Source: Narcine bancroftii
Taxonomy: Eukaryota
Length of the DNA stretch: 64,000 bases
Assembly (NCBI RefSeq): GCF_036971445.1
Contig: NC_091478.1
Coordinates: forward strand, 79,360,001-79,424,000
Reading direction: 5' to 3'
Position 1 is the first letter of the stretch. Each line of letters begins with the position of its first letter. Below are positions 1 to 64,000 of this stretch, in pieces. A program made the position numbers and the translations under genes. The notes beneath the pieces were generated by a model. It saw nothing but the letters and a program-made list of their open reading frames with translations. It was not told where the DNA came from and searched no databases.

Positions 1-284
1 AGGCATCAGTCTTTTTTGTACCAATGGCATATTTGCTTATCCATATCCCTGAATTCCCATCAATCTATGAACCATATGCCACACTGTAATCAAATGTTTC
101 AATATTGGTGTATCTACTTCCCCACTCAATCACACCTCGTTCCATTCAAATAATCTCTTCAGACTGTTGTTCACCTATTTTATTCATTTCAGCATTGACC
201 TATGCTACTTTATCCCCTTTCTCAAAAAAAGAGAAATTGTAATTGTGCAACTTTACAATAATATTCAAAGTTGGGAAGTTGTAC

Positions 285-670
285 ACCACCCGATTCAAAC
301 CTCCAAGCCAATTCTTATGCTGTGCAAAGAATTTAACATTTATGAATTTTCACTAAAGGTAAATGGTTACAATTCAGGAACATTCTTGTAGGTTTTAGAG
401 AGATTTTTGCTGCTCATTGGACACACACAAACTGATTTCCTCCAATTAGTCACTTCAGTGTCTTGCTAAAGAAACGTGCCCCATCATGGGTTTTTCCAAA
501 TGATAACCTCTTCTTCCAAGTCACCGCAGAGTTCCTCTTGTTTCTCTTATTTCAGGTGAAACATTCTAGCCAGCCATTTCCTCTTGAAAGGACTATAAGG
601 GTTTTGAACAGGCTGAACTCATAGCTCACAGCCCATCTACAAAATGGGGTTTTTCAACAAGCCTGGCAGA
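285..670 (-). mobile_element. Partial LTR of the same family as 15888-16862 and 56007-56857
   Basis: Shared blocks gaatttaacatttatgaattttcac, gccccatca..gggttttcca..gataacctc and aaaatggggtttt. Confidence 0.7.
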
Positions 671-1255
671 CATTACAGCTACTTAAATTTTTTAATGAAG
701 TATGGTCAGTTATGTTGGATTAGCCAATTTTTGCACAAGCAGCAACATAATAATAATCACCTGACCATCCGTCATTTCAATAATGTACGTGGGGACTAAA
801 CATTATACTGGTGAGCTTTGCTGTGCCTAACTGAGAAGGCGCCATGGCATCTTTTGCCTTTGAGTGGACCTCCATTTAATGTCTCACCCAATAGCTGGCT
901 GCTTCAAGAATCTTCTTCACTAGGTAAGGAAAAGCCAAAAGGTTGCCACTACTGGGGGAATAAAAGGAAATGGGCCTCAAGGCACAGCTTTTGAATGACA
1001 CAGTGGAGTTAAACTTTTAGTAAGGATAATAATTCGAACATTTCCCTTGATCCTAAAGTTTGTAGAGTGCAAACATAATGTCCAGGTCCCTCTTAATTTC
1101 TTAGCCACAAATTCAATCTTTTGCAAAACACTAACACTGGCAACATTCCAATTTCAAGGCATGGATTCCAACATCAAATGATATTAACTTCAATTCTGTA
1201 TTTGCTTTCTAATCAACAGCAAACAATTTGAAGATAGTTCAGTACAATTACTTAC

Positions 1256-1303
1256 AGCCTCAATTTTGTCAGGGTTGGTTAACAGTGCTACTCCCATGCC
1301 ACC
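1256..1303 (-). CDS. DUS2: DUS2 coding exon 6 (GGMGVALLTNPDKIEA); gene continues left of the window
   Basis: 48-nt exon flanked by tttgtacag and gtaagt on the minus strand; phase 0 continues from the previous exon; matches vertebrate DUS2 GGMGAALL..PDKIE. Confidence 0.93.
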
Positions 1304-2527
1304 CTGTACAAATATAAAGTAAAACAAGAAGATTAGTTGGAGAACTGCATAATGTCAGGCAAAGCATGGTCTTATTCTCACTACCAACTGCACAGTAAAG
1401 TCTAGGTACACCAGAAAAGCCTTCTGAAGAAGTGTTTTCTGCTCAAAATGTACAAAATGGAGCTAAACCAAAAAGTCTGCGCACACTGCAATTGTAGTTT
1501 AACACACAAAGGTCTTGGAGAAACTCAGCAGATATGCAGCATACATAGGAAGCAAAGTTATATAAACAACATGCCAGGCCAGAGCCCTTCGTCAAAGTAT
1601 GATGTTTTTGGTGAGTCGGATTATGAGGACTGAAGCACCAATTCACTCTCTCCTGCACTAATGTCGCATTAGGCCCCAGTAACAATGGAAGACCAGCCAT
1701 TTAGTTCTAACTGTGAATAGAGTGTAGCTTGAGGGCAATACACAAAAGTTCAGGAGAAACTCAAGTAAGATTCCTGTTTAACTTGAGGGCAAACCTGCAG
1801 GTGTTGTGCTCCCATTCACCTTGACCTCATGGGTAAAAGTCATAGGTCTAGAAGGACTTGTTAGAATAGATAGAACAAGTAACTGTGGTACCTTATTTAG
1901 ATGGTGGACATTTAATCCAAATCCCACTGTTTTATGGAGTTGATATGGTGAATCAATGAGCTGCTTTGCCTTGAAAGCTCTCCAACTTCTTTAGAGTTGT
2001 TAGCTCTGCTGCATACCATGCCCTTGGTTTGCTCTTGTATGGCTGGTCCATATGGGTTTCTGGTCAGTAGGACTTCCTTGAATACTAGAGTGGGAGACTT
2101 GGCAAGGGAAATGCTATTGAATGTCAAGGTTAAGTGGTTAAATTTTCTTTTGTATTCCCCAAATATTTTATGCTGTGAATGTTACTAGCCACTTATCCAT
2201 CCACAGCTGAATGACAAGGAGCTCCTGCTGCCTACAGGCTGCTGAATGTGCTTCGAGTTGCCAATGGAAGTGAACACAGTGCAATCAACAGCAGGCATCC
2301 CTTCTTCGGGCCTTGTAATGGAAAGGTCATTGATGAAGCAGAAGATTGGGCCTTCCCAGTGATGACCTGGGGCCGGACTCCTTTACCTCTAATCACCACA
2401 ATTAACTTCCTTTGTGTGACATCGGCACAAATGGTCCTGAAGAAACTCAAGCCATATGTTGATGAGTTTGTCTCATTTGATAACACTATTGACAATGGCT
2501 TTCATTACTTTGCTGATAACTGATAAC

Positions 2528-3122
2528 GGTCCTCTACCGGCACCACCTACGGCTCCTAGAACGCTTCCACCAGCGTTGTCTCCGCTCCATCCTCAACATC
2601 CATTGGAGCGCTTTCATCCCTAACGTCGAAGTACTCGAGATGGCAGAGGTCGACAGCATCGAGTCCACGCTGCTGAAGATCCAGCTGCGCTGGGTGGGTC
2701 ACGTCTCCAGAATGGAGGACCATCGCCTTCCCAAGATCGTGTTATATGGCGAGCTCTCCACTGGCCACCGAGGTGCACCAAAGAAGGGGTACAAGGACTG
2801 CCTAAAGAAATCTCTTGGTGCCTGCCCCATTGACCACCGCCAGTGGGCTGATATCGCCTCAAACCGTGCATCTTGGCGCCTCACAGTTTGGCGGGCAGCA
2901 ACCTCCTTTGAAGAAGACCGCAGAGCCCACCTCACTGACAAAAGGCAAAGGAGGAAAAACCCAACACCCAACCCCAACCCCAACCCACCAATTTTCCCCT
3001 GCAACCGCTGCAACCGTGTCTGCCTGTCCCGCATCGGACTTGTCAGCCACAAACGAGCCTGCAGCTGACGTGGACATTTACCCCCTCCATAAATCTTCGT
3101 CCGCGAAGCCAAGCCAAGCCAA
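2528..3122 (+). mobile_element. RTE-clade LINE, 5'-truncated 3' fragment, inserted in an older decayed LINE (about 1700-3650)
   Basis: QLRWVGHVSRMEDHRLPKIVLYGEL...CNRCNRVCLSRIGLVSH C-terminus, (gccaa)n tail, gataactga on both flanks. Confidence 0.9.
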
Positions 3123-3724
3123 ACAGATAACTGACAGTGGACTGATTTGGCAGGAATGAGACTGGCTTGGCTTGTCCAGATGTTTAAGAAGTAATTTTCC
3201 ACATTGCTGGAGAGATCCAAGAGTTAGAACGACACTGGAACAGCATGTCTAGAGGTAGTTTGCTTTGGAGTGCAGGTTCTCTAGTCCCGTGACCATCCAG
3301 TGCTTTCAGTCATTTCTTGATATTGGGTGGAGTGAATTGGATTGGCTGTAGGTAGCACCTGTTGTAATCTTGGCAGAAACCAAGATGGACTTTGCTTAAA
3401 TAAATACCCAAAATTACTGGAGAAACTCAGTAAGTTGTGCAGCATCGGTAGGAGGCAAAGATATATAACCGATGTTTTGCACCTGAGGCCTTCATTTGCT
3501 GAATATGGCTGTAAATATTTGCCCCTTTCAGTGCCATTCTAATGCTTGGCCCCCCCTATTGTTGAGGATAGGGATATTTTTGGAGCCTCCTCCTCATTAG
3601 CTGCATAGTTGTCCACCACCATTCATGACCGGATGAGGTAGATCTGCAGTTTTAGTTGGGATATTACTCAACTTCATCCATTGCAATAGTGTTTAGAGTG
3701 CATGTAATTGCACACAAGGCTAAA

Positions 3725-3922
3725 TGCTCTGAGCTCAGTGGTTAGAGCACTGGCTTTATAAACCAGGGGTCGTGAGTTTGTTCCTTGCTTGGGCCTCATT
3801 TCTGTGCAAGGCGCTTTACAAAAGTGGTGGCTCTCTGTCTTCCTTACGGTAGACAAAGTTATTCATGTTTGCTACATTCTAAATGTAGTATTACATGACA
3901 ATAATGGAACATTTACCTTTAA
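3725..3922 (+). mobile_element. tRNA-derived SINE with a LINE-like 3' tail
   Basis: A-box-like gagctcagtggttagagcac, degenerate B box gtgagtttgttcc, tail acatgacaataatggaacatttaccttt. Confidence 0.7.
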
Positions 3923-3924
3923 CA

Positions 3925-4550
3925 AGATAAAAGTCTGTGGTATAACAAGACTGGATAAAGGATTGCCTGATTGGCAGGAAGCAGAGAGTTGGAATACAAG
4001 AATCATTTTCAGATTAGCTACCAGATGCTAGTGGTGTTCCGCAGGGGTCAGTGTTGGCGCCACTTCTCTTTATGTGGTATATTAATCATTTAGATTATGG
4101 AAAAAATGGCTTTGTGGTCAAGTTTGTAGATGATACAAAGGTAAGTGGAAGGGCAGGTAGTGTTGAGGAAACAGGGAAGCTGCAGGACAGACAGTTTAGG
4201 AGAATGGGCAGAAGTGGAAAATGTGATATAATGTCAGTAAGTGTATGGTCATGCACAGGTATATAAAAAAATAAAAGGGCAGGCTTTTTTTAAAAAAAAA
4301 GGGTTAAAATTGAAAATACCCAGATGCAAAGGTACATGGGAGCCCTCCTGCAATATGCTCTAAAGTAAACTTGTAGGTTGAGTCAATGAATAGAAGGCAA
4401 ATGCAATGCTGACATTAATTTCAAGATGAATGGAATATAAGAGTAGGGATGTGATGTTGAGGCTTTATAAGGCACTGGTGAGACCTCATGGAGTATTGTG
4501 AGCAGTTTTGGGCTCCTCATTTAATAAAGGATGTGGTGACATTGGAGAAA
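3925..4550 (+). mobile_element. CR1 LINE reverse transcriptase fragment
   Basis: GVPQGSVLAPLLF..YIN.LD...KFVDDTKV and LYKALVRPH.EYC motifs, frameshifted. Confidence 0.85.
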
Positions 4551-5353
4551 CTGACATTTCATCAATTTTAGGTAAGCCAAGCCCTTCACTGATTAGTAAT
4601 GGTTGAGTGATGAATACGACAAGGTGTGCCATTATAGAATGAGGTAGTGTAAATTTTTGCTCCTTATAATGATCCACAGCACCTTAAGGGTCCAGTTTGT
4701 GTTTGCCACATTGGTAAAAGAAACTAACCAGTACATCGTCCATGTAGCAATGTAATTCTAATAATGCTAAATGGGATAATTTCAGAACCAATGTTTTTAT
4801 GGCCAGGTGCATCTACTATGAGTAGATTGTTGGGCAAGGAGGCTTCATCCCTCACATTACTGGGTGTCACAGACCTAATTAGTCATGTTCTTCGGAACTA
4901 GGCCTGCCAAGTCTGATGTGGGGCTAACAATCCACTTTTGGTAAAGTTGTGTGCCGAAGACTTACTGATATGGTTAAGGAAGAGAAAAAACATGTGAAGG
5001 TTTTGATCTGTGCATAAACACACACCTTTTTCCATTTGTCATGAGTAGACAGTGGAAAAGGCATTCTGTTGCATTAGAAAATCCTGATTCCACGAGTGAG
5101 CTGCACCCTAATCTATGTGAACCAAGGAAACACCCACAAAGATTCCACGCAATCCAAGTAATTAATTGTGAAGTAGGCGAAGTTTGTAACCATCTCAATG
5201 CTGCCACAGAACCATGAACAAACACAAAACTTTCTCAACATAGAATGGAGATGGAGTTTCAGCGTAACGGATAAAAACACATAACTGTATATTTCACAAT
5301 ATACAATATATCATTGAAAAATATCAGTGATAATGGGTGAAAACAAAAGGCTA

Positions 5354-5482
<129 letters not shown>

Positions 5483-5779
5483 TTAGTTTCATCAATTTTA
5501 CATTCTTAACAATTATATTTTGTACACTTGCAACTGCCAACAATGTTTCACATGATGTGCAATGATCAGCATGCAACACAAGTGAGAGATTGAAATGCAT
5601 GCTAAATGCAGGAATCTTATTACAAGGCCAGCAGTTCACCAAAGATTTGCTAAGTATGAGGAAGAGGACATACTCTTTTAGAATGAGAATGGTTTTGTCA
5701 TGATTGAAATATTGATTAAAAAAAAATCTTCGATAAAGCTTCAGTTAGAAAAGTTGAGAGCTTGTAAAACACTTAACCT

Positions 5780-6755
5780 ACACTTCCACTCATTCCTCAG
5801 ATGTGTTTTGAGATACACACACCCTAACTCTTTCTCCACTACTTCGACAATTGGTGATGCCTCCCTTGGACCTTGATCATTTTATCACCTTAACTACAAA
5901 GTTTCCACCTTGTCCTAAAATTCATGGAGCATTTATTTCACCTTTCCCCCTTTTATGCCCCATCCACCTGTCTCTCAGGATACAAACTATCTATTGACAT
6001 TTACCATAAACCCAGCTACCTAGACTACATCTCCTACCACCAGTTTCTGATAAGGCGGCTATCCATTTCTCTCATGTTTCTCCATCTCTGCTGCAGCTGT
6101 ACTACAGATGAGCCTTTCCATTCCAGGGCATCTGAAATGTCCCCCTTCTTTGGGAAACATGGCTTCCACTCTCCTCACTTGCATTTCCTGGACATTTTCT
6201 CTCTCTCACCAGGCAGGACAGAGATAAAGTTCTCTTTGTTCTCACCTTTCATCCCACCAGGCTCTAAACCCATCACATCATCCTTACACATTGCTGCCAC
6301 CTGTAATGGGATCTCACTAACAATCACATCTTCGTCACCCTACTCCTTTCTTGAGAATCACTCTGTGATTCCCTGGATTGCTCGCCCCTACCCACCTATC
6401 CCTTCCTGTTTCCTAGCAATTTCCCCTGCAACCTAAGGAGATGCAATACTGTACTACCATCCAACGACCTAAACAGCTCTTCCGTGTCAAGACAAAGATT
6501 CACACACACCTCATCCAATATTGTCCATTGCATTTGGTGTTCTCGATGTAGCCTCTACAATGTCAAAACCAAATGTACACTAGGTGACCATTTTGCTGAA
6601 CTGGGTTCACAATGGCCATCCTGACCTCCTGGTTGCATGCCATTTCAACTCTCCTCATCCTTTCAACACTGGCCTGCTTGTCCTCGGACTTCACCACTGC
6701 CCAGGATGAGACCAAATGTGAACTGGAAGAATAACACCTCATATTCTGTCCAGGT
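5780..6755 (+). mobile_element. Penelope-like element relic (RT C-terminus and GIY-YIG region); related tail fragments at about 7780-8050 and 8480-8730
   Basis: LSIDIYHKP..SYLDY.S motif; degenerate C..C...LGDHFAE...VACHFNS GIY-YIG segment; ctgacctgctgagttcctccagc tail. Confidence 0.65.
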
Positions 6756-7510
6756 AGAACCATAGAACACTATAGCATACAAAACAGGCCATTTTGCCCT
6801 TCTAGCCTGTGCTGACCATATTTCACTGGTCCCACTGACCTGCACCCATTGCATAACCCTCCAGACCTCTCCCATCATGTATCTATCCAATTTATTCTTA
6901 AAACTTAAGATCAAGCTTGCAATCACACCAAATGGCAGCTCATTCCGCACTTCCACCACACTCTGAGCGAAGAACTTTCCCCTAATGTTCCCCCTTTATT
7001 TTTCCCCTTTCAGCTTAAAACTATGACCTCTAGTATTTATCTCCTCAAATCTAAGTGGAAAAAGCTTACTCGCATCCACCCTGTCTATACTTCACATAAT
7101 CTTGTAAATTTCTATCAAATCTCCCCTCATTCTTCTTCGCTCAAAGGAATAAAGTCCTAACCCATTTAATCTTTCCCTGTAACACAACGCCTGAAGATCT
7201 GGCAACATCCTAGTAAATCTTCTCTGCACTCTTTCAATCTTATTGACATCCTTCATGCTGTTAGGTCACCAGAACTGCACACAATATTCCAAATTTGGCC
7301 TCACCAATGTCTTAAACAACTTCAGCATAACACCCCAACTCCTATCCTCAATACTTTGATTTATAAAGGCTAAGATGCCAAAAGCTTTCTTTACTACCCT
7401 GTCCACCAGCGACACCACCTTCAGGGAATAATACATCTGTATTCCCAGATATCTCTGCTCTTCCACACTCCTCAGTTCCCTATCATTTACTGTGTACGTC
7501 CTACCTAATG
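6756..7510 (-). mobile_element. CR1 LINE 3' fragment
   Basis: LFKTLVRPNLEYCVQFW in ORF 7266..7547; ttctatggttcta tail. Confidence 0.88.
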
Positions 7511-8109
7511 CTCTGAACAGTGAATGATCCAATTTGACGTAACCCACACACCCTCTGTTCCTTTCTCACTTCTTCTGATCAACCAGGTTTCTTCCCCACT
7601 GCCATCAGATACCTGAATAATCAATGAACCAAAGACATGGCCTTACTTTTCGTGCACTATTTAAAAAAATTTATTGTTGTCAGGTGGTTTATATGAATGT
7701 TTGCTCCGTGATGTTGCGGTAAAACAACGAATTTTGTGACTCATTCTCATGACAAAAAGGGATTCTGATGCTGATTCAGCTTCTCCCAATGCCCCCCACA
7801 TCACCCAGATTTGTTCCTCTCCCCCATCTGATTCCATCTGTTTGTGGCCCATTCATTATACAGCATTTATTATTCCCATCATCTCCCCTCCCCTCCCTTC
7901 ATCCCTCTATCTGGCAACATTTGTTATCCCCCGTTCTCATGAGATTCCAGCATCCGTGTTTCCATTTATCATCTTCCAGCCTTGGTTTCTACCTCCCGCT
8001 ACCCCTCTCCCCAACCTTGATCTCTCTGCCCTTTTTTCCCCTCTCTTTTTTGTGATAGAATTTTTCGTGATAGAAGTCTCGTTTTTCTTGATTGAATAGT
8101 TATATTATT

Positions 8110-8443
8110 ACAGGCTATCCCCAGTTTAAGAATGAAATCCGTTCCTAAATCTGTCTTTACATCGAATTTGTAGTTAAGTCAGAAGGGTTCTTATTTAGCG
8201 TTAGTCACAGTATACAGTACAGGTACAAACACTTACTATATAGTATGTATTTTACCTTCCTATTAAAAAATAAAAAAGATCATGATTAAAAGTTAGCACT
8301 TAATCTCGTTCCATAGATGTCTTGCATACTGGAAGGAGCATTCGTGAGGTAACATTATGTGCATGCATTATGCGCTTATGCGAATTGGGGAACAATTTGT
8401 TCCTAAGTTCAGATTGTCCATTCATAATACGGGGCCTGCTTGC
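8110..8443. mobile_element. Tigger/pogo-like MITE
   Basis: Imperfect terminal inverted repeats caggctatcccc and ggggcctgcttg with a TA flank. Confidence 0.45.
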
Positions 8444-9078
8444 ATTGCAAAATACATTTATTGCAAGTTTGTCCATACTTCTTATCTCTCTCTACCTATC
8501 ATCCACCAGTGGCTGCCTCCCAACTCCACACCTTCCCCACCCGGATCCATCTGCCCATCAACTCACTCCTCCCTATTCCCTGCCAATCGCAGTCTTGTCC
8601 CTCCTCACCTCTTTATGTTGGGTTTTCTTCCCTCTACACATTCAGTCCCAATGTAGGATCTTGACTACCCCTTTGCTTCCACAGATGCTGCCTGACCTGC
8701 TGAGTTCCTCCAGCAGTTTGTGCTTTGTTTTGAAGGACACATAAATTTACAATAATGTCACGGATATCAGAAAATGGGGCGTTTCCTTCTCCATTTCAAT
8801 GGCTTTGCCTCTTGTTCCAAATTCAGAGAAATACTTCAAAAATTAAGTGCTTGATCAATATGTTCACTAGGAAGCAGAACCAGACAAAAAGAGTATCTAC
8901 CACTTCATCAATTACTGTATGTCACATGTAACGTGTCTGATTTATTACACTGGAACTTCCGATCCTCAGCTTAATTCTCCTCTGCCAGTGCATCATGCAA
9001 CTGTTTTCTTTAATGCCTCTCAGAGCAAGATCAATTGAGCAGTTACTGGGATTTCCCTTTGCAGTTTAAAATACGTAC

Positions 9079-9122
9079 ACAAGCTGTGCGACTGTCAGTG
9101 CTCTCTGAGCATCAGATGTACC
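9079..9122 (-). CDS. DUS2: DUS2 coding exon 4 (GTSDAQRALTVAQLV)
   Basis: 44-nt exon, ttttgttgcag acceptor, gtacgt donor; phase compatible with both neighbours. Confidence 0.93.
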
Positions 9123-9759
9123 CTGCAACAAAAAAGAAATTGAAAAAATAATTGCCAGCTGAATGCAGATAAAACAAAGAAAGCTCAGTGAGAATTAAAG
9201 AACTTTTATACAAATATAAATTATTTTATTTTGCAAAAATCTTTGCATCAGTGAAATGCAGTCAAAGACTGCGATGCCTTCATATTCTTAGCAGTATTAT
9301 TTCTGTAAATTTATAATAATTTTTTGGAATTCATAATGGAATGAGTCCTATGTAACAACTTAAAGGCAATCTGTTTGCAAGCATTAGGAAATTCCAAGAA
9401 TTCCTCTTACCATAAAACAAAAAAATCCATGGCATGACTATAAGGACCAATGTTCCTCTCTCTACTAATATCTAAAGAAGTTATCAGTGGATTGATAGTT
9501 TCACAAGTTCTGGCCAACCTAGATCACAGCTCGGACCTCACCTCTCCATGCTAGGGCTATCCTGGTCAGCAGGCACACCCTTAGGGATCTGAATAAGGGA
9601 GGTCCATAAAAATTGGGAGTGCAGGCAATGGGCTCCTCTCAGCTAAATCCCTGCCAATAATGGAAAAGGTTCATTTTCTGGAGTAGGTGCTTGATAAATA
9701 GGGAACTAAACCATGAGTAACTCCAGCAAAGCACTTGGATCCATCCAACTCAATAGCTA

Positions 9760-10002
<243 letters not shown>

Positions 10003-11086
10003 TTAATTTTAATGAGTGTTTTAACTACACATGATATTGAACTAAATATCCTTGCTGCAATCTAGACTTGCAAATATAGGCATTTCCCAGGTTAGGCATG
10101 GCTCCAATCCTAAGAACTATCCGACTGACAATTTCTCCGCAAGTCAGAAATTTCAATTTTTTTGTGGTAACCAAAATACTGTTGTTTTACACTTGCTATA
10201 ATTCTTTAATTTATTTGAATAATCACTCTAACACAGCCCATAATTAAACAATTAGAATAAATACTGTCATTCACTGAATATTAATTTCATTGATTAATCA
10301 GCCTAACACTACTCATAACTAAACTGATGGAATATCAGCTTTATTAATTAATATGTCAGGTATCACTCAATTACTTCAAGGAATTGTATTTTTTTCCATG
10401 GAAAGATTAAAAAAAGAAACTTTTGTGTTCTACAATAGTACCTAACTGTGCTGCATTATTAAGATTTCATGTCTTGATCAGACAGATGAATTTTACCAGA
10501 ATTTTGAAAAGCAAACTGCAGTAATCAGCTCAACTTGAAGTGCAACGAGCAGGTTGCAATTGCAAACGAATTCTCAACTCGGGTATTTTACTTGTATTTT
10601 ATTTTGAATGCTGCCTAATCTTTGACATGCTACATCCTCTTTAAATTCTGCTCAATTACTGTCCAGGCCAGATCAGTTTTTAATCCTTTCAGTGGCTCTT
10701 TACCTACTGTGCAATTTTGCTCCAAATAGCTCCTTGTCCTATTCCAGAGCTAAACTATATTTTATGATCAGTTTCCTGAACATTTCCCCCATTAACACAT
10801 CCTCCATTTCACTTGTGAAACCAGATCCAGCAGTGCCCCCTTGTGTATTGAGCTGGAAATATTCTTTTAGTCTTCCTGACTAGACATCAGACATTAGGAC
10901 ATTTTCCTCTCTTTCCCCTTGGAACAATTTTAAATCTATCCAGGATAGATGATGCCTCTCTTTGTTACGACTTAGCCAATTTTTGTAGTGATAAATATAT
11001 TTAAAATATTTCAATATCCATTTCTAAGAGGAATGATTGAGGAAATCAAAAAACATTAAGAGAAAAAAATTAGTTTGCCAACTTAC

Positions 11087-11132
11087 CATTGACAACTCTC
11101 CTACAGTGCATCATTTTCAAATCAATCAATTC
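11087..11132 (-). CDS. DUS2: DUS2 coding exon 2 (ELIDLKMMHCRRVVN)
   Basis: 46-nt exon, ttctaaatag acceptor, G/gtaagt donor; phase 1 end joins the next exon to make GAG (Glu). Confidence 0.94.
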
Positions 11133-12304
11133 CTATTTAGAAGTGGGAAAACCAAGATTCATCAGTAACATACATCTGCAAATGAGCAACGAAGGACATG
11201 AAACACATAATTTAACCTATTTTGCAACACATTTACCAGAATTTATTTAGAGGTCAAGGTACATGTAAAATCATTTTGATCCTTTGCATTGAGTTCTACA
11301 AGATTCCTTCTAATCAAGTGTCGAACTGTATTTTGGTCTTCCTATAGTTTTACAAGCAGACAGTTCCAATTTTTAATTACCCTTCCAAAAAAGTACTTGA
11401 TTCTTAATATTTTCTTGTAAGAAAAAGGCTTATTGTTAACTTTATAGACCCTCATTTAACTTCAAACTATGCTTAAAAGTAAAATCAAAAGGACAAATAT
11501 ACCGAATTAACTGCTGGGTGACTAATTCTCACTCTGTTCTTAATTATTTTTCTTTTGGACAGAGTAGAAAACAATATTTCATACTGTAGATATGAAAGTA
11601 ATAAATACAGTAAAAACACAAGAAAGTTTAAAATATTATTTTAAGTAGATGTTTAAATCCAATGTTTTAGAATCAGAATTGTACATTCAAAATTACTTTT
11701 CTTCCCAAAATTATTAATTCCAAATGATTATTCTGCTTTACAAATTGGGTGATGAGAGAAGCCCCATCTTTCTTGATTGAATGGTTACATTATTATTGCA
11801 AAATAAATTTTTTGCAAGTTAATCTCTTCTTCGCCACAGCTTCAGGGACCCAGATTTGATTTTTCCTCCCATATTTTAAAGATATTGTTTGGATAAATGG
11901 GCACTACAAATAGAATAGGTAGGTGACAAGAGTCAAAGAGGAACTGATGGCATGCAAGAGATTGCGAGTTATGGGTACAACAAAATAAGGAGTGGGAATG
12001 GGACTGATGGGATTGCCCTGCTCAGACTCCAAATAGTCTCCAACAATGTCATAATAAGTTTGTTCACACTTTAACCAAATGCTTGAAGGTATATCAATAT
12101 TCAATTTCCCAGTACAATACCACTTATAGTCATCTTAAAAAAAAAATCTATGTAAATCAGCTGTTAATCACATTAATAGGCTGACTTCTTTCCTGCTCAA
12201 AAAAAATAAAAGAGTAAATCAACATATATTGTTTAGAGTCCTGAGTACTGGGTGCTGCTGTTTTGAACAGGCATTCAGTGCTTCATCAAATTGTCTAACT
12301 GAAT

Positions 12305-12510
12305 TAATGCAACCTAGATTGTATAACTAAAATGGATGAGAGGGGGGAGGGATGGGGGGGTGGCTTGGGAGGAGGGAGGGGGGAGGGAGAAAAAGTCACT
12401 GTAAATGTGTGGAAAAGAAAAAGTGTATATCATGGCTATTGTGATTTATGGTGTGAAAAATAAAAAATTTAAAAAAAAAAAAAAGTAAAAACACAAAAAA
12501 AAATAAAATA
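12305..12510 (+). mobile_element. 3' UTR-only copy of the L1/HAL1 family seen at 62470-64000
   Basis: Near-identical to the reverse complement of 62470-62637 (G-rich tract, AATAAA, A tail). Confidence 0.88.
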
Positions 12511-12589
12511 AACATCATCCATGGAACCTCCATGTCAAGTTTTAAACAATTACAAATTAGTAGATTAAGGAGCTGATTGTTGACCAGAG

Positions 12590-13302
12590 GTGTACGATCC
12601 AATGATCAATGGGGCATCGGAGGTGGAGAGGGTGAGCAAATTTAAGTTCTTGGGAGTCACTATTTCGGAGGATCTTTCCTGAACCCAACACACAAATGGA
12701 GAAAGCACGTCAGCACCTCTACTTAGGAGTTTGTGGAGGTTTGGCATGACAATGGAAACCCTGGCAAATTTCTACAGACATGTGGTGGAGAGTGTACTAA
12801 CTAGCTGCATCGTGCTGGTTTGCGGACACCGATACCCCTGAGAACAAAGCCCTGCAAAAGGTAGAGGTCACAGCCCAGAACTTCAAGGGTAAAACCTCCC
12901 CACCATCAAGAACATCTACAGGAAACATTGCCATTGGAGAGCAGCAACGATCATCAAGGATCTACACCATCCAGCACACACACTGTTCCCGTTGCTACTA
13001 TAAAGAAAGATATACAAGTGCCACAAGACTCGCACCACCAGGTTCAGGAACAGCTGCTAACCCCTCCATCATCAGACTCCTCAACAGCAAACTCAGAGAC
13101 TTATTTAAGGACTCTTACACATTATTGATTTTTTTCCCTTTCTCTGTATTACACAATCAGTGTAATACATTTCTTTATTTGTTTACATGTGTACATTTAG
13201 TGAGATTTTTAACATTGCCAGTAAGAGGTAATTCTGCCTCACCCACAGGAAAATGAATCTCAGGGTTGTTTGTGATGTCATGTATGTACTCTGACAATAA
13301 AT
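12590..13302 (+). mobile_element. Rex1/Babar LINE 3' fragment
   Basis: VERVSKFKFLGVTISEDLS motif; tail gtatgtactctgacaataaa (tail also at about 18030-18175). Confidence 0.8.
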
Positions 13303-13477
13303 CTCCTCGTGTCTGGGTCAGCTTCCTCTGGGTGCTCAGTTTCTTCTCAGCCTTCAAAGTGTACCGAGAGTTGTAGATTAATTGATGAATTTGGGGGGCA
13401 CAGACTTATGGGATGGAAGGGCCTATTTCCATGCTGTACATCGAAATTTTAAACATATAAATCATTGCACCAAAAAA

Positions 13478-13622
13478 CCCAACCCCAACCAACCAATTTT
13501 CCCCTGCAACCGTGTCTGCCTGTCCCGCATCGGACTTGTCAGCCACAAACGAGCCTACAGCTGACATGGACATTTACCCCCTCCATAAATCTTCGTCCGC
13601 GAAGCCAAGCCAAAGAAGGAAG
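13478..13622 (+). mobile_element. Short RTE 3' end flanked by a direct repeat of about 40 bp
   Basis: PNPNQPIFPCNRVCLSRIGLVSH plus tail; flanks 13438-13477 and 13623-13662 are identical. Confidence 0.92.
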
Positions 13623-15270
13623 ACATCGAAATTTTAAACATATAAATCATTGCACCAAAAAAAATCAGAAGGTGGAATACTTAGCAGAGAGAGAAGAATT
13701 AATGTAGCGGGTTAATGAATTTAATTGGAATTAAGAAAAGTAAAAAAAATAAAAGTTTAGAGATACAGAGAAAAGGAAAGCACAAAGAACTAGAGATTAA
13801 ATGCATTCAAACTTTCCTTGTTTGAAATAGTCAATGGTCTCCTTTACGTATTTTATACCAGTAATGAACCTTTTACAGATTTATTCCAATAGACAGTACT
13901 AACACTGGAAGTTGCATATTTCCTTATGAGGCCATTTTGCCATCAGCTTTATGCCGGCTCACAGGCCAATGCCATTTCCACATAGTTTTTCCCCCTGTGG
14001 TCTATTTTCCCCACATTCCTATCAACTCGTCCAAGATTCTACTACTCATCTACAAACTGGAGGTGATTTACAGTAAGCAATTAGCCTACTAACCCAAGTA
14101 ACTTTGGGTTATGGGAAAAATCTGGAGGATCCACGGGAAACCCATGAAGTTACAGAGAAAACAGACAAATTCCACACATACAGCATTCAAGGAGGCAACT
14201 CCACTAGATGGACTGCTAGGCAGCCAAACGTTGGGGGAAGGGGATGAACACAGTTTTTGATGTTCTACTCTGAAATTCACATTATTGGTTCTTCAGCCAC
14301 AGTCAGCAGCATTTCTGTCCCTCGTCTGCCTGATCTTCTTGACCTTTCACCAAGCAACCTATTCTTCTCATGCCCTCTTAGGGATGCCATAAATCCTCTG
14401 ATATTTTTATTCAATCATTTGCTGAAACTCAGCTACTCCCATGACTGGAAAAGAAAATATTTCTCCTACAAACTTAATTCTTGGCTCTGACTGCTTTGGA
14501 GATGTATTTTTAGTTCTGTGAGATTCATTCCAACTTGAAATTCTAATTATAATTCAAGTTACTGTAGGGTGCAAAACCTATATAACAAACCTTCCTGGAG
14601 ATCACAACAAAAAACTTAATACATTTTCCAAAGCTATGATAGGCAACAAGAGAAGGGAGAAGCAGCAATACTGATTCAGGACGACAGAAGTGACATCTAT
14701 TTCACAGTTCAGCTACAAAAGTGTTTGATTCAACCCATCATCCCTCCGATTTTCACTTCCATGAATAAAAGCAATGTGAAAAAAATTGTAAAGAGATTAA
14801 ATAGAGGAATGACAAGGACAGAGGGATCTAGTGAGGGGAGGAGAATGAAAAAAGGGGAGGAGTGAAAAAGGGAATGACAGTGTGCAGGAAAGGGAGAAGT
14901 AAAGCAAGAGTAATTGATTGTAACAAAGAAGACAAAAGAGTAAGCAAGAGCAGAAGAGGAATAACTAAATGAGCAACAGCAGGTGCATTGAGTCAATCAA
15001 TATATAAATAAGTAGAAGGGAATAATTGGTCCAAAAGCACTTGAAAGGAAAAGATGGTTCAGTGACTAATATGGAACCCATCAATCCAGTGGACGCAACG
15101 CAAGGACTGCTGGTGGGAATAGCCTGGAGTTGCAAAAGTATGATTCTGGACACAACTAATGTCATGCTAAAGTGTAACCAGTTGGCATTTTTACACAAAA
15201 ACCAGAATTATTCTGAAAAAAAAATTTAGCATACTTACTTCCAGTGAGTCCCGATGTGGTCGTTTAACAC

Positions 15271-15489
15271 AGGGGCACTTTTACACAGCTTTCCGATGTT
15301 GGAAAGTTTCTCGGATAGGGAGCATCGTATTTATTAGGCCTGTTTCTTACAGAGTGGTTGTGGTCATTTTACACTGCAGCCGCTCTTTAAAAATATGTAG
15401 GGATCCCATCTTGACATTTTTACACTGTCGTCGGAGCAAAAAAAAATTCAGGAAATTTTCTGCTCTTCAGTGGCTGTGTAAAAGTCCCT
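15271..15489. mobile_element. PIF/Harbinger-like MITE
   Basis: Inverted ends aggggcacttttacacagc and gctgtgtaaaagtccct; internal tttacactg repeats. Confidence 0.65.
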
Positions 15490-15887
15490 AATGATTGATG
15501 AGGATAGGTCACTGCTCTCTGTGCACGAGAACTAGTGGGCACAGCCAGTCATCACATGTACCCACGATGAACATCTGCACAAAACTCTTCTGGTTGTATC
15601 ATGGATTTAAAATATAAAAGTATGCTCCAGCATCATCATCCATTTTGTTATCGGAATGAACACAATTCAGTATCCATCAAAATGTGACAATCAAATCAAT
15701 TGTTGTATATCAGTTCCACACTGAGGAATTATATTGTTCCTCGTCCAACCTTTAGGTTTTACATTTATTGCCAGGTAATGATGATTTTTGTTTTATTTTG
15801 AAATCCTTCCAGCCAAAGCTTCATGAATCCGGCTCTATTTTGTGGAATGTACCATCTAAGACTATGTTTTGCTTTCCTCAGAGGGTT

Positions 15888-16862
15888 GGTTACGGGCCCA
15901 GAGGGCCCCAAAACCCAGCAGCAATAGATATTCACCAAGACAAATGGTTACTTAAACAAAAGTTGCTTTTAATCATCTTTAAACATGAAAACAGGATCAA
16001 ACTTTTAAAACTTATTACTATTAACTTAACTAACCTAACTTAACCCCCTTCTATTTCTAAGCGTATGTAATGTGTGTCTAAGTTTAGAAAAGTTCTTTGA
16101 TTCACAGTCCAACTTCACTTCTCATTCCTCCAAGTTCACTGATTACAGGCAATTCTTATACTGTGCACAGAATTTAACATTTATGAATTTTCACCAGGCT
16201 CTGGTGCTTGAAAGGTAAATGGTTACTGCTCAAGAAGGTTCTTGTCAGTTTTCAGAGAGAGATTTGTTGTTCCTGGACACAGACTGATCCCTTTTAATCA
16301 GCCATGTCAGTGCCTTGCTGAAGAAACTTGCCCCATCAGGGTTTTCCAGGCGATAACCTCTTTTTTCAAGTGAAACATTAGGCAGCCAGTCCTCTTCTCC
16401 TCCTATATGGACCACAAGGGCTTTGAGCAGGCTGAACTAAGCACTCACAACCCGTCTTCAAAATGGTTTTTTTTTCCACAAGCTTGCCAGCTTGTCCTGT
16501 TCCAGTCCCAGCTGCTGCTGCTGAACTGTAAAAACTGCAGAACTGAATTCTCTCTCTCTCCCAGATAAAATCCTGTTTTACTCTTCCTGCTTGCAAAACC
16601 ACATGACCCTCTTAGAACAGCAACCTCCACTCAGACAGACTGCAGCTCCGAGTTCTTTCATCTGTTGCTTTTCAAAACAACGATCCATTAGTGAAGTCCC
16701 TTGGGTACTCCCCTTTTGTAAATGTATTTGGAGCTTGCCTGTCTAACTTGAGCAGAGCTCCAGTATTTTAAATGAGGTCTGTTTTGAAGTGTTTGTATGT
16801 GACTTATACTAAAAAAAACCTGCCACACTTTATCTCCCAAAATCTTATCATATTCTGTCACA
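15888..16862 (-). mobile_element. Solo LTR with 4-bp target site duplication GGTT
   Basis: Ends (g)gttacggg...tgtcaca; GGTT at 15884-15887 and 16863-16866; homologous to 56007-56857. Confidence 0.85.
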
Positions 16863-17317
16863 GGTTTCTCTTCACGTATTCAAAAGAATTTGTTCAATTA
16901 GGCCAGCTCACTGACCTCGACCTTCCGGCTAAGATTTTAAACTACTTTAATAAAGATTATTGATAAACTCCTCAGCAATGACAAAAAAAATTAAAGTCTG
17001 AAAATAGAAAGCTGGAAGAAACACCAGAAAATACAAACCACAATCCTTCATGTATGTGTTTGTTCTAAAGGTAGACTAAATAGCAAAATCTCACATCCGT
17101 GTTTTTCTCTCTGCTGAAACTGACCCCCATTTTGCTTTTTTTCAGCATTTTCGATTATTTATTCAGGTACAAACAAGTGACTTTAGATCTGTGACAGAGA
17201 ATATTCTCTGACATTTCAAGCAGCTTATTATTTGACACAGAGACTTGAAATAACTCATCTATGCTTGTAAATCACAACTAAAATAATAGGGTTTCCAGTG
17301 GAGAAAGCATAGCAAGA

Positions 17318-17948
<631 letters not shown>

Positions 17949-18774
17949 TCAGCAACCTGGGTTGGGGATGGGAGGAGAGCAGAGATAAAATATCTTTTTT
18001 CCTGAATGAACATTTCTTTCTTTGTATACATCACTCTATTTTGTATTCGTATCTTTTCTGAGTACAGTCTTTTGCACTACCAATAAATAGAAATTCTGCC
18101 TGGCACACAGGAAAAGGAATCTCAGGGTTGTATGTGACATCATGTATATACTCTTGACTATAAATTTGAACTTTGAATGTTCCTCTGCGAGTCTCCAAAT
18201 TTTCAGCAACAATGCATCATTATGTCACCTTTAAGGAAGGGAAAATACTAGAGAGATGAAATCAGAAAGAATTGGATGCAGAGTCAAAGGTAATAATGGG
18301 AGTGAAATGAAGGCGACTGGAAGTCGTGTCACAAATGAGTGTTAAGGTCAGAGTGTCAGAGAATAGGAAGGAAGTTCCAGAATTTAGCTGGTAGAGATGA
18401 CAATAGTGGGATTGTGGGTAGGAGGGGGTGGGAAACAGATTTTCTGATACCAGAGGAGGATATGGGATATAGCAAACCTATATAGCAAAGGAGAGAAGTG
18501 ATTAAACAAGTGAATATATTAAACACTGAAACGAGGTTTCCTGAAAAGATAAGATGAAATTCTCAGAGTGTTCCTTTGGTTTAAACATAGAACAAATCAC
18601 CCAAAGTGTCCCCTCTTTTCTTTTCCCAGCTCTCACAGATGTAAAGATGAGAAAGAACAGACTTTTGAATGAGTTGTATGCAAGCAAGACAGATTAGTGT
18701 CTTGTGTTTGGGTTCATTTTAAAATAGGTTTTCATTCTACCAACAGAAAAACTAGAGAACTGAGAAATCAATAT

Positions 18775-19340
18775 CACTGGACAACAAAGGTTTTGCTTCC
18801 TGAACACTTTTAGGTGTATTTTTATGGATTTTAGGCTGCTGATCATTAATAATCCCTTAAAAATTTCCTATCACATACAGTTTAGATATAACCTATTTTT
18901 GTGATTTTCTTTCGTATTTTGTCTACTTCAAGCAAACAAAATCATGAAATGCAGCATGTGATTGAAAATTAATTTTTTTGCATTCGCACTTGGACCTCTT
19001 TCCTGCTGACCTTGGTGGAGTCAGTGTCGAACATGGTGAAAGGTTTCACCAGGACATTGCGACCCTGGAATCCATCAATGCTAGCCTATTATTATTGGAC
19101 AGTGAATCAGATGCTGAGCACAAATTAAAATCAGCGGGAAAACATTTTTAAGTCAGTTGATCTAAGGCAAAGTGTCAGCATCATTATGCAATTAAACATG
19201 CTAAATTCAATAAAAGTTAATTTAATGCATCTCAAACTTCCTATGAGATACAGCAAATATGAAATTAGCTAGAAGTTGTCTCTCGTAATCCATAATTTTT
19301 TTCAGGACGCAAACCCTTTGAAGAAAATTGTTGTCCAGTA
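18775..19340 (+). mobile_element. Internally deleted DNA transposon, probably Chapaev3-type (CMC superfamily)
   Basis: Inverted ends cactggacaacaa and ttgttgtccagta; internal transposase remnant LFPADLGGVSVEHGERFHQDIATLE at about 18995-19070. Confidence 0.7.
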
Positions 19341-20116
19341 TAATCTGTTCAGTTCACAAAGAACCCCTTTTTGTCCATTCTTACTTTAACCCAATGTAAA
19401 ATGCTTAAGTACAAGATGCTCAACAACAAATGGAAAATAATAGCATCATATCATTCAGACAGAGAGATTTGAAAGTTAGTTTTACCTTGCCTCATCTTTA
19501 GCTCATAAAATTGAATGTAAATGATTGACTTGGTTAGCAAACCACCTGATTAGAAAAGACTCCAGAGTTGGGTTAAAAAAAAACTGACAGGATATAACTA
19601 ATAGAAGTTATGTCCAACTGTATTCAATGGTGATAATCAAGGGTTAATGTTGGGGCCATAACTATATTCCGCATTTCCAAATATCTGAGATGATGGGACA
19701 GAGAATAGAAACAATATTTTAAAAAAGTCATTTTGATTGCAGTTAATTATAGAAAAAGATCAAAGATGGTATGTTATTTTAACTGCAGAATCCGTATTAT
19801 TTGTATTCTTTAATTCCTTGATTTTTTTGATTGACCAATTATTGGATTTATATGTAAAACATGCAATACCAATTTTGTTCAGTATCATTAAGTGGAGGAA
19901 TTGATAAACCCCAATTATTTAAAAAAAAAATCAAAACTATCAAGATCACATCTGAATTCATCTGTACACAAAACTGCAGCTGTTGATGTAAACAGATGTA
20001 ACTGCAACAATTATTGGTTAACCTGCAATAGTAGGGGCTCCAAGACAGACATAACTGCACACATTCATAAAAAATAAAAATATTGCAAGATTACAAATTT
20101 TAAGAGTTATTTCCAT

Positions 20117-20332
20117 GGGGTGAAACAGTTAGCATAGTTGTTACCGCAATGCTCTCAAAGTGCCAGCAACCTGGGTTTGAATCCGACGCTGTCTGAAAGG
20201 AGTTTGTACGTTCTCCCTGTGTCTGTGTGGGTTTTCTCCTATCATTCAAAACTTATCGGGGCTGTAGGTCATTTGGGTGTAATTGGGTGGCATGGGCTTC
20301 CATGCTGTATGTATGTGTAAATTAAATTAAAT
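20117..20332 (+). mobile_element. V-SINE-like element; other copies at about 13930-14220(-), 28470-28693(-), 29640-29850(+), 36143-36360(+), 42378-42622(+) and 52920-53143(-)
   Basis: Shared core gtctgtaaggagtttgtacattctccc..gtgtgggttttc downstream of a tRNA-like B box (ggtttgaatcc). Confidence 0.75.
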
Positions 20333-21726
20333 TTGAGAGATCTAAGCAGAACTGCATTAGTAGATAAACCTACTTTCCAAATGTCATAATATGATAAGAG
20401 TGCATACAGGAAACCTCAAGTAACTTCAAATTTAGGTTTATGGTCACAATAAGATAGTCACGAATTTCTTCAATAAAATATTAAAGTCTGGATTTCAGAA
20501 AAAATCTGTATATTAAAGTATAATTAGCACCAGCAAATGTTAAGGCAAGAAAGTTAGTTAATTGATATGAAAAAAAATCAAATAAAATTAGATTAATTAC
20601 AAAATAACAAAGGAACTACATGGGTTCAAGCAATTAAAAAAGTTTGTACTAGAATAGTCACGTTAGTACAATTCCAGCACAATTTAACCATTGACTTAAA
20701 GGAAAACTATGCAAAGTATGTTTAATAATGAATAAATTAATATTTAACAAATATTGGATCAAAATGTTCACAAGCATTTGATAAGCTTGAAATGTTATTA
20801 CAAATTATAGTCTGCAAACAAACAAAACAAAATATTGTGAAAGCTGGGAATCCAAAATAAAACATGCTTAAAAAAAAATCGAGCAGATCTGAAGAGAAAG
20901 CAAGAGAATTAAAATTTAAGATTAATGCAAACAACATATTGAGGGAAGCAGAGAAGGGGAGGAAATTTGACATAATCTGAAATGCTGTACTGCAAGTCAA
21001 AAGGATGGAAAAGGACCAAAGGTCATCCTGAGCTAACTGTAAACAGCAGAATCACTGTAAAAATAAAAGCACCATTTACTTTGTTATCTCTGATTTATGG
21101 ATAACCTATTGAATCCTTTTACTAAACTGTCATGCAACATTAATCTTGAAATTAAAACAAAAAAATCTCAGATTTACTCAGAGGCAGCAGGCACATGTGG
21201 AGCAAAAACATAGACAATGTTTCAGGTTTGTTATCTTTCAGCAGATGTTAATTGAAGAGCTAAAATTGTGGATTAAAATAGAAAATGCCACAGAAGAATA
21301 GTTTGACTGAAAGGTACTGAAGCAAAAAAAAACAAAGTTCCTCTCTCCAAAGATCTTGCCCAACCTCCTCAATATTTCCAGCATTTTTGTTTTATTTTAG
21401 AGTTCGAAAAGCAAGGATAAAGCAACTATCGGAAGCGTTCATTCACAGGAAAGGTATCTAAAACTCGAGGGCGTTGTTGGTTCAAGGTTGAGACGGGACC
21501 CGGAGAAGAACCAGGACGGTGCCACCACACTCTGCCCGAGTGGAGGTGAAGGCTCCTACCCCATTGACGAAGAATTTGAACGAGCACTGAGATCAGACCC
21601 AGGTGCTGCTGAATGAGATTGGGCAGCAAGGTGTTTGAAGGGTCGGGATCCAATCTGGATCCAATCCAGATGGACATGGGTCAAATCTGAGAACCGATTA
21701 AAAACAAGACTCCTCTCGGTTTACTC

Positions 21727-21831
21727 CAGTAGTTCTCAACGTTTGTTCCCACTTACTTCCCACCTGAAGTAACCCCTTCCTAACCACCTACGCCATGGGA
21801 TGCTCTGAAGTGAGTAGGGGTTGAGAACCAG
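21727..21831. mobile_element. Short hAT-like MITE next to the promoter
   Basis: cagtagttctcaac...gttgagaacca ends; tttactc repeated on both flanks; same family as 24414-24750 and 38419-38796. Confidence 0.7.
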
Positions 21832-21884
21832 TTTTACTCCAGATCATCTCGTTCAAAACGAATTTGTTCTTTCTTTAATCTTAC

Positions 21885-21960
21885 TTGCAACACCGCGTCC
21901 ACTCGGAAATGAGCTGGTCGAGTTTTCGGGGCGGCACTGACACAAAATCCGGACTTGAAG
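21885..21960 (-). other. DUS2: Probable non-coding first exon of DUS2 (5' boundary unknown)
   Basis: Minus-strand donor gcaa/gtaaga at 21884, at the edge of the CpG island; the first coding exon has a splice acceptor, so an upstream exon is needed. Confidence 0.55.
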
Positions 21961-22162
21961 CCGTGTTTTAAAACGCGTATAAAGGCATCCCCCGCTTAAC
22001 GTGGAAGCCAGGCTCGCTCTTCAGCGCGGGGCGCATGCGCCAAGGAGCACGTGGACAGAGAGGCTGCTTCGCATGCGCCAAGGAGCACGTGGACAGAGAG
22101 GCTGCTTCGCTTCCGCCTGCCGGACCAATCGCGTCCAGCGCGGACGAGCTGCCCCGCCCGCC
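21890..22162. promoter_or_regulatory. CpG-island bidirectional promoter shared by DUS2 and DDX28, with NRF1 motifs, E-boxes, a CCAAT box and a GC box
   Basis: Sharp rise in CpG content; GCGCATGCGC at 22031-22040, CGCATGCGC at 22070-22078, CACGTG at 22048 and 22086, CCAAT at 22125, GCCCCGCCC at 22151; divergent genes on each side. Confidence 0.8.
22032..22110. repeat. Perfect 38-bp tandem duplication (about 2.1 copies)
   Basis: cgcatgcgccaaggagcacgtggacagagaggctgctt at 22032-22069 and 22070-22107. Confidence 0.95.
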
Positions 22163-23791
22163 ATGTTGGCCCTTGGGTCGGCGGTTCTTCCTCAGCCGCG
22201 GTGTCCGACTGCGCGGCTCGGGGTGCTGCTGTGGGAGGGCCTGAGGACGCGATGCTCGGCCTCCCGGGCGTCGCCCGCCGACGAGCGGCTACCCGTCATC
22301 TGCGCACCTCAGCGGCCGCGGCAGAAGCGCGGGGCGCCGGCACTGAGCCTGGCCAGGCCTGGGCGCCTGCTCATCGTGGGCAAGAGGCCTCATCTGAACC
22401 AGCGCGCCGGCCACGTCTTCGGCAAGTTGGACCCGGTGCCGCTGGTCTCCAAGGGCTGGAAGCACCGGAAGGCGGCCGGGGATTACTTCGTCATCAACAA
22501 CACCCGCAGCCGGCCGCCGGCTCTGCCGGGCGCCGAGGAGCAGAAGCCCGGACGGGAGGCGAGGAGTTTCCGCTCGCTGGGGCTGTGCGATGAGCTGTGC
22601 GGCGCCCTGTCCCGGATGGGCATCGTCCGACCCACACGAGTGCAAGAACACACCATGGCGGCCCTGCTGAGGGGGAAGAACGTGTTGAGTGCCGCCGAGA
22701 CCGGCAGTGGCAAGACCCTGAGCTACCTGCTGCCTCTGATGCACGCCTTGATCTCAGGGAGCCGGGACGCCGGCGGGGACGGGCCGCGTGGCCTGGTGCT
22801 GCTGCCTTCCCGGGAGCTGACCGATCAGGTCCGGGAGGTGGCCCGATCGCTGGCCTCCGACCTCCACCTGAACGTGCAGGCGATCGGGGGAGGCCGCGGG
22901 TTGGGCAAGGTGAAGCTAGCCGTCTCCAGGGGAAAGATCGACCTCCTGATCTCCACTCCAGGAGTCCTATGCAAGGCATTGAAACGAGACTTTGTCAGCC
23001 TGCACGACTTGATCTACCTGGTGTTGGACGAGGCAGACTCCCTGTTTGATGACAGCTTTGTGCCATTGCTGGAAGACATACTCGTCCAGACCCAAATCGT
23101 TTCCAATGCCTCAGAAACTCAGGGAGTGGATAAGAAAGCTCAGTTGGTGGTGACAGGGGCCACTTTCCCAGGTGGTGTGGGAGAACTTCTCAGCAAAGTC
23201 ACTGATTTAGGCAGCATTACCACCATAAAGAGCAAGGGGCTTCATCACCTCATGCCACACGTAAAACAGAAATTTATGAAGGTGAAGCGAGCTGATAAAG
23301 TGCCCGATTTCCTGCAAATGTTGAAGGAGCTACTTGTAAAAAGACCTGGCATTGGAATCCTGGTGTTCTGCAACAATGCAGCAACAGTTAATTGGCTTGG
23401 GTACGTCTTGGAAGACCATTCTATCAAACACTCCCGGCTGCAGGGGAATATGGAAGCTGAAAAGCGAGCTGGCATCTTTTGCGCTTTCCAGCAGGGTCTG
23501 GTTGATGTCCTACTTTGCACAGACATTGCTTCCAGGGGATTGGACACTCAGAGGGTGGAAATTGTAATTAATTATGATTTCCCACTAACCTTATGTGATT
23601 ATATCCATAGAGCTGGGAGGGTGGGGCGTGTTGGGAGCAAGGTTTTGGGTACTGTTATTAGCTTTGTTGCACACCCATGGGATGTTGAACTGGTACAACA
23701 AATTGAAACTTCAGCTCGCCAAAAAGTTATACTCCCTGGTATGGAATCCAAAATCAAGGAATTTGTGAGGAAAAACTTAGCAGAATTATGA
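22163..23791 (+). CDS. DDX28: Probable ATP-dependent RNA helicase DDX28 (mitochondrial DEAD-box), single exon, 542 aa
   Basis: AETGSGKT, LDEAD, GAT, TDIASRGLD and HRAGRVGR motifs; PLVSKGWKHR..GDYF N-terminal segment; Kozak gcccgccATG at 22163; intronless and divergent from DUS2, as in other vertebrates. Confidence 0.96.
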   Translation: MLALGSAVLPQPRCPTARLGVLLWEGLRTRCSASRASPADERLPVICAPQRPRQKRGAPALSLARPGRLLIVGKRPHLNQRAGHVFGKLDPVPLVSKGWKHRKAAGDYFVINNTRSRPPALPGAEEQKPGREARSFRSLGLCDELCGALSRMGIVRPTRVQEHTMAALLRGKNVLSAAETGSGKTLSYLLPLMHALISGSRDAGGDGPRGLVLLPSRELTDQVREVARSLASDLHLNVQAIGGGRGLGKVKLAVSRGKIDLLISTPGVLCKALKRDFVSLHDLIYLVLDEADSLFDDSFVPLLEDILVQTQIVSNASETQGVDKKAQLVVTGATFPGGVGELLSKVTDLGSITTIKSKGLHHLMPHVKQKFMKVKRADKVPDFLQMLKELLVKRPGIGILVFCNNAATVNWLGYVLEDHSIKHSRLQGNMEAEKRAGIFCAFQQGLVDVLLCTDIASRGLDTQRVEIVINYDFPLTLCDYIHRAGRVGRVGSKVLGTVISFVAHPWDVELVQQIETSARQKVILPGMESKIKEFVRKNLAEL

Positions 23792-24413
23792 AAATTCAGA
23801 TCTGCAGACTGACAAATTAAAATAATAGCTGTACAGTTTTTGTAAATTCATTCTTAAGTAAACTGCATAAATTATTTATAAACTTGTGATTCTTGGAGCA
23901 TACAAAGTAGTAACTATGCATGAGAAAGGAGGAATCCATATTGGTCAAGATCTCCTCACATGTAGTGCGAGGAAGTCTTTTGAGTGAGATATTAAATTAG
24001 TTTGGAAGAGTGATTTTCCACTTCTCTGTCAGACTTTCTTAACCCCTCCAGTTTTTCCTGATGTTGTTGGATCTTAATAATTTGTTGTCCTATTTTGTGT
24101 TGAATACATACCCTCTTTTGAGGGTCTTACTGTGAATTTCAAAGTACAAGGCAAGTGGGTGATGATGGGCAAATGATTCATGAGTGGGCAAATTTCATCT
24201 TTGCTGACTTATTCTTTGAGAACAGTTTCTGTACTAAAGTAATTTTTAGGACTAGTTTATCCCATTCTAATAATCAGGGTAACATTTGACAATACAAGTT
24301 GACACTTTTTTTGAAACAAGAACTTTCAAAAGTGAGAGTTTTCTGCTCAACTTGTCGCTGCTGGCCAATTTGTCTATCTGAGCTAGTCCCATTTGGCTTG
24401 CATCCCTCTAAAC

Positions 24414-24750
24414 CAGGGGTGAACAACCTTTTTTAAAAAAAAAACTTCCTTGCCGTCATAAGTATTTCCTATGCCATAAATGCTCTGATTAGTAAGGGAT
24501 TGCTTAAGGTGGTATGAGTAGAAAAAAAGTTTGAAAACCACTGTTAATAGTATCTAATTGGTTCATTATGTGCACTGTTTCATAACTCCAAAGGAAATGG
24601 CCAATTCATCTCAAGCAAAATATTTCAGTTACAATTGGGTCTAGAGCAGTGGTTTGCAACCTTATTTTGCCCCCTCTCAAACCACCTTAAGAAATCCCTT
24701 ACCAATCAGAGCACTTATGGCATAGGGAATACTTGAGGTGGTATGGGACT
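24414..24750. mobile_element. hAT-like MITE
   Basis: Homologous to 38419-38796 (gtttcataactccaaaggaaatgg core, internal palindromes). Confidence 0.75.
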
Positions 24751-26019
24751 TAAATGTTGTAATCGTGCTTGCCACTACCACTGCTTTGGACAGCTCATTC
24801 AATGTGACCACTTTCCTCTGGTCCACTATTAAATATTTCCTTGTGCCCTCTAAATATGTCACCCCACAGCTGCCTCTGCTCCAAAGGCAAAAAATGATCA
24901 ACACTCCTTAAAGCACAAGCCTTCCTGACCCAGTAACATTCTTGTGAATCTTTTCACCTGTTCCAGCTTGATTATGTCCTTTCAGGAGTGGGAGATGATA
25001 ACATAGTTTTAAAGATGTGGGAATTTCATTGATGACAGTAAGGATTAGCTGTAATTTTTCCCTTTAAATTTATTTTGAATAACTATTAGTCTTCCAGGGA
25101 GGTCTGACATTTTCAGATCATTTTGAAGAAATTAATTGTACATAGGATTCATGACTAATTCTCCCTTTTGGATCTCCTGGTCATATGTGGGAATGCTGCA
25201 AGGTGTCACTAGGACATCCAGTAATTTATCATTCAGCACTAATGCATGGGTACTTGTTCCATTTGAGGGTGGTGACTAATGAGTGCATTTCTATTGAAAA
25301 AAAAAATCTGACTTCTAAAAGTAAATTCACCTGACTGCAAGAGGTCTTGTGTTACGAAATTTGAAATTCCCATTTATGCAGAAGCTATAGCATTGCAGGC
25401 CATTACATCACACAAAGTGAGGCCAAGCACCATAAATGGCCGTGATGCTTTACTACTTGATGACCTGAACACCTTTTATTCTTGCTTTGAGAATTCCTGC
25501 AGATGCTTCTGACCCTGTGATATCTGCCAGTGTAGTGTTTTCAAACTGCCTTGTAAAATGGGGTTAACCCCAGCGTTGTCCAAAGTCATCCGGGTCTCTG
25601 CCCTACCTCTGAAGTAGTCTGGGAACCCAGTTAAACTTACCCAGGACACGTCGACTGGTGGCTTGAACAGCAATAAAAATATTATTGTGATGTCAGCGCA
25701 TAAGCGCTGACATCACAGGGAAACCCCGGCTGAAGTGTCTGTAGTGATCAAAGGAGAGAGGACAGGGGTTGCTGCCGCAGGGTGGGGTGGGGGGGGGGGG
25801 AAGGAGAGGGGTTGGCTGCCGTGGGGGCAGAGATTGGGGGATGGGGAGACTAGTTTGCGTGACGTGTTGCTTACGGCGTCATTGTGGGGGGCGGGATCCC
25901 CTTAAATGTTGGCGATTTAGTGGGGCTATCCCCCTCGGCTTAAAAGGTGCTGGAAGCACCTTTGCCCCACTAATTGCACCTGGGTCCCAGGAGGGCTACC
26001 TGAGTGCTGCATCGTAAAA

Positions 26020-27240
26020 GCACCTACTGAGGCTGATGTCAGGACATCATTCAAGAGGGTGAACCCTTGCAACGGTTCGAAGCCTGATGAGGGTACTGAA
26101 AATCTGGGCCAACCAACTAGCCAGTGTTCGTGAACATTTTCTGAGGTTCCCATCTGCTTCAATAGGCATCAATCATCCCGGTGCCCAAGAAGAGTGAGCT
26201 GCCTCAACAATTACCAGAGCACTCTCATCTACTGTGATGAGATCCATTGAGAGGTTGGTCATAGCCAGAATTAACACTTATCCTAAGTCAAGACCTGGAC
26301 CCACTGCAATTTGCTTACCGTCACAATCTCCTCACAGCAGATGTAACATCATGGCTCTCCACTCAGCTCTGGATTATTGGAAGACCACAGTCATTGTGAA
26401 TTGGAAATGTCTCCTCACTGATAATCAACACAGATGCACCTCAAGGATGTGGGTGTAGCTCAATGCTCTATTCACTCTACACCCTGACAAGCTTGGAACA
26501 ATTCAAATGCCATCTACAAGTACATCTACACTGTTGTCGACAGAATTACATTTGGCAATGAGGAAGTGTATAGGAGGGTGGTTGAGTGGTGTCACAATAA
26601 CCTTGCACTCAACATTAGCAAAACCAAGGAGCTGATTGTGGACTTGAGGAAATCAGAAGAACACAAACCAGTCCTCATTGAGGGGTTAGCAGTAGAGAGT
26701 TAAGATTTCAAATTCCTGGGACTCAAATCTCGAAAGATCTGTTCTGGGGCTTCCATTTCAATACAATCACAAAGAAGCCTTGCCAGCATGTAAACTTTGT
26801 GAGGCGTTTGAGAATATTTGGTATGTTACCAAAGACTCAAATTTCTATAGGTATAGAGAGTGGAGAGTATTCTGTCTGGTTGCATCATTATCTGGTATGA
26901 AAGTGACAATGCAAGTTGTTAACTTGGCCAGCGACATCACAGGTCTTCACTCCATCGAGGACATCTACAAGAGGTGGTGCCTTAAGAAAGCAGCCTCTAT
27001 CCTCAAGGACTGCCCAACCTCTTCACATTGCTACCATCAGGAAAAAGGTTCAAGAGCCCTCAACTTCTTGCCTCCTGCCATCAGATTTCTGAATGGACAA
27101 ACAACCACAGACAATACCTCACTATCCTAATATCTTGCACTTAATATTTATTTTTGAAATGTAATTTATAACAATATTTGCATTGTGATGTTGCTGCAAA
27201 ACTAATTTTGTGGCAAGTTTACGACAAATTCTGATTCTAT
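26020..27240 (+). mobile_element. Rex1/Babar LINE, decayed RT and 3' end
   Basis: IIPVPKK, ALSSTVMRSIERLV and LDPLQFAY motifs; (ttctga) tail. Confidence 0.82.
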
Positions 27241-28774
27241 ACAACAAAATGTTTTATGCAATCATTCCCACGAGTAGTTTTTTTTCAGTAAAGGTTTTAT
27301 ATGATCATCAGTAACTGGTGACCTCAATTATAAACGGCTTGATACTGTACTAACAATTCACAGTTGGTCAGATTTGAACAACATAAAGACAATCTTGGGA
27401 AATTGTTAATTTAGAATGCCACATTAATAACATGAAAGCTTAAAAAGTAAATGCTGAAACATTCAAAAGATTGAATGACTTTAAGGCTTTTAAGAAAAAT
27501 TCAGTCCCAGGAAACCGTAAAATCACTGCGTGATCGAGTTCAGAAAGTAACACTGATTTAAAAAAAAAATTAAAACAAGAATGTTGAAAAATTTTTAAGA
27601 ATATTGATGATCATGTTTAAGGTTTATGTTTTACTGCTAAAACAGGCAAAAATATTAATTTACATCATTCACATTTTTCCAGAAGATTATACATAATTTA
27701 TATTAAATTCCTTTGTTCCATTTCACATTTCATTGTTATTGACAATTAGATTTGTGACCATACATGTAGCTTTCATTTAAAAAAAGAATCTGGACAACTT
27801 TACAGATAGGCTGTACTCTTACTCATCAGATGTGGAAGCTGTCTTATCCACACCAGTTCAGTATGTTGAAAAGTAGTAGATTCTTTCTGAAGTTGTGTTT
27901 TTATTCAATATTTTTGTACCTGCAAAAATTTAGTGCGGATATTACCATTGTGTTCAAAGACACTCTCTATTTGCTTTTTCATTCCTAGCTTGCAAATTTC
28001 TGCCTCTGGATTCTTTTGATGAGCTACTAAGGGAGGTCTCATCAATTTTCCTACATCGCACTGTGAAGGCATCCATTAAATCGTTGGAAGGCTTTAGTCT
28101 TAAAGATTGCAAAAATAGGATTGGGCAAATTTTGCAGAGCTAAACTTACACATTTGTGAGCAATGTCTTCAGGTAAATATTTTGAATCTATTTCACATTT
28201 TATTATGATGCATTGCCAAGGTTCTGTAATTCACAGGATGTTCTCTGCTGAAGTTTATTTTTTATGGAATGGGATTAAAGCCCTCTCTATTAGCACTGAG
28301 GTTTCTGATTTGCCAGTTCACAATCAGGGGTGCAGTGGTAATTTTTTTTAACTGCCAGAACTCATCCAAAATGGCAACAAGGAGTTGCCAGAGCTGCCCC
28401 TGAGGTGCCGGAGCAGCACTACACACCTGTTCACAATAGCCTACACAAAAAATGTTTTGGTGCTAATGGGATTTTCATTTTTATTTTTCATGGAATACAT
28501 TCACTGGTCATTATGAGCCTGTGCCACCTAATTACATCCAATTAACCTGCAACCCCAGGTAACTTTGAACAGTGGGAGGAAATCAAAGCCCACGGAGAAA
28601 ACCCATGCAAACATGGGGAGAACGTACAACAACAGACAGCACGGATTCGAACCCTGGTCCCAATTGCTGGCGCTACACCAGCTGTGCTGCCCTTGCACTC
28701 TTCAAAAATATATTGTGATTGATCTTTTAATTTAGTGTGTACTACTTTTCTGCATTAATTCCTTACTTGTGGAA

Positions 28775-29160
28775 AGATATTCTGCCTTTGGAGGTGGTGC
28801 AGAGGAGGTTCACTAGGTTGATTCCAGAGATTATGGGGTTTTCATTTCTGGAGAGATTCAGTCGTCTGTGACTGTACTTACTGAAATTCAGGAGAGAGGA
28901 TCTTAAAGAAACAAATAAAATTATGAAAGGGATAGATAAGATATAGGTAGTAAAGTTACTTCCACCGGTAGGTGAGGCTTGAACTTGGTTTCATAACTTC
29001 AAGATTTAGGGGAATAGATAGAGGATGGAGATGAGGTGGAGCTGCTTTTCCCAAAAAGAAGTGATGAGGAATTCTCTGTGCACAACTGCCTCATTATATT
29101 TTTAAAAGACAGAATTTTGCACAGTAGGGGAATAAAGAGTTATGGAGACAAGGCAGGAAG
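28775..29160 (+). mobile_element. CR1 LINE 3' fragment; an opposite-strand fragment follows at about 29190-29350
   Basis: LEVVQRRFTRLIP motif and YKIMKGIDK-like segment. Confidence 0.75.
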
Positions 29161-30003
29161 GCCCAGTTGTGCTTGACAGGTTAAAGGAACTGATTTCCTC
29201 AATATCTTAAAACCTATTCATCTATGTCTTGAATATACTCAGTGAATGAACCTCCATAATCTTCCTGGGAAGAGTACGAAAGATTCACAATCCTCTGGGT
29301 GAAGAAACTTCTCATCTGCATTTTGAATGGCTGATCCCTTTTGACATTGACCCCAGCTTCTTGACAACCCAGCTTTAGAAGACATATCCAAGCATCCTTA
29401 AATTGTTTTTTCCTCATTAAAACTTTGCAGGATGTCTTTCTGCTACTTAATAGCTTCTAGATTGAAGTTAAAAAAAATCACACCATTTTCTATGCAACAT
29501 ATTGATATCAAACATATTGATGCTGCGCACATAGCCAAGGTTGGCCAGTCTAGCTGCTGACCTGTAACAAAGCTAAGGGAGAGAGCAGGCAGAGAAAGCA
29601 AGAGAGAAAAGAGAAACAAAGACAGAAAGCAGGAAATATGGCGGCACTTGGTGTAATGCTATTACAGCACTAGCAACGTGTACATTCTGGCGCAGTCTGT
29701 AAGGAGTTTGTACATTCTCCACATGTTTGTGTGGGTTTTCCCCAGGTACGATGGTTTCCTCCCACCGTCCAAAAAGTATGAGGTTATAGGTTAAATTGGG
29801 TGCAATATGGAAGAATCTCTTACTGTGTTGTGAATAAAATTTAAATTTATAAATACAGGCTAACAGAAATGCAGAACATGAGAACAAAAAAATGTCAATG
29901 AAAGATGGGAAGGGAAAGAGATAGAGTAAGAGGGAGAAACTATATGCAAATAATGGAGGTTGAATTTACAGAATGGCCTATTAAAAAAAAAACTCCATAG
30001 TGC

Positions 30004-30034
<31 letters not shown>
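30004..30034. repeat. (TA)n microsatellite; another at about 40800-40822
   Basis: Direct inspection. Confidence 0.9.
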
Positions 30035-31469
30035 AATTGTAGAACCATAGAACATTACAGGACAGAAACAGTCCTCTTCGGCCCTTCTAGTCTGTGCCAA
30101 AAAATTTTTTTGCTTAGTCCCACCGACCTGCACCAAGTCCATAGCCCTCCATTCCTCTCCCATTCACATGCCTGTCCAAATACCTCTAAAATGTTAAAAT
30201 TGAGCCCGCATTCAACCACATCAGCTGGAAGCTCATTCCACACCCCCCACCTCTCTCTGTGTGAAGAGGTTCGCCCTCATGTGTACCCTAAACCATTCCC
30301 CTTTCACTCTTAACCCCTGTCCTCTAGTTTGTATCTCACCTACCCTAAGTCTACATTTACTCTGTCTATCCCTCTCATAACTTTAAATACCTCTATCGAA
30401 TCTCCCCTCATTCTTCTATGCTCCAGGGAATAAAGTCCTAACCTATTTAACCTTTCCCTGTGATATAATATATTATGCTGACCACTTGCTATTGGTTATG
30501 TCTAGATTGGCTCCACCCTACTGGTATTACAGATGGTGCAACTTATCCCACTGGTCAGTAGAGGTGGCTTCTTCTGTTAATAAAAGCCTATAGTATGATA
30601 CAAGTCTGGTCCTTGCTTATGGCATTATCAATTTTATTAACAAGAAAATTATGGATACTTCTCTGAAACCTGGAAGACTCGAGATAGATTAAGATGCCAC
30701 CCGAGCCGGAGAAAAGTTCCACCACTGGCTCCAGTGTTTTGAAGCATACGTGCAAAAGAGCAATGTCGTGCAATATGCTGAGAAAATGGACTATTTTGTG
30801 GCTCTCCTCAGAGACATCCCCTACTCTGTGGTCAGAGAGGTAGCTGGCTACCAGAACACAGTGAATCTCCTTAGAGCCTATTATGATAGGCCTCAAAACA
30901 CCCTGTACTCAAGACACCAGCTTCACATTTGGAATCAACAAGCAGGTGAGAGCGTAGATGTTTTCGTGCTCGCCCTGAAAGGGCTATCCAGGGACTGTGC
31001 CTGCGCTGCTGTCGCGGCTGAAGCCCATCGTGAGTCCCTGATGTTAGACGCGTTCATAAGTGGTCTGGAATCAGGATATGTTACACAGTGCCTACTGGAG
31101 ACTCCGGGCTTGACTTTTAATGCGGCTTTGCATCAAGTGAAGATGCTTCTACATGCTCGCAACTGGTGCCCCGCACAGCAAGATACCTGCACCAACTGTG
31201 GGAAGAAGGGCCATTGGGCCAGAGCTTGCTGAGCTAGAGAGTCGACATTTGGCACTTGTGGTGAGCAGAAGAAAAAGAAGTGCTCAAGCACTGATTCTAA
31301 GCAAGATCGTCATCATAACACCACGATGCTGAGCTGGAGAGTCAATGATTCATCTAGCCCGACTTCGACTTATTCGACTTCTTTTGAATCATCCAGTGGA
31401 TCAATCAGTGACGAGGCGAGGCCCTACATGCCAATGCCACAAGGAGATCTAATCCTGGCTTCCATGAAA

Positions 31470-32125
31470 GTTCTTTCTTTGGCTTGGCTTCGCGGACAAA
31501 GATTTATGGAGGGGTTTGTCCACGTCTGCTGCAGGCTCATTGGTGACTGACAAGTCCGATGCGGGACAGGCAGACACGGTTGCAAGGGAAAATTGGTGGG
31601 TTGGGGTTGGGTGTTGGGTTTTTCCTCCTTTGTCTTTTGTCAGTGAGGTGGGCTCTGCGGTCTTCTTCAAAGGAGGTTGTAGCCCGCCGAACTGTGAGGC
31701 GCCAAGATGCACGGTTGGAGGTGATATCAGCCCACTGGCGGTGGTCAATGTGGCAGGCACCAAGAGATTTCTTTAAGCAGTCCTTGTACCTCTTCTTTGG
31801 TGCACCTCTGTCTCGGTGGCCAGTGGAGAGCTCGCCATAGAACACGATCTTGGGAAGGCAATGGTCCTCCATTCTGGAGATGTGACCCACCCAGCGCAGT
31901 TGGGTCTTCAGCAGCATGGATTCGATGCTTGCGGACTCTGCCAGCTTGAATACTTCGATGTTGGTGATGAAGTCATTCCAATGAATGTTGAGGATGGAGC
32001 GGAGACAGCGCTGATGGAAGCGTTCTAGGAGCCGTTGGTGATGCCGGTAGAGGACCCATGATTCAGAACCGAACAGGAGTGTGGGTATGACAACGGCTCT
32101 GTATACGCTGATCTTTGTGTGTTTC
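31470..32125 (-). mobile_element. RTE LINE 3' fragment nested between gag and protease of the Gypsy element
   Basis: ORF 31537..31917 is nearly identical to the other RTE copies; ttccatga on both sides. Confidence 0.92.
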
Positions 32126-33054
32126 CATGATTAACCATGAAGGTTAATAAAGATAAATCCTACGATCTGCAGCCGTCCACGATGAAAGTGGAGGTAAATG
32201 GGCAACCTATTAACTGTTTATTTGATTCAGGCAGTACAGACAGTTACATTTATCCGTCAACTGCTAGAGCACTAAATCTTGTGTTATACCCGTCTAAGCG
32301 GACAATCACAATGGCTTGCTCGGGACTAGAACAAGATACAACATATTGCAAAATTAAGTTAAAAATAATATATTAATATTAATATATTGACCAAGATTTC
32401 TGTACTCCCTGGCCTATGTGCTCCAATGCATCTGGGTCTAGACTTCCAATGCCAAATGAAAAGTATATTGGCATTTAATAGCCTTTTGCCATCCATCACC
32501 ATCTTGCCAAAGATGTCTTGCGTTTTGTCCACACTAAAAATTAAATCCCCTCGACTCTTCACTAATTTGACCTCAAATTGTAAGCCTGTAGCTACAAAAA
32601 GTAGGTGCTACAGTAAAGAAGACAGACTCTTTATTAAAGACGAGGTAAAGAACTTGTTAAAGGAAAACGTCATCGAGCCCAACACAAGTTTTTGGCACGC
32701 TCAAGTAGTAGTGGTCAGAAATGGCGCGAAACCTAGAATGGTCATGGATTCCAGCCAAACTATAAACAGGTTCACTCAACTAGACGCTTACCCCCTGCCT
32801 CACATTTCAGACATGGTTACTCAAATTGCCCAATACGAAATATACTCCACTATTGATCTGAAATCAGTTTACTACCAAGCTCCCATCAATAAGGATGAAA
32901 GGCAGTTTACTGCTTTTGAGGCAGATGGCAAACTCTTCCAGTTTAAGAGAATTCCTCTTGGCGTCACTAACAGGGTATCCGTTTTTCAAAGAGAGATGGA
33001 TAAGTTAGTGGATATCTATAAGTTTCAGGCCACTTTTCCTTATCTGGACAATGT

Positions 33055-33480
33055 GTGTGTTTATACTAAGGACACCCCGCATCACCCCGCATCACCTCGC
33101 ATCACTGCGCATTTTAGGACTACCCGAACTGTTTCTACCGAGCAATGAATACGCGGTGATGCAGGGCAATGTGAGGTGATGCGAGGTGATGCAGCGCAAT
33201 GCAAGGTGACCAGGAAGTCCGATGAGCAATTGAAAACCGCGGGTGAAAAATTGCGACTTCCGGTGAGTCACCCGCGGTGTTTCCACTGCGAGGTCGTCCC
33301 TCGCATAACCCCGCATCGACCACCTCAAAAGTAGGACGCCGGAGCACCTCGAATCGCTGCACATCGGCCACAACCGGATGTATTTACAGTGCGGCCAGAT
33401 TCGAGGTGTCACCACGCATCACCGCGCTTCACCTCGCATTACCTGGCATCACCGCGCTTTTCCCGGCTCAGTAGAAACAC
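33055..33480. mobile_element. GC-rich palindromic MITE (Harbinger-like) inserted in the Gypsy RT immediately after the YLDNV motif
   Basis: Ends gtgtttatactaag and ctcagtagaaacac are inverted repeats; 10-nt catcacc(t/c)cg repeats in both orientations; host frame YLDNV|TICG is restored on removal. Confidence 0.8.
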
Positions 33481-34214
33481 CATCTGTGGCAAAGACTTGA
33501 ATAATCATGATCCGAACTAAGACACTCATCCATTGAAAAGGAAGCACGAGCTATTATAGAAGCTATCCGCTACTGGAGACACTTCTTAGCTGGCAGGAAG
33601 TTCATCTTTTAACTGACCAAAAATCTGTTGCCTTCATGTTCAACACTAAATTGAAGAGCAAGATTAAAAATGATAAGATTATGCGATTATGCATCGAACT
33701 TTCTACCTATGACTATGACATACTCTATCGTCCAGGAAAATTCAATGATCCTCCTGATGCTCTCTCTCGCGCATCTTGTGCGAGTCTGCAGCTGGACCGA
33801 TTAAAAGTTCTTCAAGAGGAACTGTGCCACCTGGGGGTCACCAGACTTCATCACTATGTGAAATCTGTCAATTGGCCCTATAGAGGATGTGAGAATCCTA
33901 ACTGGACAATGCCCTGTTTGTGCTGAATGCGAACCATGTTATTACAAACCCTCACCTTCCTTGTTGATCGAAGCTTCTCGTCCCTTTGAATGCCTCAGTG
34001 TAGATTTTAAAGGGCCATTGCTTTCAAATATTAGAAATGTTTACTTTCTTAGTGTTATTGATGAATTCTCCCATTTCCCTTTTGCTATCCTTGATTAAAT
34101 TTTTAGTATTTTTGGTTATCTGAATTTAATTCATAGCGATGGAGGTTCAGCCTTTATGAGCTCGGAGCTTCAGCAATATCTTCTTGACAGAAGCATTGCC
34201 ACAAGTCACACTAC

Positions 34215-34918
34215 TGTTGCAGAGTTCTGTGTTGTGTATTGGCCTATGTGTTGTGTGGTTTTATGTTAAAAAAGTGACAGTTTGCCTGAGAGAACCAAGG
34301 TGAAGGTGGACTGCTGAGAGCATGGGAGATGGACTGAGCATGTGCAGAAAATGATCTAAAAATTTCTGGACTTGGACGGTAAACCCCCACTGGGTGGTGT
34401 TGTGGAATGGAAGGAGGCCCAGAGCACGAGTCGTGGTCTGGAGGCCAATTTAGAATGTTGGGATTTCATAAAGGATGAACATTCCGAAGGAAGCCAGAGG
34501 ATCCGGACCAAGTCAGTGGTTCCTCTCTCTCCAAGCAACACAAGACAATTTTGAATTTTGTGCTCTCTCTCTCAAAGATCTTTTGGCTTCAGTTTACCAA
34601 ACAAACTGAATTTTGTTTATGATCTTTGTTTTGGTTGAGATCGAAGTATTGTGAGTCTTGTGTGTTTTGTATCTAAGTTTTTCTATGGGCTGGTTGGAAA
34701 TATAACTTAGATTTGAATTACATATGTTATATTTAGGCTGGGAAATTTATTAGTGTTATACTGTTATAGAAATTTGCATAGTAACCAGTGGGCATTGCTA
34801 TAAAAGGGGGACATTTTGAATTACAGTTTGAAGGTGAATTTTTGTTAATAAAGTAATTGTTCATCTTTACCCTTGTGTGATATGCCTTCTTTGTCGTTGC
34901 TCGTTTGATCTTATAACA
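34215..34918 (+). mobile_element. Solo LTR of another family inserted in the Gypsy integrase
   Basis: TGTT...AACA termini, AATAAA near the 3' end, flanks ctac/gtac; host frame ATSHTT|SYN is restored on removal. Confidence 0.88.
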
Positions 34919-37900
34919 GTACCAGTTACAACACTTGAACGCAGCAATGGTACAATCTGGAAAGCTGTTACCATGGCACTCAAATCTAAGGGTCTCTCCG
35001 CCAGTTGCTGGCAAGAAGAGTTACCTGAAGCTTTGAACTCTATCTGTACCTTACTTTGCACGTCAACTAATGAAACGCCTCATCAGTGTTCGTTTTCTTT
35101 TCCCAAAAAGTCAAAGACTGGATCGACCTTGCCAGCCTGGCTTTCTAGACCTGGGGAAGTCTTGCTGAGAAAGCATGTTAGACAGAGCAAGGTGGATCCA
35201 TTAGTCGAGCATGTACAATTGCTTCAGGCTAACCCACAATATGCTCAAATTGCTTTTCCTGATGGGAGATAAGACATTGTTTCCCTCAAAGATCTTGCTT
35301 TACCTGGGGTTCTGCCTGTAGCTTCTAACCATTTTCCCACTTCCACTAATCTCCCTTTGCCCTCCTCTGAACAGCATGTCTCTGAAATTCAGTCTGTAGA
35401 TTTACCCCAAACAACACCTGCTACCAATCACTTCTTATCTGCTGAAAAAGCACCTTCTCATGTTAGCTTTCAGGAGTGCTCTCCAGTTGTTTTGCATCGG
35501 TCTCAGAGAGTTTCAAGGCCACCACCCCAACGATTTACTTATATGTTTTAATTGCTGCATTTCTCAGATTTATTTTGACTATTGATTTTCTCTCTTCTTC
35601 TGTTGTGCTTTTAACCCTTTTAATTCTAGGGGTTAATTTTTTGGGGGGGGGGTGAATGTAGTTATGTAATGTATTATGCTGACTGCTTGCTATTGGTTAT
35701 GACTGTAGATTGGCTCCTCCCTACTGGTATAACAGATGGCGCAACTTATCCTATTGGTCAGTGGAGGTGGCTTCTTCTGTTAATAAAAGTATGATACAAG
35801 TCTGGTCCTTGCTTATGGCATATCACCCTGTCACTCAGTTCTTGGTCCAGGCAACATTCTAATAAATCTCTGCACTCTTTCTATCTTATTGAAAATTTGG
35901 CCTCACCAATGTCTTACACAACTTGAACATCCCAACTCCTGTACTCAATTATTTGATTTATGAAGGCCAATATGCCAAAAACTCTTTACAACCCTATCCA
36001 CCTGTGATGCCATTTTCAGAGAATTATGTATCTATTCCCAGAGTCCTCTGTCTACTGCATTCCTCAGTGCCCTACCATTTACTGTGCATGAGCTTTCTTG
36101 GTTTGTCCTTCCAAAATGCAACACCTCACGCTTGTCTGCATTAGTGCAACTCCAATCTAGCACCAATGATTGGAACTGAAGTTCAAATCCCATACTGTCT
36201 GTAAGGAGTTTGTACATTCTCCCAATGTCTGCATTAGTTTTCCCAGGGTGGTGTGGGGTTGGTTTTTTCACACTGTTTAAAATGTACCGGGGCTGTAGGT
36301 TAATTGGGTGCCCCGGACTTGTGGGCTGAAATGTTTTATGTCCAAGTTTGAAAAAAAATTAAATTTCATCTGCCATTTTTCAGCCCATTTTTCCGGCTGG
36401 TCCAAATCCATCTGCAAGCTTTGAAAGACTTCCTCACAGCACATCCATTCTTAGTGTCATCTGCAAACTTGCTTATCAAATTTACCACATTACCATCCAA
36501 ATCATTGATATAGATGACAAACAACAATGGTCTCAGCACTGATCACTGAGGCACCCCACTTGCCTGGAGTCACAAGCCTCCAGTCTGAGAAACAATCATC
36601 CACCACTACTCTAGCTTTTCGCATTAATCCATTGTCGAATCCAGTTCACTTCTTTCTGACTAACATCCCATGCGGGACTTTGTCAAAGGTCTTACTAAAG
36701 TCCATGTAGACAATATCTACAGCCTTTCCTTCATCAACTTTCCTGGTAAACTCCTAGGAAAACTCTATGAGATTGGTTACACACGACCTACCGTGCACAA
36801 AGCCATGTTGACTATCCCTAATTAATCCATGACTATCCCAATAATTGTATATCCGATCTCTTTGAATACCTTCCAATAATATAGGTACTACTGATGTCAG
36901 ACTCAGCGGCCTATAAATTCCAGGGTTACTTTTGGACCCTTAACAATGGAATAATGTGAGCTCCCCTCCAATCCTCTGGCACCACACCTGTGGCTATGAA
37001 CATTTTAAATATTTCCGCCAGAGCCCCTGCAGTTTCTACACTAGCCTCCATCAAAGTCCGATGGAATACCTTGTCAGGCCCTGGGGATTTAACCACCCTT
37101 ATATGGTTTAAGACAACTAGCACTTCCTTCTCTTTAATCTGTATAGGTTCCATGACCTCACTCTTGTTTTCCCACGACTCTATGCCCTTTTTCTGAGTTA
37201 ATACTAATGAAAAAAATACATTTAAGACCACTCCCATCTCTTTTGGCTCCATACAAAGCTGATCACTCTTATCTTCAAGGGGGTTAATTTTATCCCTTAC
37301 TATCCTTTAGCTCTTCATATACGTGTAGAAACCCTTAGGATTTTCCTTCACATTGTTGGCCAAAGCAACCTCATGCCTTCTTTAGCCTTCCTGATTTATT
37401 TCTTGAGGTTTTTCTTGCATTTTTTATACCCTAAAGTACATTATTTGCTACATGTTGCCTATACCTGTTACATGCCTCTCTCTTTGTCCATACCAGATCC
37501 CCAATATCCCTCAAAAACCAAGGTTCCCTATGTCTTCTAACCTTGGCTTTGATCCTAACAGGAATCTACAAACTCTGCATTCTTAAAATCTCACTTTTGA
37601 AGCTCCTCCACTTAACTCCCACATCCTTGCACAAAAACAACTTATCCCAATCCACGCATTCTCGATCCTTTCTCATTTCCTGAAAATGGCCCTTTCTCCA
37701 ATTTAGAATCTCAACCCAAGACCCAGGCCTATCCTCTCCATAATTAACATGAAACTAATGACATTATAATTACTGGACTCAAAATGTTCCCTTACACATA
37801 CTTCTGTCACCTGTCCTGTCTTGTTCCCTAATAGGAGATGCAGTATTGCACTCTCTCTAGTTGGTACCTCTAATATTATTGATTTAGAAAACGTTCCTGA

Positions 37901-38418
37901 ACACATCCAGCCCTTTTACAGTATGGGAGTCCCAGTCAATATGTGTGAAGTTAAAATCTCATTATCACAACCTTTGTGTTTCCTGCAGCTGTCTGCTATC
38001 TCTCTACAAATTTGCTCCTCCTATTCTCGGTGATTATTGGGCGATCTATAATACAACCCTTTTCCTGTTCCTCAACTCCACCCATACAGCCTCAGTAGAT
38101 GAGCCCTCTGGTACAGCTGTGATATTTACCCTGATGAGCAATGCCACTCCTCCCCCTTTTGTCCCACTCTGTTCTATCATGTCTAATGAAACAAAAACCC
38201 GGAACATTGAGCTGCCACTCCTGCAACCAAGTTTCAGTAATGGCCACAATGTCTTAATTCCACATGCCAATCCACACTCTTAAGCTCATCTGCCTTTCCT
38301 ATAATACTCTTTGCATTGAAATTGATGAACCTGATAACATTTCCACCACATTCAACCTTTTGGCTTTTTAAAAAATGTTTTAATTTTTCTTCCACACATA
38401 ATTAATCATTATACAATA

Positions 38419-38796
38419 AGTGGTTCTCAACCTTTTTCTTTCCACTCACATACCACTTTAAGTACTCCCTATGCCTTAGGTTCTCTGTGATTAGTAAGGG
38501 ATTACTCAAGGTGGTATGTGAGTGGAAAGAAAAAGGTTGAAAACCACTGTTTTAACCATACCTCATTGACTCGTTATGTGCACAGTTTCATAACTCCAAA
38601 GGAAATGGGTCAATGACCATTTTTCTCAAGCAAAATATTTCAGTAACAATTGGGTTTAGAGCAGTGAGTGATTCTCAGCCTCCCCTTCCCACTCACATAC
38701 CACCTTAAGCAATCCCTTACTAATCACAGAGCACTGATGGCATATGAATTACTTAAAGTGGTATGTGAGTGGAAAGAAAAAGATTGAGAACCACTG
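38419..38796. mobile_element. hAT-like MITE made of two fold-back units
   Basis: agtggttctcaacctttttctttccactcacatacc and its inverse at about 38510-38550 and 38757-38796. Confidence 0.82.
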
Positions 38797-38799
38797 GTT

Positions 38800-39705
38800 T
38801 AATTTGAAGAAATTTTCATTTGTTTCATAATGGTTGTAATCCCTCTTCTTCCCTCCCTCTCTCAACCCCTCACCCACCTCCCCCTCAAAGAATAATTCAT
38901 ATATATATACATATTAAAAAATTATATATAGTGTAAAAAGAAAAAGAAACTGCAGTATTGTGGATTGCCCGGACCATCACTCCCTAACACACTAGAATTC
39001 AACAGATTTTATCTAATTATTTTCATTTTAAGGAAGAAGGTTAACACAGCTCTTAAGAGGCCAGAAGAACATTTCTATATATTTATACCCAAAAATCATG
39101 TATATACAGGCTCCAAATTTGAAAAAATATAGGACATTTATTTTTCAAATTGTTTGTAATTTTCTCTAAAGGAAGACAGCTTTGAATTTCCTCATTCCAT
39201 TTTCCGTATCTAAATATGAGTCCGATTTCCAAGTCACTGCATTTCCTAACTACTGACAATGCTATTTTAACAAGTTTCATTTGATATATTGATAATTTTA
39301 ATTTGGGTCTAGTTCCTTCTATATTTCCCAGTAGAAATACATCTCAGTTTAATGGAAATACTGTACCTGTAACTTGTTCTAAGAAGTTATGTAGATCCAC
39401 ACAAAAATGTTTTACCTTAGAACATGACCAAATTGAATGCAGGAAAGTGCCCATCTCTTCACCTCACCTAAAACATTGATCTGATATATCTGATTTTATT
39501 CTATTCAATTTTTGTGGTATTAAATTTAACTGATGTAAAAAAATATACTGAACTAATCTATATCTTACATTAATAGTATTTATCATACTATCTTGACAAA
39601 GATCTAACCATCTTTGCTCATCAATTATAATATTCACATTCAGCTCCATTTCTGCCTAGATTTATGCTGTATAATAGTTCCTTTTTGCAATAAAAGATAT
39701 CACTA
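38800..39705 (-). mobile_element. L1-clade LINE 3' fragment
   Basis: LVQYIFLHQL...DQCFR and SCLPLEKIT ORF2 C-terminal motifs; homologous to 48400-49120. Confidence 0.85.
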
Positions 39706-40340
39706 CAGTTTGCCTCTTTTCCTCCCTTCCCTTCTTAGCCTCAGGACCAGATTCCATGTCAGAGACCTGATCTCCATGGTTTGTCTCTGGTCGGTCATCA
39801 TTCCCAATAGTATCCAAAATGGTCTACTTGTTATTGATGGGTTGGCCACAGGGGTGCCCTGCACTGCCTGCCTGCCTGTTCCCTTTCCCTCTCCTGACTG
39901 TCACCCATCTACCCTCCTCCTGCCTCCTAGGTGTGATAGTATCCCTGTAACTCCTGTCTATCACCTCCTCTGCCTCCTGATTCAGAATTCATCCAACTCC
40001 AGTTCTAATTCCTTAACTCAGTTTGTCAGGAGCTGCAGCTGGATGGACTTCTTGCAGATGAGGTTGTCAGGGATACTGCTTGCTTCCCTGAAGACCCACA
40101 TATTGCAAGAGGAGTATTCCCCTGCCTTGGCTGCCATTCCCACTGTCTATGACTGGATGAAAAAAAATGATACCTAAAAAATCTGCCCTTATGTGTGCCT
40201 ACCTGCTGAATCCTTTTTGTACCTCAAATAGGGTGGCCCTTTCTGACTTCGTCTGACCATTCTTCGCCTCTTACCTGCTCTCACCGAAGCCTGAGCCAGA
40301 GCCTTACCACTCTGACACAGCCCACTCCAACGATGACCAC
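39706..40340 (-). mobile_element. CR1 LINE 5'/ORF1 region relic
   Basis: Degenerate CSSCNMW...ICKKS..LQLLTN.VKELELELDE zinc-finger/coiled-coil pattern on the minus strand. Confidence 0.6.
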
Positions 40341-41919
40341 TCCCCCAACTGTTGAACTTGATTGCCCAATCAACTGCTATCTACTGAGTCTCTTTTTTCT
40401 ACCCTTTTGTCTTCAACTGTTGAACTCAACAAACTTCAACTGATGAACCCAATTGAACAAAGTTGGGATCAGTCTTCCCGATTGCTACTTATATCACCTT
40501 CATTAATAAATACACTAGATCTAAACTGTAAAAGTCAAAATGGCAACACCATCCTTCTGAAGTATGTAGAATCACAAGATTTACAGCTTATTCCTACCAA
40601 TAAATCTTCGCCATGGGTACAGTCCAATTGCCTACATCAGAGACATTAGTTCATTTTTTAATCAGGAGATATTTTAACCAGCAATATAATCATTATTTGT
40701 CAATTTGACCCAGTAGGAGGGATGCTCAAGCCATTGTGCTTGGAGTCCATTTGACTTGAAATAAAAATACAGCAGTCCAAAATTATGCCAGCACTTTTCA
40801 TATATATATATATATATGTATATGGAGGCTATGAGTAAATGCAGTGATGTTGAATGATTGGCCACAGCCATAGAGTCTGAAATATCCTTCTTCTGTCTGT
40901 ACTGCATTGTTAACGTTCCCTTCCTGATCCTCCTCAGCCCCTGTCCTTTGTAATCCTTCAGACTTTCTTCAGTTATCTGCATCACCCCATTATCTGCCTA
41001 ATTCCAACGATCATCTCCACAACCCAACACCCCCCATTGTGTCAACCATTTCCTCATCATCTCTCTGATAGCCCCACCCCTTTATTATCTGCCTAACCCA
41101 TGCAATTCTCCACCATCCCCTACCATACCTACCCTGTGTTACCTTTACTCCAAATCAGTCTGCCTGCCATCCTTCTAGTGAAGGAGATCACAAATGAATT
41201 GTCTCCTGGCCCATACACCATGACCTCGGCCTTGTACATGGTAAAATATCAGCAGTGCTTCAACATGAAAATCCAACAGTACCCCAAGGTAAATTTTGCC
41301 TCTGGGCTATAATTTGAGTATTCCTGTTCCAAGGTAAAGATGGACGCATTAATGTGGTTAACTAATTCTAATTTAAAAAATTGTTTCAAGCTTTGTCACA
41401 GAGTTTCAAATTTTACTGGAGTCTAGAATTAAGTCAATTTACACAGGGCAATTCAGCTTCAAATTCAGATTGATACCAGATTAAATTGTGAGGAAGTGGG
41501 TTTTACGCATTAGACACCTACAAAGAACAGCTACAAAATTGTTGTGTGAAATAGTATTCTAACAAATTGTTACAATGATCATGAGAAAGCAGGGAATTCT
41601 TATACAAACACTCTAGTCTAGAATTGCTTAATGTCTCCTGTTTCACAGAACTGATAGTCACTCTACATGTGAACTTGGACTCTTGTCTGGTAGCCAACAA
41701 CTGAAATACATAAACATCAGATGAATGAGATCAACGCTATTTTAATCAATGTGAAGATGGTCCTACATTCACAATATCCTGTATCACTGAAATATAGACA
41801 TCTGCTGATATTCTCGTCGTCTGCTTCAATTCTTTGGTTTGTATTCAAGATTCAGCAAATTTGAGTGTTTTTCTAACTGGATGTGAGATCTAATAAGTGC
41901 ACACCCACAAGCTGCGAGT

Positions 41920-42255
41920 TCATCCAGTGTTCAGAATGACTTCACTCGTTTTTGAAATAGTTGCAGTAAAATTGTCCATACGAATCCTTACAACTTTTTC
42001 TTCATTGGAATGTGGGAGAAGAAATTTGCACACAAAGACCTGATGGCAGGCTTTCCGAAAATTCTCTGAAAGGAATGCATAAATTATAGGATTGATGCAG
42101 GAGTTCCCATACACCATGCAACATGAGATGATTATGAATGCAAATGATGCATTAGTTAGAGGGAAAACTCCGAACTGCACCCACATAGTTATAATGTGTT
42201 GAGGCAGCCAAGATAGAACAAAGGCGGCAACAACTAGCATGACTCTCTGGGCAAT
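41920..42255 (-). pseudogene. Last exon (TM6, TM7, C-terminal tail) of a galanin receptor type 1-like gene (GALR1b-like); frame open, locus probably pseudogenic
   Basis: Acceptor ttactctctccacag, then IAQRVMLVVAAFVLSWLPQHIITMWVQFGVFPLTNASFAF...NSCINPIIYAFLSENFRKA; the exon boundary matches GALR1 exon 3. Confidence 0.85.
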
Positions 42256-43087
42256 CTGTGGAGAGAGTAAAGAAGAAACAATTTATTTTCAAACATTAAC
42301 AGCAATTATATTGAAATACTTTGATCATAATCATATTATTCAGTTGCAGTTATTAGCAAGCCTTTTTTTTTATTATGGGCCACATGGTTTGCATAGTGGT
42401 TAGTGCATTGCTGTTACAGCGCCAGTGATTGGGACTGGGGTTTGAATCCCACTCTGTCTGTAAGGAGTTTGTACCTTCTCCCCATGTCCGTATGGATTTT
42501 CTCCAGGAGCTCCTGTTTCCTCCCACTGATCAAAATATACCAGGGTTGTAGGTTTATTGGGTGTAATTGGGCGGCACGAGCATGTGAGCAGAAAGGAACT
42601 ATTACCATGCTGTATGTCTAAATTATTCCCATAAGCTCAATTGTTTGCATCATTGCTAATGTACATGTCGTGAGACATACTTATTTAGATCCAATTTTAA
42701 AGGAATTTTCCAAAAATTTTGGTTTTCTCAATACGTTTTCACTTCAGGAAACAAAATGCTTGCAGATTGCTTTCTGTTCTCTGAGTTTTATGCATATTAG
42801 TGACCAAGATCTCTGAAATGCTTCTTGGTGGTATTAACTTTGATACATCTAGCCTGTTTCAAAGAAAAAAAGTAGGAAGGAAAAGAAATAAACTGAATTT
42901 AATGTGCAATTGCTGATTTGAAAATGATTTAGCATGAGTGCATCCTTGAACAATTTTCACAGTAATGTGAAAGAATAAGTTTAACAAATATGCTTAACAA
43001 AGGGTTAATGAATTGGGTGAGAATATAGTTGCCTTTTATCATAGGTGAGAATGTGACCGCCTTCTAACATGACCATCCCTTTGCTGT

Positions 43088-43422
43088 TCTTTCTTTCTTT
43101 CTTCTTTGGCTTGGCTTCGCGGATGAAGATTTATGGAGGGGTAATGTCCACGTCAGCTGCAGGCTCGTTTGTGGCTGACAAGTCCGATGCGGGACAGGCA
43201 GACACGGTTGCAGCGGTTGCAAGGGAAAATTGGTGGGTTGGGGTTGGGTGTGGGGTTTTTCCTCCATTGTCTTTTGAGGTGGACTCTGCGGTCTTCTTCA
43301 AAGGAGGTTGCTGCCCGCCGAACTCTGAGGTGCCAAGATGCACGGTTTGAGGCGATATCAGCCCATTGGCGGTGGTCAATGCGGCAGGCACCAAGAGATT
43401 TCTTTAGGCGGTACAAGGACTG
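43088..43422 (-). mobile_element. RTE LINE 3' fragment with an 11-bp TSD and a short 5' inversion
   Basis: ORF 43153..43416; ccctttgctgt at 43077-43087 and 43423-43433. Confidence 0.92.
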
Positions 43423-46400
43423 CCCTTTGCTGTAGTGAGATAGTAACCAAGATCAGCTTGTCTGCAGACACCACAATGGAACATATTGTTGTAAAAACAG
43501 GAATTACCAGTTGTGTGAAACTTGCAAGGTCTCACACAGACCCCCGCTTGAAGATGTAAAAAAATAGGATCAATACTTTGTATGCTTTGAGTGGGGATCA
43601 GTGTGGAGAATGAGTTACTGAACTCTTTCTTTGTACCCCTCACTCACGCTAGCATTAACAAGGCTGAATAAAGAAACTGTTGTATGCTTAATTGGTTCTG
43701 CTGTTTATTTTATGATAGTTGCAGGCTGACTTCACAGTAAGAGGCGACACACCAGCAAATGTAAATTGGCAGCACAGAAAAGGCCTAAACTGATTTTACT
43801 GAAAAATATGTGTTGAATGAATAAAAAGAGCTTTCTTTTTCAAATGGACAGACGGGAGTCTGGGGAACGGGGAAGGAGAAGTATGGGGTTGTAGCTTGGT
43901 TGGTGGGATGTTCAGTAATTTTATACCCTTTAGTTCCACAGCAGAGTCCATGATAGCCAACTTGGTTGGTGGCATTACTACCAAGATATTTATTTTTACT
44001 GCCCTTTACACATTCTTCAGCTCTGGCAAAGATTCTTAGAATTTGGCTCTGCATTGTGCTTTCCTCAACAAGGGACCACATCTCTCTTCTGCTGACAGAC
44101 TTTAATACCCCTGCTCTTTACTTCTGATGATCAGAGCTACACTATGTGCTGTAAATGGTACAACGACTAATCAAAGGCAGAATGAAAGTATGACAGGAAG
44201 TAGCAGAAACAATGACGGATAACCAAAGATCACAATTGTTTACATGTTGCCATTATATCATTTTGATGAAAAATGAGTGACTTTTAAAAAATACCAAGTT
44301 GAACATATTCCCCCTCCTCTTTTATAAGGAAGAGCAGTTAAGAATATCATGGGTGCCGATGAAGACCATTCACCCTGCAAATCTGGAGAGATGCTGTTTC
44401 TTCAGGTTGTTTATGTACAATCAGGTGATCATAATCCTGAACTTGAAATGTGCACAAGGTACTGAGGAGCCACGACCTTGAACTGTCTCAGTTGATGCAA
44501 AAGCAACATCCTGGGACTCTCTACCCAATTGCATTGTGCAAATATTTTCACCAGAAGAACTGCAGTCATCCAAGGTGACTTGGATGAACAGTTAAGGCTG
44601 CCCAATAAATTCAACCCTTAGCAACAACTATCATATCTGCACCAGAAACATTAATGTGTCCACACTCACAACAATTTCAGGTTTTCCTGCCTGCACCAGT
44701 TTTTCTGCTCATTTCATATGGTTAATTTCCCCTATCTTGGGTTAAATTCAGCTCCATGTGGAAACCCTTGCTGCCAGATGTTCTTGGCTGAACCAGTTTC
44801 TGATGTCTGCTCATTTAAAGTACAAGCTGGAGTTCAGTGTCCATGCATTAGACATGATGCTCAACCTGGGCTCAGTGGCCAGCCTCTGGGTGACAGGACA
44901 AGGTTAGGAGGAACTTTACACTGAGGAGGGCTGCCTCTCACCGACCTGGTTACTCCAGCCAGCTCATCGACTCCGCAAAGAAGTGCTGGCAAGAGTCTCC
45001 AATTATTTTATTTGAATGTATCTAATTATTTGTTAATTTTAAGGTGCTTTACTAATAATTATTTTACTATCAAAAGTTGTAAGAACCGTTATAAAGTCAC
45101 AACGGTGCGCAACTGTCCAGTTTGACACTGAGGACTATTCATCTTTTGATGCCTTTTCTCAGGTTGACTGTCAGGCACAGGGGGCCCACTCACTCAGCAT
45201 CCCCCAGTTGGAACAATCAGTTCCAGCCGGAAGCTGTGGCCAGGAGCCTGGACTGTCTTTTGTACCTGTATAATCCAGCCCAATGCAAGACAAATATGCA
45301 CACACCAATCAGGGCAGAATGTTATCAGAATGAATCAGTATGCTGGACAAATTAGTAACGTTGGACTTGCATGGTGACAGTTGAATTGCCCAAAGGAATT
45401 TTATTTTTGGCTTTCCTTGAAAAATGTTTTAAACTTGCTCTTTTCTGAGATGAAAAAAAGAAAAGCAGGCTATCTGATTTAGCAACAGAACACAGGAAAG
45501 CAATATAAGCCATCCATGAAGAAAGTTCAACAGTTGAGTATTTATGGTTAGTTGCCAGATGCCCAAACTCACCAGACTTCCAAATAGAGCAATCAGGCAG
45601 TCGCATTCCTCATCTGTGTTCATGTATTTTTGTCAACGATCAAATTTGCATTCTTTCGAAATATGCCATTATTTATGCTTTCCACAGCACTTCAGGCAAG
45701 CATTCTAAATTCAGACAACTCCCTGTATTGAATTGCCTTTCCCTTTTACTTTGTTAGAAAGTCTCATTAAAAGAAATGGAGGCACTGCCACTGCTGTGGA
45801 CTGACAGAAAGCGAGGAAACACAGGGTTCTTCCGCACAGTCCAACTACTGATGGCTCTGTACAGGCTTTAACCAGCCTATTAAAGGAACCAATGGTGGTT
45901 TATTTTAAAATCCTGTGACTGTGGGATCTTGGCCCAAGATGGCAGTGCTTATGATCGGCAGCAACCACGAGGGGTTGCAGACTCTGGGGGAGCAGAGCAC
46001 CAGAAACCAGGAAAACCACACCCCGCTCCAGAAGGAGAAGCAGAGGAGATCACAACATCTGACCAGTGAGGGGCTCTGCAGCTGAAGGGCACACAGGAGG
46101 TGGGCTGTGGATGACTCAAGGTGAGGAACCCACACAAGCTGAGGGCTGCTGGCAACTATGTTCAAAGAAATTGCACCAAGCTGTGGACTGCTAGAGACTG
46201 GCTCGAGGGTTACTAGGTATCAGAATCAGGATGCAAGAGGGTGCCAGAGAATGTTGGGCTCTTCCTGATCATGTCAGATGATTTGATCTGGAACTCAGGT
46301 TGCTGATGGCTTGAACTAGAACCTATGTGGCTGCAGAGGTTGAAGAGGCTAGGGAGCTCTGGAGGCAAATCCATAGGCAGTCAGTGACTCTGGGGGATTT

Positions 46401-48061
46401 TTATTTGCTTCTCTTTCTCTGATAGTAAGAGGTGCCTGGCAAACCAAGTACATTGGAACTCTTAGTGATTTTCAGAAACAGCAAATTCTGGTGGACCACG
46501 GGACATTCAGGCAACCAGCACACAGGGCCTTTAAGGAAGACCCAACCACTCAGACACAGAATGGACAGCAGGTTAAACTAAACACTGGGCCCTATCATCT
46601 TTCTAGCCAATGTACAATCATTAAAAAAATAAACTGGATAAACTCAGCCAGATTACAGCAACAGAGGGTCGTCAGTGTAAAATTTCTTTTATTATAATAA
46701 AGAAAAGTTCTTTTAAAACAACTATACATCATTACCTATAGAATTCATTCACAACCACGTGGAAGCATTAATCTTGACTCCACAAGAGCTGCAGCAAACT
46801 AGTCACCATCTTCCTCTATCAGCCAGGAGCATCACTAGCACTCTATCACTATATCCCCTTTCCTTGAAGTGTTTCATCTAACAATATGACACACTAATAC
46901 AGTATTCATTTCAATTTACAGTTCAACACAAACATAAACACAAACATCAGCAGCACAAACTTTTTAAGTATGCAGTCCCTTTACTTTTAGAGATTCAGTC
47001 TGTCGGTGCTTTAATAATGGGTGGATCATCTTAACACAGGTGTTTGTGTCAGCTCTTTTGGTCCACTACTGTCTAGCACTGGTGGTGTTTCTTCTGTTGC
47101 TGTGCAGACTGGATCTTGTGTATTTGTCTGTTCTTGCAGTGTCTCTTGCATTTTCAGCAGGCTCTTTTGATTCCTCCTCAGTATTTGACTAATCTCTGTT
47201 CTGACTGATGAATGTGCTATGATTAATCTTTAGTTATGATTAAATCTTTTTAGTAAAGTTTTGTAGGATTAGTTTTAGGGGCACAAAGACAATACATTTG
47301 CATTTTAAAAACAGAGATTCTTGGAAGGAGGCAGCTGGCCTCATTATCAATTAAGACATTTGTATTTTAAACACAATTACACACAGAAACCATTTTGAAA
47401 GTTGTAAAGTCTGATGTTTGCATCTGAAGCAGGGAGATGAAAAGATTTTATGATAGTTCTTGAAATACTGAAAACAATGGACTGTTTACTTGAGAAGCAT
47501 TTTTCTGGTCAATCCTGGACAACTCGGAAGCAATGTTTTGGAAGAAAGATACATCAAAGATAATTACTTTGATTCTGTACATAAGTAGATAAAGATTAAA
47601 TTATGCTTTTTTGGCATGAAGATGTTAAAAGGTTTAGAAAAGTTTCAAGGAATAGTAATGATGTCATACCATGTGACATGAAAGATCTGTATGGAATATA
47701 TGATCAAAATCAGACATTTTTGGATCAGTTGAAGAAGACAGCCATTCTGTAAGGCACAGGATTGAGAAAGCAGCAATATTTCCTTTACAGAAGGAAAGCT
47801 GTCTGTGTTCTTAGTTAAAGGAGGAACACCAAAAATGATACTTTAAAAGGAATTGCCATTCCAATTACCTCTAAGAAGAGGGAAGCCTCATGTGCTCATG
47901 GAAAAAAAAGGTCACTCTTGATTAGGAAAGAAATCATTGTGGAAAACTGACTCTGGGAGTTTGCAAAACCCTTAATATGAAGAAATATTGATCTGAAAAC
48001 AACTCTACCAAAGAAAGTTGTGTGTTTTAAAGTGGTCTGAGGATGTGATGTTTCAAAATTC

Positions 48062-51000
48062 TTTTTTTTTTAAAAAGTATTTTATTTACAAATCTTCAAA
48101 TCAAACAGTGCAAAAGACAAAATAAATCTCCGAAAAAAGTTATATACATCCATTAGTACCTATTGCATGTCTAACTATAATTAACCATANNNNNNNNNNN
48201 NNNNNNNNNNNNNNNNNNNNNNNNNNNNNNNNNNNNNNNNNNNNNNNNNNNNNNNNNNNNNNNNNNNNNNNNNNNNNNNNNNNNNNNNNNNNNNNNNNNN
48301 NNNNNNNNNNNNNNNNNNNAAGAAAAATAGTAAAAGAATAGAGAGCAAGAAAACAAGATAGTTCAAGACTAAAATGAAGAAAGAGAAACAAATAGAGGCT
48401 GGCAGATATGCACTGTCCACCTTCCAGGTCTTAAATTTTCTATGTCCAGGGGAGGGGTACAGACACTCTGAAGTGAGGGGAGGAAACTGAAAATTTACAA
48501 CTATTTTCCATAAATACAGCTGCCTAATGTTAATAAAAATTTCATATTTGTTCCTCAAACGAAGTGATTTTCTCAAGGGAACACAACTTTACATTTCTGC
48601 ATTCCATCGTGCCATTCCTAGATGGGAATCAGACTTCTAGGTAACTGCTATACATTTCCTCACTGCTAATGCGATCTTCACAAATTGCATTTGAAATTTG
48701 GACAGCCTCATTATAGGTCTTACACCCGTGATATTTCCCCAGTAAAAACAACTCTGGGTTTGTGGAAAATGTTTTCCTATAATTTGTTCTAGGAAATTCC
48801 CTAGATCTATCCAAAAGGGCCTCAGCTTGGAACATGACCAGGTTGAATGTAGAAAGGTTCCCACCTCTGTGCTGCATCCAAAACATTGGTCTGAAATTTC
48901 TGATTTAAGTTTATTTAATTTTTGTGGCATGAGATATAACTGATGCAAGAAATTATACTGTTCTCGTCTATATCTAACATTCACTGTATTTGTCATATTG
49001 TCTTGACATAGATTTGACCAGCCCTGTTCTTCAATTATTATGTTCAAATCTGATTCCTGCCTCTGTCTTGACTTATCTAACCCCCTTTTAGGAGTTTTTG
49101 CTTGAAATATGAAATACACTGCTTAAATACATTTCTTTATAATCCCCTTTTGAGTCAGAGTCTCCAAATCTCTCCACTTCAGTAAATTTACTGATGGACA
49201 TAATTTGTCCCTTAAATAAGATATCAGTTGAAAACAGCAGAGAAAAGAATTATTTAACTGATCAAATGACATAAGTTACCCCTGCTCCTAACAGTCCTTG
49301 ATCCCTTTCTCAGAGCAGGTGTCCAGGATTTTGTTATCCAATATTGATGGTATTAATCTATTTTTAGTCAGGGGTGTTTTTGGTGACAATGCTCCTTAAT
49401 TCCAATCTGCTGATATATTTTATACTAAACATTAATTACATGATCTAATAGTTGGGCTTCTCTCATTCCTGAAACCAATTTAGCATCCCATTTATAAATA
49501 AAATCTCCTACTCTGCTTTTGCCCTCCTTGTGCAGCTCATATTGTGCCCAGGATGGTCTATCTCCCACCCCCCCAAAAGAGAGAGGTGATAAACTTTAAC
49601 TGGGCTGCCCAGTAATATATTTTTTTAAAATCTGGGAGCCATAATCCTCCCAGGGCATAATCCCATGTTAATTACTTGATAGAGACTCTTACCTTTCCAG
49701 ATGAACTTTCTTCGATGTTTATTTAAATCCTGAAAAAATCTCTGGAAAAGTTATAGTGTTTGGAAGAGGTACCAAAGTCTTGGCAACATATTCATTTTAA
49801 TACAGTTAGCTCTACCAACTATGTAATCAGCAGAACCATCCATCTGTTTAAATCCTCTTCGATTTTCCTCAGTGGGGGACATAATTTAATTTATTTAAAT
49901 CTTGCAAATTATTATTTATTTTAATCCTTAAATATTTTATCCCAATTGAGCAGCCATTTAAATTGACTATTTATTTGATTATAACTGTAATCCCCTCTCG
50001 TAAGTGGCATTATTTTGCTATTGTCCCATTTTATCATGTATCCTGATTATCTTGCAATTTACAGTGCAGTTTTTCCAATGATCTTGCCGGTTCTGTCAAA
50101 TATATCAGTACATTGTCTGCAAAAAGATTGATCTTATGTTCATCCAGGTTTACCCTTAACCCTTTAATGTCTGGATCACAGAGAATAGCTTCTGCCAATT
50201 GTTCAATAGCCAAAATGAAAAGAGCCAGAGATAATGGACAACCCTGTCTACTAGATCTAATTAATAAGAATGTGTGGGAGAGATCTGCCTATTAGTCACA
50301 ACTTTTGCTTTGGGACCATGATACAATGCCTTAATCCAATTTATTAAAGTGTGTCCTAATCCAAATATTTCCAACATTTTTAAACAAGAAATCCCATTCT
50401 AGTCTATCAAAAGCTTTTTACCGTATCCAAGGCCACAGCCATACCAGGACCATTTCTTGATTAAGCCAGGTGTATTATATTAAACTGTCTATTTACATTG
50501 TATGTAGCCTTTCTTTTTTGCACAAAGCCCATTTGATCCTTATGTTAATTTTGACAAAAGCTTTTCCAATCTATATGCCAAGCCTTTGGCAATTATCTTA
50601 TAGTCCATGTTCAATAATGATATTGGACTATAAGATGATGGTTTTGATGGATCCCTATGCTTTTTAGGGATCATCATAATTATTGCTGACGAAAAAGATT
50701 TTGGGAGTATATGAGTTTCAGCTGCCTAATCCATCACCTCTATAAAAGGAAGTAATTGAATTCCTTATAAAATTCAGGGGGAAACCCCAGGAGATTTGTT
50801 AATCTGTAATGAACTTAGTGCTTCCTTTATTTCAGTTTCAGTAAAGACAGAATTCAGTCCTTCCCATTCCTCAAAATCTAAATTTGGAAGCTAATTCCAA
50901 CAAGAAATCTTCTATTTTATTAAAATACCCTTCAGATTCTGATTTATGCAGGTTTGCTTAAAATTGTTTAAAAATCTCATTTATATCTTGACGTTTATAA

Positions 51001-51130
51001 TAAATCCTGCTTGTTTCCATTTTGATCACATTAATTGTTCTTGAGACGTTCTACTTTCAACTGCCATGAGAAGACCTTGTGGGCTCTTTCAGCTTTTTGC
51101 TGACTTGTCATAGTTTGCTTTTTCTCTCCA
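48062..51130 (-). mobile_element. L1-clade LINE, decayed ORF2 RT to poly(A)
   Basis: KAFDRLEW, SRQGCPLS, INLFADNV and IKYLRIKI motifs; C..C.....FLHSTWSC (48637..49119); T-tract at 48062. Confidence 0.88.
48190..48319. other. Assembly gap (130 N)
   Basis: Run of n characters. Confidence 1.
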
Positions 51131-53419
51131 TTGTAAATGCTTTTGTTTCCTTCAACATTTTTGACATCTCCATTCTTGTTTGGGTCTGCAGTGTAGGGAA
51201 GTGTGATACATAGTCTACATTCCATCAGAAGCTCAGCAGGTGACCTGCCATGTTCAAGTGGGGAAGCTCTGCAACTCAGAGCTAAATAAAGATCTGAGCC
51301 ATTGTCTCATTCTTTCTTGAGCAATTGTTTAACTATGTGAATTCCTTTCTCTGCTTTACCATTTGACTGTGAATGCAGAGGACTTGAAGTCAAATGTTCT
51401 GGAATTCTCTATAGCTATAGCATGGTCCATTGTCACTGTAGACAACTTGAGGTATTCTATGTCTTGTAAAGATTGATTTCATATATTTGATCACACAGGC
51501 AGCAGATATATTCGGAAGCAGCAAAATCTCCAGATAGTTTGATAAATAATCAATAACCAGCAAGTAATCATTTCCATCCATGTGGAACAGAGCAGTCCCA
51601 ACTTTCTGCCATGGTTCTGCTGCTACATCAGTTATGGTCATGGTTTCATTTCTCTGCTTTGCATGATGTTTCTAATAGGACTCACAGCTGGAAATCATCA
51701 TTTCAATATCAGCAATTATCCCTGGCCAATAAACAGCAGTTCTGGCCCTCCTCTTGCATTTTTCCATTCCCCTCATGCACCCTTTAAAGCATCTCATCAC
51801 AGTGATTGAGGAGTGATGATTTTTCTCTGTCTGAGTAGAAGCCTATTGACAACACTCAGCTCAGCTCTGATAGTGTAGTATGGCTGACATTCACCTACAT
51901 CTGTGGGCCATGCTTCATTCAGATTCTTGTTGACCTACCATAGAACTGTGTCCTTTTCTGTTTCAGCTGTGATCTGCTTGGATTTCATGTCAGATATGGG
52001 AAGAAATTCAGTGATCAGGTTTACATGGAGATTCACATCCGTCTCTGTGGAACTCTCATTGTGTGCTTCACTCTGTGTCATTTCCCTAGACAATGCTTCA
52101 ACTAACAGTAACTTTCCCTGGTGTGTACAACAATTCAAACTCATAACATTGTAGCTTCATCATCATTCTTTGGATTTTCAGTGATATTTCACTGGGATTT
52201 TTCTTGATTATTGCTATTAATGGCTTGTGGTCTATCTCTGGCACGAATGCAGGTAGACCATACACATAACTGTGGAATTTTTTGAGTTCATAGACCAGAC
52301 CTAGACACTCATTCTCGATCTGTGCACATCAACATTCAGATGTTGTAATTTTCCTTGATGCATATGCTGCAGGCTTCCAATCTTCTCCCACAGCCTGAAG
52401 TAGTACGGCACCTATTCTATTTTTTTGAAGCGTCTGTTGATATTTTCATCCTACTGGTGCGTCAAAGAACGTCAAAAGGACTGGTTGTGTAATTAGAATG
52501 GTTTTCAATCATCGCCAATCTTCCTTGTCTACTTGAATTCACATTTGTCCAGTAACAACGTCCATAGGTACAGTGATTTGGTATGAATTTACCAATAAAA
52601 TTGATAATTCCCAGCACTCTTAGTATGCCCCTTTGTGTCAGTGGGTCTGGGCATCTCTAAAATTGCTTTCACCTTGCTCTTGTCTGGCTCCACAGCTGCC
52701 TCTGATGGTTTATCTCCCAGAAAGGTGATTTCCTTCACACCAAACTGACCTTTTTCTCTGTAACTTTAATTCATACTTCTAGATGCATGTTGTTCTTGTG
52801 TGGATCCCCATAAGATCATGTCATCCATGTAACACACACCCTATTTATGTCTTCTATGATGTGCTTCATTGTCCTGTGGTCAATGAAAACATCAAATTTT
52901 GTGCTTTTAAGTTAAAAAAAAATTAAATGTTGACATACAGCATGGTAACAAGCCTTTTGACCCACAAGTCCATGCTGCCCGATTATGTCCAAATATGTTT
53001 TTTAAGGGAGCTCTCGAAGGAATGCCACACAGATACAGGGTAATATACAAACTCCTTACAGACAGTGTCAGGTTCAAACCCCAGTCTCAATCGTTGATGC
53101 CATAACAGCATTGGGCTCGCTGCGACACTAACCATGCTGCCCCCTAATCTATTAGAATAATAGTCTTGAATTTAGTGACATAGATAAAATTTACTATAAG
53201 TTTGAAGTTCATATAATTGTACAAGTACAACTGGAGAAAACCGCATTCTTCAGTCCTCAGTGTAAAAACATGCAAACACATATTTACAGTACATATATAA
53301 AAATAAATAAATATTGTTAAATTAATAGTAGAGTCTCAGAAGGATTGCATGAGCAGTTCATCTGTTATTCAGTAGTCTCACTGCTCTTGGGAAGAAGGCG
53401 ACACAAGAACTCGAGGACT

Positions 53420-53660
53420 TGAGTTCAGGGTGAAAGATTAAATGTCTAAGGGGAACTTTAGGGGGAATGTCTTCACGTGGATGTTGTGAGAGTGTGGAAG
53501 AGGTGAATGCAGGTTCAATTTCCACATTTAAGAGAAATTTGGACAAATACATGAGTGGGAGAGGCATGGAGGGCGATGGATGGAATGCAGAATAACAATT
53601 CGACAGAGTCTAGGTGGGCCAAAGAGCCTGTTTTTGTGCTGAAGTGTTCTATGGTTTTCC
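53420..53660 (+). mobile_element. CR1 LINE 3' end, decayed
   Basis: Similar to 17420-17697; ttctatggtt tail. Confidence 0.7.
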
Positions 53661-55749
53661 GAAGTGAGATTTCAATCATTTTTTAAATGACCTTTTATGA
53701 TAATGTCAATGATGTCAAGGGCAGCCCAATTGTCCTTGGGTTGGCAATGGTGAACCATGTTCTCGAGCCATTACAATGCTCCTACAGTAGTCATGAGTAA
53801 ATATATTCCCAAATGTAGATGCAATGACACTGAATGAATGATGATACATTTCCAAGCAAGATACTTGTAATAGAGGGAAACTTCCTCAGCCAATAAAAAG
53901 CTATACATTGTTTTGGTTTCCACACACAAATGTCTTTTGGTGTTTTATCAAAGGGTAAGAAGTGTGGATGGTGGTCATTAGTTTTTGTAATATACATACA
54001 GTTACAGGCTGATTATTCATCATTCAAGTGTCAGGCAATGGTCATCTCCTGCAAGAGTACATCTAACCAGCTTATGAACATCTGACATTCAAATCCAAAA
54101 CCATCACTGAATCCTCCATCACCAATGTCCTGGACTGGACCAGTCACTTAAGCAGCAGAGGGAAGGCTGGGAAACCACCATTTTTTCTGCCTTGATTAAT
54201 TCTCCTGGGAAGAATGGAACTTCAACTCCAGCCATCACAGGTATAAAAATATTTCTGCTGAATCACATTATTCATGAGCTCTTCCACCCAATTTGGAAGG
54301 AAGGTTCAGATTTCAGATTTATTGTCAGAGTAAATACACGACTTCACATACCACCCCGAGATACTTTTTCTGCAGGAGAGACAGAATTACCTCTTATTGA
54401 TTACCACGTACTGATTGGTACAATCCTACATTTAATAGATTCAATTACTGTCACTTTCTTTAAGAACAAAAGTAACTACAATAACTGCTGTGGCATTTGG
54501 CTACTCTGCAAAACTGGCAAACGTTTTGTTATTCTCAAAAGATTTCATTGCACGCACATAATGGAGAGAATACCTTTAATCAGATGTTGTTTCCAAACAA
54601 AGCAATAAATCATCAGATCAATCTTCAAGGCTTTTTGAAAAATGCAGAGAACAGAGAAAGCTGCTGTATTTTAAATATCTCATAGTAAGCCTTTGACCTG
54701 GTGTTCGAAAAGAAATTGCTCATGCATGCCAGAATTCTGGGCTCACCATTGTTCTGAGTAAGGCTAAGACACACATTACCATCATCTACTATTATGTTTT
54801 AGGGGTTATCGCTAAAGTTAGTCACTTGAGACACTCCAATACCAATGACCTCTGACTTGTTACACACATTACTCTGGGTATTAAGAAATCAGCCACAATT
54901 TTTCCAGGCTTTTAAAAAGGGTATGTCTGAATAACAAACTGACTAAGCACATACAGATCAGCCTGTACCATTAGCACCTCTCTGAATGGCAGTTGAAATG
55001 TTCTATAATCAATATAAGAGGCTAATCAACTTCCATACTTGTCAGGTGAACCCTGAACATCTGCCATCCTGGATCCCTAGCCTGCACGTACACACATGTG
55101 CAAACACTGCTATGACAATGATGTGTTTCGTGGCCTGGCTAGCATTGAAGGGTTCACAAAGATGCTGTCTACAGAAAGCTAGCCTCAAGGACCAGTTGGG
55201 TACACACCTGCACTTCAATGTCACATCCAAGAAGGACTTTAAACTGATTAATATGGACAATTGGGAAACACCTGTTTAGGATCGCAGTCACTGGAACTTA
55301 AACTTCCCAATGATTGTGAAATAAGCGAAGACAATCAACACTACACATGGGAGGAAAGAGCCTGTTGGAAGATATGACCTCATCCATATACAAGAACAGC
55401 AAATGTGATTGGGGTTGGCATTTTGTGGGCTTCTGCAATCCAAGCAAAGGCTGCTCCTTACATACTATATTGAAGGCACAGTTTAGGACACAAGTGATGG
55501 GACTGTATTAAACTGAGTGCAGGAGGTTAGTAGCATACTCTGGCATTTAAAGAGGCATTCACCATACTCTCCTTGAGGTTAATGAACACTTTGAAGAAGA
55601 GCACCCAGATCATTCGGCTTGACTCTTGGTATTGCCTGAGGGCACAGAGGAAACATCTTGTTTCTCTCGAATGATACAACAGGACTTCTTAGATTTACCT
55701 GAGGGAGAAAACAACTTTGACTTGTTTTCTAGAACAAGGATATTCCAGA

Positions 55750-55990
55750 ACAGCCATCCCCAACCTTTTTTGGTTCTATGACCTATTTAGGACTCTGCTC
55801 AAAATTTATCAGCCCCTTTCTCTTTGAAACAGTCAAATTTGGTTTCTTTTGTACTTTTCTTCTATTGACTACATTTTAAAAAAAAATCACAAAAATTATG
55901 TTAATCAAGGCGAAATGAAAACAAAGCTTTTACTTCGAGGTGCTGTGGCCCTCAGGGGAGCTGAAGGGCCCACATTAAGAATAGTTGTTC
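55750..55990. mobile_element. hAT-like MITE
   Basis: cagccatccccaacctttttt start and degenerate inverse end aagaatagttg. Confidence 0.45.
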
Positions 55991-56006
55991 CAGATATGAG
56001 AGATGA

Positions 56007-56857
56007 TGTTATATTTTATATTATGTGTAGATATGTTTTTTGGAAGTTAGATTGTGAGGTTTTAGTTAGGTCACAAACAGATACAAACATTTCAAAACCG
56101 ATCTCATTTTAAAATGCAAGACTTATGCATAAGGTAGTGCCTACAAGTCTACAAAGACAATAGATTCCTGTGCTGGAGATTTTCACAACGAGTGCAAATG
56201 GAAGGACCTATCTCTGGAAACTGATAAGATCTCTCATGAATTGATTTTGGGAGTCAGCAAGCTGTTTTGGAAGCTTGTTTGAAACCCCATTTTGAAGATG
56301 GGTTGTGAGTTCTGAGTTCAGCCTGTTCAAATCCCTTATGGTGCATACAAGAGGAGATGGCTGGCTGTGTGGTGTTTCGCCTGAGAGAAGGGAAACAGAA
56401 AAGGAACTCTGTGGTGACCTGAAAGAAAGAGGTTATCATCTGGAAAACCCTTTTGGGGCAAGTTTCTTCAGCAAGACACTGAAGTGGCTGATTGGAAGGA
56501 ATCAGTTTGTGTATGACCAATGAGCAACAAATCTCTCTCTGAAAACCAACAGGAACCTTTGTGAGTGGTAACCATTTACCTTTCAAGCACCAAAGCCTGG
56601 TAAAGATTCATAAATGTTACATTCTGAGCACAGTATAAGAATTGCCAGATTCCGGTGAACTTGGAGGAGTGAGAAGTGAGATTGGACTGTGAATACATGT
56701 ACACTTAGAATTAGAAGGAGTTGTTAATAGTAATAAGTTAAAGTTTGATCCCATTTTTATGTTTAAAGAAAATTAAAAGTAACTTTTGTTTAAGTGACCA
56801 TTTGTCTTGGTGAATTTCTATTGCTGCTGGGTTTTGGGGTCCTCTGGCCTCGTAACA
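56007..56857 (+). mobile_element. Solo LTR, same family as 15888-16862
   Basis: TGTTA...TAACA termini, ATTAAA near the 3' end, long reverse-complement similarity to 15888-16862. Confidence 0.85.
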
Positions 56858-57169
56858 TAGAGCAAACTCAAAATCAAGAATAGCCATTTGGGCTGAAAAT
56901 TAAAATTTTCTTTTCTCAGAGTTGGTGATCCTTTGTATTTTGTTTTTTACCCAAGAAGGTTGTGGAACCATAGTCTTAGAAATAGAATTTAAAATAGAAA
57001 TAAATAGATTTATGGATATTTGAGGAATTGAGAAATATGGGGATAGGATAGGAAAATATTTTCAACTGTAATGTTAGCCATGATTTTGTGGAATACTTTG
57101 GCAGTCTGGAGAGGCTGAATATTCTTGCTCCTATTTCTTCTATAATTATGTTATTCTCTTTTGTCCATT

Positions 57170-59388
57170 AGACCATAAGACATAGGATCAGAAATAGACT
57201 ATTTAGCCCATCAAGACTGCCCCACCATTCAATCATAAGCTGATCCATTTTTCCACTCAGCCTCACTGCCTGGCCTTCTCATCATAACCTTCTCATCTAA
57301 TCAAGAACCTATCTGTCTCTATCTTAAATGCACCTAATGACTTGGCCACCACAACTGCCTGTAGCAACAAATTCCACAGATTTATAACCCTCTGACTGAA
57401 TAAATTCCTCCACATCTCTGTTCTATGTGGATGTCCTTCAATCCTGAAGTTGTGTCTCTTGCCCCAGATTCTCCCACCATGGATAAAACCCCTTTTACAT
57501 CTACTTTGTCCACATCTTTCAACATTTGAAATGTTTCAATGAGATCCCCCCTCATTTTCCTAAATTCCAATGAATATAGGCCATGATCCTTCAAACACTC
57601 CTCATACGATAACCATTCCATTCCTAGAATCAACCTAGTGAATCTCCTTTGAACCTCTCCAATGTCAGGACATCTTTTCTGAAACAAAGAGCCCAAAACT
57701 GCTAACAATATTCCAAATGAGGTTTCACAGGTGCCTTATGAAGTCTTATCATCACATCCCTACTCTTTTCTATTCCTCTTGAAATGAATACCAGCATTGC
57801 ATTTGTCTTCTTCACCACTGTCTCAACATGCAAGTTTACCTTCAGGCTATCCTGCACAAGGTCACCCTGCCCCTTTACATCTAGGTATTTTTAATTTTCT
57901 CCCCATTTAAAAAATAATCTGGCATTTATTTTTTTTCCGCCAAAGTACATGACCATACAATTTCTGACATTATATGTCATTTGCATCTTCTCTGCCCATT
58001 CTCCTAATCTGTCTAAGTCCTGCAGCTTCACTGTTTCCTCAACATCACCTACTCCTCCACCTACCTTTGTATTGTCTGAAAACTTGGCTACAAAGGCATT
58101 CATTCCATCATCCATATCATTAATGTACAACAACATAAAAGCAACCGCAACATTGACATCTGCGGAATACTATTAGCAATTGGCAGCCAACCCACATATG
58201 ATCCTTGAATTCCAACTTTATGCTTCCTGCCAATCAGTCAATGCTCTACCCACAGTAGTGTTTCCTATTATACCATGGGCTCTTATCTTGTTAGGCAGCC
58301 TCATGTGCAGGAACTTGTCAAATACCTTCTGAAAATCCAAAGACAACATCCACTGCATCTCCCTTATCCAGCCTGCTTGCCACTTTCTCAAATAATTCCA
58401 ATAGGTTTATCAAACAAAATTTTCCCTGAAGGAAACCATGCTGTCTTTGTCCTATCCAGGCATGTGCTTCTAACTACTCTGTAACCTCATCCTTGACAAT
58501 CGACTCCAACATCTTTCCAACACTGACGTCAGGCTAACCAGCCTATCATTCCTTTTCTGCTGCCTCCCTCCCTTCTTGAATAGTGGGGTGACATTTGTGA
58601 TTTTCTAGTCCTCTGGGACCATGCCAAAATCTAATGATTCCTGGAAGATAATTACCAATGCTTCAGCAATCTCTACTACTACACCTTTCAGGACACAAGG
58701 GTGCAATCCATTTGATCCAGGTGACTTATCCGTCCTTAGATAATTCAGCTTTCTGAGCATCTTCTTCATTGAAATATTAACTGCCCCCACTTCCTTTCCC
58801 TGATACCCTTCAACATCTGGCATACTGCTAATGTCTTCCACAGTGAAAACTGATGATAAATACTCATTTAGTTCCTGTCATCTCATTATTATTTCTCCAG
58901 CATCACTTTGTGTTTCTATATCTAATCTCTCATCTCTTTTATTCTTTATATACGAGTACTTGACAAAGCTTTTGGTATCCTTCTGATATTATTTGCTAGT
59001 CTACTTTCATACTTCATCTTTTCCCTCCTTATGAGTGTTTTAGTCACCTGTTAAGTTTTTTTTTAAAACAGGAAATCCTCTATCTTCCCACTAACTTTTA
59101 CTTCTTTCTAGGCCTTCTTTTTTGATTTTGCATTGGCTTTGAGTTCCATAGTCAGCCATAGTTGTGACATTTTCCCATTCAAATATTTCCTGTTTTTTTG
59201 GTATGTATTTATCCTGCACCTTCCCCAGAAACTCCATCCACTGCTGCTCTGCCAGTTTCCCAATTAGCACCCCCTTCCAATCTACTTTGCCCAGTTCCTC
59301 TCTCATGACACTGTAATTACCTTTACTCCAGTGAAATATCGACACGTCCGACTTTTGATTCTCCTTGTTAAACCTTAAATTGAACTCG
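57170..59388 (-). mobile_element. CR1 LINE, decayed ORF2 and 3' end
   Basis: KSPGSNGLHP..VPED, YINDMD..AKFSDNTKVGG and VQRRFTRLI..RGDLIETF motifs. Confidence 0.9.
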
Positions 59389-59389
59389 T

Positions 59390-60446
59390 GTAGGATGAGA
59401 TGTTAATATTTCTTTTTGCACTCCTGAGTCTTACTGCTTAGACTCTGCAGGTTAGCCAAATGGTGGCATCTTCTGGGTTATAAAGTGGGTGCCTTCCTTC
59501 CTCAATGTTTCACTGATAGACTCACAACACCTCCAGGGTTCAGCAGTGAATCCCCACGTCACAGGCTCACCACCTAGATGCCATTCACTTACTTGAGGGC
59601 CAAGATGGAATCCTTTCTCCTCATCCAGAGCCACTGACTACCCTTTTCAGCAGCTCTGGAGAGATCTTTGACTGCTTGTTGGTGTGGCTTACTTCACACT
59701 CACAACTCCTAGAGTAGCCTTGGTGTCAATGTGGCTACAAACGCTCTGCAGCCTATTTCAACCAGTCAGACCCTTGCCTTCCAGTCATGTTGCTGCACAT
59801 CAGCTGCAAGCTCAGCACACCTCAGTTTCTTGCGCTAATAGGCCTCCTTCACTGCATCATCCCAGGGCACTGTAAGCTCGATGATGTAAACAAGATGGAG
59901 TGAGGAATACCACAGCACAAAGTCTAGTCTGAGATTGGTTTCCAACATTTTATTTGGGAAGCAGAGCCTCTGGCTGAAGCGTGCCACCATCTTCCAATCA
60001 TGTGCTCCGTCTAGCTGCCCGGTAACTGATCTTGATGTGGTGATTCCAGCTTGACCTTCACCTTCTTGGACAAATGCTGTTAATGGGCAGCAGGATGAAG
60101 GGGGAGGTAGAGTGTTAACACACATCTGCTGATTTTCTAGCACTGCTGCAAGACACCATAGCATCTGGTCATGATGCCAGGTGTATCAGCTTTGAAAGAA
60201 GCTGGTGTTGCAGTCCACTGAAATATGTTTTAGTGTTGCTGAAGTCAGGCAGATGGAGCATGTAGGGTCCTCACCATACCACTGAGATTCATGGTAGACA
60301 GCAAGACATCATGCAGCCCTGAAGGTGAAACTCATTCTGAATGTCTCCATCTCCCACAGCTCTTTCCAGGAGATTTTCTGTTTCTCCACTCTCCCATTTC
60401 ATCCATTGCCCTTGCCTTGTCTGAGTGACGGCCTTTGTGTACGGTT
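59390..60446 (-). mobile_element. HERO-like (R2 superfamily) non-LTR retrotransposon 3' fragment with restriction-like endonuclease
   Basis: C..C......HI...C knuckle, WHHDQML (RHD motif), LRLDFVLW (PD-type), IIELTVPWDD..KEAY. Confidence 0.82.
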
Positions 60447-61597
60447 GTGCACGGTTGGAGGCGAGATCAGCCCACTGGCGGTGGTCAATGTGGCAGGCAC
60501 CAAGAGATTTCTTTAAGCAGTCCTTGTACCTCTTCTTTGGTGCACCTCTGTCTCGGTGGCCAGTGGAGAGCTCGCCATAGAACACGATCTTGGGAAGGCG
60601 ATGGTCCTCCATTCTGGAGATGTGACCCACCCAGCGCAGTTGGGTCTTCAGCAGCATGGATTCGATGCTTGCGGACTCTGCCAGCTCGAGTACTTCGATG
60701 TTGGTGATGAAGTCATTCCAATGAATGTTGAGGATGGAGCGGAGACAGCGCTGATGGAAGCGTCCTAGGAGCCGTAGGTGATGCCGGTAGAGGACAAATG
60801 ATTCGGAGCCGAACAGGATCGTGGGTATGACAACGGCTCTGTACATGCTGATCTTTGTGTGTTTCTTCAGGTGGTTGTTTTTCCAGACTCTTTTGTGTAG
60901 TCTTCCAAAGGCGCTATTTGCCTTGGCGAGTCTGTTGTCTATCTCTTTGTCAATCTTTGCATCAGATGGAATGGTGCAGCCGAGGTAGGTAAACTGGTTG
61001 ACCGTTTTGAGTTCAGTGTGCCCAATGGAGATGTGGGGGGGCTGGTGGTCATGGTGGGGAGCTGGCTGATGGAGGACCTCAGTTTTCTTCAGGCTGACTT
61101 CCAGGCCACACATTTTGACAGTTTCCGCAAAATAGGATGTCATGCGCTGGAGAGCTGGCTCTGAATGGGCAACTAAAGCGGCATCGTCTGCAAAGAGTAG
61201 TTCACGGACAAGTTGCTCTTGTGTCTTGGTGTGAGCTTGCAGGCTCCTCAGATTGAAGAGACTGCCATCTGTGCGGTACCGGATGTAAACAGCGTCTTCA
61301 TTGTCGAGGTCTTTATTGGCTTGTTTCAGCATCGTGCTGAAGAAGATAGTAAAGAGGGTTGGTGCGAGGACGCAGCCTTGCTTCACGCCGTTGTCAATGG
61401 AGAAGGGTTCGGAGAGCTCATTGCTGTATCTGACCCGACCTTGTTGGTTTTTGTACAGTTGGATAACCATGTTGAGGAACTTGGGGGGGCATCTGAGGCG
61501 CTCTAGTATTTGCTAAAGCCCTTTCCTGCTCACAGTGTCAAAGGCTTTTGTGAGGTCAACAAAGGTGATGTAGAGTCCTTTGTTTTGTTCTCTGCAT
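60447..61597 (-). mobile_element. RTE LINE RT region with a 340-codon open frame, lacking its own 3' end
   Basis: FVDLTKAFD, GVKQGCVLAPTLF, LLFADDAAL, FTYLG and QLRWVGH motifs in ORF 60289..61470 and just upstream. Confidence 0.93.
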
Positions 61598-61954
61598 CAA
61601 TGAGCCATCAATGAGAACAAGCACAATAATGGTGATTAAACACAAGAAAATATACACAATTTAGCTCCATTTATCTTTTTAGTCCAGTTCTGTGTCCCCA
61701 TTCAAAAGCAGCAGTGGCTAGATTCAAACTTTGAAATCAGATCAATAACAAGAATGCACTCTTCAAAACATTGAACGAGCTCCAGCGTTAAAATTCAGGA
61801 ATGGATTGGAGGGTCAGTTGTGCCAGCAGGTGAACTCCCAAACTTCTGATTTCTGCACTTCAATGTACAGGTTCATTATTTAAGCATATGCTCACGTTCA
61901 CTGTGTTTTGTCTGGCAGATTTTTATGCTGTTGCATCCCAAAGAGGAGCAGGAT

Positions 61955-62207
61955 TTGGACCGTCTTGCAAAGGAAGCGCCTAAAATCCAGTCAGGGAGTG
62001 AGTAAATCGTGGCTTCGAACTGAACGCAGAACAGGAGAGGCTGGAAGAGCTCAGGTTCAGGATGAAGATGTTGGTCGTTCTCCCCGACCTCTTCGATTTG
62101 GCCCGTCCCACCAGGGTGTCCCCGACAATGGCGAGGAGGAGTATCAAGCCAAAGGTAACGATCTCGGGTCCGATAGATGAACCCGAGTCCCCATCGCTGG
62201 AATTCAT
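61955..62207 (-). pseudogene. Decayed exon 1 of the galanin receptor type 1-like gene (N-terminus, TM1, TM2, start of TM3)
   Basis: MNSSDG..GPEIVTFGLILLLAIVGDTLVGRAKSKRSGRTTNIFILNLS, frameshift, LLFCVQFEATIYSLPDWILGA, frameshift, FLCKTVQ, then homology is lost; CpG-rich. Confidence 0.88.
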
Positions 62208-62469
62208 GGTGTCCAGAAGCCGCGTAATATTGAACCCCGTCCTCACTCCCACCGGGCAGAGTGGGTTCGACTGCCCGGTCGGTGCTCCCGAACGCACGGG
62301 TATTGGAGGTAAGGTGCTGACATCGGCAGGAGGAGCCGATGGACCCGATCCGCTGCCCCCGACACCAGCAGCTCCAGCTCAGTCACGACACCCCACCCTC
62401 AACAGTCCCTCTTCCACTCAGTGTTGAGGATTAATGTCAGCATGCCCTTTCTCTCTTGGAGAGAAAGAC

Positions 62470-64000
62470 TTTTTTTTAATTTTTTATTTTTCACACCATA
62501 AATCACATTAGCCATGATATACACTATTTCTTTTTCACACATATACAGTGACTTTTTCTCCCCCCCCCTTTCCTCCCAAACCACCCCCCACCCCCCCCCT
62601 CTCATCCATTTTAGGTATACAATCTAGGTTGCATTAAGCCAGTCAGACAATGTTGTCATTCAACAAAATTACACCAGAAATTCTACTGAGTCCATTCTTT
62701 TCTTTCCTTCTCCTTCCATCAACTTAGGTACTGTTTGTCCCTGGTAGGTTTTCGCTATTGTATTTAATGTAAGGCTCCTATACTTGCTCGAATATTTCAA
62801 TATTATTTCTTAACCTATCTGTTATTTTTTCTAATGGAATACATTTATTCATTTAAATTTAGTAGTTTCTTCCTTTTAATTTGGTTATGTATTCCATTAA
62901 TATTTAAAGACATATAGTTCAGCGTAGCCCTTTTATATTTTGTTTATCTTCTCTTTCCTTTTTTCCATCATTACCTTTCCTCCTTTTCCATTTCTGTTTT
63001 CTTATTTTCAACTCTTTATAAGACAACATTCCTACAACATCCAACATTTTCCTTATTCTCCTATTTCTATCTTATTTATCCCCAATCTCCCCTTCACCTC
63101 CTGAGTTGTCCTTTATCCCTTGTCGGACAACCACATCTCCCCTCTCCATTTGGATTTGCGAATCCACTCGCAAGCGTCAACTGATTTTGCAGTGACCGCT
63201 ATTTCCCCCCACCCCGCCTCCCCCAGAAAAGATTTCACTTTTCATATGTCACAAAGGTCCCTCTTTTAATTCCCTCCTTATTCTCTCTATTCCATTACCT
63301 TCCCTTATTAATTCTTGTCTATACTATCTATATTTTCCTCTAAGTACAGATACATTTATGTATGCTCATTGTCTCTATTCACTCTTATACCTCTTTACCC
63401 GCATACATATCAATCGTGATCATTTTTACTCTCATTACCCGTCTTCATCCCTCAGTCTATTTTTGTCTTTACCCACATACATATCAATCGTGATCATTTT
63501 AACTCTCATTACCCGTCTTCCTCCCTCAGTCTATTTTTGTAATTGTTCTGCAAATTTTCGTGCTTCTTCTGGATCCGAGAATAGTCTGTTTTGTTGTCCT
63601 GGAATAAATATTTTCAATACCGCTGGATGCTTTAGTATAAATTTATACCCTTTCTTCCATAAAATCGCCTTTGCTGTATTGAACTCTTTTCTCTTCTTTA
63701 GGAGTTCAAAACTTATATCTGGATAAATGAAGATTTTTTGCCCTTTATACTCCAGTGGTTTGTTGCCCTCTCTTACTTTTTCCATTGTCTTCTCCAGTAC
63801 CTTTTCTCTTGTAGTATATCTTAGGAATTTTACTACAATAGATCTTGGTTTTTGTTGTGGTTGTGGTTTAGAGGCCAATACTCTATGTGCCCTTTCTATT
63901 TCCATTTCATGCTGTAGTTCTGGACATCCTAGGGTCTTAAGGATCCATTCTTTTATAAACTCCCTCATATTCTTGCCTTCTTCATCTTCCTTAAGGCCCA
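62470..64000 (-). mobile_element. Non-autonomous L1 derivative (HAL1-like): ORF1 open, ORF2 almost entirely deleted; extends past the right edge
   Basis: L1 ORF1p RRM/CTD motifs EIERAHR, PRSIVVKF and IYPDIS (stop at 63531); ORF2 N- and C-terminal stubs joined at about 62855; 3' UTR and A tail ending at 62470. Confidence 0.88.
63392..63540. repeat. 74-bp tandem duplication spanning the ORF1 stop codon
   Basis: tctttaccc(g/a)catacatatcaatcgtgatcatttt... at 63392 and 63466, with few mismatches. Confidence 0.9.

Follow-up and report, generated by a model that had tools for sequence, protein, structure and literature searches.

Pairing between the primer-site position and the LTR poly(A) signal in an abundant animal Gypsy lineage points to probable self-priming of reverse transcription

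In the retrotransposon Tf1, the first 11 nt of the element's own RNA, released by RNase H, serve as the primer of reverse transcription (PMC7175516). Taken together, the passages of the papers cited here assign such self-priming to Tf1/sushi, Tcn1 and the plant TAR copia elements (PMC7175516, PMC4600332, bioRxiv 10.1101/2022.12.06.519325, PMC3601003, PMC6317226, PMC6238403, PMC6934838, PMC3670739, PMC5006619, PMC8220671), and "pretzel" duplexes have been described for Tf1-type elements (bioRxiv 10.1101/2022.12.06.519325). In plants, self-priming has been predicted for Tcn1 (gypsy) and for TAR, Houba and Osr-1 (copia) from at least 10 nt past the LTR that are complementary to the 5' LTR, so that it had already been proposed outside Tf1/sushi in the cited part of PMC6317226. 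The element described here resembles Tf1, Tf2, Tj1 and the Tf1/sushi group in its Gypsy order, in the absence of a tRNA site and in a primer position behind the LTR that is complementary to the 5' LTR, and it shares with the plant Tcn1 and TAR elements the type of evidence. It differs from the latter in that their hosts are plants, Tcn1 is a chromovirus and TAR a copia element, and no link to a poly(A) signal is made in the passages cited. In the accessible literature, with subscription journals, Repbase and GyDB outside this scope, we found no description of the present structure in the present lineage.

The locus lies in a stretch of 64,000 nucleotides from Narcine bancroftii, all of which is called the window here, and consists of a decayed Gypsy element at 30461-35825 (Table 1). 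The LTRs of this copy align with 150 matches and 12 mismatches (12 of 162 aligned positions, 7% divergence), indicating that the copy is old; LTRs of its family are about 170-174 bp long, and the 3' LTR of the window copy has a 7-nt deletion directly past the hexamer. The pol remnants are disrupted by stops, frameshifts, deletions and two insertions, one of which is a solo LTR of roughly 700 bp, and the LINE fragment between gag and pol is one that we take, from its motifs, to be RTE-like. The host site (30350-30460 and 35826-35900) is a very high-copy repeat, and the insertion point is confirmed by many contigs that continue past 30460 into sequence like that behind the 3' LTR.

Table 1. Features of the decayed Gypsy element, in window positions.
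Feature	Position	Strand	Remarks
Left TSD, CCCTG	30456..30460	+	5 bp, direct reading; 5-bp TSDs also in siblings and relatives
5' LTR	30461..30630	+	ends CA (30629-30630); left edge shortened in window copy
LTR arm, putative self-primer	30569..30585	+	3' end is AATAAA (30579-30584) and one A
Loop	30586..30630	+	45 nt, remaining R and U5; predicted strong-stop DNA template if the RNA is cut 3' of the arm
Spacer separating the LTR CA from the primer-site arm	30631..30631	+	1 nt
Primer-binding-site position	30632..30646	+	complementary to LTR arm; 11 nt perfect, then bulge
gag	30651..31232	+	stop-interrupted; terminal zinc knuckle (zf-CCHC E=7e-5)
Later insertion, LINE 3' fragment	31470..32135	-	no Pfam match; approximate limits
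pol remnants	32140..35272	+	Gypsy order PR-RT-RH-IN, without chromodomain
Later insertion in RT, MITE-like	33057..33480	.	11-bp terminal inverted repeats, internal short repeats
Later insertion in integrase, solo LTR of a different element	34215..34918	.	TG...CA, flanks CTAC/GTAC
Polypurine tract	35643..35656	+	
3' LTR	35657..35825	+	second arm copy at 35772-35788
Right TSD, CCCTG	35826..35830	+	

When the sequence was read directly, the 11 nt TTTTATTAACA at 30632-30642, which begin 1 nt past the CA of the 5' LTR and are followed by the gag ATG at 30651, were the exact complement of TGTTAATAAAA at 30575-30585 and 35778-35788, and no TGG followed the 5' LTR, just as a preliminary description of this DNA had claimed at the same coordinates. 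The 20-nt leader and the bulged extension that it also reported are present in the window copy and are specific to that copy, not traits of the family; the leader of the window copy is 2 nt shorter than that of most siblings. The expectation for such an 11-mer match within the LTR by chance is about 1.3e-4. A survey of siblings (3.3-Gb genome, 1,029 candidates, 40 scored, 30 fetched) revealed a perfect 17-nt duplex in 11 of the 24 anchored siblings, and the remaining anchored siblings mostly had unpaired changes at a single position or a few positions, as decay would give. The siblings have neither TGG nor another tRNA site, and thus the deletion of a normal tRNA site from this copy, which had been named as grounds against the preliminary reading, does not apply. 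The stem between leader and arm was present in both the MFE and the centroid folds of the window element, while the folding z-score of the whole LTR (-0.01) was uninformative.

The comparison across families started from 147 loci, comprising 59 from the Narcine genome (G000, window locus excluded) and 88 from metagenome and MAG contigs. A gag start was present in 140 loci, 136 of these had sufficient upstream DNA, and they fell into 50 families at 80% identity, 43 of which carried the leader anchor CA-N-TTT. When the best member of each anchored family was taken, 29 of the 43 families had a perfect stem reaching 12 nt or more (12-19 nt) and 34 had one of 9 nt or more, counts that are not independent events since the families are related. 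With a random member instead, 25.4 of the 43 families on average had a stem of 12 nt or more, and non-cognate pairs of leader and LTR gave one in 0.34% of 36,120 pairs. Stems of at least 12 nt occurred in 7 of the 16 families in the Narcine genome, where the copies are old, and in 22 of the 27 families elsewhere. Past the T-run, the stem positions use two to four distinct Watson-Crick pair types and the arms differ at most positions, as in L081 (TTTGGTGATTAAA / TTTAATCACCAAA), L152 (TCTATGCTATCAAAA / TTTTGATAGCATAGA) and L127 (GTTCTATGTGTTGTAAA / TTTACAACACATAGAAC). The compensatory pairing between the primer-site position and the LTR segment, for which the preliminary description had proposed a check, is therefore family-specific, and its loss in relatives, which would have spoken against the reading, is not what we found: the relatives retain the pairing.

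Stems shorter than 9 nt were seen in nine anchored families, eight of which are old families of the Narcine genome. Among the seven unanchored families, L156 has a 14-nt stem, L167 a 10-nt stem and L149/L150 an imperfect stem as judged by eye, and in L069 and L115 the upstream DNA holds no recognisable LTR sequence. No complement of the leader was found within the contigs of L120 and L142, which have truncated LTRs or are exceptions. At the contig end of L124 there is an additional family, outside these statistics, with a 14-nt stem and an inner hairpin. The contigs L161-L167, filed in bacterial MAGs, encode animal retrotransposons and are probably contaminating host DNA. The pairing of the primer-site position with the LTR is a real, lineage-wide feature, and a stronger one than the preliminary description had presented. 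A chance A/T-rich match or a decayed tRNA site in the window copy might be suspected from the A/T-rich 11-mer and the age of the copy, but the low expectation, the longer duplexes of siblings that have no TGG, the covariation and the non-cognate control refute this explanation, and we give it practically no weight.

The longest stem begins at +2 after the CA in 33 of 34 families, a count that is partly circular since the CA-N-TTT anchor preselects TTT. An independent check came from aligning 5' and 3' LTRs, which succeeded for 31 of 41 loci (the other 10 lacked a 3' LTR): in 16 loci from 7 families the LTR ended exactly at the CA and the leader arm began 1 nt on, and in the remaining 15 the alignment overshot via chance matches (9), stopped short of or off the LTR end (5), or met a mutated site (1). 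The spacer base is A in 31 of the 34 families. As a control, a young Gypsy family of the Narcine genome (L227-L230, LTRs 97-99% identical) reads CA, then T, then TGG, and this TGG site matches 14 nt of the 3' end of tRNA-Ser(GCT) behind an equal 1-nt spacer. Since the register of the stem is the same as that of the tRNA-Ser site, the 3' A of the arm falls exactly at the position expected for the 3' end of a primer. TGG was absent from the leader in all 114 anchored loci (0/114). When the leader was compared with host tRNAs, as had been proposed, the best matches to 27 distinct tRNAs of 13 anticodon types, an incomplete set, were internal and 6-7 nt long.

Half-tRNA primers occur in copia lineages according to the cited passages of PMC6317226, and the tRNAs compared here were those 27 of 13 anticodon types, so a tRNA fragment or another small host RNA might act as the primer, with the complementarity as a by-product, such as an aid to strand-transfer annealing at the DNA level. 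We regard this as very unlikely, because the site varies between families in step with the LTR, even among many families of one genome, and a fixed set of RNAs cannot follow such changes.

The composition of the stem is informative as well. Among loci in which 12 or more of 14 positions paired, positions 1-13 gave family-weighted counts of 328 Watson-Crick, 2.2 G-U and 7.5 mismatched pairs in the 64 loci from outside the Narcine genome, and the corresponding counts for the Narcine loci were 167, 7.5 and 7.1. Pairing was still 0.95 at position 13 and fell to background by about position 17, a drop-off that would fit a primer of defined length. A stem kept only for its structure should tolerate wobble, while a primer copied from itself should not; in the inner hairpin described below, 21 of 109 pairs are G-U, a figure that the short helices inflate. 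In the young locus L102, one change is found in both LTR arms together with the complementary change in the leader, which is seen in one of the nine anchored copies of the family. The nearly pure Watson-Crick pairing and this double change agree with a primer site whose sequence is copied from the primer. At L109 and L112, a change in the LTR arm is unmatched by the leader; the model allows this for one cycle, yet these two loci lend it no support.

The comparison of families, with its pairing, its register, the absence of TGG and a tRNA control that worked, favors the self-priming proposed in the preliminary description, and we infer with rather high confidence that the lineage primes reverse transcription with its own RNA, not with a tRNA. 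In the route that we propose, transcription would begin at the arm or upstream of it, and the arm would fold onto the primer site. The RNA would then be cut just 3' of the A-run, at the conserved AAA^RCC step, probably by the RNase H of the reverse transcriptase as in Tf1, and the freed 3' end of the arm would prime minus-strand DNA across the loop, which is 24-68 nt long in the 34 families, with LTRs of about 150-250 bp. The 10-30 nt between the hexamer and the poly(A) site would provide the homology for strand transfer, and plus-strand synthesis would renew the primer site from the primer and so keep the two arms matched.

The site of the transcript start needs a separate comment. The preliminary description had predicted a start at 30570-30575, which our data do not support: the 5'-most paired base of the arm is T in 20 of 29 families, unlike the purine at which Pol II usually starts. 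No conserved position of a TATA or initiator element was found in 34 LTRs, of which 5 contain TATA-like words at scattered distances, and a pattern search for poly(A)-tailed LTR retrocopies returned none. From the T that mostly forms the 5' base of the arm and the missing conserved promoter spacing, it follows that the primer, in contrast to that of Tf1, may extend at its 5' end beyond the paired bases.

Such an arm edge, being unlike a Pol II start, is also in keeping with self-priming by the 3' copy of the arm, and the covariation and register data fit that route equally well. Here the transcript would start downstream of the 5' arm and contain only the arm of the 3' LTR, whose pairing with the leader would circularise the genome or join two packaged RNAs, and the tail would be cut off before priming. 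This, however, would remove the 3' R and the tail, which form the strand-transfer acceptor, so that a second RNA would be required, and most of the LTR lies upstream of the arm, with only the loop length 3' of it, so a start in that upstream part is likelier. Priming by the 3' copy thus appears unlikely to us. The earlier statement that the duplex can form only at the 5' LTR holds during transcription; once the RNA is complete, the arm in the 3' LTR could be a partner of the leader as well.

The arm that would serve as the primer has AATAAA (15 families) or ATTAAA (13) at its end in 28 of 34 families; the other 6 have different words there. The mean unpaired probability of its last six bases was 0.06 with the leader versus 0.59 in the LTR alone, a burial that the stem itself entails, and in the window copy the values were 0.004 in the 5' context versus 0.37 in the 3' context. 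These folding models make masking of the 5' poly(A) signal by the stem plausible, and the same stem would hide this signal during transcription as a likely second job. The HIV-1 polyA hairpin, which contains AAUAAA and represses 5' polyadenylation according to the cited part of PMC2645353, is similar as a stem with this signal; it forms at either end of the RNA and apart from the tRNA site, whereas the stem described here has the primer site, outside the LTR, as its second strand.

The hexamers and their burial would also be explained by a stem that only masks the 5' poly(A) signal, in the manner of HIV-1 but asymmetrically from LTR and leader, with priming accomplished otherwise. A masking stem would need neither the fixed +2 register nor a near-zero G-U content, the six arms that have neither main hexamer still form the stem, and the lack of TGG leaves no alternative primer site. 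We assign this explanation a low probability and keep to self-priming as the probable function, to which masking may be added.

Some further structures accompany the stem. An inner hairpin (RCCT…AGGY) starting from the base after the arm was detected in 23 of 34 families, compared with a mean of 9.8 and a maximum of 17 in shuffled sequences; it was present in only one of the eight Narcine families and absent from the family of the window copy. This hairpin tolerates G-U pairs, occurs in most families from outside the Narcine genome (L081-L165) and may mark the cut site. The primer-site arm adjoins or overlaps the gag ATG in L085, L106 and L145, and the first ATG lies 15-28 nt from the start of the primer site in 20 of 29 families; with the arm so near the gag ATG, the stem could also affect translation. 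The side duplexes of the Tf1 pretzel, in contrast, were not seen in a crude longest-helix test of 29 families, in which the cognate values were 5.38 vs 5.14 and 4.45 vs 4.44.

The proteins closest to the element are from Hypanus, Scyliorhinus, Narcine and Mobula (61-68% over RT), followed by those of corals, a copepod, insects, a tunicate and a nematode (52-57%). The lineage is abundant, with 30,192 gag candidates in the Narcine genome, and no relatives were found in scans of viral contigs. Intact relatives encode Gag-PR-RT-RH-IN, in this order, in a single ORF of about 1,200 aa, and the Ty3/Gypsy features, namely LTRs with TG…CA, TSD, PPT and the PR-RT-RH-IN order, are all present. None of 48 relatives matched PF00385 (chromodomain) or PF24626 (SH3_Tf2-1), while fish chromoviruses have both, and the earlier statement that no chromodomain follows integrase therefore extends to intact elements. 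A double CCHC knuckle was found in the Gag of 52 of 57 relatives. Of the 118 clade proteins with the RT catalytic motif, 94 have YxDN and 24 have YxDD.

Over RT-RH, identity between the lineage and fish chromoviruses is only about 26-33%. In RT-RH trees, which were quick, unrooted, supported by SH-aLRT only and built without fungal elements, the lineage forms one side of a long branch with a support of 100, apart from 11 chromovirus-type rows and also from the Gmr1-like rows of the Narcine genome and the tRNA-primed family, and the branch uniting it with the chromoviruses, the sister relation that a shared origin of self-priming would give, had a support of 64. In this quick tree without fungal elements, nesting within the Tf1/sushi chromoviruses was thus not found. 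Membership of the Mag lineage was rejected on the missing TGG (0 of 114 anchored loci) and on an RT-RH identity of 23-31% to the TGG-primed family L228, which we presume to be Mag-type. Gmr1 was rejected since the integrase here does not lie upstream of RT and the branch is separate. Saci2/lennie, with a 4-bp TSD and proposed tRNA primers in the cited part of PMC12471100, is set apart by description, not by sequence comparison, from the 5-bp TSD found here. Among the other loci, L169 and L173 are decayed chromovirus remnants, and L182-L195 belong to an abundant Gmr1-like family in which the integrase precedes RT.

A tunicate element may be a lead to the identity of the lineage. Cigr-1 of Ciona intestinalis, the subject of Simmen and Bird in 2000, is said to be about 4.2 kb long, with short LTRs, one ORF of some 1,200 codons and a Gag like that of echinoderm SURL. 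A Cigr-1 clade is named in the cited part of PMC6238403. The build is the same and our lineage has a tunicate member, a likeness by description only.

Compared with Tf1/sushi, the present lineage has neither chromodomain nor SH3_Tf2-1, has a double-CCHC Gag and mostly a YxDN RT, and occupies its own branch. Its duplex is 13-19 nt long and ends in the poly(A) hexamer, whereas that of Tf1 is 11 nt; the pretzel side duplexes were not seen, and the Tf1 primer consists of the first bases of the RNA, while for the present arm the indirect signs speak against a start at its edge. The distinctive point is the poly(A) signal as the 3' end of the putative primer. That self-priming arose here independently of Tf1/sushi, with a poly(A) signal turned into a primer and one stem that would silence 5' polyadenylation in the nucleus, lie against the gag start codon and, once cut at AAA^RCC, prime reverse transcription, its arms kept matched by the copying, is a possibility that we put forward tentatively, with more doubt than conviction.

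In the papers cited, tRNA-independent priming of Gypsy elements is tied to the Tf1/sushi chromoviruses, and its signature is now extended to an abundant animal lineage. If the proposal is true, these elements would not depend on the host tRNA pool and would escape control by 3' tRNA fragments. Annotation tools that require a tRNA site would miss or mislabel such elements. The stem would also be an economical answer to the problem of avoiding polyadenylation at the 5' end with identical LTRs.
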